IMG/VR virus record: IMGVR_UViG_3300011890_000001
Coordinates: 1-64,000 of that record
Direction: 5' to 3' (one strand)
Length of the DNA: 64,000 nucleotides
Origin: a virus
Lineage: Duplodnaviria > Caudoviricetes
How positions within the stretch are numbered: the first letter of the stretch is position 1; the number at the start of each line of letters is the position of its first letter. The position numbers were made by a program, and so were the translations under genes. Positions 1 to 64,000 of this stretch are shown piece after piece. The notes below the pieces were generated by a model. That model ran no database searches and was not told the DNA's origin. It saw nothing but the letters and a program-made list of their open reading frames with translations.

Positions 1-2
1 GC

Positions 3-335
3 GGCAATGAAGCAAGCCGTCCGGTGCAGAACGTGACAACGCAGGCTCCGCAACGTGAGAAGCTGAGCGAGCGTCTGGCGTCTCGTGCTGCACCGCAGTA
101 CGCGGCCGGTTCGGTGGAGTCCGTTCTGGCCGGTCTGTCTGGTCAGCGTCGCCGTACCATCGGTAGCGATGGCGGTAACCGTTCGCGTCGTTGGGGGTTG
201 CCCAACTCCAATGAACCGGATCTGCCGCCGTGGGTGGAGGACAACAGCAGCACGTCGTCCGGCGCCGGCCGTCGTTGGGACGGTTCGTCCGGTTCGGCCC
301 GCGGTCGCATCGGCCGTGGTCGTGATGCGCTGTAA
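3..335 (+). CDS. 3' end of a gene cut off by the window edge; Gly/Arg/Ser-rich disordered C-terminus
   Basis: Frame open from position 3 (GNEASRPVQNV...) to TAA at 335, followed by a terminator hairpin. It lies two genes upstream of the nvRNAP beta gene, where phiKZ gp69 (PicA/Imp1) lies, but the sequence does not confirm that identity. Confidence 0.6.
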   Translation, partial: GNEASRPVQNVTTQAPQREKLSERLASRAAPQYAAGSVESVLAGLSGQRRRTIGSDGGNRSRRWGLPNSNEPDLPPWVEDNSSTSSGAGRRWDGSSGSARGRIGRGRDAL

Positions 336-340
336 AGCGG

Positions 341-377
341 CATAAATGCCAGGGGCCTTCGGGCCCCTGGCTTCATA
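341..377. terminator. bidirectional intrinsic terminator between convergent genes
   Basis: GCCAGGGGCC-TTCG-GGCCCCTGGC (348-371), preceded by CATAA. Confidence 0.85.
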
Positions 378-381
378 GTCG

Positions 382-717
382 TTATTTTTTTGTGTTGAGC
401 ATGTTGAGCAGTCGAGAGATTGGCGCCTCCTCGGGCACCATCAGCGTACCTGCGTTACTGGTCAATTGAGTGGGTGAGGTAAACCCATTGAGTCGCATGA
501 CAATCCACTGCATGTGGTTGCGAATCCCGAGTTCCGCCATGGCGCCGTAGAGATCGCCTTCGTACTTGTACGCAAGTTGTTCGGTGATCGCCACTGGAAT
601 CATGGGTGCGTTTGCACGCAAATAATCCAGATGCAATTCCAAATTGTGTCGGAACTCCGGAGTATAAAAGGCGATATTGCCAGCTGGCCGAAGTTGACTG
701 ATTACTGACATGACCAT
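382..717 (-). CDS. conserved jumbo-phage protein with LysM/T4 gp53-like motif (phiKZ gp70 position)
   Basis: AGGAG RBS; motif QWIVMRLNGFTSP...GTLMVP resembles LysM-like baseplate proteins; divergent from the nvRNAP gene. Confidence 0.65.
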   Translation of the reverse strand: MVMSVISQLRPAGNIAFYTPEFRHNLELHLDYLRANAPMIPVAITEQLAYKYEGDLYGAMAELGIRNHMQWIVMRLNGFTSPTQLTSNAGTLMVPEEAPISRLLNMLNTKK

Positions 718-771
718 GCGGTGCTCCTAGTCGATTCTTTCGATTATTCGAGAACCACCAAAGGTCCCCGT

Positions 772-795
772 AAATAGTTTCAGGTACATACTATC
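772..795 (+). promoter_or_regulatory. putative early/middle phage promoter (ACATACTATC variant)
   Basis: AT-rich tract followed by ACATACTATC; the same core occurs at 49994-50004 and is related to the ACCATATAGT boxes. Confidence 0.45.
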
Positions 796-943
796 ACATT
801 GTAATCCCCCCACGGGATTTCATTAACCGTGCCGCCGCACGTCCCAGTTAACGGAGAATCGAGATGTATTGGGCCAGTAAGACCCATTAAAGATCTGACC
901 AGGTTTGTTTCATCGCATTTGCTTTAGCTACAGAGGACAATAC

Positions 944-3373
944 ATGGACAATCAGGTCATCAACGAACACGACGAACGTATCTCGGGGGGCTCTGCCGAA
1001 AACATTACCCCTCAGCACGATTCCGGTGCGCGCGTTCAGATGTTCGGCAGCCATCGCAGCCAGGCCCTACCGCTACTTGACGGCGAACCGCGCCGCATCA
1101 TGACTGGCGCAGAACGTAAGTTCGGCAGGGTTACCTTCGACATGCGAATCTCGACCAACGCCGAGGTTCACAACGTAATCCGCAAGTTTGTGCCCACTCT
1201 GGGCCATGGTGGTATCAGTGAAAATCCGCTGACGGCCGTTGTGTTCTACGACACCGAGAAGCGCCGCTATGACATCAAGGAAGTAACCACCTACCACTCG
1301 ATGCATCAGCGTTTTGGCTTTATGCTGGTGCCGACTCCGGCAATGTCAAAGCTGTCGTCAGCCAAGACGATCGCGAAGGACACCATCCTCTCGCATTCTC
1401 CGGCACTGGACGAACTCGGTAACTACTGCTACGGCATCAACGCCTATGTGGCACTGATGGACGTCCCTGGCGTCACTGAAGACGGCCTGATGATGTCCGA
1501 TCGCTTCGCCGAACGCTGCGCCACCGAGTGCATCGAAAGTCGTAGTCGCAGCTGGGGTAAGAAGTGGTATCCGTTGAACATCTACGGTGACGACGAGAAC
1601 TACAAGGCCCATCCGGACATCGGTGAGCACGTCCGTAAAGACGGTGTCGTGTTTGCTCTGCGCCGGATTCCGGTAGACGATGACATCATCACCGCCCCGC
1701 TGGACATGAACCCCAAGGCATTGCGTCGCATCGACCACCTGTTCGACCGTTGCGAATACGGCAAGGGTGGTGCGAAGGTCATCGACGTGATGGTCCATAG
1801 CGACGGCAAGCAACCTTCCGGCACGCCGGCGAAGATGGAGGAGCAGGCCAAAAAGTACCACCGAGAAATCACCCGCTACTACCAATCCATCCGTGACGCC
1901 TACAACAAGCTGTACCGCGAGGTGCAGAGTCACGATCGTTTCTCCCCGGCCTTCAGTGCCATGATGCGTAAGGTCAATCTGTACCTGCCTTGCGATATCC
2001 GGCACAAGAGCACGCAGATGTACCAGCATAATCCGCTGGACAACTGGCACGTCAAGGTCACCTACCACTACCATTTCATCCCCAACCGTGGTTCCAAGTT
2101 CACGGGTTGTCATGGGGACAAGGGCGTGATGTGCTACAAGGTGCCGTGGCAGGACATGCCGGTGGACGCTTGGGGTAACCGCGCCGATATCATCGCGGCG
2201 TCGGGTTCGACGATCAACCGCATGAATATCGGGCGACCGATTGAACACACGGTCAATGGTTCTATGGAAATGCTGACCGATGCCGTTCGTATGGGCATGG
2301 GTCGACATGACCTGCTGGAAAAGGACCCACTCACTGAAATGGCAGCGGACACCATCCGCTCGGAATGGCAGACGGTGCCGGAGGGTGAGGAGGCGATGCT
2401 TCGCATTGCCGCGTACATTGATGGCTCGTACGATCGTGCGTTTGAAGTATTGCGCGATTTCTACCAGACTGTCAGTCCCAAGATGAACGCCCTGTTCGAT
2501 AGCAAGTCCTACAAGGGCAGTATCAAGTACCACGTCGATTCGGTTCTGGAAAAGGGTATCTACCTCTGGGTACCGCAATCCAATCCGGTGCGCTGGGTGG
2601 AGTACGTCTACGACGAGAGCGAGTTCGATGCAGACGCCTACGCGCAGGCCATGGAGAAATTCCTGGCTGGCGGTGGGGATGGACTGGAACCCAAGCCGGA
2701 AATGTACGGCGCAAAGTCCAAGGTAATCCCCGGGGGTGTGATTGGTGAACTGAAGCGTCGCTTCCCGGCACGCGTCAGTAAGATCATGTATCGCGGTGAG
2801 TCGGGCGAAGTCGTGAAGACCAAGGACGATATCCTGATCGCCCAGACGTACATGATGATGTTGGAGAAAACGGCTACCGACTGGTCGGGTGCTGCATCGA
2901 CACGTCATCAGCACTACGGTCTGCCCGCCAAGATGTCCAAGCAGGATAAGCATTCGTTGCCGGCCTCCGGCAGTGCGGTGCGAATCCTGGGCGAGGCCGA
3001 AGTGCGACTGGGTACGGCAACTGCACCGCCGAAGCTGGTGGCCCAGATGCTGGAAATGTCCAACAGTCCCGAGGCCCACAAGAACGTGGTGTCCAATATC
3101 TACAGCGCCAAGAGTCCGACCGACATTGACGAAGTGTTGGATCGTGACGTGGTGCCGGAAGGTACTAACCGGGCGCAGGTCTTCAATCACCACACGATGC
3201 AAATGGCCGGCATTGAGTTCTTCTACGTCGACCATACCGATCAACAGGAGATCTACCCGAAGGATCCGGGTGGGGTGATGCAGGACTTTGGTCTGTCCGG
3301 CCAGGACGATGAAGATGATGACGACCTGCCGGAAGTGGCAGAGTCAGAAGATGAAGAAGCCGATGAGGAGTGA
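944..3373 (+). CDS. non-virion RNA polymerase beta subunit, C-terminal part (phiKZ gp71-73-like)
   Basis: Beta-type motifs RVQM..SH.SQA, TEDG, GSKFTGCHGDKGV, NRMNIGR, LEK and RILGEAE; GAGGA RBS before ATG 944; acidic tail. Confidence 0.92.
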   Translation: MDNQVINEHDERISGGSAENITPQHDSGARVQMFGSHRSQALPLLDGEPRRIMTGAERKFGRVTFDMRISTNAEVHNVIRKFVPTLGHGGISENPLTAVVFYDTEKRRYDIKEVTTYHSMHQRFGFMLVPTPAMSKLSSAKTIAKDTILSHSPALDELGNYCYGINAYVALMDVPGVTEDGLMMSDRFAERCATECIESRSRSWGKKWYPLNIYGDDENYKAHPDIGEHVRKDGVVFALRRIPVDDDIITAPLDMNPKALRRIDHLFDRCEYGKGGAKVIDVMVHSDGKQPSGTPAKMEEQAKKYHREITRYYQSIRDAYNKLYREVQSHDRFSPAFSAMMRKVNLYLPCDIRHKSTQMYQHNPLDNWHVKVTYHYHFIPNRGSKFTGCHGDKGVMCYKVPWQDMPVDAWGNRADIIAASGSTINRMNIGRPIEHTVNGSMEMLTDAVRMGMGRHDLLEKDPLTEMAADTIRSEWQTVPEGEEAMLRIAAYIDGSYDRAFEVLRDFYQTVSPKMNALFDSKSYKGSIKYHVDSVLEKGIYLWVPQSNPVRWVEYVYDESEFDADAYAQAMEKFLAGGGDGLEPKPEMYGAKSKVIPGGVIGELKRRFPARVSKIMYRGESGEVVKTKDDILIAQTYMMMLEKTATDWSGAASTRHQHYGLPAKMSKQDKHSLPASGSAVRILGEAEVRLGTATAPPKLVAQMLEMSNSPEAHKNVVSNIYSAKSPTDIDEVLDRDVVPEGTNRAQVFNHHTMQMAGIEFFYVDHTDQQEIYPKDPGGVMQDFGLSGQDDEDDDDLPEVAESEDEEADEE

Positions 3374-3374
3374 T

Positions 3375-5342
3375 ATGGGCACTGTTCGTAAATACACCGC
3401 TCGTGACCTTGCGACCATGCCGCGGGATAGTCTCTGGGCTATCCCCGACGGCCGCATTGAGATCGTATTCGATGACGGGAGTTTGGAGTCTTCGGTACGT
3501 GAAGCAATCTTTTCGGCCTACACTTGGGGGTATTGCAACTATTTCCCTGAGGCGCCGCTGTTTAAGCGCCATCACATCAACGGTCGGGTGATGAACCCGA
3601 CCCTTCACCTGCGCATGATGGAGGCCACGTTCTGGGATACCTACGACGCCTACGGCGGGGAGTTGGACCACGAACGTATGGCGGAGCTCACCATCGAAAT
3701 GATCGGTGAGCTTTACAGTGACATGATCCGACACACGGACGCATATGTGACCTCGCTGTCGATGGACGACATCAACGAGGTCATGTGTCATCCGGCCATC
3801 AAGGAGGCCAACGACAAGGTAATGGAGTCGGCTTCCGACTTGAGCATTGCTCGGGCCTACGACACCATCGAGTCAGTACTGATGAGGTCGCCCGAAATGG
3901 ACGACAACATGTTGGCACGTATGTGCCGCAGTAATCTGATCAAGATGGGCCAGGTCAAACAGTGCGTGGGTCCACGCGGTCCGGTAACGGAAATTGACTC
4001 CACGTTGTTCCGATACCCGAGTCGTGAAGGTTTCGTGGGTGGCCTGTACAGCATCTACAACAGCCTGATCGAATCGCGCACCGCGTCCAAGTCGCTTTCG
4101 TTCACCGAAAAGCCGCTGCAGGAAACGGAGTACTTCAACCGTAAACTGCAGCTGCTGGCCGGCGTGATTCATTCTGTCTACGACGGTGACTGCGGTACGA
4201 CGTCTTACGCAAAGTGGTTCTTCCGACCCGGCCATGAGAAATTCCTGGCCGGTAAGTACTACCTGGACGAGGAGACCAATACGCTTCAGAAGATCACCAG
4301 CGCTTCCCGAATGTCGCTGTCTGGTAAAGAGATCCTGCTGCGTTCTCCGGGTCACTGCGCCACAACCGATTCGCAGTATGTCTGTTCGACGTGCTACGGC
4401 GAGATGGCGTTGAGTATCCAGCGCGGTACGAACATCGGTCACGTTGCCGCAACTGCCCTGTGTAAGCAGGCATCGCAGCAGGTGCTGTCCGTCAAGCACT
4501 TGGACTCCAGTACTTCTAACCCAGGGTTGATTCTGGGTGAGGCTGAAGAACGCTACATTCGCGTCGGTATGGATCCCAACGAGATCTTCTTCGTACCGGC
4601 CCTACGTGACTGTAAGATCGAGCTGGTGGTGCGTGCGACCGAAGTAGAGCGCCTGATCGACATCAATCGCGCCACTGGCGTGGAAATGCTGATGCCGACA
4701 CAGATCTCCAACCTTACGGAAATGGCCCTGCGCATCACTCGTCCCGACGGCCGTGTCTTGCCGCCGGATCTGGTGATGATCTCCAATGGTAGTCGGCGCA
4801 GTTCGTTCTCGCGTCCGATGCTGGCCTACCTGCAGAAGAAGGGCTGGCAGCTGGACAAGGCCGGTGACATCGTCATCAATCTGGATGAGTGGGATCACGA
4901 CGAGCCCATTCTGGTCACCCCGCGTCGTCAGGAGAACATGCTTGACTACATGAAGGTGATCGAAAAGTTCCTGAAGGCCGGCAAGCGTTCTGCAAAGAAC
5001 ACGAGCACCGATAAGTCCCTGCGTGACTACGAGGACTTTGACGGCGGCCTGTATGGGTTCTACGAGCTGGTGTCGTCTCGCCTGTCCGTGAACCTGGTAC
5101 ATCTGGAACTGCTCATCAAGTCGTGTCTGATCCGGTCGTCTAAGCATCGCGACTACCGAGTCCCACTGTTGGGTAACAAGTTCGAGGTGGGTCGCTTCGA
5201 TAGCAATATCTTCAATCGAAGTAACGGCAACGCCATGGCATTTGAGCATCATCGCTCGATGTGGGCTAACCCGGCGTCCTACCTGAATCTGTTCCGTCAG
5301 TCAACGCCGCTGGATGAAATCCTGCTGCCGTCCAAGGAGTAA
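3375..5342 (+). CDS. non-virion RNA polymerase beta' subunit, C-terminal part (phiKZ gp74-like)
   Basis: Beta' motifs QCVGPRG, ESRTASKSL...ETEYFNRKL, DCGT, LRSP..C, VCSTCYG, GHVAA....QQVLSVKH; GAGGAG RBS; directly follows the beta gene. Confidence 0.92.
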   Translation: MGTVRKYTARDLATMPRDSLWAIPDGRIEIVFDDGSLESSVREAIFSAYTWGYCNYFPEAPLFKRHHINGRVMNPTLHLRMMEATFWDTYDAYGGELDHERMAELTIEMIGELYSDMIRHTDAYVTSLSMDDINEVMCHPAIKEANDKVMESASDLSIARAYDTIESVLMRSPEMDDNMLARMCRSNLIKMGQVKQCVGPRGPVTEIDSTLFRYPSREGFVGGLYSIYNSLIESRTASKSLSFTEKPLQETEYFNRKLQLLAGVIHSVYDGDCGTTSYAKWFFRPGHEKFLAGKYYLDEETNTLQKITSASRMSLSGKEILLRSPGHCATTDSQYVCSTCYGEMALSIQRGTNIGHVAATALCKQASQQVLSVKHLDSSTSNPGLILGEAEERYIRVGMDPNEIFFVPALRDCKIELVVRATEVERLIDINRATGVEMLMPTQISNLTEMALRITRPDGRVLPPDLVMISNGSRRSSFSRPMLAYLQKKGWQLDKAGDIVINLDEWDHDEPILVTPRRQENMLDYMKVIEKFLKAGKRSAKNTSTDKSLRDYEDFDGGLYGFYELVSSRLSVNLVHLELLIKSCLIRSSKHRDYRVPLLGNKFEVGRFDSNIFNRSNGNAMAFEHHRSMWANPASYLNLFRQSTPLDEILLPSKE

Positions 5343-5417
5343 TACTGTGTGATATGGCGGCGGACTCACAGTCCCCCGCCTTCTTTAGAGAATTGATTTT
5401 TTTGGAGGAGTCCCCCT

Positions 5418-7007
5418 ATGTCGGCAGGTGTAATGCGCTTTTCAGCCGGCGACGTTATCAATGCGATGAATCGCCCGCGTGCGCGGATCGACGTATTTAG
5501 TCATGGTATCCGCATCACACGTTTCAATGGAGAAATACTTGCTGCGCTCTTAGGGATGATTCGTGAACATCTGTCTGAGTATGCGATCGTCCCTGGCCGT
5601 TTTGGTCGAGGTAAAAGGAAGATCGTAAAAGCATACGTGGGGACCAACCGCGACCGCACTGTTTTCCATTTCCATCGAAATAACTTGGATCTCCTGTTCA
5701 CTATCCTTCGTCGCATTAATGTGACTGAAGATCGTCTGGAGATCGTCCGTCACGAACTATACACCCCGCCGGAGATCATCCATCCGTTAAATGACTCCCG
5801 CCCTCCACGCGACACCCAGATCCCGATCCTCAAGTACCTGACCGAACCCACCAAAGAAGGCATTGCTCCTTCTAAAGTGGTTACCCTGCAAACAGGCGGC
5901 GGTAAGACCTTTATTGGTCTGTCGGCCCTGCGTACTCTAAAAGTGCGTGGCGTGTTCGTTCTGAAAGGAATGTACATCGAGAAATGGATCGAAGATATTG
6001 AAGGTGCGTACGGTAAGGAAAAGGATGCGCTCGTGGTTATCCGCGGGATGCCACAACTGATGAAGCTGATTGCCCTGGCGCAAGCTGGGCTAATGAAAGC
6101 TCGCGTCATTATCATCTCCAATAAAACCATGTTCATGTATCTTAAGGCCTACGAGCAGTACGGTCTTAAGGCAGTGGGTGATGTGCCGCCATGGAAGTTG
6201 TATGAGACACTGGGCGTAGGTGTACGGTTTATTGACGAGGTGCATCAGGAGTTCCACTGCAACTACCGTCAAGATATCTACACGCACGTCCCGTTGACCA
6301 TCTCTCTGTCGGCAACGCTGCAGGCTGATAACAAGCATACCCAGGAGATGTACTACGTCACCTGGCCGGTTGGTACTTGGGCACCTGAGGTGCCGTTCAA
6401 CAAGTACATCAATGCTTGGAACCTCTGGTATAAGTTCTCGGACGACAGCAAGCTGGTGTGGGCCAACAAAATGGGCCAGTACAATCACACTGAGCTCGAA
6501 AAGTCCATCATGCGTCAGCCAAAGCTGAAGCTGAAGTACTATGAGATGATTGCTGACCTAGTCCAGCGGACGTACGTCAGCAAGCGCGAGCCGGGCCAGA
6601 AAATGTTTGTCTTTGTTGCCACCGTGATGATGGCTACCGAACTACAGGCCTATCTGCAGTCGCTACACCCAAGGTTGCTCGTGCATCGCTACGTGTCCGA
6701 AGACGACTACGAAGAACTGCTGACGGGGGATATCTCCGTCACAACGCTTCTGTCGGCAGGCACCGCTGTGGACGTGCCCAACCTGCGTGTAACGCTGATG
6801 ACGACGGCACTGTCCACCACGCAGGGTAACTTGCAGGTGCTGGGTCGTACGCGACCGCTGATCGGTTGGCCGGACGTGGAGCCGGATTTCTACTTCTTGT
6901 CCTGCATGAACATTGACAAGCACATCAACTACGCTAAGGAAAAGCGCACGCAGTTCAAGGGTAAAGTGCTCACGTTCAACGAACAAAACACTGGTTGGAT
7001 ACTGTGA
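5418..7007 (+). CDS. superfamily 2 DExH helicase (UvsW-like, phiKZ gp75-like)
   Basis: Walker A QTGGGKT, DEVH, SAT, and motif VI QVLGRTR; GGAGGAG RBS. Confidence 0.9.
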   Translation: MSAGVMRFSAGDVINAMNRPRARIDVFSHGIRITRFNGEILAALLGMIREHLSEYAIVPGRFGRGKRKIVKAYVGTNRDRTVFHFHRNNLDLLFTILRRINVTEDRLEIVRHELYTPPEIIHPLNDSRPPRDTQIPILKYLTEPTKEGIAPSKVVTLQTGGGKTFIGLSALRTLKVRGVFVLKGMYIEKWIEDIEGAYGKEKDALVVIRGMPQLMKLIALAQAGLMKARVIIISNKTMFMYLKAYEQYGLKAVGDVPPWKLYETLGVGVRFIDEVHQEFHCNYRQDIYTHVPLTISLSATLQADNKHTQEMYYVTWPVGTWAPEVPFNKYINAWNLWYKFSDDSKLVWANKMGQYNHTELEKSIMRQPKLKLKYYEMIADLVQRTYVSKREPGQKMFVFVATVMMATELQAYLQSLHPRLLVHRYVSEDDYEELLTGDISVTTLLSAGTAVDVPNLRVTLMTTALSTTQGNLQVLGRTRPLIGWPDVEPDFYFLSCMNIDKHINYAKEKRTQFKGKVLTFNEQNTGWIL

Positions 7008-7696
7008 TGTCAAAAGAAGAAATGACCGACATCCCTGCTCCGGAAACGGAGCAGGGGGATAATGACGGCGCGGTCGTGACCTATGACGACTACCGCGATT
7101 ACGCAGCCAAGAACGATTTCATGTACGACTACTCAATGGAAGTTGAGCGGGGATACATTGGCGTCCTTGGTTGTGATTGTCAGAAGTGTATGGAAAAGGC
7201 GTCTAATCACACTGACAATTTTCAAATGGCAGCGTTTGCGATGTACTTGCTGGGATTGGAAAAACTTCTTGAAGAAGGCTTTGCAAGGGACGGCTATATG
7301 TTCCTTCAGGCTGTTGGCATGGGTTTTGAGATTGTCAACACGTGCCTTAAAATTCAGATGTCGGATCCCGGCTACACCTTCTCACTCATCGTAGCAATCA
7401 TCCTGTGTCTCCAGCTCACTAGGTATCGCGATGATCGAATCTATGATGAAGTTGCAGCACGCAGATGGCCAGTACCCTGCGGTGGTAAGGTGAAGAACAA
7501 TTTCATCTTTGGCCACTACCACATGCCGGTTGGTTTTCCGTATGTCGGTTGGGTAGAGCGCACCGAGCGTGAGTTGGACAATCTCATTGAGGTACGGTTT
7601 AAACCCGACTCGACAGCCACGATTCGTTCGACCATCGAACCTATCGCATGGTTTATCTATCTGGTGTTTGTACCGGCCAGTCCTACCCGCCACTGA
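7007..7696 (+). CDS. hypothetical protein (CxCxxC, hydrophobic segments)
   Basis: TGATG coupling to the helicase stop; terminator follows. Confidence 0.65.
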   Translation: MSKEEMTDIPAPETEQGDNDGAVVTYDDYRDYAAKNDFMYDYSMEVERGYIGVLGCDCQKCMEKASNHTDNFQMAAFAMYLLGLEKLLEEGFARDGYMFLQAVGMGFEIVNTCLKIQMSDPGYTFSLIVAIILCLQLTRYRDDRIYDEVAARRWPVPCGGKVKNNFIFGHYHMPVGFPYVGWVERTERELDNLIEVRFKPDSTATIRSTIEPIAWFIYLVFVPASPTRH

Positions 7697-7700
7697 GCGA

Positions 7701-7741
7701 CAGCATAAACCCCCGGCCTCAGTGGCCGGGGGTTTATGCTG
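7701..7741. terminator. bidirectional terminator
   Basis: CAGCATAAACCCCCGGCC-loop-GGCCGGGGGTTTATGCTG perfect 18-bp inverted repeat. Confidence 0.9.
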
Positions 7742-7757
7742 TTTACTTTCTTTTTTG

Positions 7758-9524
7758 TTACAGTGCACGCTTTTGGTCGAAGCGCTCCAAAATCTGATCG
7801 AAGGACGGTGCCTTATAGACCGTTCGACAGATCTCAACAGCATTGACATGTCCAGCAGACAGATTCACGCCGATTGCTCGACGCTCTTCTTGAGTAACGC
7901 CTCGGATGTAGCAGAGCTCCTTTGCCGTGGTACGCTTGGAGATATTCATGATGATCTCCACGTTCGGGTAAGTACCTTCCACGTCCAAGTCGCCCACGTG
8001 TGCACGCAGGTAACTCTTTACATTAGGTAGCTCTTCCAGAACAGCAATGCCGTTGTTTTCCACCAAGTGCGTGGGTAGGGTTACGATCCAGTCGTCAATG
8101 CCTACAACGTGCTGGTCGTTGTCGTCGACCATCTTGTTGGAGGTAGAGGCGGCTACCTTCTTATGCTCCAGAGCAAAGAAATGAAGGTCATCCCAGGTGC
8201 GTCGCGGCTGCGACGGGAACTTGCGATACTCCGAGTGACCGCACATCAGAGAGATCATCGAGCGCAAGTCAGTAGTGACCTCGTCGAGCAGCTCAACGGA
8301 AATACAGTCAAACAAGTTGTAGATGCAGTACTCAACCTTGAAGTTGCGCTGCATCTCTCGGTGCCAAGGCAGGCCAGTGCCTTCCAGTCGCTTCAGTTCC
8401 TTAAACTTCAGCTTGCGAATACCCAGGTGCTTCTTCAGGATATTGTCCAGCGCATAAGACGGTTCCTTACCGCCAGCAACGCGCAGCTTCAGATAAACAC
8501 ACATTGCGTCCAGCGCGTACCAACTGGCTGGACAGATGACTTCGTGCCAGCGTTCTGCCGGTGCCAGAGCCATGGTCTTACCCGAGGCAGTGACCTTCTG
8601 TGCAGGACCCTGCTTGTACTTGAACTGACGGAATGCGCGCGGAATCGCTGGGTCGCTGAAGACCTCAGCCAGGTCATAGCCCTCTCTTTCCAGACATGCG
8701 ATCATTTCGGTCATATCGAAGTCCATGTTCCAGTAGGCAAGGACGTCGGGCGACCATTCGTGTGCGGTGCGGAAGATACTGGCAATTGCCTGACCCGGAG
8801 TGTCGGTGAACTCCACTTCCAGTTCAAGCCCGCGGGACTCAATCAGATTAGTACGCGTGGGTTCTTTACCGGGGTTCTCCTTAATCGTCTCGCCCAGATA
8901 CTTGTGAAAGGCCTTACGGATCCGCTCCTCTGGATTGGGAACGCCCTCCATATAGGACTTGACCACAACCAGCTTCAGTTGCTTACCCATGGTGAGCGAC
9001 ACCATGATCGGCTCCCCAATCGTCTTGCCTGGGAACGGATTGAGTACGTCAGACTCGATATCCATTACCGCCACCTTGTTGGGGCTGACACGGTGAGGCC
9101 ACTTGCTGAGGTAGTTGTGTTTGGCCAAAACACAGGAGTTTACGTCCGTACCGTAGACGTAAGGGCTCTGCGCGATCTGCCGCATATCGATGCGTTGGCC
9201 GGGGATGCGTTCCAACTTACGCATGACATTGGCACCAAGTTCACGTTCGGTGCTGAAGTGCATGTCGACGCGGTCGAGATCTTCCCACTCTTTCTTGTCG
9301 TTGTGCTTGAACTTGGGGTGATCGCGGTAAAACTTCTTGGTGATCCAGTACGGGCGCTTGTGATCGTAGATCTGGCGGAGCTTGCCGACGCGTTCGCCGT
9401 CTGGAGTGTATTCATATTCCTTGATGAGCAGGAGATCGGCCGGAGTCCCATCAACGGAGTTAAAATACAATGCGTGTTTGCATTCAAACTCGGACTTCTT
9501 CGGCTGGGTGATCTGGTCAGACAT
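7758..9524 (-). CDS. split family-B DNA polymerase subunit with 3'-5' exonuclease domain (phiKZ gp82-like)
   Basis: ExoI MDIES, ExoII WNMDFD, SYALD, ExoIII YNLFD, and motif-A-like DLDVEGTYP; AGGGAG RBS before MSDQ. Confidence 0.85.
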   Translation of the reverse strand: MSDQITQPKKSEFECKHALYFNSVDGTPADLLLIKEYEYTPDGERVGKLRQIYDHKRPYWITKKFYRDHPKFKHNDKKEWEDLDRVDMHFSTERELGANVMRKLERIPGQRIDMRQIAQSPYVYGTDVNSCVLAKHNYLSKWPHRVSPNKVAVMDIESDVLNPFPGKTIGEPIMVSLTMGKQLKLVVVKSYMEGVPNPEERIRKAFHKYLGETIKENPGKEPTRTNLIESRGLELEVEFTDTPGQAIASIFRTAHEWSPDVLAYWNMDFDMTEMIACLEREGYDLAEVFSDPAIPRAFRQFKYKQGPAQKVTASGKTMALAPAERWHEVICPASWYALDAMCVYLKLRVAGGKEPSYALDNILKKHLGIRKLKFKELKRLEGTGLPWHREMQRNFKVEYCIYNLFDCISVELLDEVTTDLRSMISLMCGHSEYRKFPSQPRRTWDDLHFFALEHKKVAASTSNKMVDDNDQHVVGIDDWIVTLPTHLVENNGIAVLEELPNVKSYLRAHVGDLDVEGTYPNVEIIMNISKRTTAKELCYIRGVTQEERRAIGVNLSAGHVNAVEICRTVYKAPSFDQILERFDQKRAL

Positions 9525-9612
9525 TGGGTGCGGCTCCCTATTGCGTCGATTAAACATAGTATGGATATGAAGCGTATCTTTTCACTCAACCCTTACAACC
9601 CGAGGATCCACT

Positions 9613-10986
9613 ATGGGCATGTCAGAAAGGCTGCTCAGTATCAGCGCGGAGGCGATTAACTACCAGAGTCGGTCGCCTCTGTTGCTCGAACTGACTGCCG
9701 CCATCAACAACATGCGGGACCTGCAGAGCGGAACTGACTTCACCACGCTCAATAAGTCCAGCATCCCCAAGATCATCTTTGACCGCACCGGTCTGCGGTT
9801 TGAGATTCACCCGCACGATGGTCCCGCGCATGAGTTTGCAGCCAGCATTCGTGCGATGGATCACACCAACCCACTGCAGCGCGAGATGGCGCAGTCGCGC
9901 GTTGACAATCAAGGTCTCTTTGGCCCGGACGTTTCCGTTGCTGAGATCTACGAAGTCACCAACCAGGCATTGCGTCGCTGCCGTCAGCTGACCGGTAGCA
10001 TTGACCTGGCCAAGGGCCGTGTCTCTGGCGTCTTTTCGGAAATCCTGAATCCGCTGGTGGTCCCAGCTGCGGCTTTCACGAAGAGCTTCCCTTACAGCGC
10101 TGACGAAGTGGCTGCGGTCATCATTCACGAAATCGGCCATGTGTGGTCCGGCTTTGAATCCATCGTCAACGCTACTTCGATGAACGTCATTGCCGCCACC
10201 GCGGCAGCGGCTCTGAAGGACAGCCGAACCGACCAGGTCAACATTGCCCTGGTGGAAGAGTCGTTGAACTTCTTGGGTGTGAACGCCAAGGAAACCATCG
10301 ACATTGCGCGCAAGGCCGCTAAGCGCGATGACGCTTACGTCGTGATTCTCAAAAGCGCCATGGACAGCCGTCAGCACTTCATGAACACGTACGCGTCAAA
10401 CCGCTGGACAGGCGCTGTGTTCAACACGCTCAGCGACACCACCGAGTTCCTTGCCGATCAATTCGCGGCCCGTCACGGCGCTTCTGTGGCGCTTGCCAGC
10501 TTCCTGCAGAAGGCCAGTAAGGCTAATCCGAACTGGAAGCAGTCGGCCAATGCCATTGCCGCTACGGTGATGTCCTGCGGTATGCTTTCGGCACTGGCTC
10601 TGACGGCAGGTCCGGCGGGCGTTATCCCAGCTATCTTCATTCTGGGCATCACCAGCACGACGGTGGGTATTGCCAGTCTTCATGGTGCCGATCACAGCAC
10701 CACGATCTCTGAGCGCCTGGGCCTTCTGAAGCAGGACCTGGTCCAGTTGCTGAAGAACCCCAAGCTCAACGCCAAGCACCGTAAGGAAATCCTGGCTGAT
10801 CTGGAGCGCATCGAAGGTATCCGTAAGCTGTCCAAGGAAAACCTGAGCATCAGCAGCTTCCTGTCGCGTCATTTGATCCCGTCGGGTCGCCGTGCTGTTA
10901 AGCTGCGCGATTTCCAGCGTTCTCTGGAAGAACTCACCAACAACCCGCTGTTCGTCGCATCGCAGAAGATGCGCGACCTGGCATAA
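9613..10986 (+). CDS. virion head protein with zincin-like HExxH motif (phiKZ gp83-86-like family)
   Basis: HEIGH and downstream EFLADQFA; two hydrophobic helices; N-terminal S-A-E maturation-like site; TATG late-type motif upstream. Confidence 0.7.
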   Translation: MGMSERLLSISAEAINYQSRSPLLLELTAAINNMRDLQSGTDFTTLNKSSIPKIIFDRTGLRFEIHPHDGPAHEFAASIRAMDHTNPLQREMAQSRVDNQGLFGPDVSVAEIYEVTNQALRRCRQLTGSIDLAKGRVSGVFSEILNPLVVPAAAFTKSFPYSADEVAAVIIHEIGHVWSGFESIVNATSMNVIAATAAAALKDSRTDQVNIALVEESLNFLGVNAKETIDIARKAAKRDDAYVVILKSAMDSRQHFMNTYASNRWTGAVFNTLSDTTEFLADQFAARHGASVALASFLQKASKANPNWKQSANAIAATVMSCGMLSALALTAGPAGVIPAIFILGITSTTVGIASLHGADHSTTISERLGLLKQDLVQLLKNPKLNAKHRKEILADLERIEGIRKLSKENLSISSFLSRHLIPSGRRAVKLRDFQRSLEELTNNPLFVASQKMRDLA

Positions 10987-11003
10987 CTCCCTGGAATCAA
11001 AAA

Positions 11004-11402
11004 ATGAAAATCAATCTGTCCGATATCCATGACGTACTGCGTCAGACCGGCGCCACTGGCACCGATGCTGGCAACCTGGTGTCCGTTGCTGTGGGTCGTG
11101 TCCTGGCATACGGTCTGCCTCTGAACACTGAGGCCAAGTCGGCCTTCGAAGCCTTCCAGTCCATCGAGAAGCAAGCCGAAGCTTTCCTGGCCCCGATCAA
11201 TGAGCAGTTCCCGATCGACTTCACGAAGGTCATGCTGATCATCAGGGGTCTGTACGAAACTCGCTGGAACCTGGTCTTCCCGAGCTCGGTGCTGCAGCTT
11301 TGCAACCTGGTCGATCCGACCGCCGCAGCTTCCGGTGCCTACGGCGATCTGTCCCCGGCCGATCCGCGCGTCACCATGCTGATTGCTGAAATCTCCAAGT
11401 AA
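11004..11402 (+). CDS. hypothetical protein, probably virion-associated
   Basis: Follows the head protein gene with typical codon usage; terminator at 11406-11444. Confidence 0.7.
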   Translation: MKINLSDIHDVLRQTGATGTDAGNLVSVAVGRVLAYGLPLNTEAKSAFEAFQSIEKQAEAFLAPINEQFPIDFTKVMLIIRGLYETRWNLVFPSSVLQLCNLVDPTAAASGAYGDLSPADPRVTMLIAEISK

Positions 11403-11405
11403 GCG

Positions 11406-11444
11406 GCATAAGTAGAGCCCCGCCCGTTTGGGCGGGGCTCTATG
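11406..11444. terminator. bidirectional terminator
   Basis: GCATAA...TAGAGCCCCGCCC-GTTT-GGGCGGGGCTCTATG. Confidence 0.85.
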
Positions 11445-11468
11445 ACGTAAGTCGGCCTTCCCGGTGAA

Positions 11469-11816
11469 TTACTTCACCGCTGCGGTCTTCTTTTTGGCAG
11501 CCTTCTTGACGGCCTTCTTGGTCGCTTTCTTCGCGACGGTCTTCTTTGCAGTCGCCTTCTTGGCGGCGCGCTTTTCGGCGGCGGCCTTGGCGCGCTTGGC
11601 GTCGGCGATTTCTACGACCTGGGCCCGGAACTTGGATGCACGGACAAAGGTCTTGGTCATCGTGACCAGATCTTCTTCGCTGATCTCGGCCAGGTCCAGA
11701 TCGGCCTGCTTGATTTCCACCATGTCGACATGGTGGGTCTTAGCGAAAGCGTCAGTGACGCGGCGACCGCTCTTGACACTGTAGTGGAAGATACGTGCAG
11801 TGGCTTTCTTAGCCAT
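11469..11816 (-). CDS. histone H1-like Lys/Ala-rich basic protein
   Basis: C-terminal AAKKATAKKTVAKKATKKAVKK repeats; strong codon bias. Confidence 0.75.
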   Translation of the reverse strand: MAKKATARIFHYSVKSGRRVTDAFAKTHHVDMVEIKQADLDLAEISEEDLVTMTKTFVRASKFRAQVVEIADAKRAKAAAEKRAAKKATAKKTVAKKATKKAVKKAAKKKTAAVK

Positions 11817-11965
11817 GGTCTTTTCTCATTGGGTTGTTAAGGAAGGTGACGTTGGTCACTCACACATACCGCTACTGATGTTAAGAAAAACGTCAGTCCC
11901 TAAAACCTATGCTAAAGTAACACTCAATCTTATTTTGCTTTTAACCTGAGCAGGAGTAGTTTACA

Positions 11966-12403
11966 ATGTCCAATACCTCCCCGATCATTGCGGTTATCGA
12001 AGACCGCCTGAAGGGCTACATCGTCACCATGACGCCGGGCAAGACCGTCAGCGAGACGGAGATCCTCAAGCAGCAGCGCGTGCTTTGGACCGGCGTGTTC
12101 AAGGCCGTCCTGTCGATCTCTCCGCAGCATTTCGGAGAAGCCTGGGCTCTGGTGCTGCGCTACGTCAATGCCGAGTCGAAGGGTTGCTTCGACATGGCTT
12201 ACCGCAACCGCATGGTCAATGAAGCCATCGTTGACCGCAACGAGCGCCGTCAGTTCGAACGACTCATGCACCTGGCTTGTGTCACCGCTGACCCCAAGGC
12301 ACGTTCGCTCTCGCTGAAGCAGATCGACCTGGGTCTGGTGCTGGCCACCCTGAACGATGAGCGCCAGCGCCAGCTGTTCATGGAGTTCTACAACGCGCTG
12401 TAA
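11966..12403 (+). CDS. hypothetical protein
   Basis: AGGAG RBS; TATG motif near 11907; TTCG hairpin at about 12410-12429 downstream. Confidence 0.75.
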   Translation: MSNTSPIIAVIEDRLKGYIVTMTPGKTVSETEILKQQRVLWTGVFKAVLSISPQHFGEAWALVLRYVNAESKGCFDMAYRNRMVNEAIVDRNERRQFERLMHLACVTADPKARSLSLKQIDLGLVLATLNDERQRQLFMEFYNAL

Positions 12404-12478
12404 CCACCTGTCCCCGCTTCGGCGGGGACTTGTGCCGTTATCTTGTGATGACACCATTTCCCCTTTGGAGTAATACCC

Positions 12479-13213
12479 ATGCTAGCGCGCGATTGGATGA
12501 AGTTAACCTACTCGGTTGAAGCCAACCATGACTTCCATAACCGTAACCTGGAGGTCGTTGAGAAGCTCATCGAACATCTTGAAGATCGCGGCCCGCAGGG
12601 TAAGGTCTTTATCTCCCAGGAAGAAATTGACGTGGGTGCCTACTATGGCATGCATGTGCCACGCGTAGCCAGCCTGGAGTCCTACCGCGCCATTGCCAAG
12701 ACCATCGTTAATCGCATTACCCGCGATCAAGCCACCCTACAGCACCGTGTGGCGATGGAGAGTCTGGACCAAGGCGAGATCACCATGCCGTCCGTCCATC
12801 ATCTGTTGGCGGAGCTGATGAATCTGGAGAATAACTACCGGGTCCTACATTGGAATGCCGAAGGACTGGGTTATTACTCGCTCCACAAACTGACCGAAGA
12901 ACACCAAAGTGCAGTGACTTCCGAGATCGATCGCCTGGCTGAAGCCATCCGTGCTTGCAATATCAGGACGCTGGGTGGTCTGCATGAGGTTATCCGTATG
13001 CGCACTTCCACCGATCTGGTGACTTCTGAAGCACCGCCATCGACCAATGACATGTTGGCGCGACTGGTGAGTTACAACGAGGTCTTTGCTGCGCTGACGC
13101 AGCGTTACCTGGACGAACCGGAAGGCGAACATCGGTTCATTTGCCCGCTGTTGGAAGAACTGGTACTTTCTGCCAAGCATCGAACGATGCAGCTGAAAAG
13201 CAGTCTGACCTGA
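12479..13213 (+). CDS. Dps/ferritin-like protein with N-terminal extension
   Basis: Dps signatures HWNAEG...LHKL.EE and DRLAE; N-terminal ~94 aa contains SLE and AME motifs; GGAG RBS. Confidence 0.75.
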   Translation: MLARDWMKLTYSVEANHDFHNRNLEVVEKLIEHLEDRGPQGKVFISQEEIDVGAYYGMHVPRVASLESYRAIAKTIVNRITRDQATLQHRVAMESLDQGEITMPSVHHLLAELMNLENNYRVLHWNAEGLGYYSLHKLTEEHQSAVTSEIDRLAEAIRACNIRTLGGLHEVIRMRTSTDLVTSEAPPSTNDMLARLVSYNEVFAALTQRYLDEPEGEHRFICPLLEELVLSAKHRTMQLKSSLT

Positions 13214-13216
13214 GCA

Positions 13217-13252
13217 TCATAAGCCCCCACCCCGAAGGGTGGGGGCTTTATG
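13217..13252. terminator. bidirectional terminator
   Basis: CATAAGCCCCCACCC-CGAA-GGGTGGGGGCTTTATGC. Confidence 0.85.
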
Positions 13253-13260
13253 CAGTCGCC

Positions 13261-14346
13261 TTAGGAGCGGTACATGTCGGCGCTGTAGGAGCGATCCATC
13301 AGCTGACCGTACGCGGCCATCTGCGCGGCCATGACAGCTGCGCGATGGTATTCGTACTTAGAGACGATGGACGACAGGTAGCGAAGCAGGGACAGCTTCT
13401 CGCGGATCTCCTGGATTGCCTCTTCACTCTTCTGACGCCAGTGTGCCTGCGCGGTATCGCTCATCGGGGTACCTTGCAGAACCACCTCCTCTACCGCCCG
13501 TGCCGTCTGCAGTGCGATGACGTGCTTTTCGAGCATATCGCTTACCTTTTCGTAAGCGTTGATCGATTCTGCCGAGCGCATCACCGTCTTGTTGGTGGCA
13601 TCAATCACGTCCTGATTCTTGATGTCCTTCAGAGTGGTGATTTCAAAGAAGACCTTGGAGTGAGATTCGTTGTATGCCTTCAGGAAACCCTCACGAGTCT
13701 GGATCCCGGCCAACAGCTCGTAGAACTTGGTCTTGTCGCTCAGACCAAAGAAACCCAGCTTACCCAGGCCTTGACCGATGGCGTTGGTCAGTTTCTCAAC
13801 CGTCCCCCCAACCGGCAGTTCCTTGATCCAGCTGTACTGTGCCTGACTGGTAAAGAGATAGTCCACACCGGCCTTACCTGCGAACTGATTCACAGCGAAG
13901 GCATAGCCCGTCACTGAAGAGCCGTCCACGAACAGGGTGCGACCAGCGGCGATATTGCCGTTGATGTCAGAGGAGAGACCTTCGGCGTCGATACGTGCGG
14001 TGGCGTCGGTCTTGAATGCGTCGCCGGGCTTACCGCGGCGCTTGAACTCGTCGATCTTCTTGGCGAGGATGCGATTCTTGTCTCGGATGAAGTCAGCAAT
14101 TTTCTTGCCGACCATCTTGATGAAATCAATGACTGCCTTGCCGACCTTCTTGATGACCTCGACTGCCTTTTCGGCAAAGTCCTTAGCCTTGTCCTTCATT
14201 TCATCGATGGATTCCATCGACGCTGCGAAACCCTGCAGGAAAGAATCGACGTCGCGATTGGCCTCGCGAAAAGCTTCCAGCCCGACGGTCTCGAACTGTC
14301 CGATCTCCATCAGACCATTCTGGAAGCTTGCTTGAATGCGGTTCAT
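13261..14346 (-). CDS. internal head protein with protease-cleavable propeptide
   Basis: GLE and SME motifs followed by a Lys-rich amphipathic helix, the pattern seen in phiKZ-like internal head proteins. Confidence 0.7.
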   Translation of the reverse strand: MNRIQASFQNGLMEIGQFETVGLEAFREANRDVDSFLQGFAASMESIDEMKDKAKDFAEKAVEVIKKVGKAVIDFIKMVGKKIADFIRDKNRILAKKIDEFKRRGKPGDAFKTDATARIDAEGLSSDINGNIAAGRTLFVDGSSVTGYAFAVNQFAGKAGVDYLFTSQAQYSWIKELPVGGTVEKLTNAIGQGLGKLGFFGLSDKTKFYELLAGIQTREGFLKAYNESHSKVFFEITTLKDIKNQDVIDATNKTVMRSAESINAYEKVSDMLEKHVIALQTARAVEEVVLQGTPMSDTAQAHWRQKSEEAIQEIREKLSLLRYLSSIVSKYEYHRAAVMAAQMAAYGQLMDRSYSADMYRS

Positions 14347-14363
14347 TTTCTTTTGTCCTTGGT

Positions 14364-15653
14364 TTAAGAAAGCCAGCGACGGAAGTCGAGGCGTGCGGTT
14401 TTCAGACTCTTACCGTGCATCGCCTTCATGAAGACGTACATCAGTCGGGAGTCGATATCGGCGGTATAGGCGGCGATAGCCTGAGGTGTGCTGGCGATGC
14501 GGTCACCGCAGCAGATCTTACAGAAGTTAACGGGGGTGGATGCACAGTAGGCCGGACTACGGACTTCCCAGAAACGACCCACGACTTCTTCTTCGGTCAT
14601 GCTGTCGATGGCAACAGTCTTACCGTCGACCACCACATAGTGGCCGCGGAAGTGCGGATAGTTCTTGGCAGTGAGCTCAACCGTAACGCCCAGCTTCGAG
14701 CCACAGTCTTCATTGACCACTGTGCTGTTCTGGAACATTCGGTTACTGTTCTTCACGCCCACGCCGGCCAGTGCCGTCAATGCGCCACGGCTGTAGGAAC
14801 CGTCTCGCAGCTGGTTGTTGATGGCGTCGAACTTGGTCAGATCCCAACCTTCATCCAGCGACGTGGTGATGACCTGATCGTTAAGGCGGAAACCAGTAGC
14901 AACGCCTTGCAGGATGAACAGTTTCATGCGCGCCACATCGTAAGACTTGCTCTTGATGTAGAAGCGCTCGCCCGGATCCCCCTCCATCCACTTGCGATCC
15001 ATTGCCGAGAGTTCGGCCATGATCTTGGACAGAACCACCTTGTCGTTGATCTCGTGTGCGTGCTGCTTCAGCAGTTCGTCACGACGGCGAATCATCTCTG
15101 GGTCACAGGACATGGTCCGACGGGTAGCGGACGGAACACAGAGCTGCGTCAAGCCAGGTGCCTGGTTGAGAGCTTCGTTGAAGCGCAGGTACTCAGCAGT
15201 AGTGATGTTCTGCTCAGTGGGGGGCAGCGACTCATCAACCGGCTCGTCTTTCCAACGGGCGATGATAGTCTCTTCGATCTTACTGACCTTGAACCGATCG
15301 TTGATATACGGGATCTTGGCACCGAAGCCATAGACCAAGAACAGCTCATTGGACAGCGCATTACCATAGCTGGTGACGATGGTCTGTTCAAGATTACCGA
15401 TCTCACCCGGCTCCATCAGGACGACTTCTCCTGGATGGTAAAGCGGTTCATTGGGACCGATGTCCTCAATGTACTCGGGCTCAGAACCGCCCTCCGGAAT
15501 AAAGAATGGTCGACCTTCGGCATCGCGCTGAAGACCGCACGGGTAGTCGTGCTTTTTGTCAGTACCGCCCACAGCGAAGGCTTCGAGGATCCATCGCTTA
15601 TGGTAATGCAGCTTCAGCCGCAGCGACATTACGAAATAGTCACGCTTAAACAT
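14364..15653 (-). CDS. virion RNA polymerase beta' subunit fragment (phiKZ gp80-like)
   Basis: SLDEGW, RDGSYSRG..TA..G, EDCGS, VRSPAYC, FCKICCG, MKAMHG. Confidence 0.85.
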   Translation of the reverse strand: MFKRDYFVMSLRLKLHYHKRWILEAFAVGGTDKKHDYPCGLQRDAEGRPFFIPEGGSEPEYIEDIGPNEPLYHPGEVVLMEPGEIGNLEQTIVTSYGNALSNELFLVYGFGAKIPYINDRFKVSKIEETIIARWKDEPVDESLPPTEQNITTAEYLRFNEALNQAPGLTQLCVPSATRRTMSCDPEMIRRRDELLKQHAHEINDKVVLSKIMAELSAMDRKWMEGDPGERFYIKSKSYDVARMKLFILQGVATGFRLNDQVITTSLDEGWDLTKFDAINNQLRDGSYSRGALTALAGVGVKNSNRMFQNSTVVNEDCGSKLGVTVELTAKNYPHFRGHYVVVDGKTVAIDSMTEEEVVGRFWEVRSPAYCASTPVNFCKICCGDRIASTPQAIAAYTADIDSRLMYVFMKAMHGKSLKTARLDFRRWLS

Positions 15654-16476
15654 GACTCACTCCTTTGAGATACTCACGGATATCGCGGTCGATTTCCATC
15701 AGCTCGATAACTGAGTAGGTGGCGCTTTGGCGGACGTTCTTGAGCTTATCCTCGATCTCTTCAACCGGAAGCGGGGACGCCAGTGCGAACAACACCAGTT
15801 CCTTAGAGCACTGCTTAGCCGGCTTGGTGAGAATCTCGCTCAGGTGTCGATCCATCAGTATCTCGAAACTGGTGCCCAGCCGCAGGCCGTCTTCCAGAGC
15901 CACACTGAAGACGGAGTCCTTAGTGATGGGGTTCAGTTCTACAAAGCGACGCAGTCGGCCTTGTACGGTAGCGGCAACGATCGGGTTGATCGGTTCGACG
16001 CTCTCCAGACCCGGAACCAGGTCACGAATGCGTACCAGCAGTTCGGGCCGCACCAGTTCCAGATGCGGCAGACTCAACTCAGGCGAGAGTCCGTCGACAA
16101 CGTGCAGGATGTCGGCAAGCACTTCGACGTTATCGCCTTCAGAGTCCAGAGCAATTGAAATGCTCTCACGATCCTCGTAGTTTTCGATCATCGTCAACGC
16201 ACGGTAGATCGGATAGATATCGCGCAGTCCGGAATCTTCACTGACCCAGACGCCCATCTGACGCATAGCGCTGGCAACAGTCGCTTCGACCAGATTGGGG
16301 ATACTGTCCATGCCAGAACCTTCATCGCCGCGCTCGGCTTCGTAGATAGCTTCCTGGACTTGGAACACGTGAGATTCGATACCCTGATCGTACAACAGTT
16401 TGGTGCTGTTAAGAATCAGAGAACCCATCTCCGGCGTCGTGAAAGCATCGAGATAGCCTTCAAGTAGTTCAAACAT
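15646..16476 (-). CDS. conserved jumbo-phage protein (phiKZ gp79 position)
   Basis: GGAG RBS; overlaps the start of the vRNAP gene. Confidence 0.75.
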   Translation of the reverse strand: MFELLEGYLDAFTTPEMGSLILNSTKLLYDQGIESHVFQVQEAIYEAERGDEGSGMDSIPNLVEATVASAMRQMGVWVSEDSGLRDIYPIYRALTMIENYEDRESISIALDSEGDNVEVLADILHVVDGLSPELSLPHLELVRPELLVRIRDLVPGLESVEPINPIVAATVQGRLRRFVELNPITKDSVFSVALEDGLRLGTSFEILMDRHLSEILTKPAKQCSKELVLFALASPLPVEEIEDKLKNVRQSATYSVIELMEIDRDIREYLKGVSHV

Positions 16477-16584
16477 GCGTTTCTCCGAGTGAATAGGAAA
16501 ATTCGATAAAAGTTTACATTAGATAGCACTCATATGAGAACACCGCAATCCACCAACTTTTAGTTTTCTATGAGGTAGCTTCAA

Positions 16585-17028
16585 ATGAACCGTAAACGCG
16601 GGCATCAGAATAAGGACGACGGTCGCGTTTGGGACAGTCTGAATGCCGTATCTAACCGCACTCGCTCGCTACTGGGCATTGCCGGGCCGATCGGCGTACT
16701 GGCGACCACGGTGTACCAGGCGCGCAATAACAAAGAGTCCTGGCTCGACTTTTTCGATATGTCCGACTTCGTCAACAAGGCTCGGCAGTTGGAGGCCGAC
16801 CTGACACGCTACAAGTCGGAATTCGAATCCATTCGTAGTCAGCATGCCGGTAAGTCCGGCACGGAAGACAATCCGGACGAATGGCTGCGCTCCATCCAGA
16901 TCAATGAAAACTACCTGAGCTGGTCCGACAGTTTCAACAACTCGATCGTTCCGCTTTTCGAGAAAATGACCAACATGGTCATCGACGCACAGAAGAAAGC
17001 TGCCGCTTTGTCGACAGCGTCTTTTTGA
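16585..17028 (+). CDS. conserved helical hypothetical protein
   Basis: GAGG RBS; first gene of a divergent operon. Confidence 0.75.
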   Translation: MNRKRGHQNKDDGRVWDSLNAVSNRTRSLLGIAGPIGVLATTVYQARNNKESWLDFFDMSDFVNKARQLEADLTRYKSEFESIRSQHAGKSGTEDNPDEWLRSIQINENYLSWSDSFNNSIVPLFEKMTNMVIDAQKKAAALSTASF

Positions 17029-17064
17029 TCCCGCTGTACCCAACGTTGAGTAAAGGCAATAACA

Positions 17065-18699
17065 ATGAGTAACGAAAATACTCCGGGTCAGCTCCCGGAC
17101 AACTTCCCGGAAGCGGAAGAAGACATCATCGATCTGTCCTTGCTCGAAAAGAGCCAAGAAGTGAACTCCGATGTCGATAACACCGAACCCGCGCCTGCGG
17201 TCGACAATCCCGAAGGTGAAGAAGTAGCGCGTATCCTCCCGAAGGGTCCGTGTCCCAACTCGCAGCTCGACGCTGATCCGTCCGCGCCGTTCAAGAACGA
17301 TCGTCAGCGGGCCACGATCCCGGGCGGTAACCTGAACCTGCTCAATGCGCGCCAGACTGACCTGATGTCGATCCTGGAAGCATACCCGGCCCTGCGCCCC
17401 GAAGAATCCGTTGCCGGTATGCAGTGGCGCAACACGATCGCCGACAGCCGCCGTCATGGGACGCGTGACGATCAGGGTCTCAAGGCACTGACTGAAGAAG
17501 ACTCCGTCTGGACTCAGGTGATCCGTTCGCAGCAAGGCGAACCCAACAGCGCTGGCATCACTGCGGGTTCGCCCACCTTCGGTGAGCGTGAAGGTAATGG
17601 TGCCCTCGAAGGCGCCGCAGCAATGGCCTACCTGCAAAACATGCTGGGCACCGGTCAGGTCAGTCGTTTTCCGCTGTGGCACTCCGGTATTTGGCTGACC
17701 CTGAAGGCGCCGTCTGAAGACGCCCTGCTGGAGCTGGATACCCGCATCGCTCAGGAAAAGATCTCGCTGGGTCGCCTGACTCAGGGTCTGGCGTATTCCA
17801 ATACCCAGGTCTATATGGCCAGTCACCTGATCAACTTCGCACTGGATCACGTGATCGACTGTTCGGTGAAGGACTTCACTCCGGCCGAACTGAAGAAGCG
17901 CATCCTGGCAACTGATCTGCCGCCGATCCTGCTGTACCTGCTGACCACGATCTACCCGTCGGGTTACCGCTACAGCCGTCCGTGCCTGAACCATCCGGGC
18001 AAGTGTCACCACATCGTGGAAGAAGTGCTGAACCTGGCTCGACTGAACTGGACCAAGACCACGGCCCTGAACCAGTCCCAGCGTGCGCACATGCAGCGCA
18101 AGCACTCCAAGTTCACCGACCTGGAACTGGACAACTATCGAAACCAGCACGGCTACCTCAACAAGCGCACCGCTGTGTTGAAGTCCGTCGATCGCCAGGC
18201 GGGCACGGTGACCACCTCGGTGGAACTGAAGGTTCCGACCCTGGCCGAATACGAAGCTTCTGGTTTCGCTTGGATCGAAGGTATCGTCAGCGCCACCGAT
18301 GACGCCTTCGGTAGTCAGATGAACGAGACGGAACGTGATAACTACATCATGGCCCAGGCTCGTGTCACCTCGCTGCGCCAGTACGCGCACTGGATCGAGC
18401 GCATCACCTTCAGTGACGATCGCGTGATCGAAGATCGCAAGACCCTGGAGTCGGTCATCGGTACGCTGACTGGCGATCTGGAAGTCTCCAAGAACTTCAT
18501 CGACGCCGTGCGCAACTTCATCGACGCTGCCACCATCAGTCTGGTTGCCATTCCGTACTACACCTGCCCGCAGTGTGGCGAACCGGGCGAGCGTATCGAA
18601 GGTAATGACAAGCCGCACCTGATTCCGCTGAACGTGGAGTCGATTTTTTTTACCCTGCTCGCCCATCGTCTGGAAGGTCTGCTGACCCGATCCATCTAA
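17065..18699 (+). CDS. putative tail/baseplate assembly chaperone (phiKZ gp77-like; T4 gp26-like Cys motifs)
   Basis: Cys motifs YSRPC...KCHH and YTCPQCG; ends just after an ATT-TTT-TTT slippery site. Confidence 0.7.
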   Translation: MSNENTPGQLPDNFPEAEEDIIDLSLLEKSQEVNSDVDNTEPAPAVDNPEGEEVARILPKGPCPNSQLDADPSAPFKNDRQRATIPGGNLNLLNARQTDLMSILEAYPALRPEESVAGMQWRNTIADSRRHGTRDDQGLKALTEEDSVWTQVIRSQQGEPNSAGITAGSPTFGEREGNGALEGAAAMAYLQNMLGTGQVSRFPLWHSGIWLTLKAPSEDALLELDTRIAQEKISLGRLTQGLAYSNTQVYMASHLINFALDHVIDCSVKDFTPAELKKRILATDLPPILLYLLTTIYPSGYRYSRPCLNHPGKCHHIVEEVLNLARLNWTKTTALNQSQRAHMQRKHSKFTDLELDNYRNQHGYLNKRTAVLKSVDRQAGTVTTSVELKVPTLAEYEASGFAWIEGIVSATDDAFGSQMNETERDNYIMAQARVTSLRQYAHWIERITFSDDRVIEDRKTLESVIGTLTGDLEVSKNFIDAVRNFIDAATISLVAIPYYTCPQCGEPGERIEGNDKPHLIPLNVESIFFTLLAHRLEGLLTRSI

Positions 18700-19151
18700 T
18701 TGACCAGGAGAATCCTGAAGGGCACGTCATATTTCCGAGTTTTGGTATGCAGACGTGTCAATCTTTGGAGTCTGTGCGAGAACTTGCACGCGTTCTGAAG
18801 ACCTCCGGGATTCCTTCTCTGGACCCTTTTGCCACCCAGATCCTGCTGGCTGAGCTATACGACAAGAAGTTTGGCATCAATCAGCATGAAGACCCGAATA
18901 GACCAATCTCTTTGGTGGCCATGAACCCCAAAGAGAACTACGCCATTCAGGGTCGTCGCGAGCTACTGTTTCAGCAGTTCGCAATGTTTGGCATCGGGGA
19001 AAAGTTCAACATCTCTATCCGTGACTTTTTGAAGTGCTCTCGCGATGACGTGGATCGCATGATCCGCATTGCCGAAGAGGGCTACCAAGAAAAGGCTAAG
19101 AACGATGCGGCAACCGCTGCTCGCCTTGCAGCACTGGAAAATAGTAGGTGA
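18651..19151 (+). CDS. downstream ORF probably expressed as a -1 frameshift extension of 17065-18699 (first ATG at 18747)
   Basis: The -1 frame is open from 18609 to 19151 across the T8 run; no good RBS at 18747; C-terminal FNISIRDFL...DVDRM resembles T-type chaperone domains. Confidence 0.6.
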   Translation, partial: YPARPSSGRSADPIHLIDQENPEGHVIFPSFGMQTCQSLESVRELARVLKTSGIPSLDPFATQILLAELYDKKFGINQHEDPNRPISLVAMNPKENYAIQGRRELLFQQFAMFGIGEKFNISIRDFLKCSRDDVDRMIRIAEEGYQEKAKNDAATAARLAALENSR

Positions 19152-19161
19152 GGACAATTAG

Positions 19162-19617
19162 ATGATCATTTACGACGGGCCGGGCGACCTGTTTAATCAA
19201 CGGGTCGAAACCATTGTCTGTAGCATCAACACCATTGGTGCTATGGGTAAGGGTATTGCATTGCGGTTCAAGAACGAAGTTCCTGGACTGTATGACTACT
19301 ACCGTTCTATCTACAACGATACACCTCCAGACTACCCCAGCAAAAACCGACTTGAGGTCTTTACCTGTAACTTCCGAAAGAAGGTATTGTTGTTCCCCAC
19401 CAAGACGACTTGGCGTGAACCGTCCAAGTTGGACTTGATCGAGGAAAATCTGGCCAAGCTGGCAGCGGAGTATGAGTCCATGGGAATTCGTTCCCTAGCC
19501 ATGCCGTTGATCGGTTGTGGTTTTCAAACCGGCCAGTTGGACTGGAGAGACGTTGGGAAGTTGGTCTACGAGTATTTGGACCCGCTCCCGTTGCCCGTCT
19601 CGATCGTTTCAGGTTGA
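19162..19617 (+). CDS. stand-alone macrodomain (DarG-like ADP-ribose hydrolase)
   Basis: INTIGAMGKGIA, FPTK..WR.PS, SLAMPLIGCG..GQLDW. Confidence 0.88.
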   Translation: MIIYDGPGDLFNQRVETIVCSINTIGAMGKGIALRFKNEVPGLYDYYRSIYNDTPPDYPSKNRLEVFTCNFRKKVLLFPTKTTWREPSKLDLIEENLAKLAAEYESMGIRSLAMPLIGCGFQTGQLDWRDVGKLVYEYLDPLPLPVSIVSG

Positions 19618-19657
19618 CAGCATAAAGACCCCTCCCGCTTGGGAGGGGTTTATGTCG
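19618..19657 (+). terminator. intrinsic terminator
   Basis: CATAAAGACCCCTCCC-GCTT-GGGAGGGGTTTATG. Confidence 0.85.
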
Positions 19658-19660
19658 CCC

Positions 19661-19742
19661 TATTTAAAAAAGCTTCGCAACCATATAATCGCATCGATGG
19701 ACTAACACCAACGTTAGTACGCGTCCTCTGTCAAACAAAGGA
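19661..19742 (+). promoter_or_regulatory. early-type promoter (CAACCATATAAT), leader hairpin and TGTCAAACAAAGGA box
   Basis: Matches the motifs at 37021-37101 and 59111-59182. Confidence 0.7.
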
Positions 19743-19750
19743 AAACGATT

Positions 19751-20203
19751 ATGTACGACAACGAAACCCTGGTCCGCAAGGCCGTGACTGTCGCCACCAA
19801 GGCAAATGGCATCATGGCCGATATGAATTCGGCAATGGCCGATATTTCGCAACGCGTCATGGCAGTCGACCACGATCCAATGATCCGTACGAAAATGGCA
19901 CTGGTCTGCGCGAGCTGGGCCGATGTCGCCGCCGCCGTGGCAAAGACAGCCTATGAGTTGGACGATGTCTACCTCATCTCCTTGAAGGAATATCCGGCAG
20001 TCGCACCGGCCATCCTGCAGATTGCGGCTGAACTCCACGTCAAGTTGGAGAGTTTGGCGGCAGAACCGATCAAGATCATTCACGATCTGGAAAAGCGTGG
20101 TCTCACCGGTCCGGGTGGTGAGCGCCTGCGCAGTTGGGTCTTTGAATCTATCAAAGAGGAGAACCAGACGTCCTTTGGCCGCTTGATCTACGCCGTCAGC
20201 TGA
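19751..20203 (+). CDS. hypothetical early protein
   Basis: AAGGA RBS within the conserved box. Confidence 0.75.
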   Translation: MYDNETLVRKAVTVATKANGIMADMNSAMADISQRVMAVDHDPMIRTKMALVCASWADVAAAVAKTAYELDDVYLISLKEYPAVAPAILQIAAELHVKLESLAAEPIKIIHDLEKRGLTGPGGERLRSWVFESIKEENQTSFGRLIYAVS

Positions 20204-20263
20204 GTTTAAACAATCCAAGGGGCAGTCGCGGTGACTGTCCCGCTCTACCTCAAAGGTAAGTAA

Positions 20264-20677
20264 ATGAAAGAACAAGACCCGACGACCATCCTGATGGACA
20301 TCTCCAATCGTATCCACGCCAAGTTCAAGTCCCTACTGCCGGACCTGGAACTCACCGACGAGTTCGCCAGAATGTTGGTTGCGTCCGCGGCTTATTCCGG
20401 CTACGTTCTCAATCTGCCTGCGCCCGGCCCGGACGTTGGTTGTGCCGACGACCTGGCGCGGATTACCCTGATGCTTTCCGCAGCGTCCCTCCTAAAGGCG
20501 CGACACAAATGTCAGCAACGTGTACTGCAGGTTTATGGTCAGGAAAAGGTTTACGTTTTCCTCGACTCGGTCCACATCCCACCGCCCGCTGAGGTCACTC
20601 TCGAAATGCTCCAAGACCTGACAAAGGACTGGAACTATACCCCCGCACCCATGAACAATGGCCAGACCATTCACTAA
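20264..20677 (+). CDS. hypothetical protein
   Basis: AAGG RBS; operon context. Confidence 0.7.
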   Translation: MKEQDPTTILMDISNRIHAKFKSLLPDLELTDEFARMLVASAAYSGYVLNLPAPGPDVGCADDLARITLMLSAASLLKARHKCQQRVLQVYGQEKVYVFLDSVHIPPPAEVTLEMLQDLTKDWNYTPAPMNNGQTIH

Positions 20678-21120
20678 TGAGGACTTTAAAGATGGTAACA
20701 CTACAGGACGATCACAGTACCGATGCCATCCGTGCGGTGGTCCAGAACATCGATGTTCTGGAAAAGACAGCCGACCGTTGGGTGGAGATCATCCATAATC
20801 AGACCGAAGAAGAATGCCTGGAGACAATGAAGGAAGTCTTCGGCGTCATCGAGCAGCTGAATCACAATTCAGTACTGCTGACGGCCCATTCCACCAAGCT
20901 GACCGACATGGCCTCTGTCATTGCGTACCATACGCTGATTCGTGGTCAGTCACAGCTGGTGATGAAGCTGTATGACGCTTTGGAAGGTCTTTCCGAGCGC
21001 CTGGAATCTCGCCGCATCGTGCTGTCGTTGCAAGTCTACAACGATACGCTCTCACGTTACCGCCGCTACCAGACCACCAAGGAAGGTACTCGCGACCTTG
21101 GTCCCGTCTTCGCCAGTTAA
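20677..21120 (+). CDS. hypothetical helical protein
   Basis: TAATG coupling to the upstream gene. Confidence 0.7.
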   Translation: MRTLKMVTLQDDHSTDAIRAVVQNIDVLEKTADRWVEIIHNQTEEECLETMKEVFGVIEQLNHNSVLLTAHSTKLTDMASVIAYHTLIRGQSQLVMKLYDALEGLSERLESRRIVLSLQVYNDTLSRYRRYQTTKEGTRDLGPVFAS

Positions 21121-21130
21121 GGAAAACAAC

Positions 21131-21625
21131 ATGGTTCACATTACCGACCAACGCTACGACGGCTATGGTCCTAAGGGCGGTCCGATCATCTCCGAACAGC
21201 CGGCGGCAAAAGCCGCCCTTAATGTACTCCAGTACCAACTTGCCTACGGCGGTCGGGTAAAGGAAATCAAGTCGGATTCGGTTCTGATCCACACCTCGGT
21301 GATGGGTGACCGTGATGAGATCCTCTACGCTGGCGATGTCGATGCGATCAAGCGCGTCTGTCATTATTGGAAACTGACCGCGGGTCTGGTTGCCCCCAGT
21401 GAAGACGTGAGTGACCTTCCGGTGGTGATGCAGGAAATTGCAAAGCTGCTCATCGCCGGCAAACCTCGTTTGCGCTGTGCGGTAACAATGATGTTGCTCA
21501 GTGAAATTGCCGATCTGAAACCCGAGGCCGTGGAACGCACCAACATTGGCGATCTGATGTCACTGCTTGAACTTCACCTGGAAAAGCCGCTGTCGTTGTC
21601 CCAGTGGTCTGAGCTGACTGCCTGA
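21131..21625 (+). CDS. hypothetical protein
   Basis: AAGGA RBS before MVHITD; terminator follows. Confidence 0.72.
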   Translation: MVHITDQRYDGYGPKGGPIISEQPAAKAALNVLQYQLAYGGRVKEIKSDSVLIHTSVMGDRDEILYAGDVDAIKRVCHYWKLTAGLVAPSEDVSDLPVVMQEIAKLLIAGKPRLRCAVTMMLLSEIADLKPEAVERTNIGDLMSLLELHLEKPLSLSQWSELTA

Positions 21626-21670
21626 CGGCATAAGCCCTCCTCCCCGCTAGCGGGGAGGAGGGCGTTATGT
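21626..21670. terminator. bidirectional terminator
   Basis: GCATAAGCCCTCCTCCCCGC-TA-GCGGGGAGGAGGGCGTTATG, followed by a T-run. Confidence 0.88.
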
Positions 21671-21687
21671 TGTTTCTTTTTTTTTTC

Positions 21688-24600
21688 TTAGTCCGTGTGA
21701 CGCACGTAGGCGATATCGATGTCGTCCTCTACCGAGATCGTGCCGTCTGCTCCAGCCACTGCCTTCTTACGAACAGACAGTCGTGCGGAGTTATCCAGCA
21801 AGGTCACGGTATCGTACGGAGTCGAACCACCCAGCCCGGTCACAGAGACACCGATGGCATCGCCCATAACGCTCTCGCGCATGGCGGCAACGATATCGGA
21901 CATGGAGACCGTGGCTGACTGGAGCGCGTCGTTGATGACGCGTGCCGCTGCGTCCTTCAGTGCTGTGCGCAGAGCCGCGTCGCTGTAAGCCGAGCCGTTC
22001 ATGTAGAACGTCACAGCAAACCGCTGAGGTGCGCTCATGTAAACCTGACGACCCTCCAGCACGCGAACTGCCACGTTACCCATCGAAGACTTCGGATAGA
22101 AGTACAGGCGGGTTTTCTCCAGCAACTGACTCTGGACGGACGCTACGTCGTTCTCCAACCAACCGACAATGACACCAGCCATCTCTTCTCGATAGGCGGT
22201 AGTCACTGCGTCGTCAGCGAACCAGTAGATGCCGTCCACCATAAACAGATCGATCTGTCGAACCATCTGTCGGGTGTTGCGGATGATGGGCTGACCGTCC
22301 GAATCCAACTTCACGTCACCAGCGTAGTGCTTGATGACCGGCGCGCCCAGATCGTCCAGTACGGGATCGCCGATTTCGTGGAGCACCAGGAAACGCACCT
22401 GACCGTTCTCGATGACGTACTTCTTCGCACCGGTGACCGGATCCACTTCGTAGACGGTCTGAGTGTAAAGAGCAGGTACGTTGTCCAGCCAACGCTCATA
22501 GTCGTTGGGGCCTGCCACCGAACGTGACGAAGACCACATCCCTTCCAGCGACTTACCCAGAACAACGTCCAGGGTTTCGTGCGTGATACCGATGGCGTCC
22601 ACAGGCAGGATGTTCCTACCCATATTGTCGTCCACCGCCGACGGTTCAAAGTCCTCAATGATCAGCCCGTTGGCGCAGAAGAACACGTCAAAGGTCGAGG
22701 CCAGCGGGCACGGATAGCGCGGTGCCGGATCGTTGAACATCTGGAACGAATCCACCATGAGGTTGTGGTTTCGATCCAGGTCGTAGTCGGTATTGATCAG
22801 GAAGGTGTAGATGCGCTCGCCAGATTCAGTGAAACCAGCCAGCGTACCGTTCTGGTAGGCGCGGTCGCGCTCACCGTACGGGGTAAACGCCAACTGACAA
22901 TACACCTGACTGTCCAGCAGATTCTTCCAGGTGGTACCAGAACGCGCAACGATAGTAACCAGATACCCTTGCGGTACCCGACGGATCTGGTAGGACTGCA
23001 CGGCAACCGACATCAGTGCCTTGGGGTTCTGTTCCACAAAACCCTTGGTCTGGATATACGGCGAGTCCAGGTAGTACGGACGATGGTCAAAACGCTCATC
23101 GTTCATATCCAGCACGTAGTGGAACGGACTGTAGAGGTATTCGGCCGCGTTGATGCGGCGTGCTCGGACATCCACCGGCAGTGCGTTGATGCTGTCAACG
23201 ACAGCTTGCGGCACCACAGCCAGTGTACCGTTGATGTTCTGGTAGAGGGTATCGGGCAGAATCGTGATGCGCTGACCATTGTCCCGTACGGTCGGATAGT
23301 CACTCAGACGCGCCATGGATTCGTTGAGCGTCATCATCGTACAGCCGGCACCAGAGATCGTGGAACCGTCAACCGGCGGGGGCAGTGCTCGAGTAGCCAG
23401 GAACTGACGCTGCGTGACGTTATCCACGTCCAACACCATCTCATAGCCCATGTCCGCCAACCGCGTACCGATGTTGATACTGGTGATCGGTACGTTGGCC
23501 TTACCGAGAGAGTTGGTGATCACACGCTGACGCAGATCAGCAAACGACAACGGCTCACGACCGCCAGATACCTTGTCGTCGGAGAAGACAGAGTAGGTGG
23601 CAATCTTGTTCAGAGCAGCACCGTACTGATCCAGGTTGCGGTTGTTCAGGTCGCGCCACGACGCGGTGAACTGTCCTGCCGTGTAGTCACCCAAGTCCAG
23701 ATCGATGGGACCTTCAGTGGTGTAGATGTCCAGGCGCAGTTCAGTGCGCACCATCCCGTTGGTGGTGTAGATCAACGGAATGCCAAAGTCCAGGATGTTG
23801 TTGCGAACCTTGAGCGTGGCTGTCACAACCGTGGGGTCGTAGACCTGGTCGGTGTGAGTGGTGCGAATCTCACGCCAGTTACCCTGAGCGTCTGCCAGAA
23901 AAGCACGGGCGTAATGGAACTTACCGCTGAAGGAGAAGCTCTGCGAGACCATCTGCGATTGGTTGGTGGAGATGAACTGTGACTGCACCGCCAACTGATG
24001 AACTGGCAAATACATCATCAAGAACTCCACGTCGTCCAGTCGACGGGTTTCCGTGCGTACCACGTTGGTGGACAGTGACTGGATTGGAGAGCTGACGGAG
24101 TTGTCGTAAGTGACGGACAAACCGCCGTGCGGCATGATGCGGATGTTCACCGGGTACTGCATGGTGAAAGAAATGCCCGCCACACGAATGGTGCTGTTGG
24201 CGGGTAGCGTCATGCGACGCACGCCGCTGTTGTTCGACTCTTCCACCGCGTGCTGGTAGATATCGTCCAACCCCAGACCAACTACGAAAGTAGCCGTGGC
24301 AGGTTGGGCGAAGCGGTTGGCGTAGTCCTCACCCGACATATGCAGGTAGAGGTCGTCTTCGTCCTTAGCCATTGAGGGATACAGACGACGTACCGTTGCG
24401 TCCATCTCTTCAGACAGGGCGGTCACGTTGACGGCGGTGGTTTCCAACAGCGCCATAAACGGAGACACTGGAGAAGCAATGTCGATCTCACCCTTGTAAT
24501 AGGATTCGAGCTGATCCAGAGAAGCCGACACGATCAAAGAAGGGTTTGCGATATACCGGCGCGTATGATCTACCCACGGGCGAATTTTGGCTGCGGTCAT
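21688..24600 (-). CDS. baseplate wedge protein (T4 gp6-like, phiKZ gp87-like)
   Basis: 970 aa; PATATF, TTEG and SGGREP.SF..LR motifs typical of gp6/baseplate-J proteins; synteny. Confidence 0.75.
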   Translation of the reverse strand: MTAAKIRPWVDHTRRYIANPSLIVSASLDQLESYYKGEIDIASPVSPFMALLETTAVNVTALSEEMDATVRRLYPSMAKDEDDLYLHMSGEDYANRFAQPATATFVVGLGLDDIYQHAVEESNNSGVRRMTLPANSTIRVAGISFTMQYPVNIRIMPHGGLSVTYDNSVSSPIQSLSTNVVRTETRRLDDVEFLMMYLPVHQLAVQSQFISTNQSQMVSQSFSFSGKFHYARAFLADAQGNWREIRTTHTDQVYDPTVVTATLKVRNNILDFGIPLIYTTNGMVRTELRLDIYTTEGPIDLDLGDYTAGQFTASWRDLNNRNLDQYGAALNKIATYSVFSDDKVSGGREPLSFADLRQRVITNSLGKANVPITSINIGTRLADMGYEMVLDVDNVTQRQFLATRALPPPVDGSTISGAGCTMMTLNESMARLSDYPTVRDNGQRITILPDTLYQNINGTLAVVPQAVVDSINALPVDVRARRINAAEYLYSPFHYVLDMNDERFDHRPYYLDSPYIQTKGFVEQNPKALMSVAVQSYQIRRVPQGYLVTIVARSGTTWKNLLDSQVYCQLAFTPYGERDRAYQNGTLAGFTESGERIYTFLINTDYDLDRNHNLMVDSFQMFNDPAPRYPCPLASTFDVFFCANGLIIEDFEPSAVDDNMGRNILPVDAIGITHETLDVVLGKSLEGMWSSSRSVAGPNDYERWLDNVPALYTQTVYEVDPVTGAKKYVIENGQVRFLVLHEIGDPVLDDLGAPVIKHYAGDVKLDSDGQPIIRNTRQMVRQIDLFMVDGIYWFADDAVTTAYREEMAGVIVGWLENDVASVQSQLLEKTRLYFYPKSSMGNVAVRVLEGRQVYMSAPQRFAVTFYMNGSAYSDAALRTALKDAAARVINDALQSATVSMSDIVAAMRESVMGDAIGVSVTGLGGSTPYDTVTLLDNSARLSVRKKAVAGADGTISVEDDIDIAYVRHTD

Positions 24601-24616
24601 GAAAGTTACCTAAAGG

Positions 24617-25732
24617 TTACGGAGTAGGGACGTAATTGGCGATCGGGGCCGGCGGTACCCAATTACCAATACGGCTGCGGGTATCGGCAGTGATAGAGAT
24701 ACGCTGGTTGTAACGATCAAGGAATTCCCACCACTCAAGTTCATTGGTTTCGATGTTGATGCGCGGATAACCGTAATAGTTCTCCACGTTGAGATCTTCC
24801 GGCGGAATCTTGATCATCCGGTTTTCACGAATGCCATCAACCATGGAATCGTTGAACATGCAGACGGTGTCATTGAATTCTTGAATCAGGATAGGGTCCT
24901 GATACATTGCACCAAAGCACTTGAACGGAATGGAGATCTGTTGTGCACGGCCTTGTTCAAAAGGTGCTTCGGTGTTGAAATCAAATGCTTGTCCGAGAGC
25001 TGACGAGTAAGGGAAAGCGGCGCCGCATGCTGCAATCTTTTGGACATAGCGTTTGGAGGGATCAAGTACCAGTCGATAGATGCGCGTTTGGTAATCAACT
25101 TCGCGCAGCATTTCCGAGTCAGGGTATGGTAGCATGCGCCCTTGATATACCATGGACATGTAGACCAACCAGACCTGGAACATCAGTGAGATCGGGTCAC
25201 CTGCAATGTTGCGAAAGTTGGCCGTGAGATCGAATGAGGAGTAGATGGAATCGATACCATCGGTCATACCCCAAGTCTCTTTCGCCATACCCGCCTTAGC
25301 TTCGAAAGTTTCAGCAATCGGATCGACCCAACCGCTCAGAGAAACAAGGTGGTTGGTGAGCAGCGGAATAAACGCCATGTACGGATCGACCAGTGCGTCC
25401 ACTGCGGGGTTCTGTCCCAGGATTGCGCGGTGCAATTCTGGATCCAACCAATAGCGGATAACAGCACCATAGTGCGCGCGACTAGCCGCGTTGTTAGCCG
25501 CCAAGATAGAAAGACGTCGATCTGCAGACAAGTTATTGTATGACAGATTCATGCGCGGCCGCGTAAAGAAGGTCAGGCCCTGTAGGTCTTGGTTATACGG
25601 AACGGGATTACCGACTACTCGATGGTTGATACCAACGAGGGAGTCGGCCATTGCCGATGACACACTACCTAGGCCTGCGCCTTGTGAAATGTAGTCTAGC
25701 AGATCATCATAACTTTCGTTATAGTCACTCAT
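24617..25732 (-). CDS. tail/baseplate structural protein (phiKZ gp88-like)
   Basis: FFTRPRMNL, DYQTRIYRLVLD, GAAFP; synteny. Confidence 0.7.
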   Translation of the reverse strand: MSDYNESYDDLLDYISQGAGLGSVSSAMADSLVGINHRVVGNPVPYNQDLQGLTFFTRPRMNLSYNNLSADRRLSILAANNAASRAHYGAVIRYWLDPELHRAILGQNPAVDALVDPYMAFIPLLTNHLVSLSGWVDPIAETFEAKAGMAKETWGMTDGIDSIYSSFDLTANFRNIAGDPISLMFQVWLVYMSMVYQGRMLPYPDSEMLREVDYQTRIYRLVLDPSKRYVQKIAACGAAFPYSSALGQAFDFNTEAPFEQGRAQQISIPFKCFGAMYQDPILIQEFNDTVCMFNDSMVDGIRENRMIKIPPEDLNVENYYGYPRINIETNELEWWEFLDRYNQRISITADTRSRIGNWVPPAPIANYVPTP

Positions 25733-25765
25733 TTTTTTAACAACTCCTCTCTAAAGGAAAAAGTC

Positions 25766-26884
25766 ATGATCACCACCCTTGGGGCGAAAGCGGTCGGCAT
25801 GGGCGCATTGGCCGCCATTGCAAAAATCGTCAAGACGACGTCGACGATGAAGTCCAATCAGTCGCTGGCGGAATTCACTGGCGTGCTGCGCGTGGAACCG
25901 ATCACCATGATCGACGACCGACTGAAGAACGTCGAGTACATGCCCGACATCCTCCAGTCGCTACTGAATCTGTTCAGTGTCTATTATCTGCAGGCTGTCA
26001 GCTGCATGACCAATGTCGGCGACATCAACGTCATGCGTATGCTCGACTCGCTCAATCCGGTGCGCGACGGGGCAATGGCCACTGGTTCTCTGGTGGATGC
26101 CATCAACGGTCGCAACACTCGCGGTGTCGGCATGCTGAGTATGGAAATGTTCCCGGGCGTCAATCCGGCACATACTGACATGCGCGGTTCACTGGGTAGC
26201 GGTTACGGTTCGCCTGATCAGGAAAAGAACCTGAAGGCCGCCACCGAACTCAACAACATGGCCGTCGGCAAACTGCTGAACGTCTCCATCGGTAATGGCG
26301 AGCAGACGACTAAGGTTCCGGTGCAGGTGCGCCTGGCCACCCTGGGCGTTGACACTGATGTCATGGTTCATATCTTGGGTGGTTCTGGCGGCGACAATTC
26401 CGTCAACAACCGTATCGCCCGCTGGAAAGCCGGCGAACTGAAGCTCATTTCCGATATCGTCCTGTGTAAGGACATGATTGCTGAACAGCGTCGTCTGATG
26501 CTGAAGGACAAGTCGGGCGCCATGTCCGAGATCAATCGCCGCCGCGCAGCGAACACTGCCGCCGCTTGGTCTTCGGGCACCCCGTCCGTTGCTGCCGCTT
26601 CGGGTATCTCTGTGATCCATAGCGACACCGCCAAGGATCTGGAGCGTCACGCCTTTGGTCGCTTCAGTGATTCGAAGTGGCGCAAGGAACTGATGGCCAA
26701 TTCGGCTGGCATGATCGTGGCCGTGGTCGACACCGACTACGAAACCATCACCATCTATACCGCCGGCATTGAACTGCCGACCAAGGTCGGTGTGCGCCAG
26801 ATCAAGCAGAGCAACAAGAGCGGCGGCCCTGACCTGACCGAAATGTTCAAGATGATGAGCATGGGCCGTCCGGCCATCTACTAA
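25766..26884 (+). CDS. internal head/inner-body protein (phiKZ gp89-like)
   Basis: RVEPI.MID, LSME site, VGKLLNV; divergent from the gp88-like gene. Confidence 0.7.
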   Translation: MITTLGAKAVGMGALAAIAKIVKTTSTMKSNQSLAEFTGVLRVEPITMIDDRLKNVEYMPDILQSLLNLFSVYYLQAVSCMTNVGDINVMRMLDSLNPVRDGAMATGSLVDAINGRNTRGVGMLSMEMFPGVNPAHTDMRGSLGSGYGSPDQEKNLKAATELNNMAVGKLLNVSIGNGEQTTKVPVQVRLATLGVDTDVMVHILGGSGGDNSVNNRIARWKAGELKLISDIVLCKDMIAEQRRLMLKDKSGAMSEINRRRAANTAAAWSSGTPSVAAASGISVIHSDTAKDLERHAFGRFSDSKWRKELMANSAGMIVAVVDTDYETITIYTAGIELPTKVGVRQIKQSNKSGGPDLTEMFKMMSMGRPAIY

Positions 26885-26909
26885 TCGATCACTGGAGCCA
26901 AAGAAACAA

Positions 26910-27812
26910 ATGAACATCAAAAACTTCCTGTCGAAGATGCTCCCGCATCTCGACCGCAATCGCATCACCCAGGATATCGACACTCAGATCATCACCTATG
27001 AGGCCGTTCTCCAAACTGGTATCTCGGGTCTGACTGCTCGCCTGCCGGGTAAGAAGTTCAACAGCCATCTGGGTAAGGTCACTCAGGCACTGTTCGAGAC
27101 CAAGACCAAAAACAACCAGAGTCACGTCGCCTACATCGGCGATGCCGTGAACTCGGCTCTCGCCAACCTGGCCGCGATCGAGAAGATCCTCCCGGATATC
27201 TTTGCTCGCGACGTTGCTCGCGACGCAATGACCTTCAAGAAGGCCACTGTCCTACAGTACCTGTCGATCTCCCGCTTTGCCAGCGATTACGCCATCCGTT
27301 ATCTGGATGCCCTGATCGGCGCTGAAGCCGCTGCCCTGACTGGCACTGAAGCCGCCTACGTCGAAGGGATGCTGGAGATCGAACGCAAGTACCTGGACGA
27401 AGAGCGTCACGCTTTCTTCTCGGCCCTGCAGCTGATCTCCACCCCGGCCTCGGTGCTGGTGCAGAAGATCACCGATATGGAAGATCTGGCTGCCAGCCAG
27501 GACAAGATCAACGTGATCATCCAGACCTCCGGTGTGGATGCCGTGGATCCGCTGCGCGTGAACCTGATGGGCGCGAGTGCTACCGCCAACCCGTTCTACC
27601 AGATTGGTGCCGCACTGGCCAGCTGGCAGGTCGCTACTCATAACCGCAACAAGGAAACGGTCAAGGCCCTGCAGCTGAAGCTGCTGGCGCTACGTGACGC
27701 ACAGGCACGCAAGACCGACCCGCGCCTGGAGCAGCAGATCGAATCGACCACCGTCCGCATTCGTGAACTGAGCCAGTCCATCGCTGAGATGGAATCGCGT
27801 AACGGTCGTTAA
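26910..27812 (+). CDS. internal head/inner-body protein (phiKZ gp90-like)
   Basis: DPL...NPFY motif and C-terminal coiled coil; synteny. Confidence 0.7.
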   Translation: MNIKNFLSKMLPHLDRNRITQDIDTQIITYEAVLQTGISGLTARLPGKKFNSHLGKVTQALFETKTKNNQSHVAYIGDAVNSALANLAAIEKILPDIFARDVARDAMTFKKATVLQYLSISRFASDYAIRYLDALIGAEAAALTGTEAAYVEGMLEIERKYLDEERHAFFSALQLISTPASVLVQKITDMEDLAASQDKINVIIQTSGVDAVDPLRVNLMGASATANPFYQIGAALASWQVATHNRNKETVKALQLKLLALRDAQARKTDPRLEQQIESTTVRIRELSQSIAEMESRNGR

Positions 27813-27823
27813 GGAGGTCTACG

Positions 27824-28327
27824 ATGAGCGTCATCCTCTACCCACGACTCTTTACGAGCCGTCATCGGGCGGGCGATAACGTAGTGGTCTCCAGCGGCGA
27901 TGAGACTGTCGAACTGCTCTACCATGCGTGGTTCGACAAGTCCGTCAATAACACCGGTTGGATCTATTACCGCAAGGTGTTGGAAGCAGCTATCCGTGTT
28001 TTTGGAAACATGGATCAGTGGTTCCATGAACAGCTCTCCAACACTGCGCTACCGTCTCGCAATCGCGCCTTTATCATTGACACTCTCGATTATCTGGAAA
28101 CCGGTAAGCGCGAACTGTCCGTCCAGCTTTGGCTGGACCTGATTGATGAAGGTGGCGATCTTTACAATGCCGATCGTGTCAGCGCCATCCTGTTGAAAAA
28201 CCCCAAGATTCAGAAGACCGACGTCCACAGTGCACGTCGTCTGCATTCTTGGGTGTCAAAGCCCAATGGTATGGAAGACCTGATCACGTCGATGCATTTG
28301 CTGTTTGGCAAAGCACGCGCTTCCTAA
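27824..28327 (+). CDS. conserved structural-module protein (phiKZ gp91 position)
   Basis: TAAGGAGGT RBS; synteny. Confidence 0.72.
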   Translation: MSVILYPRLFTSRHRAGDNVVVSSGDETVELLYHAWFDKSVNNTGWIYYRKVLEAAIRVFGNMDQWFHEQLSNTALPSRNRAFIIDTLDYLETGKRELSVQLWLDLIDEGGDLYNADRVSAILLKNPKIQKTDVHSARRLHSWVSKPNGMEDLITSMHLLFGKARAS

Positions 28328-28363
28328 AAGTGCACACTTTTTTTACTCCGGAGTAATTGAACA

Positions 28364-30943
28364 ATGAAGACCAACAAACTGAACGTGGCTGCCGCTCTGC
28401 GCGCTGCCGCTGCTCGTCCGTCGCTGGAATCGGAAGGCACCGTCGTTACCGACAACGCCGCTCCGGAAACCGGTGAAGTCACCGCCGAGACCGACCTGGA
28501 AGCCGTCAAGGCCACCACCGTTGAAGTCGGTGAGCGTTCCGACCTGGAAGCTGCTGAAACTGAACTGAAGGGCGCTGATGCCCATCACGACGGTACCGAG
28601 ACCGCTGTCGAAGACTCCGTATTCGAACACATCGTATCGCAGGAAGGTCTGTCGACTGAAACCAAGGCTAAGATCCGTCGCTTCTTTGGCTCGCCGCTGG
28701 TGACCGGAAAGCTGTACGAAAAGGTCGAGAAGCTGGACGATGAGATCCGCCAGCTCGAAGAGAAGATTTCCGCCGTTAAGAACTACAAGCATGACGCAGA
28801 TAGCGTCTCACTGGAAGGCGCCAAGTGGGAGGGCGTTAAGGCTGATTTTAAGGCCAGTTTTGGCTTCATGCCTGACCCGAAGCGTCCGGGTAAGACCAAG
28901 TGGAGCTTCTTCGGTAGCCCGATGCGTTTGAATGCCGCAAAGGCAAAACAGATCGAAGAACTGGAGAACAAGAAGGCCGAACTGCTCGAAGAGCTGGAAA
29001 GCATGCTCGCCGATAACAAGGATAAGGAATCCGTTTCGCAGGAAAGCCTGATCCTGGTTGGCGCTCTCGCCGGCGGTGCGGCTCTCCTCGGCGGCATGGG
29101 CTGGATTGCAGGCAAGCAGAAGCGGAAGTGCCACGAACTGAATATCGAAATTCAGTCTCTCGAAAAGAAGATCGTGGAGGCCCAGAAGAAGCTCTCCGAT
29201 GCCACCGATCGTGCCATCGCCGAAGCAATCAAGAAGGGCGCTCTTTCGAAGGTCGAAAGTGACGGTACCGAGAGCATCGCTATCGTTGAAGACAACGAGC
29301 ACGTGCAGAAGCTGAAGAACGCCGACGCCAACTATCGTCGTGACTACACCGAAAAGGGCACTGCCATCGTCGGCGCGCTGCTCGGCGCCGGCGCCACCGC
29401 TCTGGCTGGGCCCATCGGCCTGGCCTCCGCGATTGCTGGCGGCGCCATCGGTATGGGTGCCAATGCCGTTCTGATCGCGCAGCTGCGCGACGAACTGAAG
29501 GAAAAGCGCAAGGAACTGAGCGCTGCCGAGAAGGACCTGCTGGAAGGTCTGGCCAACGCGTCCAAGGCCTCGGCCACCAAGGTGTCCAACGAGTCGGAAG
29601 GCTCGGACGAAGCTCAGGCCGCCGGTGAAGCTGCTGCTCAGGCTGCTGCCAACGTTGCCCTCGGTGCCCAGGCCGCTGCTGAAGCCGCTGCTGCCGCTGT
29701 GATCGCTGCTGATGCCGAAGTCATCGGTGAGCCGGTGGAAGAAGCTGCCGCGATCGTGGAAACCGAAGCCGCCTCCGAAGAAACCGAAGCCGAGATCGCT
29801 GCTGACGTCGAACACGTCGAAGAGTACGAGAAGGAAGCGGTTGCCCTGGAAGCCCTGATCGAAGCCGCCCGTGACGCACGCGATGCCGGTGGTTTCAGCC
29901 GCGGTGAAGCCCGTCTGTTCCAGATCGGTTTCGAATCGATCGGTACCCGTCTGACCGGTCAGCCGTTCCTGGCTGAAGACGGCGGTTCGGCCGTTCCGTC
30001 CCTGGAAAGCTTCGGTGGCACCATGTCGCGTCGCGACGCCACCACCATCTCCCTGGAGAACGCCGAATCCTGGCTGGCCAAGATCATTCGCGTGATCAAG
30101 GAAACCTGGAACAAGGTGTGGGGTGCCGTCAAGAAGTTCCTGTCGCAGGTCTTTGATCTGGTCGAGCGCTACAAGGCTCGCGCCGAGAAGGTCAAGAAGG
30201 CTGCCCTGGACGGTCGCACCCAGAAGGCCGACGGCACTGTCAAGTTCGGTTCGGCTGCCAAGATCGCCATCGGCGGCAAGGTGGATGTCTCCGGCGTCGA
30301 CAAGCTGATCCAGCTGGCCTCGGTCGGCGAGAAGCTGGCTGAACTGACCCCGGCCGCTCAGGTGTCGCTGAACGAGATCCTGTACGCCGTCGGACATGAT
30401 GTGTCGAAGGCCGGTGCAGAAGTCGGCAGTTACTACGACTCTCAGGCCACTGCCATCAAGAATGTCTTCACCTCCGGTGGTGCGTTCAGTGACATGGGTG
30501 ACGTTCGCGTCGCTGACGGTCTGCCGGGTAACATGAAGTTCTCGGTCAAGGTCGATGGCGATGACGTCGGTGCCGTTGTCGCCGACGCTGGCGAAGCCGG
30601 TGAGATCGGTGAAGCCCGCGCGCTGTCGGGTCAGGAAACCGCCCAGCTGATGGACAAGGTCATCAAGACCCTGGACGAAGTCGCCAAGGCCAAGTCCGCA
30701 CTGGCCAAGGTCAAGGACGACATCGTCACGTCGATCAATGCCGACGGCGGCAATGTTGCACAGAAGGCAGATGGTGCAGTCGTGCGCATGGTTGGCCGTC
30801 TGATCATGACCTCGACCCGTTCGGTCTCGAAGATCCTGAGCTACTGCGTCAAGACCTCGGGTGGCTACATCGACTACGGCGTGGCTTCGGTCAAGGCCGC
30901 AGGCGCTGGTCAGGCTGCCCGTCAGCAGGCCGCCGCCGCCTGA
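28364..30943 (+). CDS. internal head protein (phiKZ gp93-family-like) with a long multi-module N-terminal region
   Basis: Multiple SLE/SQE/SNE/GTE sites; PSLESFGG...ISLE followed by an amphipathic helix. Confidence 0.75.
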   Translation: MKTNKLNVAAALRAAAARPSLESEGTVVTDNAAPETGEVTAETDLEAVKATTVEVGERSDLEAAETELKGADAHHDGTETAVEDSVFEHIVSQEGLSTETKAKIRRFFGSPLVTGKLYEKVEKLDDEIRQLEEKISAVKNYKHDADSVSLEGAKWEGVKADFKASFGFMPDPKRPGKTKWSFFGSPMRLNAAKAKQIEELENKKAELLEELESMLADNKDKESVSQESLILVGALAGGAALLGGMGWIAGKQKRKCHELNIEIQSLEKKIVEAQKKLSDATDRAIAEAIKKGALSKVESDGTESIAIVEDNEHVQKLKNADANYRRDYTEKGTAIVGALLGAGATALAGPIGLASAIAGGAIGMGANAVLIAQLRDELKEKRKELSAAEKDLLEGLANASKASATKVSNESEGSDEAQAAGEAAAQAAANVALGAQAAAEAAAAAVIAADAEVIGEPVEEAAAIVETEAASEETEAEIAADVEHVEEYEKEAVALEALIEAARDARDAGGFSRGEARLFQIGFESIGTRLTGQPFLAEDGGSAVPSLESFGGTMSRRDATTISLENAESWLAKIIRVIKETWNKVWGAVKKFLSQVFDLVERYKARAEKVKKAALDGRTQKADGTVKFGSAAKIAIGGKVDVSGVDKLIQLASVGEKLAELTPAAQVSLNEILYAVGHDVSKAGAEVGSYYDSQATAIKNVFTSGGAFSDMGDVRVADGLPGNMKFSVKVDGDDVGAVVADAGEAGEIGEARALSGQETAQLMDKVIKTLDEVAKAKSALAKVKDDIVTSINADGGNVAQKADGAVVRMVGRLIMTSTRSVSKILSYCVKTSGGYIDYGVASVKAAGAGQAARQQAAAA

Positions 30944-30970
30944 GCCCAGTTGGTCGTAGTTTGAGTGGTA

Positions 30971-31011
30971 CATAAAGGACGGGGTCTTCGGACCCCGTCC
31001 TTTTTATGCCG
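30971..31011 (+). terminator. intrinsic terminator
   Basis: CATAAAGGACGGGGTC-TTCG-GACCCCGTCCTTTTTATGCCG. Confidence 0.9.
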
Positions 31012-31056
31012 TAATGCTATGGAAAAGATTCCATCCCTTTTAAACAGGAAAGTCCC

Positions 31057-32424
31057 ATGAAGAAGACCGCTTTTACGGCTGCGCTGGAGCAGCATGACGA
31101 CACCGCCCAGGACGAGGTTGTTGAAATCACTGCTGCTGACGTTGAGCAGGGCGAAATCGAATTGGCCAATATCGAAGTCAAGCACGAGAAGGTTGCCAAC
31201 GAACTGGAGTCGGCAGCAACTGAAGTCTGTGAAGACACCGAGGCCGCTGCCACTGAGATCGTTGCTCTGGAATCGCTGCTGGCTACTGTTGGCGAGATGT
31301 CGGAGGTGGGGATGTCCCCCATGGCTGCTCGCCTGTTGCAGGCCTCTCTGCAGCCGTCCCAGGAACGCTACAATGCACACAGCGAATACACCACGCTGTC
31401 CCTGGAATGCTTCAGTGGTCGCCAGGCCGGCACTTCGACCAGCGTGTCGATGGAAGGCATTAAGGAAACGATCGCCAAGATCATCGCCTGGATCAAGGAA
31501 AAGTTCGCACAGTTCGTCGCCTGGGTGAAGCGCAAGTTCGCTGAGTTCCAGAAGGACCTGGGCGTGCTGAGCGAACGCGTTCAGAAACTGAAAGTCGCCA
31601 CGCGCCGGCGCAGCGGTCGCGGTGTTTCGCCTGAGGGTACTGTAGACCTGGGTCGACACGCCGACCGCATTCGCTGGGACGACAAGGTCGACCCTGCCGA
31701 CGTGACCGCCAACATGCAGCGCTTGGCACAGCTGGTCAATGCGCCGGAAGGCGCCTACGAGGCAGTTCTGAAGAACGTTCGCAGCGCCGTTGCCGAAAAC
31801 ATACTCAATGGTGATGAGATCGACGTTTCGTCGCACCTACACATTCCGGAAGGCTGGCACAAGGCCCGTATACAGTCAGTCGGCTTTTTTGACAGCATTG
31901 CTATTTATGCCTCGCCGGAGTTCCCGGGTCAGCGTCTCATGACCATGTCAATTCCTGCTGGTTTTGGTGGGTTCGGCGCACCTAAGGTGGGCGAGTCGAC
32001 TCAGACCAAGAAGCGCCTGACTCTGGGCGTCTGGCGTGATCCGAAGGTCAAGGCACTGGAAACCACCAAGGTGCCGTATCTGTCCACTGAACAGATTCAG
32101 AAGTTCTGCATGGATGCCGACGGCGCGATCAACAAGATCAAGGGCGTGATGAGTGCTTACGAGAACTACAGTAAGCGCATCGCTGACACTCTCACCGAAG
32201 GTTTGAAGCGTCAGGACGGTCAGAAGGACGAAATCAAGGAAGCGTCCGTGATGGATGCTGTCAACAAGATCAACGCTGTTGGCAATCTCTTCCTGACCGA
32301 TCTGGTCCAGTCCTGCTCCGGCCAGGCCTACAACGTCATTGCGTCGTACTGCGTCTGGGCTGAGAAGTCCGCTGCTGCCATCGTTGCAAAGGAAAAGGCC
32401 GCCGCGGCTGAAGCTGCCGCGTAA
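31057..32424 (+). CDS. internal head protein (gp93/94/95-family paralog)
   Basis: Acidic propeptide with ALE/SLE/SME, then IAKIIAWIKEKFAQFVAWVK; TATG at 31018. Confidence 0.75.
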   Translation: MKKTAFTAALEQHDDTAQDEVVEITAADVEQGEIELANIEVKHEKVANELESAATEVCEDTEAAATEIVALESLLATVGEMSEVGMSPMAARLLQASLQPSQERYNAHSEYTTLSLECFSGRQAGTSTSVSMEGIKETIAKIIAWIKEKFAQFVAWVKRKFAEFQKDLGVLSERVQKLKVATRRRSGRGVSPEGTVDLGRHADRIRWDDKVDPADVTANMQRLAQLVNAPEGAYEAVLKNVRSAVAENILNGDEIDVSSHLHIPEGWHKARIQSVGFFDSIAIYASPEFPGQRLMTMSIPAGFGGFGAPKVGESTQTKKRLTLGVWRDPKVKALETTKVPYLSTEQIQKFCMDADGAINKIKGVMSAYENYSKRIADTLTEGLKRQDGQKDEIKEASVMDAVNKINAVGNLFLTDLVQSCSGQAYNVIASYCVWAEKSAAAIVAKEKAAAAEAAA

Positions 32425-32553
32425 TTGAAAACGCATAGGGGAGCAGAGCAATCTGCTCCTTTATGCTGCAATTCTATGTAAGGCGTACTTTTCCGGTACC
32501 TCTGACATTAACTTCGAAGAATGTTAGGGTCCCCATTAACTGAGGTTAGAGCA

Positions 32554-34002
32554 ATGAACAAACTGCGTCACTCGATGGAGAGCATCAACGCTGCTGCCAT
32601 CGACACCAACGTCGAGTCGGGTGCACACATCCGAAAGCTCGCCGTGGCCATGGAAAACCATCTGCGCGAAGTAGGTGATCTCACCGAGTCCTACAGCCTG
32701 CTCAATGGAGTGGTGCTCTCGGTCGAATCCATCGAGACTCCCACCAATGTCCATTTCCAAAATGCACACCAGATGGTCGCCACGATTGTGGATCGTCATT
32801 CACTGTCGATGGAATCCCTGGGTCTGGATGGTCTGGGTCTGGAGCAAGAGAAGTCTGGCGCCTGGGCCAAATTCGTGGCCTTCATCAAGAATCTGCTGAA
32901 GATCATCGGCGAGATGCTGAAAAAGGCTAAGGACTTCCTGGCCAAGTTCTTCACCGCCCTGTCGCTGGAAGAAAAGATCGCAATCGCCAAGCTGGGTGAG
33001 GCGACGAAGAAGCTCAAGACCGTGCGTCACGGCATGTCGATGGAAGCTCACGTCGAAGGTCGCCCTGGTCACCACTTCGCAGTTCCGTTCGACGCATCCG
33101 CCAGTACTGGCAGCGCGTTCAAGGGTCTGGGCGTGTCCGGTGGTGGTACTCCGACCATCTCGTTTGCCGACCTGCTGTCGCACCTGAAGACCTTCGATTC
33201 CAAGATGGAAGGTCTGCACAATGACATCGGTGCAAACGCACAGCAGCTGATCAGCGAGCTTCGCGAGATGATTGATCGTCTGTGCGCTGAAGGTGTGGAT
33301 CCGGCGAAGGCCGCCACCGCTGTGTCGGAAGTACAGTCGCAGCTGGAAAACTTCTACGAGACCTTCCGTGACGGCGTTCTGACTTCGCAGTTCGAAAGTC
33401 TGGTGAAGGAAGACGGTACCCTGCCGCTGGCCTTTGACCGCTCGCTGCTGGTTACCCCGAAGCATAAGCGCAGTGCCGACGATGGTGCGTTCACGCCGAA
33501 CGTTGCACTGTCCAGCTACCGCGTCATCCAGATTCCTCGCGAGAAACTGGGCTTCCCGGCAAGCTTCCGTTGGGAGGCCTTTAATCCGGCGGAAGTCGAT
33601 CAGCTGATCGCCCTGACCAAAACGATGCTGGACGACGCTCTGTCCTCCAACGTGAAGACCCAGTGGAAGAAGAACATCGACGGCCTGGCCGTCCTGATGT
33701 CTCAGACCAACGCCAGTTATGTCCGCATGCTGGACCAGGAGTCTATCCCGGCTGAAGTCCGCTCGCTGGCGGGTCGCCTGCTCAACTGTGCCAAGGACCT
33801 GCACCGGTTGGCCGTGATGCCGCATTCTGACCTGGTGTCGGTGAACATGCGCGTGGTGAATTCGCTGATCGAACTGATCAACGACTCTCTGAGCAACCTG
33901 GAGATGTCGGACGGCGCAGAGAAGCGTGCTCGTGACCGTGAGGCGCTGCAGCGCGCTCGCGAGCAGGAAGCCAATTTCGGCAAGCCGCGTAAGCGCGGTT
34001 AA
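32554..34002 (+). CDS. internal head protein paralog
   Basis: SME/AME/SVE/GLE sites, then an amphipathic helix; GAGG RBS; TATG upstream. Confidence 0.72.
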   Translation: MNKLRHSMESINAAAIDTNVESGAHIRKLAVAMENHLREVGDLTESYSLLNGVVLSVESIETPTNVHFQNAHQMVATIVDRHSLSMESLGLDGLGLEQEKSGAWAKFVAFIKNLLKIIGEMLKKAKDFLAKFFTALSLEEKIAIAKLGEATKKLKTVRHGMSMEAHVEGRPGHHFAVPFDASASTGSAFKGLGVSGGGTPTISFADLLSHLKTFDSKMEGLHNDIGANAQQLISELREMIDRLCAEGVDPAKAATAVSEVQSQLENFYETFRDGVLTSQFESLVKEDGTLPLAFDRSLLVTPKHKRSADDGAFTPNVALSSYRVIQIPREKLGFPASFRWEAFNPAEVDQLIALTKTMLDDALSSNVKTQWKKNIDGLAVLMSQTNASYVRMLDQESIPAEVRSLAGRLLNCAKDLHRLAVMPHSDLVSVNMRVVNSLIELINDSLSNLEMSDGAEKRARDREALQRAREQEANFGKPRKRG

Positions 34003-34065
34003 AAAACATATCTAAGGCGGATGGTATGACTATTCGCCTTAGAGTCTTTTGCAAAGGAAATCTTT

Positions 34066-36240
34066 ATGAGTGCTCCCAGTTACTCTCTTGCCCAGCGCCT
34101 GATCGCCATTGGCGCTCAGCAACGCTTGGCTGCCTCGTTGGAGAACGCCGACGATCTCGACCAAGAATCCTTGGACGAAGTCGCACGCAAGGCTGCCGAG
34201 TCCATGCCGGGCGAATCCACCGAAACCACCCCGCCCGCTGAAGAAGGCGGCGAAACCGCTGCGCCGGAAGTTGGCGATACTGGCGAGGCAGCTCCCGATG
34301 AAACCGCCGCTCCCGCCGAGGGCGAAGCTGCACCGGAAGCCGAACTGTCGCTCGACGACACCCCGCCGGCCGAAGAAGGTACGGAAGCCGACCCGACTGC
34401 CGAGCAGATCGAAACCCCGACTGAGCAGGTCGTGGAAGATCTGAGCGAGACCGGCGAAGCTGAAGATACCGCGGTGGCTGACGCTGCCGTTGCGGAAGCC
34501 GGTGAAGCCACTGCCGATCCGATTCCGGAAACCGCACCGGCTGAATCAACCGAAGTGGAAGCCGCCGCAGCCGCGGCTGAACCGCCCGCTCCCGCTGCCG
34601 ACGATTCCGCGGCCGTGGCGGAGCCCCAGCCGGCCGAGTCGGCCGACGCTGGTGCCGCTGCTCTGACCGCAGACGCAGAACAGGCTGAACCGGCTCAGCA
34701 GGCTGCTGAGGCACCCAGCGCAAGTCAGGACAGCGAAGCTGCTCTGAACGTGGCTGACGTGCTGGAAGCTGTTGCTTCGGCGCGCAATGCGCAGGAAGTG
34801 GTCGAACAAGCCCGTGAGACTTCCGACTCTCTGACCGACATCGGCGAGACCGTGTCGGCCATCAATGAGAAAGGCGGCGCCTCGATGGAAACCTACGCGA
34901 TGCTGATTCACGCTGTGGGTCATCACGAACGTGTCCTGGGTCGCAGTCTGCTCAACAGCGTCTCGCTGGAAAGCTTCGCCGCCCGTCCGCGCACTGTCAG
35001 TCTGGAGTCGATCGCTGACGCCGTCCGCGAACTGGAAGGTAACCTCCCGGTGATGGAACGTCAGGCAGTCGAAAGCCTGGATCGCATTCGTGACAGCGTG
35101 CTGACTGCCCTGCCGCAGATCCGCGCGCGTCTGCACGACGTGATCTCCCAAGCCGGTCTGGTGAACGGAGCTGGTGGTCATGACCTGCAGCTGGAAGGTG
35201 GTTTGGCCGCTGCCATGTCGGTTGATGGCGCACTGCCTGAAAACCTGAATGAGGTTCTGATCTCCTATACCGACCTGGGTTCCCGTATTCTGGGTCGCTA
35301 CAGTGAGACGGCATTCCGTTCTGCACGCGAAGCTTCCATGCTGAACAATGCGGTGGACTTCTCCTCGCTGTCGGCATTCTGGGAGCGCATGGGTCCGAAG
35401 GTGCTGGCTATCCGCGATCCGCGTCACGAGCTGACGACCGATCATCTGGTCAAGAGTCTGCCGGGCGGTAGCCGTCTGTTCGACAACACTCCTGCGGTTT
35501 CTGCCGCAGAGGGTTCCGAGGCTCTGTCCGCAGTGGTGCGCTTCACCACCGAGAACATGCCGATGGAAGCTTCTGTTCTGTCGACCTCGATCTCCGGCGG
35601 CGTTACCAAGGCGCTCTCCTGCTCCATGATCGTACATATCGCGCAGCGCCTTCTGGAGGTGCTGGACGAGTGCAAGATCAAGGCGGTCTTTGCTGAGGGC
35701 ACCAAGCTGTGGCCTGAAGCTCAGGACTCGGTGCGATTCCTGCGGGAAACCTTCCGTGACGGTCCGGATGATGTGGTCAACGACCCGTCGGGTCACCTGC
35801 ACCAGATCATCAAGTTCGTCGAAACGGCGTACTCGCTGACCACCTGGCCGATCGTCAACTACCTGGCCAACGCAATCATCACTGCCAATGCGTTCGTCAC
35901 TCTGGCTGCAGAGTCGATGAAGCCGGAAGAGGCCCCGGTCGCTGACCCTGGCGTGATTCAGCAGGACGCTGTGGTCGACGAAGCACCGCCTGTGGAAGAA
36001 CCGGTACTGGAGACTCCGGTGGAAGAAACCCCGGCCGAAACCGCGGACCTGGACCCGGCTGCTGGCGAGTCCGAGGCTGACCTCGATACCCCTCCGGAAG
36101 CTGAGGAAGAGGAAATCCCCGAACCCTCGGAAACCTCGACCGACGACCTGGAAGGCGATGACGCTGACCCGGAACTGGATGACTTCGAAGGTGAAGCAAC
36201 CGACCTGGACGACGAAGACGAAGAGCAGATCAAGCTCTAA
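34066..36240 (+). CDS. inner-body-type head protein with acidic disordered N- and C-termini (phiKZ gp97-like)
   Basis: Long E/A/P/T low-complexity regions, VSLESF..VSLES and LPGG motif; TATG at 34026. Confidence 0.7.
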   Translation: MSAPSYSLAQRLIAIGAQQRLAASLENADDLDQESLDEVARKAAESMPGESTETTPPAEEGGETAAPEVGDTGEAAPDETAAPAEGEAAPEAELSLDDTPPAEEGTEADPTAEQIETPTEQVVEDLSETGEAEDTAVADAAVAEAGEATADPIPETAPAESTEVEAAAAAAEPPAPAADDSAAVAEPQPAESADAGAAALTADAEQAEPAQQAAEAPSASQDSEAALNVADVLEAVASARNAQEVVEQARETSDSLTDIGETVSAINEKGGASMETYAMLIHAVGHHERVLGRSLLNSVSLESFAARPRTVSLESIADAVRELEGNLPVMERQAVESLDRIRDSVLTALPQIRARLHDVISQAGLVNGAGGHDLQLEGGLAAAMSVDGALPENLNEVLISYTDLGSRILGRYSETAFRSAREASMLNNAVDFSSLSAFWERMGPKVLAIRDPRHELTTDHLVKSLPGGSRLFDNTPAVSAAEGSEALSAVVRFTTENMPMEASVLSTSISGGVTKALSCSMIVHIAQRLLEVLDECKIKAVFAEGTKLWPEAQDSVRFLRETFRDGPDDVVNDPSGHLHQIIKFVETAYSLTTWPIVNYLANAIITANAFVTLAAESMKPEEAPVADPGVIQQDAVVDEAPPVEEPVLETPVEETPAETADLDPAAGESEADLDTPPEAEEEEIPEPSETSTDDLEGDDADPELDDFEGEATDLDDEDEEQIKL

Positions 36241-36263
36241 GTAACCGTCTGGTTCAGAAAAGT

Positions 36264-36302
36264 GCATGCGGAGGGGGCCACAGGCCCCCTCCGCTTATGC
36301 CG
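36264..36302 (+). terminator. intrinsic terminator
   Basis: GCGGAGGGGGCC-ACA-GGCCCCCTCCGC-TTATGCCG. Confidence 0.85.
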
Positions 36303-36329
36303 CTTTTCACATCGTATTTTCTTTTGATG

Positions 36330-36520
36330 GGAATAACCTAGGTTGTAGAACCACCCAGTGCCGCTACATTGCTCAAAGTGCGGGTTGGTTCTACTCTGCC
36401 GGATCTACTCGAATACTTTGGGGAAAGGAGCCATTCGTCTAGATCCATACCTACCAACTTTGTTGACTTGGCCGCTTTAATGGGGAAACCAATTTGAATT
36501 AGGCAAGATCAAACGAAGGA
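36330..36520 (+). promoter_or_regulatory. structured 5' leader / candidate cis-regulatory RNA
   Basis: Nested stems TAGGT/ACCTA, GTAGAACCA/TGGTTCTAC, GGATCTA/TAGATCC, CGAAT/ATTCG, plus a third hairpin reaching the RBS. Confidence 0.5.
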
Positions 36521-36527
36521 ATTATTT

Positions 36528-36947
36528 ATGCGTCAATTTTTCTCCCACAACAAGAATACCCCCCTGCCTTTGCGTATCACGGTCGAAGAGCCGATGGCTC
36601 GAACGATCGCGCCGCACCACTACACCATCGACGGTTTCGATACCTCCAACAATCGAGCCGCTAGGGCAAGTGGATTTATCCCCAGGCACCGGGAGACGGT
36701 ACTCATTTTTGAAGATGAAGACAATCCGTTTAAGACACCTACCGGTGTTACGGTTGATGCCGTCCTGGCGGTCTTGATCGATCATTTGGATGCCAAGCAA
36801 GGAATGAGTGTAAGACGCTTTAGCCCAGGCTGGCGCGCCTTGGAGCTGTTGCGCGAAGCTCGTGACCTCCTCGATGAAGCCGGCGGAGCGCCGGCCGGGT
36901 TTGACTTTGAGAACCTGAGTCGCGGTAGAAGGAATTCCGCTTTTTAA
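36528..36947 (+). CDS. divergent Tad1-like (Thoeris anti-defence 1 fold) protein
   Basis: APHHYTI...VLIF...TGVTVDAVLAVLIDHL...ALELLREA matches the recalled Tad1 pattern (GA.H.Y.I...I.FQ.G...GV....LL.IV.DRL...AL..VEEA); AAGGA RBS. Confidence 0.55.
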   Translation: MRQFFSHNKNTPLPLRITVEEPMARTIAPHHYTIDGFDTSNNRAARASGFIPRHRETVLIFEDEDNPFKTPTGVTVDAVLAVLIDHLDAKQGMSVRRFSPGWRALELLREARDLLDEAGGAPAGFDFENLSRGRRNSAF

Positions 36948-36949
36948 TC

Positions 36950-36995
36950 CATAACTGGCCTCCCAGACCACTGAGGTCTGGGAGGTTTATGCCGC
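36950..36995 (+). terminator. intrinsic terminator
   Basis: CCTCCCAGACC-ACTGA-GGTCTGGGAGG-TTTATGCCG. Confidence 0.85.
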
Positions 36996-37014
36996 TATTT
37001 GGAAAACGTGTGGA

Positions 37015-37101
37015 TTTAAAAAAATCTCGCAACCATATAGTCGTTGTGAGCAAGAGCAGTAATGTTCTTTGAGCTCATTAAACTCTTTTGTCAAACAAGG
37101 A
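37015..37101 (+). promoter_or_regulatory. early-type promoter, leader hairpin and TGTCAAACAAGGA box
   Basis: AAAATCTCGCAACCATATAGTCGTTGTGAGCAAGAGCAGTAATG is nearly identical to 59112-59155. Confidence 0.75.
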
Positions 37102-37110
37102 AATAGTACC

Positions 37111-37347
37111 ATGGCTAAGATCAAGAACTTTGCAGGCGCCACTGTTGCTCACGTGAGCCGCAACAAGTGGCGTTATGTCGCCGGTGTCGCCACTGCCGCT
37201 GTGGCGGCCGGTGCTTACGTGATGTTGCGCAATACCCCGGTCGGCACGGTCGCCGAGGCCGCTGCTGACGCGATGCTGGAAGGTGCGGCCGACGCGGGGG
37301 CCGTTGTCGTCACCGCTGCTGAAGCTGCCGCTGAAGCGGTAGCCTAA
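37111..37347 (+). CDS. small Ala-rich single-pass membrane protein (early)
   Basis: MAKIKNF...KWRYVAGVATAAVAAGAYVML; RBS within the conserved box. Confidence 0.75.
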   Translation: MAKIKNFAGATVAHVSRNKWRYVAGVATAAVAAGAYVMLRNTPVGTVAEAAADAMLEGAADAGAVVVTAAEAAAEAVA

Positions 37348-37423
37348 CATGGCCGTGCGTAGGGGCCGCCCCGGCCCCTACGCCGGGGTAAGACGACCGC
37401 CTGAAACAGAAAAGGACGAAACA

Positions 37424-37990
37424 ATGTCCAACAGTTCCCGTTCCTGGGGCGACAGCTTTGAACGTCGCCCCGCTCGCCATCGCGGCGGTCGTTTCCAATA
37501 CGACCATGACCGCGACACCGAAACCACCCTCAACCAATCCCAGAAACGCGCCGCTCGTGGCGCACGCAAGGCCGAACCGGCCGAGGACAACAACATGAAC
37601 AACAACGACAACCTGATCGACCGCGCAGCCGAAGCCGCACACAACGCCGCCGCCGAAGCTGCAGGCACCGCCGAAGAAATCCTGCAGGCCACCGGCCGCG
37701 TGGTCGACGACCTGGCAGAGCAGGCCGCCGAAGCGGCCCGCCAGGAAGAGGCGCGCGCTGAGCGCCTCCGCCAGGACAACGACCGCCTCGAAGAGGCGGA
37801 AGCTCGCGACAACGCAAGGACTGGCGGTTGGATGGGCGGTCTGAAGAAGGCAGCCGGTTACGGCGCTGTCATCGGCCTGGCCGGCCTGGCGGCTTACCAT
37901 GTGGTGAAGCTCGCTGCCCGAGCTACCGCCGGCGAAGCTGCTGCCGAAGCAGCCGGCGACGCAGTGCAAGCTGCGTTCATGGGTCGCTGA
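37424..37990 (+). CDS. Ala-rich coiled-coil protein with a C-terminal transmembrane helix (early)
   Basis: AAGGA RBS; AAGYGAVIGLAGLAAYHVV hydrophobic segment; terminator at about 37998-38023. Confidence 0.72.
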   Translation: MSNSSRSWGDSFERRPARHRGGRFQYDHDRDTETTLNQSQKRAARGARKAEPAEDNNMNNNDNLIDRAAEAAHNAAAEAAGTAEEILQATGRVVDDLAEQAAEAARQEEARAERLRQDNDRLEEAEARDNARTGGWMGGLKKAAGYGAVIGLAGLAAYHVVKLAARATAGEAAAEAAGDAVQAAFMGR

Positions 37991-38110
37991 CCTAAACGAG
38001 CGGGGGCCCGAAGGCCCCCGCTCTGGTCGGACGTTATTTTTTTTTTCCTTTGACCAAGTCCGATCTTATGACCTATTCACAATAACCCCTACGACACTGG
38101 GAGTTCTAAC

Positions 38111-39781
38111 ATGCCTCGTATTGTTTTGGAGGTACCTCAGACGTACGAGAATATCGTTCGTCCGGTGGCGCTGCAAGTGGGGCGAGATATCCAAAAGATC
38201 CTCAACCTGCCACATGACACGACCGTGCTTTTTCCCGGTCAAGCAGGCGTAGCCCTTACGGCAAACTCTGCAGTGGGTGAGAAAGACCACCAAGCTGTAG
38301 CTACGTTTGGTCACGGCGCACGTCTGCTGATGGAAGTCTCCGAGCGTCCAGTGGAAGACAGGATTCTTGCAACGGCTGTCCATCAGAAAGAGAACCTTCC
38401 TTTTTTCTTTGACAAGAAGTTGAAGGTTCGTATGTACCCGATCTACTCGGGTACGGAGCTGACATTCAATCTGACCTATCGCGCCCCTAACCGTACGTTG
38501 GCGCGACGCTTCTATGATGAAGTGTTGACCCGAACCGCTGCGGGTCGAGAAGGTATTCTCCATGAGCTGGACTATTGCTACTTGGTGCCCAAGCAGTTTA
38601 TCCAACTGATCGCTCACGTACACACCTTGCGTGAAAACGCGGATGTTGCACCGTACGGTCAAACGCTCGAAGAGTATGCGCGCGAACACTTTGATGCAAA
38701 GGTACGCGACGTAACGGATCTGATTGGCAATGTCTCGTCAGTAGCTATGGGTGAGTTCCAGTCTCAGTCCCAAGGCCACTTCCAGTTTGTTGGCGTGACC
38801 GAAGCAGAAGAGAAAGATAAGGAAAGCGGTACCTATAACGTCACCTTCAGCTATACCTTCACCTTTGACAAAGTGGTTGGTGCCGTAGCTGACTATCCGT
38901 TGCTGGTCCATCAGCAACTGATCGAAGACATTTGGTATAGCGAACCACACGCCAGCGGACAACTGACCGATCCGGCGCGTCGTCAGCGTGCTCCTAGCCA
39001 CTCTCGTTGGGTCTTTGATTATTTCGCCCGTGGGTTGTTTCCGAACCTGTGTCGGAAGCGTTGCATGGACGGTATCGTCATTCCTGAATTCGACGACTGG
39101 TCGGCGGGTGCGGTGATTGGCCCAACCTCTACCGTTTTTGTCGGTATGCTCGGATTGTCCAAGGACGACCCGCAAGCTCTATTGACACTGAGTGAGGATC
39201 TGGGCGGTTTTGAGATCGACGCTGACGTACTAGAGTTCATGCGTAAGGAAGCGCCGTACATGGCCATTGAAGGGCAGTCGGTGTTTAACCTGCGGCTGTA
39301 CGAAGGACCGGATCCCATGGATGACGGTTGTGTCGTTGTAGATCCCGATACCCTGAAGGTTCGTAGTGCGTTTGAGATCGACCTGCGAGAGATCTATCAC
39401 TTGCGGTTGTCGATCGTGCATGATCTGAAGTCCCTGACTCAAAGTGCCTGGGACCGTTTGCGTGGCGGTGGTGTGGCGGCAGTGAAAATTGTCAATGCTC
39501 TTCAGCGCAAGGTCACTAACCAGTACTTCTCACCTAAGCTGCTCAGTGGCTATCTCATCAGTAATGCCGATATGGAGTACATCGCTGAACGGGTGAATCG
39601 CGCCAAGGGTATCTACCACGGCGATCCTGAGTATGTGATGCTTACGGTCAACGAAGTACTAATCGAAGCAGGACGGAGTTCAGAAAATGAGTCTCATCAA
39701 AGCAACACCCAAGGCGCCTCCGGTGAAGGATCCGGTGAAGGTGCACATCCACTCACCCCTGCAGAAGACTGCGACTGTTGA
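38111..39781 (+). CDS. virion structural protein (phiKZ gp98-like)
   Basis: GGGAG RBS; TATG at 38066; IPEFDDW motif; synteny. Confidence 0.7.
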   Translation: MPRIVLEVPQTYENIVRPVALQVGRDIQKILNLPHDTTVLFPGQAGVALTANSAVGEKDHQAVATFGHGARLLMEVSERPVEDRILATAVHQKENLPFFFDKKLKVRMYPIYSGTELTFNLTYRAPNRTLARRFYDEVLTRTAAGREGILHELDYCYLVPKQFIQLIAHVHTLRENADVAPYGQTLEEYAREHFDAKVRDVTDLIGNVSSVAMGEFQSQSQGHFQFVGVTEAEEKDKESGTYNVTFSYTFTFDKVVGAVADYPLLVHQQLIEDIWYSEPHASGQLTDPARRQRAPSHSRWVFDYFARGLFPNLCRKRCMDGIVIPEFDDWSAGAVIGPTSTVFVGMLGLSKDDPQALLTLSEDLGGFEIDADVLEFMRKEAPYMAIEGQSVFNLRLYEGPDPMDDGCVVVDPDTLKVRSAFEIDLREIYHLRLSIVHDLKSLTQSAWDRLRGGGVAAVKIVNALQRKVTNQYFSPKLLSGYLISNADMEYIAERVNRAKGIYHGDPEYVMLTVNEVLIEAGRSSENESHQSNTQGASGEGSGEGAHPLTPAEDCDC

Positions 39782-41093
39782 TACGACCTACACGCCGCGC
39801 GCATCGCTGCTTCAGTATGTCGACGGTAGTCGCTGGGAAGTAACTTACTACTCGCAGGTACTGGGTGCAGATAGCGAACCGGGTCCTTGGCAGCTCAACC
39901 GCAGCCCCACTGATCAGCAGTATGCAAAGATCACCCAGTTCGAATTGCTGGTTACTTCACCGCTGAGTCAGCAGGAAGAAGAACCCGGTCGCAGCTTTAC
40001 GGTTACTGGTACGGCCACCATTGTTCCGACAATGAAGGTCAACGTCGGTGACATGTTTACAGCCGACGCCGGTGACGGTCGTGAGGCGCTGTTTGCCATC
40101 ACGCAGGCTGGCCGCAAGACCTACCTGAAGGACTCGGTATTTGAAGTCGAGTACCAACTTGTCGACTATATCGACAATCGTGCAGAAGTAAAGGCCGACC
40201 TGGATCGTAAGTCGATTCGTCGTCTGGTGTACATGAAGGAATTCCTCACCTGGGGTGAAAACCCCATGGTGTTGGAAGGCACTTATGAAGATCTGCTTGA
40301 TCTTCAGCGGATGGAAAAAGAAATCCTGAATTTCTACCTTCGTGACTTCTACTCGTTGCAGCATCGCACCTTGATTATTCCGGGACAGCAGCTTTCTGCC
40401 TACGATCCGTTCATCGTGCGTATGATCCTGGATATGGTTCCGGCTGAAGACCATCCGTTGATTCAGACCATCGCCAGTCCGGTTGTGAAGGCTAACCGCA
40501 ATAGCGGTAGCTACACGGTACTGGATGCCGTCTTGAACGGTAGTGCCAGTTACATGCAGATGGGCGTCCAGTTTATGCGCCTGATGTCTACGTCCTTCTT
40601 TAAGGGACGCCCCGATATCAGTAGCATTTACTACACCGGCATTAAGTTGGTGGCGTGTCCGCTGGATAACCGCACTGACGTGGACGTGGATTACGAAGGT
40701 TCCTTCAATCCGTGTTCTTGTTCGGCGCAGGAAAGTCTGGTGGGCGGTGTCACCTACGGTACCACTGGCACGCGCTGGAAAGACCTGAGTCGCTATATCC
40801 AGTCCACCAATCTCGACGGCTTCTTTATCCCGCCTACTGACGCACAGATGCCCAGCATCGTCCCCGTCACGGTAGACGAGTACTACATCTTCAGTGAGCC
40901 CTTCTATACCCGTCGTGGAGCTTTTAACTCCAAGCTGGAAGTATTGGCGAAGCAACTGATCGACGAAGAAGCCATCGACACTGTCACGCTTGTTCAGCTG
41001 GCCAAGGAATGCCACCGTTGGCCGAACCTGGAGCGCTTCTATTACGTACCCATCTTGCTGGCATTGATCAAGGTGGCCCTGAGGACCAACTAA
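39687..41093 (+). CDS. virion structural protein (phiKZ gp99-like)
   Basis: LLQYVDGSRW.VTYYSQ, NVGDMF.AD.GDG, LERFYYVP; GGAG RBS inside the upstream gene. Confidence 0.72.
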   Translation: MSLIKATPKAPPVKDPVKVHIHSPLQKTATVDTTYTPRASLLQYVDGSRWEVTYYSQVLGADSEPGPWQLNRSPTDQQYAKITQFELLVTSPLSQQEEEPGRSFTVTGTATIVPTMKVNVGDMFTADAGDGREALFAITQAGRKTYLKDSVFEVEYQLVDYIDNRAEVKADLDRKSIRRLVYMKEFLTWGENPMVLEGTYEDLLDLQRMEKEILNFYLRDFYSLQHRTLIIPGQQLSAYDPFIVRMILDMVPAEDHPLIQTIASPVVKANRNSGSYTVLDAVLNGSASYMQMGVQFMRLMSTSFFKGRPDISSIYYTGIKLVACPLDNRTDVDVDYEGSFNPCSCSAQESLVGGVTYGTTGTRWKDLSRYIQSTNLDGFFIPPTDAQMPSIVPVTVDEYYIFSEPFYTRRGAFNSKLEVLAKQLIDEEAIDTVTLVQLAKECHRWPNLERFYYVPILLALIKVALRTN

Positions 41094-41764
41094 TGAGTTC
41101 GGATGTCATCACAACGTTTATTCCGAAACGACCACCCAAGAGCGAACACAGCGCAGCTTACAAATGCTTCCATTATCGTTGGGAGGCAGCGGTACCGCAC
41201 TCCTTTACCTACAGCGATAACTACATTCGCTTGGTCGGTGTGGTGGCCACCGAAGACGCAGAGTACGATAAGAACCTGCCGAACACCATGATTGGCGGTC
41301 GCTACACGATCGCCGAACTAGCGGCGTTTCTGGACGAAGGTGCCCCTATCCGTATTGAGAACCCGCAGGACGCTAAGGAGATCTACGAGATCATTGAGCG
41401 TTTGTTGGAGGACTGGAGCATCTACGTGAGCCGCGGCAGTAGCTTTGCTGAGATCGAAGCCCCGATTGATGGTCTGATGCGTTTTACTCGCCTGGCCGAT
41501 GAAGTCAAGGTGCATGCGTCGCGCTTCATCAAGCGCCCCCAGGGCGATGGCTTCCTGCAGCGTCGCTTGCGTGGTCTGTTGGCGAACGGCGAAGTCGGTT
41601 TGCTGCAAAGTCGCCGTGCGTTCCGTCACTTTAAGCCGACGGAGGACGACAAGCAGAAGCAGCTGGAGAAGGATCGGGAGTCAGTACGTGCAGCCACCAA
41701 CCGCCACACCAAACATGTGGACGTGCTGCTACGTGGTCGCGGAGGGGATAGCGAATGGAGCTGA
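41093..41764 (+). CDS. conserved hypothetical protein (phiKZ gp100 position)
   Basis: TAATG coupling and GAGGA RBS. Confidence 0.72.
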   Translation: MSSDVITTFIPKRPPKSEHSAAYKCFHYRWEAAVPHSFTYSDNYIRLVGVVATEDAEYDKNLPNTMIGGRYTIAELAAFLDEGAPIRIENPQDAKEIYEIIERLLEDWSIYVSRGSSFAEIEAPIDGLMRFTRLADEVKVHASRFIKRPQGDGFLQRRLRGLLANGEVGLLQSRRAFRHFKPTEDDKQKQLEKDRESVRAATNRHTKHVDVLLRGRGGDSEWS

Positions 41765-43113
41765 GAGAATCACCACTCTGGAATGAAGTGGAAGCCATTG
41801 CGATCAGTAATCAAAAGATCGTACCAACGCGTTCCTTCCGAGCCCACTTTAAGGTAGGTGACGATCGAACGATCACCGCGACTAAAGTGATCTCCTGTGA
41901 GTTCTTCCGTGACTTTAAGGGCGCCTACGCTGATGAGGTGTTGTTGGAAGTGGCGTTCCCTATGGGTACGTTCCATTACGACATTTTCCCAAAGTGCAGG
42001 GACATTGAAATCACGCTGGAGTACCAAACCGTTCTTCCCAACGCTACTGATGACCTTGCTGCGTTGGAGATTCGCAGTCAGAAGTTTGTGGGTACGCTGC
42101 TGGATAAGTCCTCCAGCAGTGTAGTCGGTGCCAATATCTCGGCGGCCTCGCGTCGAGCGCTCGACATGCAAGGTCCGGTGACGGTAACCTTCCAGCTGTT
42201 GCATCCTGCACTGCGCGATATCCGCCTGCGTTCGGTGGGTGGCATTATCCGCAATACAACGCCTGCTGAGATCCTGAGGTACATCCTAACGACCGTCAGT
42301 AACGGACAGCAGTTGTCCGAAGACACGAAGGTCTTAGGTGTGGAAATGGTGGAGCCCAACAACACGGACGAATACTCCAACGTTGTTATTCCGCACGGAA
42401 CCAGGATCCAAGATATCCCTCCGTTCATCCAGAAAAAGGTCGGTGGCATTTATTCCACTGGCTTGGGGACTTATCTATATGGACAACACTGGCACGTTTA
42501 TCCTCTGTTTGACCTAACGCGCTTTGATAAAGCACGGCGAACTCTGACGATTATCAACATCCCAGAGAACGCAATGCCTGGTATAGAACATACCTACCGA
42601 ACGACTGCTAACCAAGTCATTATCCTGTTGACCGGTGCTGTGAAGCATTTTGATCTGACGGAGAATGCGCAGCTCAATCTCGGTAACGGTGTTCGATTCC
42701 TCGATGCGCGTCGCGTCGTTGACGGGTTCGTTGACGCCGCAGAAGGTGACAACAAAGCGGTGGCTAGTCGCGCAGAAAACAATCAGGAGTTCCTGGTTGA
42801 GTCGCGAGACGATAACGTCAATGCGGTGGTTACATCGCAAGCGCGTATCACAGCCAACACCTTCGAAGAACACTCGAAGTTGTCAAAACGCCTCGGTGCA
42901 GAAATTCAAGCGCTCTGGGAGAACTCAGACATCGATCTGATTGAACCCGGGATGCCCTTGAAGTTTTTGTATCTGAAGGACGACCGAGTCGCTGAACTGA
43001 AGGGCGTGGTGCTGGGAGCCCAGACCTACGTTCAGACGTCCAGCGTCGGCGTTACTGATCAGAGATATCGTGTTGATACCGCGCTCCACCTTTTTGTGGA
43101 ACGTGAAAGCTGA
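41755..43113 (+). CDS. baseplate hub protein (T4 gp27-like, phiKZ gp101-like)
   Basis: IPHG, GGIYSTGLG.Y, WENSD.DLI.PGMP; synteny. Confidence 0.7.
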   Translation: MELRESPLWNEVEAIAISNQKIVPTRSFRAHFKVGDDRTITATKVISCEFFRDFKGAYADEVLLEVAFPMGTFHYDIFPKCRDIEITLEYQTVLPNATDDLAALEIRSQKFVGTLLDKSSSSVVGANISAASRRALDMQGPVTVTFQLLHPALRDIRLRSVGGIIRNTTPAEILRYILTTVSNGQQLSEDTKVLGVEMVEPNNTDEYSNVVIPHGTRIQDIPPFIQKKVGGIYSTGLGTYLYGQHWHVYPLFDLTRFDKARRTLTIINIPENAMPGIEHTYRTTANQVIILLTGAVKHFDLTENAQLNLGNGVRFLDARRVVDGFVDAAEGDNKAVASRAENNQEFLVESRDDNVNAVVTSQARITANTFEEHSKLSKRLGAEIQALWENSDIDLIEPGMPLKFLYLKDDRVAELKGVVLGAQTYVQTSSVGVTDQRYRVDTALHLFVERES

Positions 43114-43137
43114 CTTCCAATAAGGAGAAATACAAAG

Positions 43138-43665
43138 ATGTCGACCGCTGCCAATGTGAAGGCTCTGCTGCTGCAGGGCATCAATGAACGCAACGTCCAC
43201 CAGTGGGCTGAAGGTGAACTGGATTTCGCTGCCCCGCAGGTGAGTGCTGTAGAGGGGTCCAATACCTCGGTCGAAGTTTCGGCCGTCGGTAACCCGCAGA
43301 TCGTGGGCGTGCAGGCAATCCTGTACAACCGCGTTGACCTGGCCTCCGCTGTGGATCCGATCGCTGGCGAAACCGGCACCGTGATCTCCATCGGCATGGA
43401 AACCACCATTCACGAGATCGTGCCGCAGGTTGCTGCTGCTTTCGGTCTGGTGCTTGCTGTGGAAGACATCGTTGACGGTCCGATTCCGGCCGCTGACGAA
43501 GTCACCGAAGTCATCACCGCTTCGCTGGTTGCCGAAGCTGGTTCGTATGCATGGATCGGTTCGCGTGAATTCAAGTTCACCCGCTCCGACATCCAGATCG
43601 AGTCCCTGATCCCGAACAACGTGGACAGTGGCCTGGACCTGGCTGACCTGCAGCCGGCTGGCTAA
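43138..43665 (+). CDS. acidic virion/tail-associated protein (YNR-motif family)
   Basis: GINE.N, NT.V.V, LYNRVDL, SYAWIG; paralogous to 60164-60682; AGGAG RBS. Confidence 0.7.
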   Translation: MSTAANVKALLLQGINERNVHQWAEGELDFAAPQVSAVEGSNTSVEVSAVGNPQIVGVQAILYNRVDLASAVDPIAGETGTVISIGMETTIHEIVPQVAAAFGLVLAVEDIVDGPIPAADEVTEVITASLVAEAGSYAWIGSREFKFTRSDIQIESLIPNNVDSGLDLADLQPAG

Positions 43666-43686
43666 TACCGCCTCCGTAAGGAATAG

Positions 43687-43725
43687 CGGCATAAAGCCCC
43701 CTCCCTTCGGGGAGGGGGTCTTATG
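43687..43725. terminator. bidirectional terminator
   Basis: GGCATAAAGCCCCCTCCC-TTCG-GGGAGGGGGTCTTATG-type hairpin between convergent genes. Confidence 0.85.
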
Positions 43726-43737
43726 ATGCCAAATTTT

Positions 43738-44172
43738 TTATTTGACGTTCAGCCACGGCCGCTTATCGGCCGGTACTGGATTCCACGGACTGGTGGAAAT
43801 GAATCGGTACTTGCTCAGGTCTCGACGAACGCAAGGCCGTCCCATCCGATTGTCCAGATAGAAGGCTTCGGTGTAGTCCGACGATACCACCTCACAAATA
43901 GCATGACCTTCGCCAGTCTCAACGTAGCAGACAACCAGGCGTGCATTGAAGCCGTGCTGCATCGCCTGATCCAAACAGACCAGAGCGAACTCCTCGCAGT
44001 CCCCAGTGAAACGAGTCACGCCAGTGCGGCCGATGTTCTTCAGAGTGGAAGAGTCTTCCCACTTCTCAACGAGACCATGCTTGTCTTTATCAGAGACGTA
44101 CGCGAACCGCTCCAGAATGCGCTGGTGGATGTCGCCGAGCGTGACGTAATCAGAACGAGTGAACCCAGCCAT
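43738..44172 (-). CDS. transglutaminase-like cysteine peptidase (BTLCP/LapG, Peptidase C93-like) catalytic domain
   Basis: Cys-His-Asp triad motifs GDCEEFAL, GHAIC, LDNR; Y.SD...G..E.W. Confidence 0.82.
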   Translation of the reverse strand: MAGFTRSDYVTLGDIHQRILERFAYVSDKDKHGLVEKWEDSSTLKNIGRTGVTRFTGDCEEFALVCLDQAMQHGFNARLVVCYVETGEGHAICEVVSSDYTEAFYLDNRMGRPCVRRDLSKYRFISTSPWNPVPADKRPWLNVK

Positions 44173-44333
44173 TAGCATGCACCTCCACGTGCGCGAAGAT
44201 CGACGCAGCCCGGAGGCGGCGCAGTTTCAGTAGTGGTGGTCAGTGGCGCATCGCCCTTTATCTGCTCGGACGCACATCCCGTCAGACCACCCACGATCAG
44301 GGTAAAAACAAACGCGGCTATAAACGCTTTCAC
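44172..44333 (-). CDS. 53-aa lipoprotein (not in the ORF track)
   Basis: GTG start with GGAG RBS; MKAFIAAFVFTLIVGGLTGC lipobox, then ...TAPPPGCVDLRARGGAC*; TAATG overlap with the peptidase gene. Confidence 0.75.
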   Translation of the reverse strand: MKAFIAAFVFTLIVGGLTGCASEQIKGDAPLTTTTETAPPPGCVDLRARGGAC

Positions 44334-44455
44334 GACCAAACTCCAATGCAGGGGTAGAAATCTATAAGATGACGTATTCTTATACGGCGAAGTTTCTTGC
44401 TATGTATTGCGTCTAGGCTTGCCTGCCGCTCAAACTGAACAAGGAACACGATCCA

Positions 44456-45157
44456 ATGACGTACGCTGAACAATTGAAATACATGAAGGGTTTCTTCTTT
44501 GCCATCGAAGGACCGGACTATAGCGGTAAGAGTACGCAGATCAAAAAGCTGATCAACTCAATCGAAGCCAAGGGCGCGCCTTACGTACTGGTGCGTGAGC
44601 CCGGCGGTACTGAGTTTGGCGAAGCCATGCGTAACAACATCTTCAAGTACTTCGGCAAGGTCAGCCCGGTATCCGAAGCACTGTGTCTGTTGGCCGCAAA
44701 AGCCGAACTGATTCAGAAGGTCATTCGCCCGGCCATGGCGGAAGGTAAGATCGTCATTGCCGATCGCTACACGCCGTCTCTGTATGCCTACCAGGGCGGT
44801 GGTCATTGTCTAGGTAAGACGTATATCGACGGACTGGTCAACGCACTGGGTAATGTACATCTCTACCCGGACGTCACTGCTCTGTTGCAGATCTCCGTCG
44901 CCGACGCTGAGAAGCGCCGTGCTGAGCGCGGTATCGAGAACAGCATCGACGCTGCCTCTGCTTCGTTCCGCCAGAACGTCATCATCGCGTACAACCAACT
45001 GCCGACCTATTTCCCGAACTGCGTAAAGGTTCGCTCGGGTTTGTCGGAAAAAGACACGCACAGTGAAGTGGTGAAGATCTTCAATCACGCCTTCGGTGCA
45101 AAACTTGCACGTGCCGCCGAGAACGATCCCAAGACTACCGTTGTCGTTTCTGAATAA
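44456..45157 (+). CDS. tmk: thymidylate kinase
   Basis: IEGPDYSGKSTQ, REPGGT, ADRY..S..AYQG, PD. Confidence 0.93.
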   Translation: MTYAEQLKYMKGFFFAIEGPDYSGKSTQIKKLINSIEAKGAPYVLVREPGGTEFGEAMRNNIFKYFGKVSPVSEALCLLAAKAELIQKVIRPAMAEGKIVIADRYTPSLYAYQGGGHCLGKTYIDGLVNALGNVHLYPDVTALLQISVADAEKRRAERGIENSIDAASASFRQNVIIAYNQLPTYFPNCVKVRSGLSEKDTHSEVVKIFNHAFGAKLARAAENDPKTTVVVSE

Positions 45158-45169
45158 CAAGGACTACCG

Positions 45170-45712
45170 ATGTATACCCCGCCACTCACGGGAGTTCAGC
45201 GCTGCCAGTTTCTGGAAACGCAGAACCGCAGTCAGAAATCCATCGTCCTGAACGCCGTTGACGAAATCGTCATGGCTGCTGCGTGCCTATATGCCATCGT
45301 TGAGGACGCCAACGATCGAGATGAACTACCGACGGACATTGGCACACTGTCAGTGATGCTGGGTGCGCTTACCACAAATGCTGCGCGCATTAACGCAGTC
45401 GCCCTACCCAAGGGTAGCGTTAACCCCGAAGAAGTCTACGCAGATAGCCAACTGCAGTCGTGGTACCCAACCATGCGTGAGGCGATGCAACAGAAAGAGA
45501 AATACCGAGAACTCGGTCTTCTTTCCGGCATAGGGTCGGCCACGGTGGGCACTTCGCCAATGTACCATCTCTTCAGTCCCACTCCTCAGACGAGCCTGGA
45601 CATGAAGTTGAAGTTCAAAGCCAACGAGTTCATGCCGGTGTTGGACGCAGCATTCCCCACCATCCGCAGTTACTTCGAAACCATTCCCAACAGTTTGAGG
45701 ATCCTCAGATGA
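45170..45712 (+). CDS. hypothetical protein
   Basis: AAGGA RBS; ATGA overlap with the next gene. Confidence 0.72.
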   Translation: MYTPPLTGVQRCQFLETQNRSQKSIVLNAVDEIVMAAACLYAIVEDANDRDELPTDIGTLSVMLGALTTNAARINAVALPKGSVNPEEVYADSQLQSWYPTMREAMQQKEKYRELGLLSGIGSATVGTSPMYHLFSPTPQTSLDMKLKFKANEFMPVLDAAFPTIRSYFETIPNSLRILR

Positions 45713-46668
45713 GTCAGCGTCACGTCTGTTATTACCACGACGATTGTTTTGACGGTACAGCAGCAGCCCTGGTGGCCAAGCTTGCAGTGCCGGATGTGGT
45801 TCTGATTCCAGCCAACTATGGCGACGTTCCGACGGTGGCAGACGTGTCCGGTGCTGTGGTTTACGTAGTGGACTTTAGTTTCAGTGACGAAGCATTCGAA
45901 CTGCTTCTGACCCACGCTGAACGTATCGTCGTATTGGATCACCACCCCACCGCACTTCCTCTTATTCGGCGCGCTGCTGAACTGGCGAAGGTACTCTCAC
46001 CGGAGAGCATTTTCAAGTACAGTGAGGAAAACAGCGGTGCCCACATTGCGTGGTCGCATTTCTTCCCAGAGCGCTTCGTCCCTCCTTTCATCAACCACGT
46101 TTCCGACCGAGACACCTGGAGCTTCACCCGCGACGGCACGCGCGACGTCATGGCAGGCGTCTCCGTGTTGAAGAACTGTCCTGAAGCCTGGTACCGGGAA
46201 ATGGGCTTTGATGCGACCATGGATATTGGTGAAATCGAAAAAGTCATTCATCTGCACTGTACTCGGTTTCTGAAGGACGGTCCGATCATCCGGGCTAAGG
46301 AATCTACCATCATCGATGCGTTGCTGAAAAATAACATTCGGCACCGAAGCTCCGGTTATCGCTGTAAAGAAGATTCCGCCACTTACGAACGACGACTGTC
46401 TTACGCCTTGGTCAATATCCCGAGGCAATTTACCTCGGATGGACTGGCATATATCCTGAGAACGGACCCGACTGTCGACTTTGCCGTGGGGTACTATATC
46501 GACGGTAAGGGCGTTTATCGCTACTCACTGCGTTCGAGGAAAACGGGCGATGTAGACGTCTCCCTGATCTGTGCGCGCTACGGCGGTGGCGGGCACTTCA
46601 GTGCGGCTGGATGTTCCTATGATCCGACTAAGGATCCGTACGGAGACGCAGGCCACCCCTTCATCTGA
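45709..46668 (+). CDS. DHH/DHHA1 family phosphoesterase
   Basis: YHDDCFDG, VDFS, LDHH, SGA, DRDTW, SLRS, GGGGH..AAG. Confidence 0.9.
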   Translation: MSQRHVCYYHDDCFDGTAAALVAKLAVPDVVLIPANYGDVPTVADVSGAVVYVVDFSFSDEAFELLLTHAERIVVLDHHPTALPLIRRAAELAKVLSPESIFKYSEENSGAHIAWSHFFPERFVPPFINHVSDRDTWSFTRDGTRDVMAGVSVLKNCPEAWYREMGFDATMDIGEIEKVIHLHCTRFLKDGPIIRAKESTIIDALLKNNIRHRSSGYRCKEDSATYERRLSYALVNIPRQFTSDGLAYILRTDPTVDFAVGYYIDGKGVYRYSLRSRKTGDVDVSLICARYGGGGHFSAAGCSYDPTKDPYGDAGHPFI

Positions 46669-46736
46669 CGGCGCGGTTAGACCAATCATATGTCGCCTCT
46701 CTAAAGAGGCGCCATTGGTCGCCCCAAGGAAGTTCG

Positions 46737-47402
46737 ATGAGTGAAGCAGAGAGCAAGAATCTTAGTGCGGGAGATTGGTCGTTCGTAACCGGCTATGCCT
46801 ATTACAACGCCGCAATCATTGTTATAGCTCTTGTGGCACTTACACTAACTCAGCCGTCCGAGCTTTACTTCGTATTGACGTTTTTGTTTCTACTCGCCGT
46901 CTATGGCGGGGTCTGCTATGGTGCTACTCGCTTTTACGATAACCACGCCAGGCTTGAGAAACTAAAGGCCTACGGGGAAAGTCGGAATAGGCTACTGGTT
47001 CTTGAGACGGCGCGGCTGGAAAGTGAGATAATCAACCTGAAAGCCAACGCAGAAGAAGCGAGTCAGAAAATCTACCTGGCCGAAGAAGCCACCCGCATAC
47101 AGGCGGGTAGAGTCCTAGTCTCCAGAGCGGCGATCCTTCGCCTACTCACCCGTACCGACACCTATGTCGTCCTGGCGGAGAAAGGCACTGATAGGTTTCA
47201 GCTCACCGTAAGACATGGCGTCGTTATTCATCAGACTGACGTTGAGCGCAACGTTGTTGCGCTGGCCAGTATGATTGAGTATCGCCACCCCAACTCGGCA
47301 CCACAAGATCCCATCCACCCTATCGTTAAGCGACACAAGAATCTGGAGCAACTTTGCGACGCGGTTTTTGACGTGACGACTGAAACGAAGTCCACTTGGT
47401 AA
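46737..47402 (+). CDS. membrane protein, two N-terminal TM helices plus coiled coil
   Basis: Two hydrophobic segments; AAGGA RBS. Confidence 0.68.
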   Translation: MSEAESKNLSAGDWSFVTGYAYYNAAIIVIALVALTLTQPSELYFVLTFLFLLAVYGGVCYGATRFYDNHARLEKLKAYGESRNRLLVLETARLESEIINLKANAEEASQKIYLAEEATRIQAGRVLVSRAAILRLLTRTDTYVVLAEKGTDRFQLTVRHGVVIHQTDVERNVVALASMIEYRHPNSAPQDPIHPIVKRHKNLEQLCDAVFDVTTETKSTW

Positions 47403-47409
47403 TCAGGCC

Positions 47410-47634
47410 ATGAAAGCCTTTTTTGTAAACCGAATGAAGAGCGGTAGCTTGTCAATTGATCTTGCCGTCCTCTCTTCGTTGGCGTACATGTTAGCCGTTT
47501 CACTAATCTTGCAGATGCATCGCGGCGATTTCAAGATGGTGTTGATCGGCTATAGTGCCGTTACGATACCGTATGTCTTTGGTCTGTTCGCCTTTCTCTG
47601 CGCCCGGCTTGAGCGTCACGCTCATCATCAGTAA
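47410..47634 (+). CDS. small two-TM membrane protein (holin candidate)
   Basis: 74 aa, two hydrophobic helices, basic C-terminus, immediately upstream of the endolysin. Confidence 0.55.
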   Translation: MKAFFVNRMKSGSLSIDLAVLSSLAYMLAVSLILQMHRGDFKMVLIGYSAVTIPYVFGLFAFLCARLERHAHHQ

Positions 47635-47649
47635 CGGCTATGCCACGGT

Positions 47650-47699
47650 CCCCTCCTGTGCCGCTAAGGCACAGGAGGGGCTTATGGTGTCATCCTATG
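47650..47699 (+). terminator. terminator followed by a TATG late-promoter motif
   Basis: CCCCTCCTGTGCC-GCTAA-GGCACAGGAGGGG-CTTATG; TATG at 47696. Confidence 0.75.
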
Positions 47700-47726
47700 T
47701 TACCCGACTAACTTAGGAGTAAAACC

Positions 47727-48560
47727 ATGTTGATTCGATTGAACGATCGCGGTGTTGCTGTGAAGACGATCCAGCAAATGCTAGGTATCACCGCCGATGG
47801 TCATTTCGGCCCGGCCACGTTGACTGCGGTGCAGAACTTCCAGCGTTCCGTCGGCTTGGTGCCGGACGGCATTGTTGGCCCTGGCACCTTGGCGGCACTG
47901 CAGGCCAAGCCGACGCGTGTCAACGTACTGACCCAGGCTGACTATGTGCGCGCTGGTGAAATTCTCAAATGTCACCCAGGCATGGTAGAAGCCATCGCGC
48001 TGAAAGAGACCCGCGGTCAGCCGTTTCTGAGCGATGGTCGTCCCGCTATTCTGTTTGAACGTCACATCTTCTACAAGCGGATGAACGTTGTACGTAAGGC
48101 AGGTGTCACACAGGCGCAGCAGTCGGCTCTGCGCAACGCAGCCTTTGCCCAGTCTCCGGATATCTGTAACCCGGTGTCTGGCGGCTATAAGGGCGGTCTG
48201 GCTGAGCACGCACGTCTGGAACGCGCTATCAAATACTCCGAGACTGCGGCGCTTGAGTCGGCCTCTTGGGGCCAGTTCCAGGTCATGGGTTTCAATGCCG
48301 TGGCTATCGGTTACAGCTCAGTTCAGGAGTTCGTCACCCTGATGGGTAAGGACGTCCAAGAACACCTGCTGTCCCTGGTGCGTTTTATCCTGAGCACCCC
48401 GCAGGCACTTCGCGGTATTCGTGAGCAGGACTTCCCCAAGCTCGCAGCCGCCTATAACGGCCCCGCCTACGCGAAGAACAATTACGACAAGGACCTGAGC
48501 AAGCTCTTTAATCAGGTCAAGGGTAAGTACGACGGAGTGGTCAGTGTCTCGCGCATTTGA
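47727..48560 (+). CDS. modular endolysin: peptidoglycan-binding domain plus N-acetylmuramidase (DUF3380-type)
   Basis: DGHFGPAT..AV..FQ...GL..DGIVGP.T; ET.G, ILFERHIF, SASWGQFQVMGFN, YNGP.Y..N.YD. Confidence 0.93.
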   Translation: MLIRLNDRGVAVKTIQQMLGITADGHFGPATLTAVQNFQRSVGLVPDGIVGPGTLAALQAKPTRVNVLTQADYVRAGEILKCHPGMVEAIALKETRGQPFLSDGRPAILFERHIFYKRMNVVRKAGVTQAQQSALRNAAFAQSPDICNPVSGGYKGGLAEHARLERAIKYSETAALESASWGQFQVMGFNAVAIGYSSVQEFVTLMGKDVQEHLLSLVRFILSTPQALRGIREQDFPKLAAAYNGPAYAKNNYDKDLSKLFNQVKGKYDGVVSVSRI

Positions 48561-49296
48561 AGTCGTCGACGCAGAAGGGTCGGAGAGAAACTGGGAAGAA
48601 CTCGACGTTTCGTTCGAAAAGGTCATGCTGGCAAGTGAGCGAAAAACCACCAAACGTCAAAAAGTTCTTTTGATGCTCTTGGGCGGTTTCGGCTATATGC
48701 CAAAGATGTCCTTTGATTTGGAGGACGTGGATCGAAAGCGTGTGGACAAGATGATGCGCCACACCAAGCATCTAAAGACAATTGCCGATTGGATTAATGT
48801 GCCCAGTCAGGAACTCTTGCCGGCGTTACTGGAAGCTAAGCGGGCGCTTGAGCCGCTGCAGAAAAAGGTCAACTACGGAAAGATCTTCCGGGGCTTTAGC
48901 CCCAAGAATGCCGATCAGGAACACATGGGTCTGTCGCGGGCCGGATGGTTTGGACCCAAGCCGTCCGACTTTAGAGTCGGTGATAAGTTCTCGTATGTTG
49001 GTAAGCGCGCTCTTTCTTTTACGCACTTTGAGAACGTTGCGCCGACTTTCGGTAATGTAATCGTATCTATCGACTACCAAAAAAACAAGCACCGTCTATT
49101 CAGTATCGATTACGATATCCTCACGGCCGTGGAACTGATGGACGATCCAGACCTCTACGCCTCGAAGACCGACGAATCGAATCGATGGAAACTCAAGCAC
49201 TTCATGACGTATGGCGAACTGATCTATTTGCCTGACGGCAAGCCACTGGAGTATCGGGTTGAGTCGCGTCCAGGATCCAAGAAAACAAAAGAGTGA
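48544..49296 (+). CDS. ADP-ribosyltransferase-fold protein, paralog 1
   Basis: R-S-E pattern IFRG...VGDKF...LSFT...VA.TF...YGELIYLP; N-terminal VSFE; GGAG RBS inside the endolysin gene. Confidence 0.6.
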   Translation: MSRAFEVVDAEGSERNWEELDVSFEKVMLASERKTTKRQKVLLMLLGGFGYMPKMSFDLEDVDRKRVDKMMRHTKHLKTIADWINVPSQELLPALLEAKRALEPLQKKVNYGKIFRGFSPKNADQEHMGLSRAGWFGPKPSDFRVGDKFSYVGKRALSFTHFENVAPTFGNVIVSIDYQKNKHRLFSIDYDILTAVELMDDPDLYASKTDESNRWKLKHFMTYGELIYLPDGKPLEYRVESRPGSKKTKE

Positions 49297-49931
49297 AGAC
49301 CATGTCAATGAATTTAGGGTTGGAACGAATAGAGTTCAACCATAAGCGGAATGAACTAAACCTACTTGCGAAGTTTTACAGTAGATTTAAGTTCAAGGTC
49401 TTTAAAATACAAGACCTCACTTACGAGGAAGAGGACGTCGACCTTAAGGTGGTGGAGCGACTTACTCATCACGTTGAAGAGCTTGAAGCAATCGAGGCTT
49501 GGATCGATTGGCCTAACCCGGAACTCACCAAGAAGCTTTGGTCGGCTAGATCGAAATTTGGAAGCCATCTAAATGGCTGGCTAGGGGTCGATCTTTACCG
49601 CGGGTTTAGCCTCAAGGGGAGCCAGAACACAATGGGACTTAGTGACAGACCGAGAGTCGGCGACCGGTTCGAACTACAACAGTCCGTCCCATTGTCCTTT
49701 AGTCACGTGCGTGGCATTGCCGAAGATTTCGGCACCATTGTCGTTCGTCTAAAAGGAAATAAGTACCGCCATAGAGCCCTACCGCTCACCCCGGATATTT
49801 TGGAGGCCGTAGACAAGTTGGCCAAGTGGGACGGTTTCGAGAAATCAAAACGAAAGTGTCTCGAAGCTGAAACGATCATACTGCCCGCCAAAGAACCTCT
49901 CGAACTGGAAGTAGTCCACGTCGGCAAGTAA
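49293..49931 (+). CDS. ADP-ribosyltransferase-fold protein, paralog 2
   Basis: LYRG...VGDRF...LSFS...IA.DF...EAETIILP; N-terminal LGLE; GTGA overlap with paralog 1. Confidence 0.62.
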   Translation: MKTMSMNLGLERIEFNHKRNELNLLAKFYSRFKFKVFKIQDLTYEEEDVDLKVVERLTHHVEELEAIEAWIDWPNPELTKKLWSARSKFGSHLNGWLGVDLYRGFSLKGSQNTMGLSDRPRVGDRFELQQSVPLSFSHVRGIAEDFGTIVVRLKGNKYRHRALPLTPDILEAVDKLAKWDGFEKSKRKCLEAETIILPAKEPLELEVVHVGK

Positions 49932-49942
49932 AATAATGACCC

Positions 49943-50004
49943 ACAGCCCCCGCCCTTAACGGGCGGGGGCTGTATGGGCTAAATTTTTTCAACACCATAC
50001 TATC
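49943..50004 (+). promoter_or_regulatory. terminator followed by an early-type promoter variant (ACCATACTATC)
   Basis: ACAGCCCCCGCCC-TTAAC-GGGCGGGGGCTGT, then an AT tract and ACCATACTATC. Confidence 0.6.
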
Positions 50005-50100
50005 CCTCAGGTAGTTCGGATGCCTTACGTATTTTTTACATGGGTATCTCCATCTATTATACCCCCGCCCTTAACGCACTCCAGTAGGTCACAGAAAAAG

Positions 50101-50397
50101 ATGAACGCAACCGTACCTGGTAAGATCACCGTAGGTCGTCTGAAGTTCGAAGCCCCAAAGCCCAAGCGAGCGGTGGTGCTGGTAATCGATCGGACGCAGT
50201 ACGAGCACCATCCGAACCCGGATCTGGCAAAGCTCGTCGACAAGACCCTCCTGAACAATCCGCAGTTCCGCAAGGTATCTCTTACCGAGCAAGATTTCAT
50301 GGCCTCGATCACTTACTACGATCGACTGCCGTTGGCTGTCACTGGCGATCTCCCCTACGTCGACTGGGACGAACACCGCGCCAAGATTGCGCACTAA
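50101..50397 (+). CDS. hypothetical protein
   Basis: Typical codon usage from MNATVPG. Confidence 0.65.
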   Translation: MNATVPGKITVGRLKFEAPKPKRAVVLVIDRTQYEHHPNPDLAKLVDKTLLNNPQFRKVSLTEQDFMASITYYDRLPLAVTGDLPYVDWDEHRAKIAH

Positions 50398-50409
50398 GAG
50401 AAAGGCCCT

Positions 50410-51009
50410 ATGGATTACAATAGACGCTTTGTGACCATCGTCGGTAGTAGGGAAACCCCAGAGCTGGAGCTTTCCTTATTGCGACATGTCGGTAAAGTTC
50501 TTTGTGACCGCGGCATCGTTGTTGTGTCAGGCGATGCCGATGGGGCCGACCTAGCTGGCTATGAAGGCGCTGCCTCGTCGGATCGCTATACGGCCGACAG
50601 TGCGCGCATCTACCTGGCAAGACACCATGTCGTCTATAAGGACTCTGGACGAGAAAGGTTTGCCGATGGACGAACCTTTATCAACGCCACCAAGCTCCCC
50701 AATTACGAAGAGGCTAAGAAGCTCGCCTTTGAGGCCAGGGGCTCGTTTGAGGGCCTAGGGTGGGGTGGTATCGCGCTCCACACCAGAAACGCGTACCAGG
50801 TCCTTCTGGACGACTTGCGGCACCCTGTCAATTCTTTGATCTGTTATGCAAAGACGATAGGCAAGAAAGGAAATGTGCGCGGCGGCACCAACACTGCGCA
50901 CCGCATTGCTTTAAACCACAACGTACCGATCCTCAACATCTACGAGGGGGATCAGTTCGAACGGTTAGTTAACTATTGCGAAAGAATGGGGGATCCATGG
51001 CAACTGTAG
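50410..51009 (+). CDS. SLOG-superfamily (DprA/SMF-like) nucleotide-binding protein
   Basis: IVGSRETP, SGDADGAD, RNAYQV, GGTNTA. Confidence 0.82.
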   Translation: MDYNRRFVTIVGSRETPELELSLLRHVGKVLCDRGIVVVSGDADGADLAGYEGAASSDRYTADSARIYLARHHVVYKDSGRERFADGRTFINATKLPNYEEAKKLAFEARGSFEGLGWGGIALHTRNAYQVLLDDLRHPVNSLICYAKTIGKKGNVRGGTNTAHRIALNHNVPILNIYEGDQFERLVNYCERMGDPWQL

Positions 51010-51458
51010 TTGATGCGGCAAAAGTCGACATTTCCCGACTGGGTACCGACACAGCCTATCTGGTCTATCAGCAAAACATCCGACTGTTCTACGAGCGCTT
51101 TTTCGACCTGGCGGTTGTGTCGCCGGTGTTTCTGGCGCTCTCGGTAGGCGTGTTGTGCCACCTGGTGAGTAGTGGGACAGGGCTGAGCGGTCTTAGTGCC
51201 GCTGCGCTCCTGCTCTTTGTGGGACTGCTGTTTTTCGTCATCAGTCCGGCCGCTGATCTTTGGTCGGCCCGCGCCGAGGTCATCCGCTTCGAGACGTCCG
51301 GTGCGTTGAAAGCAGCTTACGAGCGCCGCCATAACGAATCGTGGGATCGCGAAGAGCAAAAAGACAACCTCTATCACACCCATGCCAGCAATGTGTACTG
51401 CGGGCGTTACAGGTGTTTGATGTGGCTGGGTTTCCGGGTATTCTTCAAACGAGACTGA
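50997..51458 (+). CDS. two-TM membrane protein
   Basis: Two hydrophobic helices; same architecture as the next gene. Confidence 0.68.
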   Translation: MATVVDAAKVDISRLGTDTAYLVYQQNIRLFYERFFDLAVVSPVFLALSVGVLCHLVSSGTGLSGLSAAALLLFVGLLFFVISPAADLWSARAEVIRFETSGALKAAYERRHNESWDREEQKDNLYHTHASNVYCGRYRCLMWLGFRVFFKRD

Positions 51459-51472
51459 CGAAGGAGTGACGC

Positions 51473-51970
51473 ATGTTCTCAACGTACCATCAGTACGTGG
51501 AATGTCTGAAGAGGGACTACTCGGTACATAATCGATCGATGGCCTCCATTACTGCCAATGCCCACTACTATCATTGCGTGATGCGCTTCTATCGCTTTTT
51601 AGGCGAACAGGTGTGCGCCGCACTGGTTGCTGTTGGGCTGCTGTTAACAGCGGCTTTCAGTGCGCCGTATCTCGGTCAAAACGCATGGTTGTTTGTGCTA
51701 CTCGCCTTTTACGTGGTTGGATATATCGTCTGGCTCCTACTGACTCGTCAGTGGCGGCGCTACTCGTATATCCTTCTGGCGGAGAAAACAGAGATTGACA
51801 CTCGCCGTGTCAATACGCCGGGTTGGTTTGATCCGAGCTTTTTCTACCAGATGCATTTGGACACCGTCCAGACACCATTTCAAAAATGGCTTGTCCGCAC
51901 CCTGTGGAAATACCGTCCCACTATTTTCTATCCTTACATCGAGGAACAGTCCGTTGAGCAATGTGAATAA
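51473..51970 (+). CDS. two-TM membrane protein
   Basis: AAGGAG RBS; two TM helices; FYQMH motif parallels LYHTH in the upstream gene. Confidence 0.72.
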   Translation: MFSTYHQYVECLKRDYSVHNRSMASITANAHYYHCVMRFYRFLGEQVCAALVAVGLLLTAAFSAPYLGQNAWLFVLLAFYVVGYIVWLLLTRQWRRYSYILLAEKTEIDTRRVNTPGWFDPSFFYQMHLDTVQTPFQKWLVRTLWKYRPTIFYPYIEEQSVEQCE

Positions 51971-52301
51971 AGCCAACCTTGAAGCACACATCAAAGAACA
52001 CGCGGAGGTCGCGCGCGTTTACCGCAACGCGATGAATTTCTTTTTATTCTACGGCGTAATTAGCGCTGTAGGGACTGCGGTGTCCTACTATCTCGGTGTG
52101 GATTGGCTGGGTCTTGTTTGGTCCGGTGTCACCGGTTGGCTGCTGGGTAACGGAGTCTACAAGTTTCGCAAGTACAGAGCCGCCGCAAAGAAGCGCGATT
52201 CGCTGGTGGCGGAACTAGACCGCCTCCTTACCAGGTCGGGCACTTTTCTCATCGAAGCCCTGGAAAAAATCGATCACTCTAAAGGGTCACTTAACAAATG
52301 A
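51963..52301 (+). CDS. two-TM membrane protein
   Basis: GTG start overlapping the previous stop; two TM helices and a basic tail. Confidence 0.68.
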
Positions 52302-53509
52302 ACAATTACCTCCAGCTCCTCGAACACGTTCTGAACAACGGTCGCGCTAAGTCGGATCGTACTGGTACCGGTACTCTGTCCGTTTTCGGCCCCCAGTTGG
52401 AATTCGATCTTAGTGAAGGATTTCCTCTGGTCACCACCAAGAAAGTCCATCTGAAGTCGATCATCCACGAACTGCTGTGGTTCCTACGTGGCTCCACCAA
52501 CGCCACCGAACTGCAGGACGTGGGTGTCCGTATCTGGAACGAATGGGCACAGCCGGAAGACGTCTACTGCCGCCAAAAGCGGTCGGGCTATGAAATCAAG
52601 CTGGCGTGGGCCAAACTGAAGCAGATCACCGTCGCCGACGCCGATGAAAAGATCAAGCTGTTGACCGCACAATTCCGAGCCGACCACCCGGAATTGGAAC
52701 TGCAATGCATTGAGGAAATGATCCGCGATCAAATCATACGCGAAGGCGTGAGCGAATACAAGGAAGTGCTGGAAAAGGCTAAGGGTGACCTCGGCCCGGT
52801 GTACGGCAAGCAGTGGCGCGCCTGGCCGACTCCGTCCGGCAATATCGACCAGATCGCCAACGTGATCGAACGACTGAAGACCAACCCGGACTGCCGTCGA
52901 CTGATCGTCTCTGCCTGGAACGTCGGCCAGTTGGATCAGATGGCGCTGATGCCCTGTCACAACTTCTTCCAGTTCCACACCGAAGAACTGACCGTGCGTG
53001 AGCGCCTGGAGCATGCGTGGGCGACTGCGGCGAAAGAGAAGCGCATGGACGCCCGTCTGGACCGCCTCTACGACGAATACCTGGTAACGTTCCGGGACTC
53101 CGCAGATGGAGTTGATGGCGTTGCACAGGGTAGTCTCATCAACGAAGTCAATGCCTACCTGGATCAGATCAAGACCCCGAAGCGTATCTTGAACTGCAAG
53201 TTCAACATGCGTTCGGCTGACCTGTTCCTGGGCGTGCCGTTCAACATCGCCAGTTATGCCCTGTTGACCATGATGGTTGGCCAGGTGGTGAACATGGTTC
53301 CGGGTACCCTGATCCTGACCATGGGCGACGCACACATCTATTCCAATCACATCGAGCAGGTGAAGGAACAGCTGTCGCGCGAACCCCACCCGCTGCCGAA
53401 GATGCGCATCACAAAGGAAGTCAGTCACATCGACGATTTCCGTTTCGAGGACTTCGAATTGGTCGACTACGTCTGCCATCCGGCCATCAAGGGAGAAGTC
53501 GCCGTATGA
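52298..53509 (+). CDS. thyA: thymidylate synthase with two insertions
   Basis: [67 protein letters not shown]. Confidence 0.96.
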
Positions 53510-53784
53510 CCAAAGATCGCACTAAACCGATCTATACCAGTCGGATTGACGGGAGCATATTCGTCCCCTGGGTGCCGTTAATCCTGGATCGCGCCAATGG
53601 CTGTGAAGGCGCGTATGCCATTGCGCGCATGCGTCCTGACGGAGTTCGGGAGTGTTGGAATGTCGCTACTAATTCGTGGACGTGTTTCGCCCACGGTGTA
53701 CTGACTTACCGCGAAGCGCTGGAGATCATGAAGACACTCACGTTCGCCCCGACCCAAATTGAACCGTCGTTCGACGGTCTGTAA
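53506..53784 (+). CDS. hypothetical protein
   Basis: ATGA overlap and GGAG RBS. Confidence 0.65.
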
Positions 53785-53815
53785 AACCTCTACCTACCTT
53801 ATAAAGGACTTCACC

Positions 53816-54361
53816 GTGACCGAGAAAACCCGTCAGTACGTCTACGCCATGGCCGATACCACGCTGGACATCCGTACCATTTCCAATGACGCGAATGAGT
53901 GCATGAATAAAGCTGCGGCGCTCAAATTGACTGGCGGGTTTGCTCGCGGTCTACTGCTGCGTAAGTTTACCGAAGAAGAACTTGACGCACGCCGGCCGAT
54001 GCTCCTGCCGCCGGCCGCATACCTGGGTCACGCCCACGTCCATTGGGTAGAGGGTTCTCTGTTTGGTAGTGGTCTTGAACTCTGGCAGTGGCAGCCTGCC
54101 GCACAAATCTGGTGTCGTCCCAATGAGTACTCCTCCGGGCGCGACAACGCACTTGCCGGGTACAGGTGGGCCGGTCTTTGTCCGCCCCCACCGCTCAGCG
54201 ACGAATACGAAAGCGCTGCTGCTCTGTTACGTCGAAAGGTCGATGAGACAGTAACGGATACCGGCGCCCAGCGCAGCGTGACCCTTACGGTCGAAGAAAT
54301 TCGTGAACTCTCGTCCATCTTCTTCGACAGCATGTCGCGCCCTGTCAAAACTAGCGAGTAA
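53816..54361 (+). CDS. hypothetical protein (Trp-rich central motif)
   Basis: AAGGA RBS before GTG 53816. Confidence 0.68.
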   Translation: MTEKTRQYVYAMADTTLDIRTISNDANECMNKAAALKLTGGFARGLLLRKFTEEELDARRPMLLPPAAYLGHAHVHWVEGSLFGSGLELWQWQPAAQIWCRPNEYSSGRDNALAGYRWAGLCPPPPLSDEYESAAALLRRKVDETVTDTGAQRSVTLTVEEIRELSSIFFDSMSRPVKTSE

Positions 54362-54363
54362 CT

Positions 54364-54603
54364 ATGTCTTCTATTGCCGATGCTGGTCTAGCCTTGAAGG
54401 TCGCGTGGATCAGGGGAGTTCGTACTCTCCAGTTCTTCACTGCGGCCGTCAGGTTGGCTTACCAGCTTTCTGATAAGGTCGACCCGCGGCAGTTCCGTGT
54501 CGATGGTAACCAGCTCCAACTCAACGGCTGTTGTCTCCACGCAGACGACCTGTCCGTCCCTTACCCTCCTGCCAAAGAGCACGACAATGTCTCAACTCAA
54601 TAA
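54364..54603 (+). CDS. small hypothetical protein
   Basis: Fills the gap in the operon and overlaps the next start. Confidence 0.5.
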   Translation: MSSIADAGLALKVAWIRGVRTLQFFTAAVRLAYQLSDKVDPRQFRVDGNQLQLNGCCLHADDLSVPYPPAKEHDNVSTQ

Positions 54604-55438
54604 AGCCCAACTCCTGGCCATGCAGGCAAATTCGCTTCGTACGGCAAACCGCTACAAGCGATACGCCACCTACCTGGAAACCCCGGAAGACCAGGAGCGT
54701 CTGCCCTACCACAACTCCGAACACATGCTGGCGGTCACCGCTTTGGCCGTGACCCTGTGCAAGATGGACAGTACCAAGCCGTCGCCGGCACTGCTTCTGG
54801 CTGCCGCCGCGCACGACCTGGGACACCTGGGCCGTCCGGACAGCTACCGCGATGCCGACGGTCTGGGTAATATCGACCATGCCGTGCGCATGCTCGAATC
54901 GGCCAACATGAAGTTCGGTCTCCCCAAGGGCACCACCGAGCAGGACTTCGAAGACGCGAAGGTATTGATTCGCGCAACCGAATATCGCCTGTCGCCGACC
55001 ATCCTGGGTTGTGACCCGCGCCTGGAGTACTCCATTCGGATCCTCCGCGATGCCGATATCCTCTGGGGTCTTTTCCCTGAAAACCACACCCGCGTGTTCG
55101 TGGGTCTGTTCCTGGAGCGTCTGCGCAACACCCCGAGTGAAGACCTCACCGAGGACGACAAGTCGATCGAGGTCGCTCTGACCAACCAGATCCGCTTCAT
55201 CCAGGGTTACCAGCCCCACAGCCAGCCTGGTCGTGTGTTGAAGCGCCTACTGGAAGAAGAATCAGCCGTGGCATGGAGCGGGCAGGCGCTGGAGATCATG
55301 CGCCAGCAGGAACTGCACCGTCTGATCACTTCGCGCAATAGCCTGATCGGCGACCCCCAGGCCCTGATCGAATCGGTGGAGTCGAACGTCGACCGGTTTA
55401 TCGCCGAACGCGACGCTGCGCAGGAACCGGTCGGTTAA
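54587..55438 (+). CDS. HD-domain metal-dependent phosphohydrolase (class I PDE-like motifs)
   Basis: PYHNSEH, AAAHDLGHLG, LIRATE, LRDAD. Confidence 0.85.
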   Translation: MSQLNKAQLLAMQANSLRTANRYKRYATYLETPEDQERLPYHNSEHMLAVTALAVTLCKMDSTKPSPALLLAAAAHDLGHLGRPDSYRDADGLGNIDHAVRMLESANMKFGLPKGTTEQDFEDAKVLIRATEYRLSPTILGCDPRLEYSIRILRDADILWGLFPENHTRVFVGLFLERLRNTPSEDLTEDDKSIEVALTNQIRFIQGYQPHSQPGRVLKRLLEEESAVAWSGQALEIMRQQELHRLITSRNSLIGDPQALIESVESNVDRFIAERDAAQEPVG

Positions 55439-55464
55439 AAAAATACACAGGCGTCATCATCTGT

Positions 55465-55665
55465 GAAACAAAGACACGCATTCCTCATTTACCGAAACTG
55501 GGCAGATCGCGACGGTGATCTGAACTACGTAGCGAGTGGACTTCCCTATTGTCATTGGTGGGGTGGGACGCACAGAAACTACGAATAGGGCGAGCGGCGA
55601 GTTTCGTTTCAACAGACGTCCGCGGTGTCTGTGGCGGGCAGGGTCCCGAAGGACCCTGCCCTTAT
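55465..55665 (+). ncRNA. candidate structured non-coding RNA ending in a terminator
   Basis: Nested helices AGACAC/GTGTCT, CGAAACT/AGTTTCG, CAGATCGC/GTGATCTG, CCCTATT/AATAGGG; terminator GGGCAGGGTCC-CGAA-GGACCCTGCCC; no convincing ORF. Confidence 0.5.
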
Positions 55666-55695
55666 ACCGCCAAATAATCAACTAGGGCCAACTTC

Positions 55696-56025
55696 GTGTC
55701 TCCGAACATTTCCCAGAGTATTGCGCAATACAATTTGGACGTGGCTGCATTGCAGGTCGCGTGCAACACCCTTGTCGGGGCAGCATCGCGGTACGACAGT
55801 GCACACATCGTCGGTCTTGTTGTGAAGTTCTTTGACGAATCCGACATCCCTCACATGTCCATTAAGTTGGAGTTCGACACTCTGGCGATGGCGATGCTCA
55901 ACGGTGCCGGATTCTTGAGCGAACTGATTTCCAAATTCGCCGACGCCGGCTTCGATCTGCGCCAACCTCCCAGTCCCGGTAAGTCTTCCGCGGCAATGAT
56001 GCTTTTCATCAGTCGTCGGATTTAA
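55696..56025 (+). CDS. hypothetical protein
   Basis: GTG start; operon context. Confidence 0.6.
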   Translation: MSPNISQSIAQYNLDVAALQVACNTLVGAASRYDSAHIVGLVVKFFDESDIPHMSIKLEFDTLAMAMLNGAGFLSELISKFADAGFDLRQPPSPGKSSAAMMLFISRRI

Positions 56026-56031
56026 TCAGCC

Positions 56032-56703
56032 ATGATTAACATCCGATTCGCTTTAGATGTCATTAAGCAATGTGCCATTTGGGCCGCCGTTCCAGTGTTC
56101 GCATTGTTTACTATCGTCATGATACCGCAGGTCATCATTCTAATTGTCACCTGCCTGGCAGCTGGAATTGTCGCATGTCTGATCGCATTGCCGTTCTTGT
56201 TTTATGCGATCTGGTGTGAGCTGGGAAACACCACCCGTTACTTCACCTCTGTAAGGAAGAAACAGATGCCGCACTATCGCCTTTTCCGTAACGTTGTCGA
56301 CGCCCTCGGATCGGAATCCGTGGTCGACTTCGGTGACACCATCGATGCGCGCGTCATCGCGGCGTCTCCCGCCTACCCGACCGCGTTTCATCTCAAGGCG
56401 GCTACCGGTGAGCGCCGCCACCTTATCATTCCGTTGCCGGTGATCGATGCAAACCTGGTGATCTACGAATCCCGCATTGCCCCGGACTGTGACAAAGACG
56501 ACGGTACTGTGCTGGTGGTCGTGGGTCCTGATGGTCTTCGCAATGTCAATCATCCGTTCGCATTCGTCCGCACCAGTCTGGATAAGGTGGTTGCGGAGTG
56601 GCTCAAAAACAAGGAAGTGGAATCTGGCGAAATGATCGCTCAGGTCTATGCCGACATCCTTCAGAACGTGCTTGACAAGAAGGATCCTTTTGCCGGACTC
56701 TAA
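56032..56703 (+). CDS. membrane-anchored hypothetical protein
   Basis: Long N-terminal hydrophobic hairpin. Confidence 0.68.
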   Translation: MINIRFALDVIKQCAIWAAVPVFALFTIVMIPQVIILIVTCLAAGIVACLIALPFLFYAIWCELGNTTRYFTSVRKKQMPHYRLFRNVVDALGSESVVDFGDTIDARVIAASPAYPTAFHLKAATGERRHLIIPLPVIDANLVIYESRIAPDCDKDDGTVLVVVGPDGLRNVNHPFAFVRTSLDKVVAEWLKNKEVESGEMIAQVYADILQNVLDKKDPFAGL

Positions 56704-56730
56704 TGGTATGTAAACCATTGGAGTGAGCAC

Positions 56731-57072
56731 GTGTACGACAAAGAACTCATCAATAGCGACGTCTGCATTTCGTGTGGGGCGTGCTGCTCTACCTATGTGG
56801 ACAGTCAGACCGGCGAACCTTTGTCGTTGCATGAAGCTAAGTTGTCGGATACCGCGGAACTAATTCACTGTCCGAACTTAGATACTTCAGAAGGGTTGTT
56901 TCGGTGCAAGATCTACCAGGAGCGACCGGCCACGTGTCGGGAATGGGATTGCCTTGAAAGAGGAAACCGTCTGAGTCTGGAATACCCAAAGGACTCTGTA
57001 CTGGGATCGCGTATCCGTGTTGCTGTGGAGAAGATCCACGGTAAAGGTATTCTCATTCAACTGGTCGACTAA
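56731..57072 (+). CDS. YkgJ-family CxxCxxCC cysteine-cluster (Fe-S/Zn) protein
   Basis: CISCGACC...CPNL...CKIYQERPATC. Confidence 0.85.
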   Translation: MYDKELINSDVCISCGACCSTYVDSQTGEPLSLHEAKLSDTAELIHCPNLDTSEGLFRCKIYQERPATCREWDCLERGNRLSLEYPKDSVLGSRIRVAVEKIHGKGILIQLVD

Positions 57073-57100
57073 TGTCGTTATTAGCCGGCCCTTAAATCCA

Positions 57101-57128
57101 TAAGGAGGTAACCATGTCTACAATTTAG
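57101..57128 (+). promoter_or_regulatory. perfect SD plus four-codon mini-ORF (MSTI*)
   Basis: TAAGGAGGT at 57101-57109; ATG TCT ACA ATT TAG at 57114-57128. Confidence 0.5.
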
Positions 57129-57147
57129 GCTAACTAGAGAGTAGATC

Positions 57148-57474
57148 ATGAGTCGCACCAAACGTCATCGTAAAAACCCGTCCTACGTTAGTTGGTTGTT
57201 GGACGATCCCACATGTGAACTGACACGTCGTTTCATCACCCGCCTCAATCCAGGCGCAAATGTCGATAAGATCATTGAGCGGAATAACGCCCTGCTCTAT
57301 TGCGACCATCAGCGAAGAATGTTCACCAACAGTCTCCCGCGCGCGCATCGTCGTATTGGTATTCGCATGATGCGTCGTCGTGAAAGAGACCAGCTGATCC
57401 GGTGTCAAAAGAACGACACTTGGGATTCCCATTCCGCCCTCAACAGGGCACTGACCCCCGGATGGTACTGGTGA
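57148..57474 (+). CDS. small Arg-rich basic protein (MSRT... type)
   Basis: MSRTKRHRK...; ends GWYW. Confidence 0.72.
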   Translation: MSRTKRHRKNPSYVSWLLDDPTCELTRRFITRLNPGANVDKIIERNNALLYCDHQRRMFTNSLPRAHRRIGIRMMRRRERDQLIRCQKNDTWDSHSALNRALTPGWYW

Positions 57475-57549
57475 AGAACAAAAAGCTGCCTGCTCCCAAG
57501 CTAGGCTGCCCCTGCGCGCGTCGTGCAGGGGGCCTTTTGGGAGATATAC

Positions 57550-57825
57550 ATGTCACGTTCCAAAACTTTCCGCCGCCATCACTTTGAGCGTCTCATGAAG
57601 AAGCGTACCGCTGAAATCGTCAGTATGCTTTTTATCGGAAACGATCCTGAGATCAACTCTAAGGTGTTGGCATCAGTTCCTAAGCGCGCCGCCATTGCCG
57701 TTACGTCTGCAGCGCGTTGTAGTTGCTGGTTGTGTGGAAATCCTCGGCGTCATCGGGGCAATTCCAAGTTGAGTTTGACGAAACGCGAACTCGTTAGCTT
57801 GGATCGGATGACAGAGGAAACCTAA
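57550..57825 (+). CDS. small basic protein with CSCxxCGNPR motif
   Basis: GGGAG RBS; RRHH..R.KK, CSCWLCGNPRR. Confidence 0.75.
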   Translation: MSRSKTFRRHHFERLMKKRTAEIVSMLFIGNDPEINSKVLASVPKRAAIAVTSAARCSCWLCGNPRRHRGNSKLSLTKRELVSLDRMTEET

Positions 57826-57980
57826 AGCGTAACGACCTGAGCCGACCGGTCCCCACCGGTCGGCTTTATGCTGTCGTTATGGATACTATCACGTATTTTT
57901 CTTTTAATACGTGATTGCTTATATCCTAGGAGTAGTCCTATGTGGACGCTCCCAGGCACTACAACCCCAAGGAGTTACAC

Positions 57981-58391
57981 ATGAGCCGTTCTGTAAACAG
58001 TGTGTTGTCGGCGCTTCAGGGCGCTGCAACCGTGGTCGTTACCACGCCTCAAGTCAACATCGTCGACGAGTTGCGCTATCGCACCAACAAAGCCCCTGCC
58101 CGCAATGCTGGTGCCGGCGTTCGCAGTACCGCACCCGCGCCGGCGATCCCGACCACCGCCGAAGGGTCGGATTCGCGTATCGTTCTTCGCGACGTCAACA
58201 CCGGCGAATTCGCTCCGGCAGAAGACGCCGGTAAGAAGAACATCACCACCGACTTCGTCGATCTGCCCAAACTCAGCAGTCCTTCGCTGAAGGCCGAGAA
58301 AGCCAAGAAGGCTACCAAGAAGACCACCAAGAAGCTGGCCACCAACAAGAAGGGCTCCAGCATTGGCTCGGCCAAGAAGAAGTCCAAGTGA
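57981..58391 (+). CDS. protein with Lys-rich histone-like C-terminus
   Basis: AAGGAG RBS; RD..TG.F motif; KKAKKATKKTTKK-type tail; TATG at 57939. Confidence 0.72.
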   Translation: MSRSVNSVLSALQGAATVVVTTPQVNIVDELRYRTNKAPARNAGAGVRSTAPAPAIPTTAEGSDSRIVLRDVNTGEFAPAEDAGKKNITTDFVDLPKLSSPSLKAEKAKKATKKTTKKLATNKKGSSIGSAKKKSK

Positions 58392-58470
58392 CGCAAGGTC
58401 GAACTGAACAACCCCACACCCCTTAGTGGGTGTGGGGCTTTATACCGTCAAATCCTAAGGAGTGAATGAA

Positions 58471-59061
58471 ATGCGCTATAATGTCGGTCAGAAGTACATT
58501 TTCATCAATATCCAATTTACTGCGCCCGCCATGTGCTTCGGCTCGACCTATTTGCCGTGGATGGATAAGTTGGACGGCATCGAGCTGATTGAGCTCACCT
58601 GCGCGGAACATCGCCAGGTTCCCGGTGAGTGGGATGACGAAATCAAATACGATGGTTTCCGTTTCAGGGACACCGAAAATCGCCTCTGGAACAACCAGTG
58701 GCCTCGCGCCTCTTACGGGCAACTCGACGACAGTGCCGATCGGCGGGCCAAGCCCGATTTCGACACCTGGAAAGAAAACCGCACCGAGGACGAACTCCGC
58801 GGAATCTATCGCAAGTACATGTCTACCACCGACGTCTGCACTTACCTGCAGAACGTCGAGCGCGGCATCGCCAAGCTGGCTATGGACTCAGCGGCGACCG
58901 TCGAACATGCGGCCCTCAAGGCACACTTCGATGAAGTTATCGACTTGCTCGCCAAGCAGGGAGTAACTGCGACGATTGTGCCGAAGGTCTGGAAGTCGGT
59001 AGATGGAACCGAGAAGGCCTACCCTGACATCAAGGTGGTTTCTCTGACCTTTGCTGAGTGA
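58471..59061 (+). CDS. hypothetical protein
   Basis: AGGAG RBS; NQWPRASYGQ motif. Confidence 0.72.
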   Translation: MRYNVGQKYIFINIQFTAPAMCFGSTYLPWMDKLDGIELIELTCAEHRQVPGEWDDEIKYDGFRFRDTENRLWNNQWPRASYGQLDDSADRRAKPDFDTWKENRTEDELRGIYRKYMSTTDVCTYLQNVERGIAKLAMDSAATVEHAALKAHFDEVIDLLAKQGVTATIVPKVWKSVDGTEKAYPDIKVVSLTFAE

Positions 59062-59104
59062 GTACCTTTAGGGTGACGACCGTCCTGGTCGTCGCCCTTT
59101 GTTG

Positions 59105-59182
59105 AAATAAAAAAATCTCACAACCATATAGTCGTTGTGAGCAAGAGCAATAATGCGATTGCCAAACCCTGTCAAACAAGGA
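59105..59182 (+). promoter_or_regulatory. early-type promoter, leader and TGTCAAACAAGGA box
   Basis: Near-duplicate of 37015-37101. Confidence 0.75.
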
Positions 59183-59190
59183 GCAATACC

Positions 59191-59448
59191 GTGGCTAAGA
59201 TCAAATCTTTCGTGACCACCAACCGCGTCGTGAACGGCGCCCTGACCGCTGCATACGGCAGCGTGGCCGTTCTGAACGGCATTTCCGCCGTCCGGAACCT
59301 GAAGGGCACTGGCAGTGCCTTGGTTGAAGGCGAATACCTCACCGCCGCGGCCCGCGCCGCTACCGCTACTTTCAACACCGCCGTCGCGGCAGTGTTTACC
59401 CTCTGCGCCAAGGATAGCGCCATGGCGGCCTACCACGACACCATCTAA
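59191..59448 (+). CDS. small Ala-rich hydrophobic early protein
   Basis: GTG start giving MAKIKSF; RBS within the conserved box. Confidence 0.72.
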   Translation: MAKIKSFVTTNRVVNGALTAAYGSVAVLNGISAVRNLKGTGSALVEGEYLTAAARAATATFNTAVAAVFTLCAKDSAMAAYHDTI

Positions 59449-59522
59449 GGTAATTCTCGTAGCCCATTCGAGAGAGTGGGCTATCGGAAATACTTTACCC
59501 CTGTCAAACAAGGATTATGTAA

Positions 59523-59759
59523 ATGGATATCTTGATCAAGATCGGCGAACTCGTGGGCTATGAACCAAAGGTTGACGCCTACTACAACCAGAAGTCCGAC
59601 AACGCAGACGCTGGCTGGTACGGCGATGCGACATTGGCCTTGTGCGGAAAGACCTACAAAGGTCACGTGCAGTCCTGTGGTGACCGCGTCGTACTGGACC
59701 TCGATGCGGCCGCGATTGCTCAGCTGGAACTCGACGAGGTTCCCTTCGTTGTACTCTAA
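59523..59759 (+). CDS. small acidic early protein
   Basis: Preceded by a hairpin (59460-59483) and TGTCAAACAAGGA (59502-59514). Confidence 0.72.
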   Translation: MDILIKIGELVGYEPKVDAYYNQKSDNADAGWYGDATLALCGKTYKGHVQSCGDRVVLDLDAAAIAQLELDEVPFVVL

Positions 59760-59774
59760 GCCCAAGGAGGGCGC

Positions 59775-60092
59775 ATGGAAGTGATCGAAAAAGCAGTCCG
59801 ACGCAAGCTGGAAATGCTGGCAAGTGTGCCGCCAGTACCAGTAAACGACACGGAGCTCGAAGAGCTTCTGGAAGACAACGGATCTGACGACATCTACTTC
59901 AGTCTTCGCGGTGAAACAGGTGTCGTTATCCATGTCCCGCTGTGCGATACCGCCATTGCGGCGGGATTGACGCAGGCGGGCAATCTGCTTTACACGTACG
60001 TCGACGCCGACGGTCAAGTGTTGATTGACCGCGAGTTCACCGAACTTGACGAAGATACCCGCAGTTGGCTGTGGGCAGCCCTTCAGGAATAA
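59775..60092 (+). CDS. small acidic hypothetical protein
   Basis: AAGGAGG RBS; terminator at about 60094-60128. Confidence 0.75.
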   Translation: MEVIEKAVRRKLEMLASVPPVPVNDTELEELLEDNGSDDIYFSLRGETGVVIHVPLCDTAIAAGLTQAGNLLYTYVDADGQVLIDREFTELDEDTRSWLWAALQE

Positions 60093-60163
60093 GCAGCATA
60101 AACCCCCAGGTCCGTAAGGGCCTGGGGGAGATAGATCCTATCTTTTTTTTTTCTCAGACTCGA

Positions 60164-60682
60164 TTACGGAGCCTGGACCGGATAGTGCAGACCATCCAGA
60201 TCGGTCACCAGTACGGCGTCTTCCAGATCCACAGTGTCAACGAACAGGGTGATCTCTGCGGTACCGGTGAAGATCAGCGAGCCAGCCTTGGCGGTCAGGG
60301 TCAGAGTGGCTTCGCCGCCCGGGACAGTCGGGATCGCCGGCAGGACCAGGTCTTCGATGTCGTCAGAGGTGATCAGCAGGTTGTACTTGGCGTTGATGGC
60401 GTCCAGGACGTCGGCAGCGGTGTAGGACTCAGCGATAGCTTCGATACGGCCGTCCTGAGTAGCCACCACGGCAGCCAGACCCAGACGGTTGTAATAGACA
60501 GTAACCTGGTTGCTGAAGCGACTACCGGCGGCCGGGGTTACGACCAGCGAGGTATTCAGGGTGCCATTACCGGCACCGGGTGCGGACAGTTCGACTTCAG
60601 CCGAAGTCATGCCCAGACCGGAGTTGGCGTCATTGATCAGATCGATGATGATCTGCTTCGGCGCCTGAAGATAATTCGACAT
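60164..60682 (-). CDS. acidic virion/tail-associated protein (YNR-motif family)
   Basis: LINDAN, NT.L.V, YYNRLGL, GSLIFTG; paralog of 43138-43665. Confidence 0.75.
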   Translation of the reverse strand: MSNYLQAPKQIIIDLINDANSGLGMTSAEVELSAPGAGNGTLNTSLVVTPAAGSRFSNQVTVYYNRLGLAAVVATQDGRIEAIAESYTAADVLDAINAKYNLLITSDDIEDLVLPAIPTVPGGEATLTLTAKAGSLIFTGTAEITLFVDTVDLEDAVLVTDLDGLHYPVQAP

Positions 60683-60810
60683 CTTGATTTCCTTCGTTGT
60701 GTGAAGCTTCTTATTGAAGCCATAGGATTAAAGACCACGGATGGAGAAACGCCCTATTTTATGGGGGGTTTTTTTTTTAATCCCCCTATTCACAACGAGG
60801 TAAAATAATC

Positions 60811-60999
60811 ATGGCACTGTTGAAAATCATCGACGCCAATTCTGTACCGGGGGTCAGCGCCACACTGGGTGGCGTGGCCAATCGCGTCGTCGGTGCCAGC
60901 TTGAACGGTATCGCAGAACTTCAGCGCATGGGGGTCGTGGGGGCCCACACACTGGATTCACCTACGCTCGGCTACATGGGCGTTCCACACATCAGATGA
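60811..60999 (+). CDS. small hypothetical protein (possibly the 5' part of a degraded gene)
   Basis: GAGG RBS; ATGA overlap with the next small ORF. Confidence 0.5.
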   Translation: MALLKIIDANSVPGVSATLGGVANRVVGASLNGIAELQRMGVVGAHTLDSPTLGYMGVPHIR

Positions 61000-61157
61000 T
61001 CGCCTTTACCCGCTCAACACTGGCCGGTCGCAATTACCTGCGGTTCCCAGTCGCCTGGAATGTCAGTAAGCAGATCACTATCGTGGTGGGTCGGCCGTTG
61101 TGGGCTGATACTCTCGATGGACAAGAAGCCGGCGGTTTTGAACTGACGGCTCTGTAA
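60996..61157 (+). CDS. 53-aa hypothetical protein (not in the ORF track)
   Basis: ATGA-coupled; MIAFTRSTLAGRNYLRFP...FELTAL*; terminator follows. Confidence 0.45.
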   Translation: MIAFTRSTLAGRNYLRFPVAWNVSKQITIVVGRPLWADTLDGQEAGGFELTAL

Positions 61158-61199
61158 CAGCATATGGCCCCACACCTGAAAGGGTGTGGGGTTATGTGT

Positions 61200-61250
61200 A
61201 TTATAAATATTTTCAGAACCATATAGTGGCTGTGACGTAGAGCCACTATC
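61200..61250 (+). promoter_or_regulatory. early-type promoter (AACCATATAGT)
   Basis: AT-rich tract plus AACCATATAGT at 61217-61227. Confidence 0.7.
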
Positions 61251-61286
61251 GACCTGCGTTAAACCAACCAACCAAAGGTAAAAGTC

Positions 61287-61676
61287 ATGAACAAGATCTT
61301 TACTGTTCTGCTGATCCTGATCGCCATCGCGGTCGCCCCGAATGCCAATGCCTCGCAGGATTGGCCGAACTGCCGTCAACCGGCCACGGTCAACCAACTG
61401 TTCAACTACTTCAACAACGCTGGCCAGGGTAACCAGTCCTGGACCCAGTACCTGCAAAACAACGTGACCTTCGTGGGGGCCCGGTTCGTGAAGGCTGGTC
61501 ACCGCGGTAATGGCGACTACTCGCTCACCACCTGTGCTGCTGATTTCCAGGTGGTGGCGCCGAACGGTCAGGTCGTTGTTTGGACCCAGACGTACGTCGT
61601 GCGCCACGGTCAGCTGTACGACATCAACCCGGCCGACGCCGGGCGCTTTGCCAATCAACTGATGGCAATGCGTTGA
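61287..61676 (+). CDS. exported protein with Sec signal peptide
   Basis: MNKIFTVLLILIAIAVAPNANA-S signal; two Cys; Asn/Gln-rich. Confidence 0.78.
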   Translation: MNKIFTVLLILIAIAVAPNANASQDWPNCRQPATVNQLFNYFNNAGQGNQSWTQYLQNNVTFVGARFVKAGHRGNGDYSLTTCAADFQVVAPNGQVVVWTQTYVVRHGQLYDINPADAGRFANQLMAMR

Positions 61677-61807
61677 TCGCCGAACTGTAGACGGCAGCCC
61701 TTACCGGCTGCCGTCTACTTATGCTGTCGATTCCCCATACCCCTACACCGGTGGGGTTATTGGGAAACGACAGTTTCACTCATCCATGTCAAACAAGGAG
61801 TTTTACC

Positions 61808-62605
61808 ATGATCAAGTTCGAACTCAACAAAGAATGCTTCGACAAGCTGTTCACTGCTTTCAAAAATCCCACTGAAGTCACGTCTTTCAGTGACCTCGAC
61901 CATGAGGTCCTGGTCGGCAAAAAGTGCATTGCCGGCTATAGCGTCAACGGTGAGAAAACGATCCTGGCCTGCGGGCCGGGCTATGGTTTTTATTTCGGCC
62001 CCACTGCGGAAGGTGACATCCTCGTCACCCTGCTGCGTGGCGAGGAGTTGGTACAGGAAGTCCCGGCGAGTCAATTGACCGAGAATGAGATATCGGTCAT
62101 CCGCGGCGTATTCCTGAGTTCGGGTAACTTCGAGACCACTCACCCGATGCTGAGGGATATTCCGAAGTTTTTCTCAGGTTCTGGTCTGACCGAAGAAGAA
62201 TACCAGACCCGGAAGGAACAAGTCGCAACCCTGGGTGGGCGTGTGCGCCGTATCAAGGCTGTCGTCGACGTCCCCACTTACCGGGCAGTGCTCGGTAAGC
62301 TCCAGCGCCAGCAAAACTCGGTGATCACCCTGAGTGACTGGGACGCGATTGAGGCGACCATGGTCGCGTACACTGGGCCAGACGTGGCGCTGATCGAATC
62401 GGCAAATGAAGGACTGTCGGGAGTGCTGATCCCCTATGCCGGATCCTCGATCCTGGTGCGGGAGGTCAATGGTGTACTCTACTTCGACCAGTGTGTGGTG
62501 CGCGACGGAAAGCTGGCGGGTGTGGATATCCTGACTGCCGACAAGCTGCCGTCCCACATCAGTTACGGTATCTCGCAGGCGTTCGCGGAAGTCATTGCCT
62601 CCTAA
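61808..62605 (+). CDS. hypothetical early protein
   Basis: TGTCAAACAAGGAG box at 61787-61800 provides the RBS. Confidence 0.75.
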   Translation: MIKFELNKECFDKLFTAFKNPTEVTSFSDLDHEVLVGKKCIAGYSVNGEKTILACGPGYGFYFGPTAEGDILVTLLRGEELVQEVPASQLTENEISVIRGVFLSSGNFETTHPMLRDIPKFFSGSGLTEEEYQTRKEQVATLGGRVRRIKAVVDVPTYRAVLGKLQRQQNSVITLSDWDAIEATMVAYTGPDVALIESANEGLSGVLIPYAGSSILVREVNGVLYFDQCVVRDGKLAGVDILTADKLPSHISYGISQAFAEVIAS

Positions 62606-62693
62606 GCGACATAGCTCCCTACGCCCGCAAGGGCGTAGGGAGCGTTAATCGTGCTTTTTTTTTTAGATATCGCCGGTGGCCATTTGACCCTCC

Positions 62694-64000
62694 TTAGAAA
62701 CCATCGCGTTCCATGAGACTCTCCATTGCGTAGTTGAAGTCACGAACAATCTGTGGGTAAGTTTCCAGCGATTCCAATGAAGACACGTATCCGTTCAGCA
62801 CTTCATCGGCGTCACCATTGTAGTCCACGCCCATTATGGAACGGACCTGTTCGCGGGACCACTCCAGGATGTCCTTAGATCGGGTGGAGATGTTCGGCTC
62901 CTTGCCGGTGTCCAGATAGACATAGACGTACTTCACCGGGGTGTCCTGACCCAGACGGTCGATACGGGCCTTGGCCTGCACGAGTTCGTGGTCACGGAAA
63001 GGTACGTTCAGGAAGATCTCCTGATCGGCCATCACGAGCGGCACAGCGGTCGACAGAGACGGGAACGTAGCCACCAGGGGGTTGACGTTCGGGTCCTTAT
63101 CAAACGCCCCTACGTTGGACGCCAGATTCTTATTGGTGGCACCGTAAACCAACATCGGTTCCATCCCAGCCTGACGCAGTACGCGATCGCACTCCTTCAC
63201 CACTTCGACGTAGCTGGTAAAGATTACCGTCTTCTTTTCAGCGGCCTTCATGATTTCAGCAAAGTTGATCTGCTTGATCATGGCCACGTGAAGTTCGGAG
63301 CGAGCCTTACCCAGCACGTTGCCGAGCGCCTCGCCCATAACTTTAAGGTTGACGTATTTGATGACAGACTTTGCGCCGACAAACAGCTTGCGTTCCTCAT
63401 TGGAAAGCTTCGGCATGATCCGTTCTTTCTCATAGCGGTTAGCAAACTTCATCTGATCGCCAGTATAGCGCGGGTCAGGAGTTTCCTTCACGATCTGGAC
63501 GCACTTCTTGTAGAGCGTGTACTGCTCCTTATCGAGCTCGTCCATATTGCGTTCGAAGTGTTTCAAGCATCGCTCATAGACGTCTTCGTACTGCTTGTAG
63601 TTCTTCTTGTAGTACTCGGTCCGTTCGGCGATGTACTTGGTCATCTTGTCGCGCATGGCGTCCAGCGTGAATTCCCGACCATTGGGAATCTTCACGTCGA
63701 TGCGGATCTCGGTGGGTTTGTTATCCACCACATCAGACTTCTCAACGCGGTAGTTGATAAAGCCCATGCGGTTACGCAGGATGTCCAAAGCGCGCTTGGC
63801 GTTGACGCCAAAGATCTTCTTGAAGCGTTCCTCAACCGCCGGCGTGAACAGCGGGTCGATCGAGCGCAGCAGCGGAATGCTCTCACCACCCAACGCCTTG
63901 ATCGGCGTGCCGGATGCCCAGATGATGTTTTCACTCTTGGTTGCCTTACACAGGTCCAAGAAGAAGTTGGTGCGCTGAGCATTGACTTCGTTGAAGTTAT
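62694..64000 (-). CDS. Snf2/SF2-type helicase, 5' end outside the window
   Basis: Frame open to the window edge (..HNFNE, end of a DExH motif); SGTP, VIFTSY, SLSTAVPL, QAKARIDRLGQ. Confidence 0.85.
   Translation of the reverse strand, partial: NFNEVNAQRTNFFLDLCKATKSENIIWASGTPIKALGGESIPLLRSIDPLFTPAVEERFKKIFGVNAKRALDILRNRMGFINYRVEKSDVVDNKPTEIRIDVKIPNGREFTLDAMRDKMTKYIAERTEYYKKNYKQYEDVYERCLKHFERNMDELDKEQYTLYKKCVQIVKETPDPRYTGDQMKFANRYEKERIMPKLSNEERKLFVGAKSVIKYVNLKVMGEALGNVLGKARSELHVAMIKQINFAEIMKAAEKKTVIFTSYVEVVKECDRVLRQAGMEPMLVYGATNKNLASNVGAFDKDPNVNPLVATFPSLSTAVPLVMADQEIFLNVPFRDHELVQAKARIDRLGQDTPVKYVYVYLDTGKEPNISTRSKDILEWSREQVRSIMGVDYNGDADEVLNGYVSSLESLETYPQIVRDFNYAMESLMERDGF

Follow-up and report, generated by a model that had tools for sequence, protein, structure and literature searches.

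The window analyzed here, 64 kb long, forms the beginning of a viral contig of 269 kb. Among named phages, RTH11 and LucasX, jumbo phages of Xanthomonas, are its closest relatives. Within the window, a gap of 287 nt between a gene for a 724-aa protein and one for a 139-aa protein houses a structured leader (Table 1). The neighboring genes, as seen in their close relatives, encode phiKZ internal-protein and head-tail domains. The terminator-like hairpin at the end of the 724-aa gene was not called by a simple terminator scan, and its tail contains a TATG sequence (36296-99) resembling the late promoters of phiKZ, for which a TATG consensus has been described (PMC4666361). The small open reading frames of the gap (58, 40, and 42 aa) do not remain open in the homologous locus L005. 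Two observations concern the surroundings of the leader. The coding sequence of the downstream gene has a stable hairpin (window 36600-36640, about codons 17 to 28) in three of the four close homologs. Beyond that gene, window 36990-37110 contains an early-promoter-like motif, which RTH11 and LucasX also have at the equivalent position; between it and the ribosome-binding site (RBS) lies a GTCAAAC hairpin. The end of the leader's last hairpin carries the similar GATCAAAC, but outside any GTCAAAC-type hairpin.

Table 1. Features of the leader and its immediate surroundings, in window coordinates
Feature	Coordinates	Strand	Basis and remarks
Terminator-like hairpin, end of upstream 724-aa gene (internal-head-protein cluster)	36264..36300	+	Fold and coordinates; LucasX has an annotated terminator at the equivalent position
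T-rich box, putative middle-promoter element, -26 to -17 of predicted start	36319..36328	+	Matrix score
H1, 5'-terminal hairpin from predicted +1 G, with variable interior	36345..36394	+	Pair probability ~1; 2 compensatory pairs, 100% of cells paired
H2, covarying hairpin displaying the invariant apex	36401..36446	+	4 double-change pairs, 87.5% of cells paired
H2 apex, 20 nt, with distal GGGG 36420-23 (position -108); candidate recognition site	36410..36429	+	20/20 columns invariant
C-rich linker joining H2 and H3, single stranded	36447..36457	+	8/11 columns invariant; distant orthologs have a similar C-rich stretch near a G-run
H3, bulged, G-U-containing; predicted to pair the first four Shine-Dalgarno bases; proximal GGGG 36482-85 (position -46) at tip	36458..36518	+	14/15 pairs invariant
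Shine-Dalgarno (SD) sequence GAAGGA	36515..36520	+	Sequence; invariant in homologs
139-aa Tad1-fold protein without the tested ligand-binding residues	36528..36947	+	Profile, Foldseek, residue map
Terminator-like hairpin, putative end of the predicted single-gene transcript	36951..36991	+	Sequence

An earlier note on this DNA had read the gap as a three-way junction followed by a further imperfect hairpin running into the RBS. All of the segments that it named are present where it placed them, and the two helices within the proposed junction, of 9 bp (36345-53/36386-94) and 7 bp (36401-07/36440-46), are predicted with pair probabilities of about 1.0. The junction itself did not survive: its closing helix (36339-43/36449-53) is weak (0.22 to 0.26), is missing from both the MFE and the centroid structures, does not covary, and has its 5' strand upstream of the predicted transcription start. 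The fold of the leader is one of three hairpins in series (H1, H2, and H3). The imperfect hairpin at the RBS, our H3, is real and nearly invariant, its few changes falling mostly at bulged or loop positions. Compared with dinucleotide shuffles, folding gives z = -2.3 for the stretch originally noted, z = -2.75 for 36345-36527, and values from -1.0 to -3.4 in three homologs. The sequence TGGGGAAA, said to occur twice, indeed has exactly two plus-strand copies in the window, both within the leader; the second reads TGGGGATC in two homologs, and the part kept is only the G-run plus an A. A pseudoknot between the G-run of H2 and the C-rich linker, compatible with all four sequences, was discarded because a 3-nt link cannot bridge a 14-bp stem.

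Covariation in related phages had been proposed as a check, and H1 and H2 show it. An alignment of the window with L005, L058, and L059, variants that were recovered via the protein (87 to 99% identical), contains six compensatory pairs, all of them in H1 (two) and H2 (four); one further contig variant is L058's own contig and was counted once. In this alignment 93.9% of the cells are paired, against about 40% in slid-partner controls. The covariation score is attained by 1 of 500 shuffles, a figure that is not a probability, as the four related sequences form two pairs and are too few and too closely related for formal significance. The discarded closing helix has no double changes and three broken cells (in L005 and L059), and the CTTT/AAAG stem at the tip of H2 never varies, hence giving no covariation signal either way. 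As a neutral yardstick, half of the gene's fourfold synonymous sites (27 of 54) are invariant, versus every column of the H2 apex; 19 of the 20 columns in the 3' arm of H3, including the SD, are likewise unchanged. Because of these double changes, and because the invariance stands against a neutral level of 50%, the comparison of the aligned sequences indicates that selection maintains pairing in the stems of H1 and H2 and sequence in the apex and in H3, whose near invariance leaves no room for a covariation signal. Both lines of evidence contradict chance folding, and equally the idea that the leader is a decayed remnant of an upstream Tad1-like paralog. Such a paralog (114 to 144 aa and more divergent) does lie between the promoter and this gene in most relatives, the window's phage and L063 being without it, but comparison with five of them by translation gave a best E value of 0.04 on the coding strand, which is not convincing. 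We regard these two explanations as scarcely credible and largely refuted.

In all four close homologs, H3 is predicted to pair four SD bases, leaving the SD unpaired with a probability of about 0.2 to 0.3 (70 to 80% paired). RNA thermometers of the ROSE type are series of hairpins, of which the last is bulged over the SD, and the leader, with its stable 5' hairpins and bulged SD hairpin, has the same layout. Further, both copies of AAGGA, one in the SD and one at the apex of H2, are invariant in the four homologs, as control by a host CsrA/RsmA protein at GGA loops would have it. Nevertheless, little melting is predicted: the SD is unpaired with a probability of 0.22 to 0.34 over 20 to 55°C in three homologs and of 0.05 to 0.33 in the window. 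The gene is not a heat shock gene, and no match to ROSE was obtained in Rfam at E values up to 10. As for CsrA, the distant orthologs mostly have GGGGC rather than GGA, and no phage csrA was found. Thermal or CsrA-type control is, on these grounds, very improbable.

The syntenic leaders of nine relatives have in common a box rich in A and T (-26 to -17) and, at the foot of a hairpin, the sequence T|GTGGA or T|GTAGA. A start-site matrix trained solely on these syntenic sites has its best score within the intergenic gap at G36345, which ranks 18th on the plus strand of the 269 kb. The top hits of the matrix are intergenic in 20 of 45 cases, against 12.7% expected (p = 1.5e-7), and several of them read T|GTAGA. 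The phiKZ middle-promoter motif, centered near -24, resembles that of the leader (PMC4666361), and the T-rich box with T|RTAGA, recurring genome-wide, is likely to be a middle promoter of the window's phage. We infer that G36345 is the +1 position, which would make H1 5' terminal and place the TAGGT strand of the earlier junction outside the transcript; a longer transcript, originating at the TATG noted above or by read-through, is conceivable. Copies of this promoter-like motif (T|RTAGA preceded, at -26 to -17, by the T-rich box) lie at G000 positions 254837(+), 201332(-), 128456(+), 96551(+), 79129(+), and 70969(+) and at window positions 57121(-) and 44402(+). At G000:254837-255035 lies another multi-hairpin leader of about 200 nt, which opens with the same GTAGAAC at its predicted start. 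A 5' helix shared with the 720-nt RNA at G000:70969 was considered and rejected: only 8 + 10 nt are common, and the local alignment score equals that of shuffles. The 5' strand of the helix consists of the start-site motif that recurs throughout the genome, and common descent of H1 and the helix of that RNA is therefore not needed.

No terminator, sought as a hairpin with a U-tract, was found between H3 and the start codon. Since, in addition, H3 pairs with the SD and a terminator-like hairpin follows the gene, the evidence favors the 5' untranslated region (UTR) of a single-gene mRNA, of about 183 nt. The earlier note had offered a cis-regulatory RNA or a separate small RNA (sRNA). What stands is a conserved structured RNA, most likely cis acting, with its last hairpin reaching into the RBS; the separate sRNA is less likely because of the missing terminator and the overlap of H3 with the SD. 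As a 5'-UTR-derived or separate species, H1 and H2 or all three hairpins could act in trans, for instance as a protein decoy or antisense RNA. Its own predicted promoter and paired 5' end, as in the 720-nt RNA, would suit this, and there is precedent in the eight 5'-UTR-derived sRNAs reported for phage 201phi2-1 (PMC11512511). A conserved sRNA is also described upstream of phiKZ gp182/201phi2-1 gp277 (PMC11512511). Compared by description, it resembles the leader in being conserved, structured, and situated in the 5' UTR of a gene from a phiKZ-like phage, and it differs in preceding another gene (for a tail protein) and in ending by premature termination. Apart from the two points above, a trans role is opposed by G-runs held at a fixed distance from the start codon (see below) and by the apex complement, which was not found elsewhere in a search confined to the phage genome at up to 2 mismatches. 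We therefore consider an sRNA improbable.

The downstream gene, previously described as Tad1-like, encodes a protein that neither Pfam nor PHROGs recognizes; nevertheless, profile searches and Foldseek uphold the Tad1 fold. The family profile matches phiKZ gp184 (E = 4e-20), which is the Tad1 of phiKZ (10.1101/2025.11.23.690004), and CbTad1 (E = 5e-13), and a predicted model (pLDDT 76) retrieves CmTad1/CbTad1 in Foldseek at E values of 4e-4 to 1e-3. This is the sole Tad1-like gene found in the genome, which is about 90% complete. The protein has the fold and the N-terminal to midprotein motifs in common with CbTad1, CmTad1 (PDB codes 7UAV and 8KBB-8KBH), and gp184 (8Y6V), but the C-terminal lid motif is gone, as is the ~100-aa N-terminal part of gp184. 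Mutation of F82, N92, R109, and R113 (gcADPR, dinucleotides) or of R90 and T97 (trinucleotides) lowers binding by CbTad1 (10.1101/2023.11.15.567273). All six residues are replaced here (aligned K90, G101, A118, P122, F98, and E106, the R90 and N92 columns being uncertain by one position), and nearly all six are also replaced clade-wide, where an Arg-containing loop, R-x-x-G-F-x-P-R, is conserved. As judged from the alignment, the known pockets are gone; a different ligand is possible, since sponge families change specificity (10.1101/2025.08.24.671296). Several related loci deserve mention. Tandem Tad1-fold paralogs, annotated as hypothetical and both without the canonical pocket residues, occur at L001:3542-3916 plus 4001-4432 and L002:3532-3957 plus 4001-4441 and are present in RTH11, LucasX, and most relatives. 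Burkholderia phage FLC9 gp131 (L003:2338-3354) is an apparent fusion of a canonical Tad1 to a cyclophilin-like domain, the latter read from sequence. At L068:2285-3326, in a more distantly related jumbo phage, lie two Tad1-like genes in tandem; their form is midway between the canonical and the degenerate one, and one pocket arginine is kept.

The leader is a real, conserved, and previously uncatalogued structured RNA. Rfam yielded no match in the window at the gathering threshold and only chance-level ones at E values up to 10, and none for nine related loci. Nothing was recovered by blastn of the leader against GenBank phages; scans with the apex motif (viral and metagenome contigs) and with the distant-clade motif gave chance matches only, none beside a Tad1-like gene, and one pattern match, L053, proved to be bacterial DNA. 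In the literature, as far as our incomplete coverage goes, we found neither a leader RNA on a tad1 or acb2 gene nor such a riboswitch in a jumbo phage. The suggestion in the earlier note that the leader senses an immune nucleotide is unsupported: it is weakened by the loss of the six tested ligand residues, which in CbTad1 serve gcADPR and cyclic di- and trinucleotides, and by the lack of an Rfam riboswitch match. More generally, SD-occluding translational riboswitches include the three-way-junction purine and c-di-GMP classes, and aptamers usually conserve both sequence and fold over distances such as those considered here. The leader resembles this group in its location in a 5' UTR (given the predicted start), with structure over the SD, and in its invariant, unpaired, purine-rich segment 5' of the SD-covering hairpin. 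The H2 apex might thus lie in the pocket for a small molecule, possibly a guanine-containing or immune nucleotide, with H3 as the expression platform, and the descent of the gene from a nucleotide sponge would be in keeping with this. Pairing of the apex with codons 4 to 7, with the linker over the AUG, gives an alternative fold near in energy (-4.7 to +6.8 kcal/mol from the main fold in the four homologs), and it is a guess that this could provide a switch by burying the AUG. However, synonymous recodings form this fold at least as well, and it lacks covariation in distant relatives (p = 0.70). The leader also has no multihelix junction, its sequence and fold are not kept beyond close relatives, and the known pockets are no longer present in the protein. 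A riboswitch is hence quite improbable.

A different kind of conservation emerged from 11 distant orthologs (33 to 46% protein identity). GGGG occurs 38 to 52 nt before the start codon in all 11 of their leaders and in all 4 close ones, as opposed to 1 of 51 neighboring genes and 30 of the 256 genes of the window's genome. Eight of the 11 have a second G-run, at -98 to -116 (window's runs, -46 and -108), and the arrangement of both runs is found before only this gene among the 256. The position windows were first picked after the data had been seen; L065 and L070, checked once the prediction had been stated, both fit. G-run leaders are absent before canonical Tad1 genes (L004, L043, L069, and phiKZ gp184), and the more distant homolog L068 has a single G-run at -75. 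Between the G-runs, four distant orthologs have a covarying hairpin of their own (5 double changes). In RTH11-like phages (L001:3876-4003, L060:1830-1957, L062:2876-3003, and L064:2003-2130), this distinct covarying element before the orthologous gene consists of a G5 run, a CGCAA-loop hairpin, a G4 run, and a C-rich tail; it extends over the last part of the reading frame of the upstream paralog and is retained even where it falls beyond the stop codon. A covariance model (R1) recovered its four input sequences only and nothing in the whole genomes of five relatives or elsewhere in this genome, a hidden Markov model of the 11 distant leaders fails to detect the window's leader, and this gene comes only 15th of 256 when scored with a matrix built from the G-box (G-run flanks) of the distant leaders. 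At the level of sequence, then, what is shared with the distant leaders is the G-runs and not the whole fold, and the link rests on G-run position. The window's leader looks like the promoter and its 5' hairpin joined directly to the gene-proximal element, which accompanies this gene whether or not the paralog is transcribed first, as expected for a cis element.

These G-runs also bear on a passive leader, in which the hairpins would not switch but would shield the mRNA and hold translation at a low, constant level (or have a part in export or packaging). In its favor, the leaders of all nine syntenic relatives open with a 5' hairpin of unrelated sequence, and a second conformation is without support. 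Yet stems would suffice for protection, which calls neither for a 20-nt apex that is invariant nor for G-runs that are specific to the gene and retained at 33 to 46% protein identity. A purely passive role is a serious though unlikely alternative.

Our preferred reading, to which we tentatively assign a probability of about 0.45, is that the leader serves translational control and is read by a protein, possibly the product of its own gene. It fits best because the marks are short, gene specific, and displayed in loops, the stems are variable, and the SD is half closed. Leaders controlled by proteins are exemplified by those of T4 gene 32 and regA, autoregulated ribosomal-protein genes, and mRNAs bound by CsrA/RsmA. 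They likewise display short conserved marks in loops near the RBS of one particular gene on stems that are free to vary; they differ in that the mark in our distant relatives is a G-run rather than ANGGA, and there is no common sequence or family match. Under the protein-read scheme, transcription from the middle-type promoter would yield the 5' UTR, with H1 pairing the first bases and so shielding the 5' end, while H3 would keep the SD half closed in vivo and damp translation by default. H2 would be a scaffold, its stem free to vary and its G-rich apex fixed. The apex and the G-run at the tip of H3 would together form the recognition site of a putative trans-acting protein that would shift H3 and so set translation. 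A candidate is the gene's own product, which appears to have lost its nucleotide pockets in a clade that gained the conserved Arg-rich loop. Taken further, a Tad1 sponge of this clade of nucleus-forming jumbo phages may have been repurposed as an RNA-binding regulator that reads the G-run loops of its own leader (or the leader itself may respond to a nucleotide signal). The anti-defense gene would then be under signal-linked feedback. We offer this extended version as a speculative and rather improbable one.

Posttranscriptional control of phage anti-defense genes is little described. If the leader were merely protective, it would be one more uncatalogued phage 5' UTR. The system is compact and testable, consisting of a 183-nt leader and a 139-aa protein, with RTH11 and LucasX available as cultured relatives, and it presents a gene-specific RNA mark retained across a clade in which the sponge has lost its known pockets.

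Follow-up and report, generated by a model that had tools for sequence, protein, structure and literature searches.

A highly divergent Tad1 homologue with a remodelled ligand pocket in the head-gene region of a phiKZ-like jumbo phage

A 139-aa protein encoded in a phiKZ-like jumbo phage record is a true, highly divergent homologue of Tad1, a phage sponge protein that takes up the signalling molecules of bacterial immunity, but residue by residue it does not qualify as a canonical Tad1 sponge. Its gene lies in a 64,000-nt stretch of DNA (the window) belonging to a record of 269,065 bp that is ~90% complete; phiKZ-type core genes neighbour the ORF, and the nearest cultured relatives of the phage are the Xanthomonas jumbo phages RTH11 and LucasX, both distant. 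A preliminary description had claimed Tad1 likeness from a few short motifs, and profile homology and fold now bear this out. Judging from the pattern of replaced and newly conserved residues, we consider it most likely, with a probability of roughly one half, that the protein is a small-molecule sponge whose specificity has been changed. The context in which this reading is set, namely a jumbo-phage precedent in phiKZ, membership of a small conserved clade and a tandem paralogue in sister phages, was absent from the preliminary description. Features of the gene and its product are collected in Table 1.

Table 1. Features of the Tad1-fold gene, its product and the sister-phage paralogues. Unprefixed coordinates are window positions; residues are those of the 139-aa protein unless CbTad1 is named.
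Feature	Position	Strand	Role or basis
Strong GC-rich hairpin past the 724-aa gene, then TTATGCCGCT	36262..36304	+	fold of 36236-36330
Non-coding leader, ~200 nt	36305..36512	+	paralogue position in sister phages; no Rfam match
Ribosome-binding region, GAAGGA then AT-rich spacer, before ATG	36513..36527	+	read from sequence
Tad1-fold gene	36528..36947	+	139 aa; ORF, profile homology, model, fold matches
12-bp GC-rich hairpin right after stop codon, then TTATGCCGCT	36958..36996	+	fold of 36945-37000
Tandem paralogue, LucasX (LUCX_114)	L038:3532-3957
Tandem paralogue, RTH11	L001:4542-4916
Tandem paralogue, IMG/VR contig L005	L005:5548-5916
Beta-strands	residues 2-6, 15-20, 31-35, 56-61		predicted model
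Helices	residues 76-92, 100-118		predicted model
Disordered tail	residues 119-139		predicted model, pLDDT <50
Counterpart of CbTad1 F-Q-N-G loop with G55	F-E-D-E; G55 -> E64		backbone contact (published)
Counterpart of CbTad1 R78	H86		ribose (published)
Counterpart of CbTad1 F82	K90		adenine stack (published)
Counterpart of CbTad1 G85	S94		104/104 canonical
Counterpart of CbTad1 F87	R96		ribose (published)
Counterpart of CbTad1 R90	S99		trinucleotide phosphate (published)
Counterpart of CbTad1 N92	G101		base reading (published)
Counterpart of CbTad1 T97	E106		trinucleotide phosphate (published)
Counterpart of CbTad1 W105	L114		aligned with CmTad1 hexamer-interface Trp
Counterpart of CbTad1 R109	A118		phosphate / adenine stack (published)
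Counterpart of CbTad1 R113	P122		phosphate (published)
Counterpart of CbTad1 G120	N129		lid, 104/104 canonical
Counterpart of CbTad1 R-G-V-E-G-T lid	absent		closes over ligand (published)

Searched as a single sequence, the protein had no match in Pfam, PHROGs, NCBIfam or, with phmmer, the PDB, remaining below the thresholds of both Pfam PF24729 and the PDB, and pairwise BLASTP against phiKZ gp184 also gave no match. An exhaustive phmmer search returned a 91%-identical, full-length twin on another contig and a few relatives 126-145 aa long. A 3183-aa match from the representative search (P0005) was set aside as a repeat protein, not a relative, with a score built up from many weak matches to its repeats. 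The first profile (A1) found phiKZ gp184 as its best PDB match (8Y6V chain I, residues 112-216, E 1.8e-12), followed by all solved Tad1 chains at E ~1e-7. As A1 included one canonical Tad1 (P0008) that could have driven the PDB match, we repeated the homology tests with profiles restricted to divergent sequences. A profile of the seven closest relatives, all from one subclade (A2), matched gp184 over the whole domain (residues 101-211, E 2e-5), and a profile of 16 exclusively divergent sequences (A4) aligned with one of 43 canonical Tad1 sequences from proteobacterial phages (A5) at 99.9% in hhalign, with E 2e-36 over 121 columns. The canonical profile A5 matched the solved chains of CbTad1, CmTad1 and phiKZ gp184 at E 1e-23 to 5e-25. 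The likeness is thus far beyond chance, with significant profile similarity to experimentally defined Tad1 across the whole domain, and we regard both homology and fold as settled.

The motifs on which the original claim was built find their counterparts in the alignments. HHYTI corresponds to canonical H-R-Y-D-I and to H29-E-Y-V-I of CbTad1; VLIF corresponds to I-L-F(Q) and, in CbTad1, I-K-F(Q); GVTVDAVLAVLIDHL corresponds to G-I-T-x-E-A-L-L-A-I-x-I-D-R-L and, in CbTad1, G-V-I-D-S-D-L-L-E-I-V-R-D-R-L; and ALELLREA corresponds to canonical A-L-T-H-x-E-x-A. The core shared with canonical Tad1 takes in the LLA-x-x-x-D helix, the helix positions A104, A111 and L115, and five residues that are invariant in 120/120 aligned sequences (Y32, G36, N42, F61 and G73). 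The tail of the 139-aa protein is 6 residues longer than that of canonical Tad1.

AlphaFold2 run with a 120-row alignment gave a model with a pLDDT of 80.9, confident through residue 118 and with the topology expected of Tad1, a four-stranded antiparallel N-terminal sheet (pLDDT ~74-93) followed by two long helices; run on the single sequence it reached a pLDDT of 43 and gave no usable model. Since the alignment was dominated by canonical Tad1, the fold call from this model alone is partly circular, but the ESM Atlas language-model structure of the exact protein was made without that alignment and agrees, which removes the worry that the alignment had imposed the fold. The nearest cluster of the ESM Atlas structure is 'Acb2/Tad1 hairpin domain-containing' (PF24729; TM 0.67/0.74, residues 1-125). 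The preliminary description had suggested a Foldseek comparison with Tad1 structures as a check: every match of the AlphaFold2 model at probability 1.00 was a Tad1 entry, and these filled the top ~20 places. VIA-align recovered the same full-length fold in canonical Tad1 (CbTad1 7UAV/7UAW, CmTad1 8KBB, SBSphiJ7 Tad1 and the PF24729 homologues of proteobacterial phages) at Z 8.7 over 113 residues with an rmsd of 4.6 A; its full-length matches were Tad1 chains only, and every other match covered the helical hairpin alone. That hairpin domain is shared with Acb2 (Pfam Acb2_Tad1_hairpin, PF24729), but Acb2 is an all-helical small protomer with no beta-sheet, in contrast to the four-stranded N-terminal sheet modelled here, and the Foldseek and VIA match listings contained no Acb2 chain, their full-length matches being to Tad1 only.

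To locate the ligand site we used the CbTad1 sequence with its published contact residues and counted conservation in 104 canonical homologues. FQxGPFxxREN and RxxDRxxRxVxGT are the ligand-contact motifs of Tad1, as checked against the CbTad1 sequence and the published residues, and both are gone: K-Q-G-M-S-V-R-R-F-S-P-G stands in place of the first and an unrelated tail in place of the C-terminal one. The pocket had already been called remodelled on this basis, correctly, and the remodelling is more thorough than was stated. R78, R109 and R113, like the two glycines tabulated as such, occur in 104/104 canonical homologues, F82 in 103/104 and N92 in 102/104; G55 and F87 (as F or Y) are likewise kept, within the range of 102-104/104. 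Among H29, G55, R78, F82, F87, N92, R109, R113 and G120, the sole residue kept in the 139-aa protein is the equivalent of H29 (H30), so that the gcADPR/cyclic-dinucleotide pocket of the canonical sponge is not preserved at the residue level. The same holds for the cyclic-trinucleotide site and hexamer interface (the R90, T97 and W105 region), a site that is only moderately conserved among canonical homologues themselves (R or K at R90 in 77/104, T at T97 in 75/104). The beta4-alpha1 loop has turned acidic, with E-D-E for Q-N-G. At its C-terminal end the protein reads R-G-R-R-N-S-A-F; most members of its subclade end in R-T-G-T-L, which may be a remnant of the canonical lid (R116-x-V-x-G120-T). 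With nearly every ligand-holding residue replaced, the protein probably has a different ligand or a different function.

Far from being a one-off, the protein is a member of a small conserved clade. All 16 of the 16 divergent sequences carry H at the R78 site, and a maximum-likelihood tree, unrooted and built on few columns, places them apart from 54 canonical sequences, among them phiKZ gp184 and Agrobacterium phage OLIVR5 gp79c, with an SH-aLRT of 95. OLIVR5 gp79c (L002:4001-4402) is annotated 'ABC transporter ATPase', a misleading molecule name that PDB 7UAV also bears; it is a clear canonical Tad1, with E 5e-15 to CbTad1 and 2e-19 to phiKZ gp184. Subclade 'a', to which our protein belongs, numbers nine sequences: the seven of the alignment and the orthologues from RTH11 and L005, which were brought in for the tree; the LucasX orthologue is unplaced. 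Contigs of more than 30 kb with a member of this subclade are all jumbo-sized (173, 269, 273, 311 and 312 kb), and LucasX is 306 kb. A jumbo genome cannot by itself account for the divergence, since some jumbo contigs carry canonical Tad1.

Within the subclade, conservation has shifted to new positions. The seven-sequence alignment has 29 invariant columns at 36-43% identity, among them the H29 equivalent and five arginines (R16, R43, R46, R53 and R112) that are unconserved in canonical Tad1. Three of these five sit in the extended beta3-beta4 loop, which, going by the published topology, should face the end of the partner's pocket in the head-to-tail dimer. Most derived of all are the 139-aa protein and its 91% twin, which share a stem branch of 1.26 and have lost the R-T-G-T-L ending.

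We take the ATG at 36528 as the right start because an AAGGA Shine-Dalgarno sequence lies ~8 nt 5' of it and because the N-terminal M-R-Q is kept in all close homologues. An antisense ORF overlapping the gene (36522-36971) is without support. On one flank of the gene lie two internal-head-protein genes (28364-32424, phrog_2497) and the gene of an acidic 724-aa protein, and on the other a core 556-aa protein (phrog_3289) and a virion structural protein (phrog_3013). The 724-aa protein (34066-36240), which adjoins the internal head protein genes, has an N-terminal third and a C-terminal tail that are extremely acidic and rich in Ala, Glu and Pro, and a central part conserved in RTH11 and L005 (37%); it belongs to no Pfam or PHROG family.

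A simple scan for promoters and terminators found none, having missed hairpins with short T-tracts that emerged on folding. Upstream, the folded stretch around the hairpin at 36262-36294 reaches -45.7 kcal/mol (z -6.5 against shuffles), and this hairpin is likely the terminator of the 724-aa gene, possibly followed by a TATG-type late start. Downstream, the stretch around the hairpin at 36958-36985 reaches -26.7 kcal/mol (z -5.0 against shuffles), and this hairpin marks the end of the transcription unit. With hairpins at both ends and internal head and virion structural neighbours, the gene forms its own transcription unit within the structural region, as the preliminary description had it. 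The leader (36330-36530) forms several helices, mildly better than shuffles (z -2.7), and an Rfam search of 36100-37200 found no family; with Rfam blank and a z of only -2.7, we do not endorse a riboswitch.

The 10-mer that follows both hairpins, TTATGCCGCT, has 5 exact copies in the window, at 336-345(-), 11402-11411(-), 36295-36304(+), 36987-36996(+) and 43685-43694(-), and with one mismatch allowed it has 9 matches against 2.8 expected. In the two copies that were folded, at 36295 and 36987, a strong GC-rich gene-end hairpin has the 10-mer as its 3' flank. The 10-mer contains TATG, the phiKZ late promoter consensus, and together with the hairpin it may serve this phage as a joint module for termination and late start. 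Another short sequence, CATATAGTC, has only 2 exact copies in the window (37034-37042 and 59125-59133), each before small genes.

RTH11, LucasX and the IMG/VR contig L005 share a common gene order: 493-aa, 724-aa, Tad1-like, small membrane protein, 556-aa and 468-aa. The Tad1-like gene is 43-45% identical to its orthologues in these three, and the structural neighbours are 37-55% identical. The shared order and a divergence like that of its neighbours identify the gene as a vertically inherited resident of the region. Directly upstream of the orthologue, each of the three sister phages has a further Tad1-fold gene, an even more divergent paralogue. LUCX_114 of LucasX aligned with A4 at 96.8% in hhalign (E 2e-10), and paralogues and orthologues give reciprocal tblastn cross-matches; LUCX_114 and its RTH11 and L005 orthologues thus belong to the same divergent clade and fold, differing in being shorter and lacking the G-F-D-T-x-x-N loop. 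In the window phage a 287-nt non-coding spacer (36241-36527) stands where the sister phages have the paralogue, and tblastn of this spacer and the rest of the genome found no remnant of it. The 269-kb record contains no second Tad1-like sequence.

In the mechanism that we favour, the gene encodes a Tad1 homologue of predicted four-stranded N-terminal sheet and two-helix hairpin that most likely still forms a head-to-tail Tad1-type oligomer. Canonical Tad1 sponges assemble as dimers and trimers of dimers whose pockets lie between protomers; the oligomeric state of the 139-aa protein is uncertain because the hexamer-interface equivalents of R90, T97 and W105 are changed. In place of the contact residues of the gcADPR/cyclic-dinucleotide pocket and the trinucleotide site, the protein would present the invariant R16, R43, R46, R53 and R112, and would act as a sponge or binder against a signalling-type host defence, holding a small molecule other than the ligands of canonical Tad1. 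Such a shift would have parallels, since sponge families are known to re-specify ligands: of 84 sponge homologues tested, 19 inhibited none of seven systems, and the sponge-diversity preprint tested 20 Tad1 proteins. Complete loss of nucleotide binding would also fit the sequence, with both ligand sites gone and an acidic loop where the CbTad1 backbone contacts phosphate. A more tentative extension is that the whole jumbo-phage Tad1 branch, with its pocket rebuilt from invariant beta3-beta4 and helix 2 arginines and its tandem duplication in sisters, takes up at least one immune or regulatory small molecule not yet reported as the ligand of any known sponge, which we hold as a possibility.

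The closest solved relative bears on how such a protein might be delivered. Secondary literature describes phiKZ gp184 as a bona fide jumbo-phage Tad1, whose Tad1 domain is freed by the head protease and then injected. Within the inner vertex complex gp184 serves as a minor capsid protein, whose N-terminal part is wedged and retained in the capsid. The C-terminal domain of gp184 (8Y6V chain I, 101-230) is the best sequence match among solved structures and comes, too, from a jumbo phage of phiKZ type. The two proteins have the same domain boundaries, M1 here aligning with M101 of gp184, and the same extended beta3-beta4 loop with the motif G-(F/Y)-(D/N)-x-x-x-N, but gp184 keeps Q-x-G-P-F, E-N and an R-x-x-R...G-T-E-G-T tail that the 139-aa protein lacks. 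Whereas gp184 has a 100-residue N-terminal part, the 139-aa protein begins directly with the Tad1 domain, and sequence inspection found no propeptide and no S/A/G-x-E protease site near its N-terminus. The gp184-type route, in which a capsid-bound propeptide is cut by the head protease, is accordingly unsupported here, and no synteny with the gp184 neighbourhood was found, the two neighbourhoods being unrelated. Lacking an N-terminal capsid-targeting propeptide, the protein is probably synthesised within the infected cell, from a monocistronic unit of its own, and would not be proteolytically released from the capsid.

This comparison also weighs on the best-surviving alternative, that the Tad1 scaffold has lost sequestration and been repurposed for protein or nucleic-acid contacts, for instance as a factor associated with the virion or injected, or one that directly inhibits a host protein. 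Apart from the H29 equivalent, every known ligand-contact residue is replaced and the beta4-alpha1 loop is acidic, as repurposing would predict; the gene is stable and syntenic between internal head and virion genes instead of lying in a variable accessory island; and the phiKZ Tad1 product belongs physically, through its N-terminal part, to the capsid vertex complex. We nevertheless find this alternative doubtful: no phiKZ-type packaging signal is visible, given the missing propeptide and protease site, no partner is evident, and the conserved arginines and sheet-end loop residues resemble an anion-binding site more than they do a protein interface.

Preserved function by other means, in which the canonical ligands (3'cADPR/2'cADPR or cGAMP-type dinucleotides) are held by the new arginines and the retained histidine, appears unlikely. 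H30 does not vary within the subclade, sister sequences retain Q83-S-G-P as well as an R-T-G-T-L ending that resembles the canonical lid, and the five new invariant arginines could stand in for R78, R109 and R113. Yet there are no evident substitutes for the stacking F82 and F87 or the base-reading N92, and the 139-aa protein has lost the G-T ending as well. In CbTad1 the double mutants F82A/N92A and R109A/R113A bind with severely reduced strength. A decaying relic, a former Tad1 drifting without function, is the least probable reading: the long stem branch to the protein and its twin, the loss of the sister phages' tandem paralogue in the window phage and the disordered tail would suit decay, but the gene has an uninterrupted reading frame, preceded by a good ribosome-binding site and followed by a terminator of its own, the 91%-identical twin is also full length, core and loop positions are invariant in orthologues at ~40% identity, and the model is confident to residue 118.

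A re-specified sponge thus remains our preferred reading of a Tad1 scaffold that is under clear selection and has yet exchanged its known ligand contacts, keeping the H29 equivalent. As the protein gives no single-sequence match in Pfam, PHROGs, NCBIfam or the PDB, anti-defence annotation based on motifs or Pfam misses the clade. Its fixed place among the head genes of a jumbo-phage lineage and its duplication in relatives make the gene a concrete and cheap candidate in the search for a new ligand or for another use of this fold. Should the 139-aa protein bind nothing, it would document the recycling of a sponge fold. Sponges have revealed bacterial immune signals before, Tad1 leading to gcADPR and a Tad2 homologue to His-ADPR. 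If the new-ligand reading is true, the protein may serve as bait for a hitherto unknown bacterial defence signal, in the way that Tad1 served for gcADPR.
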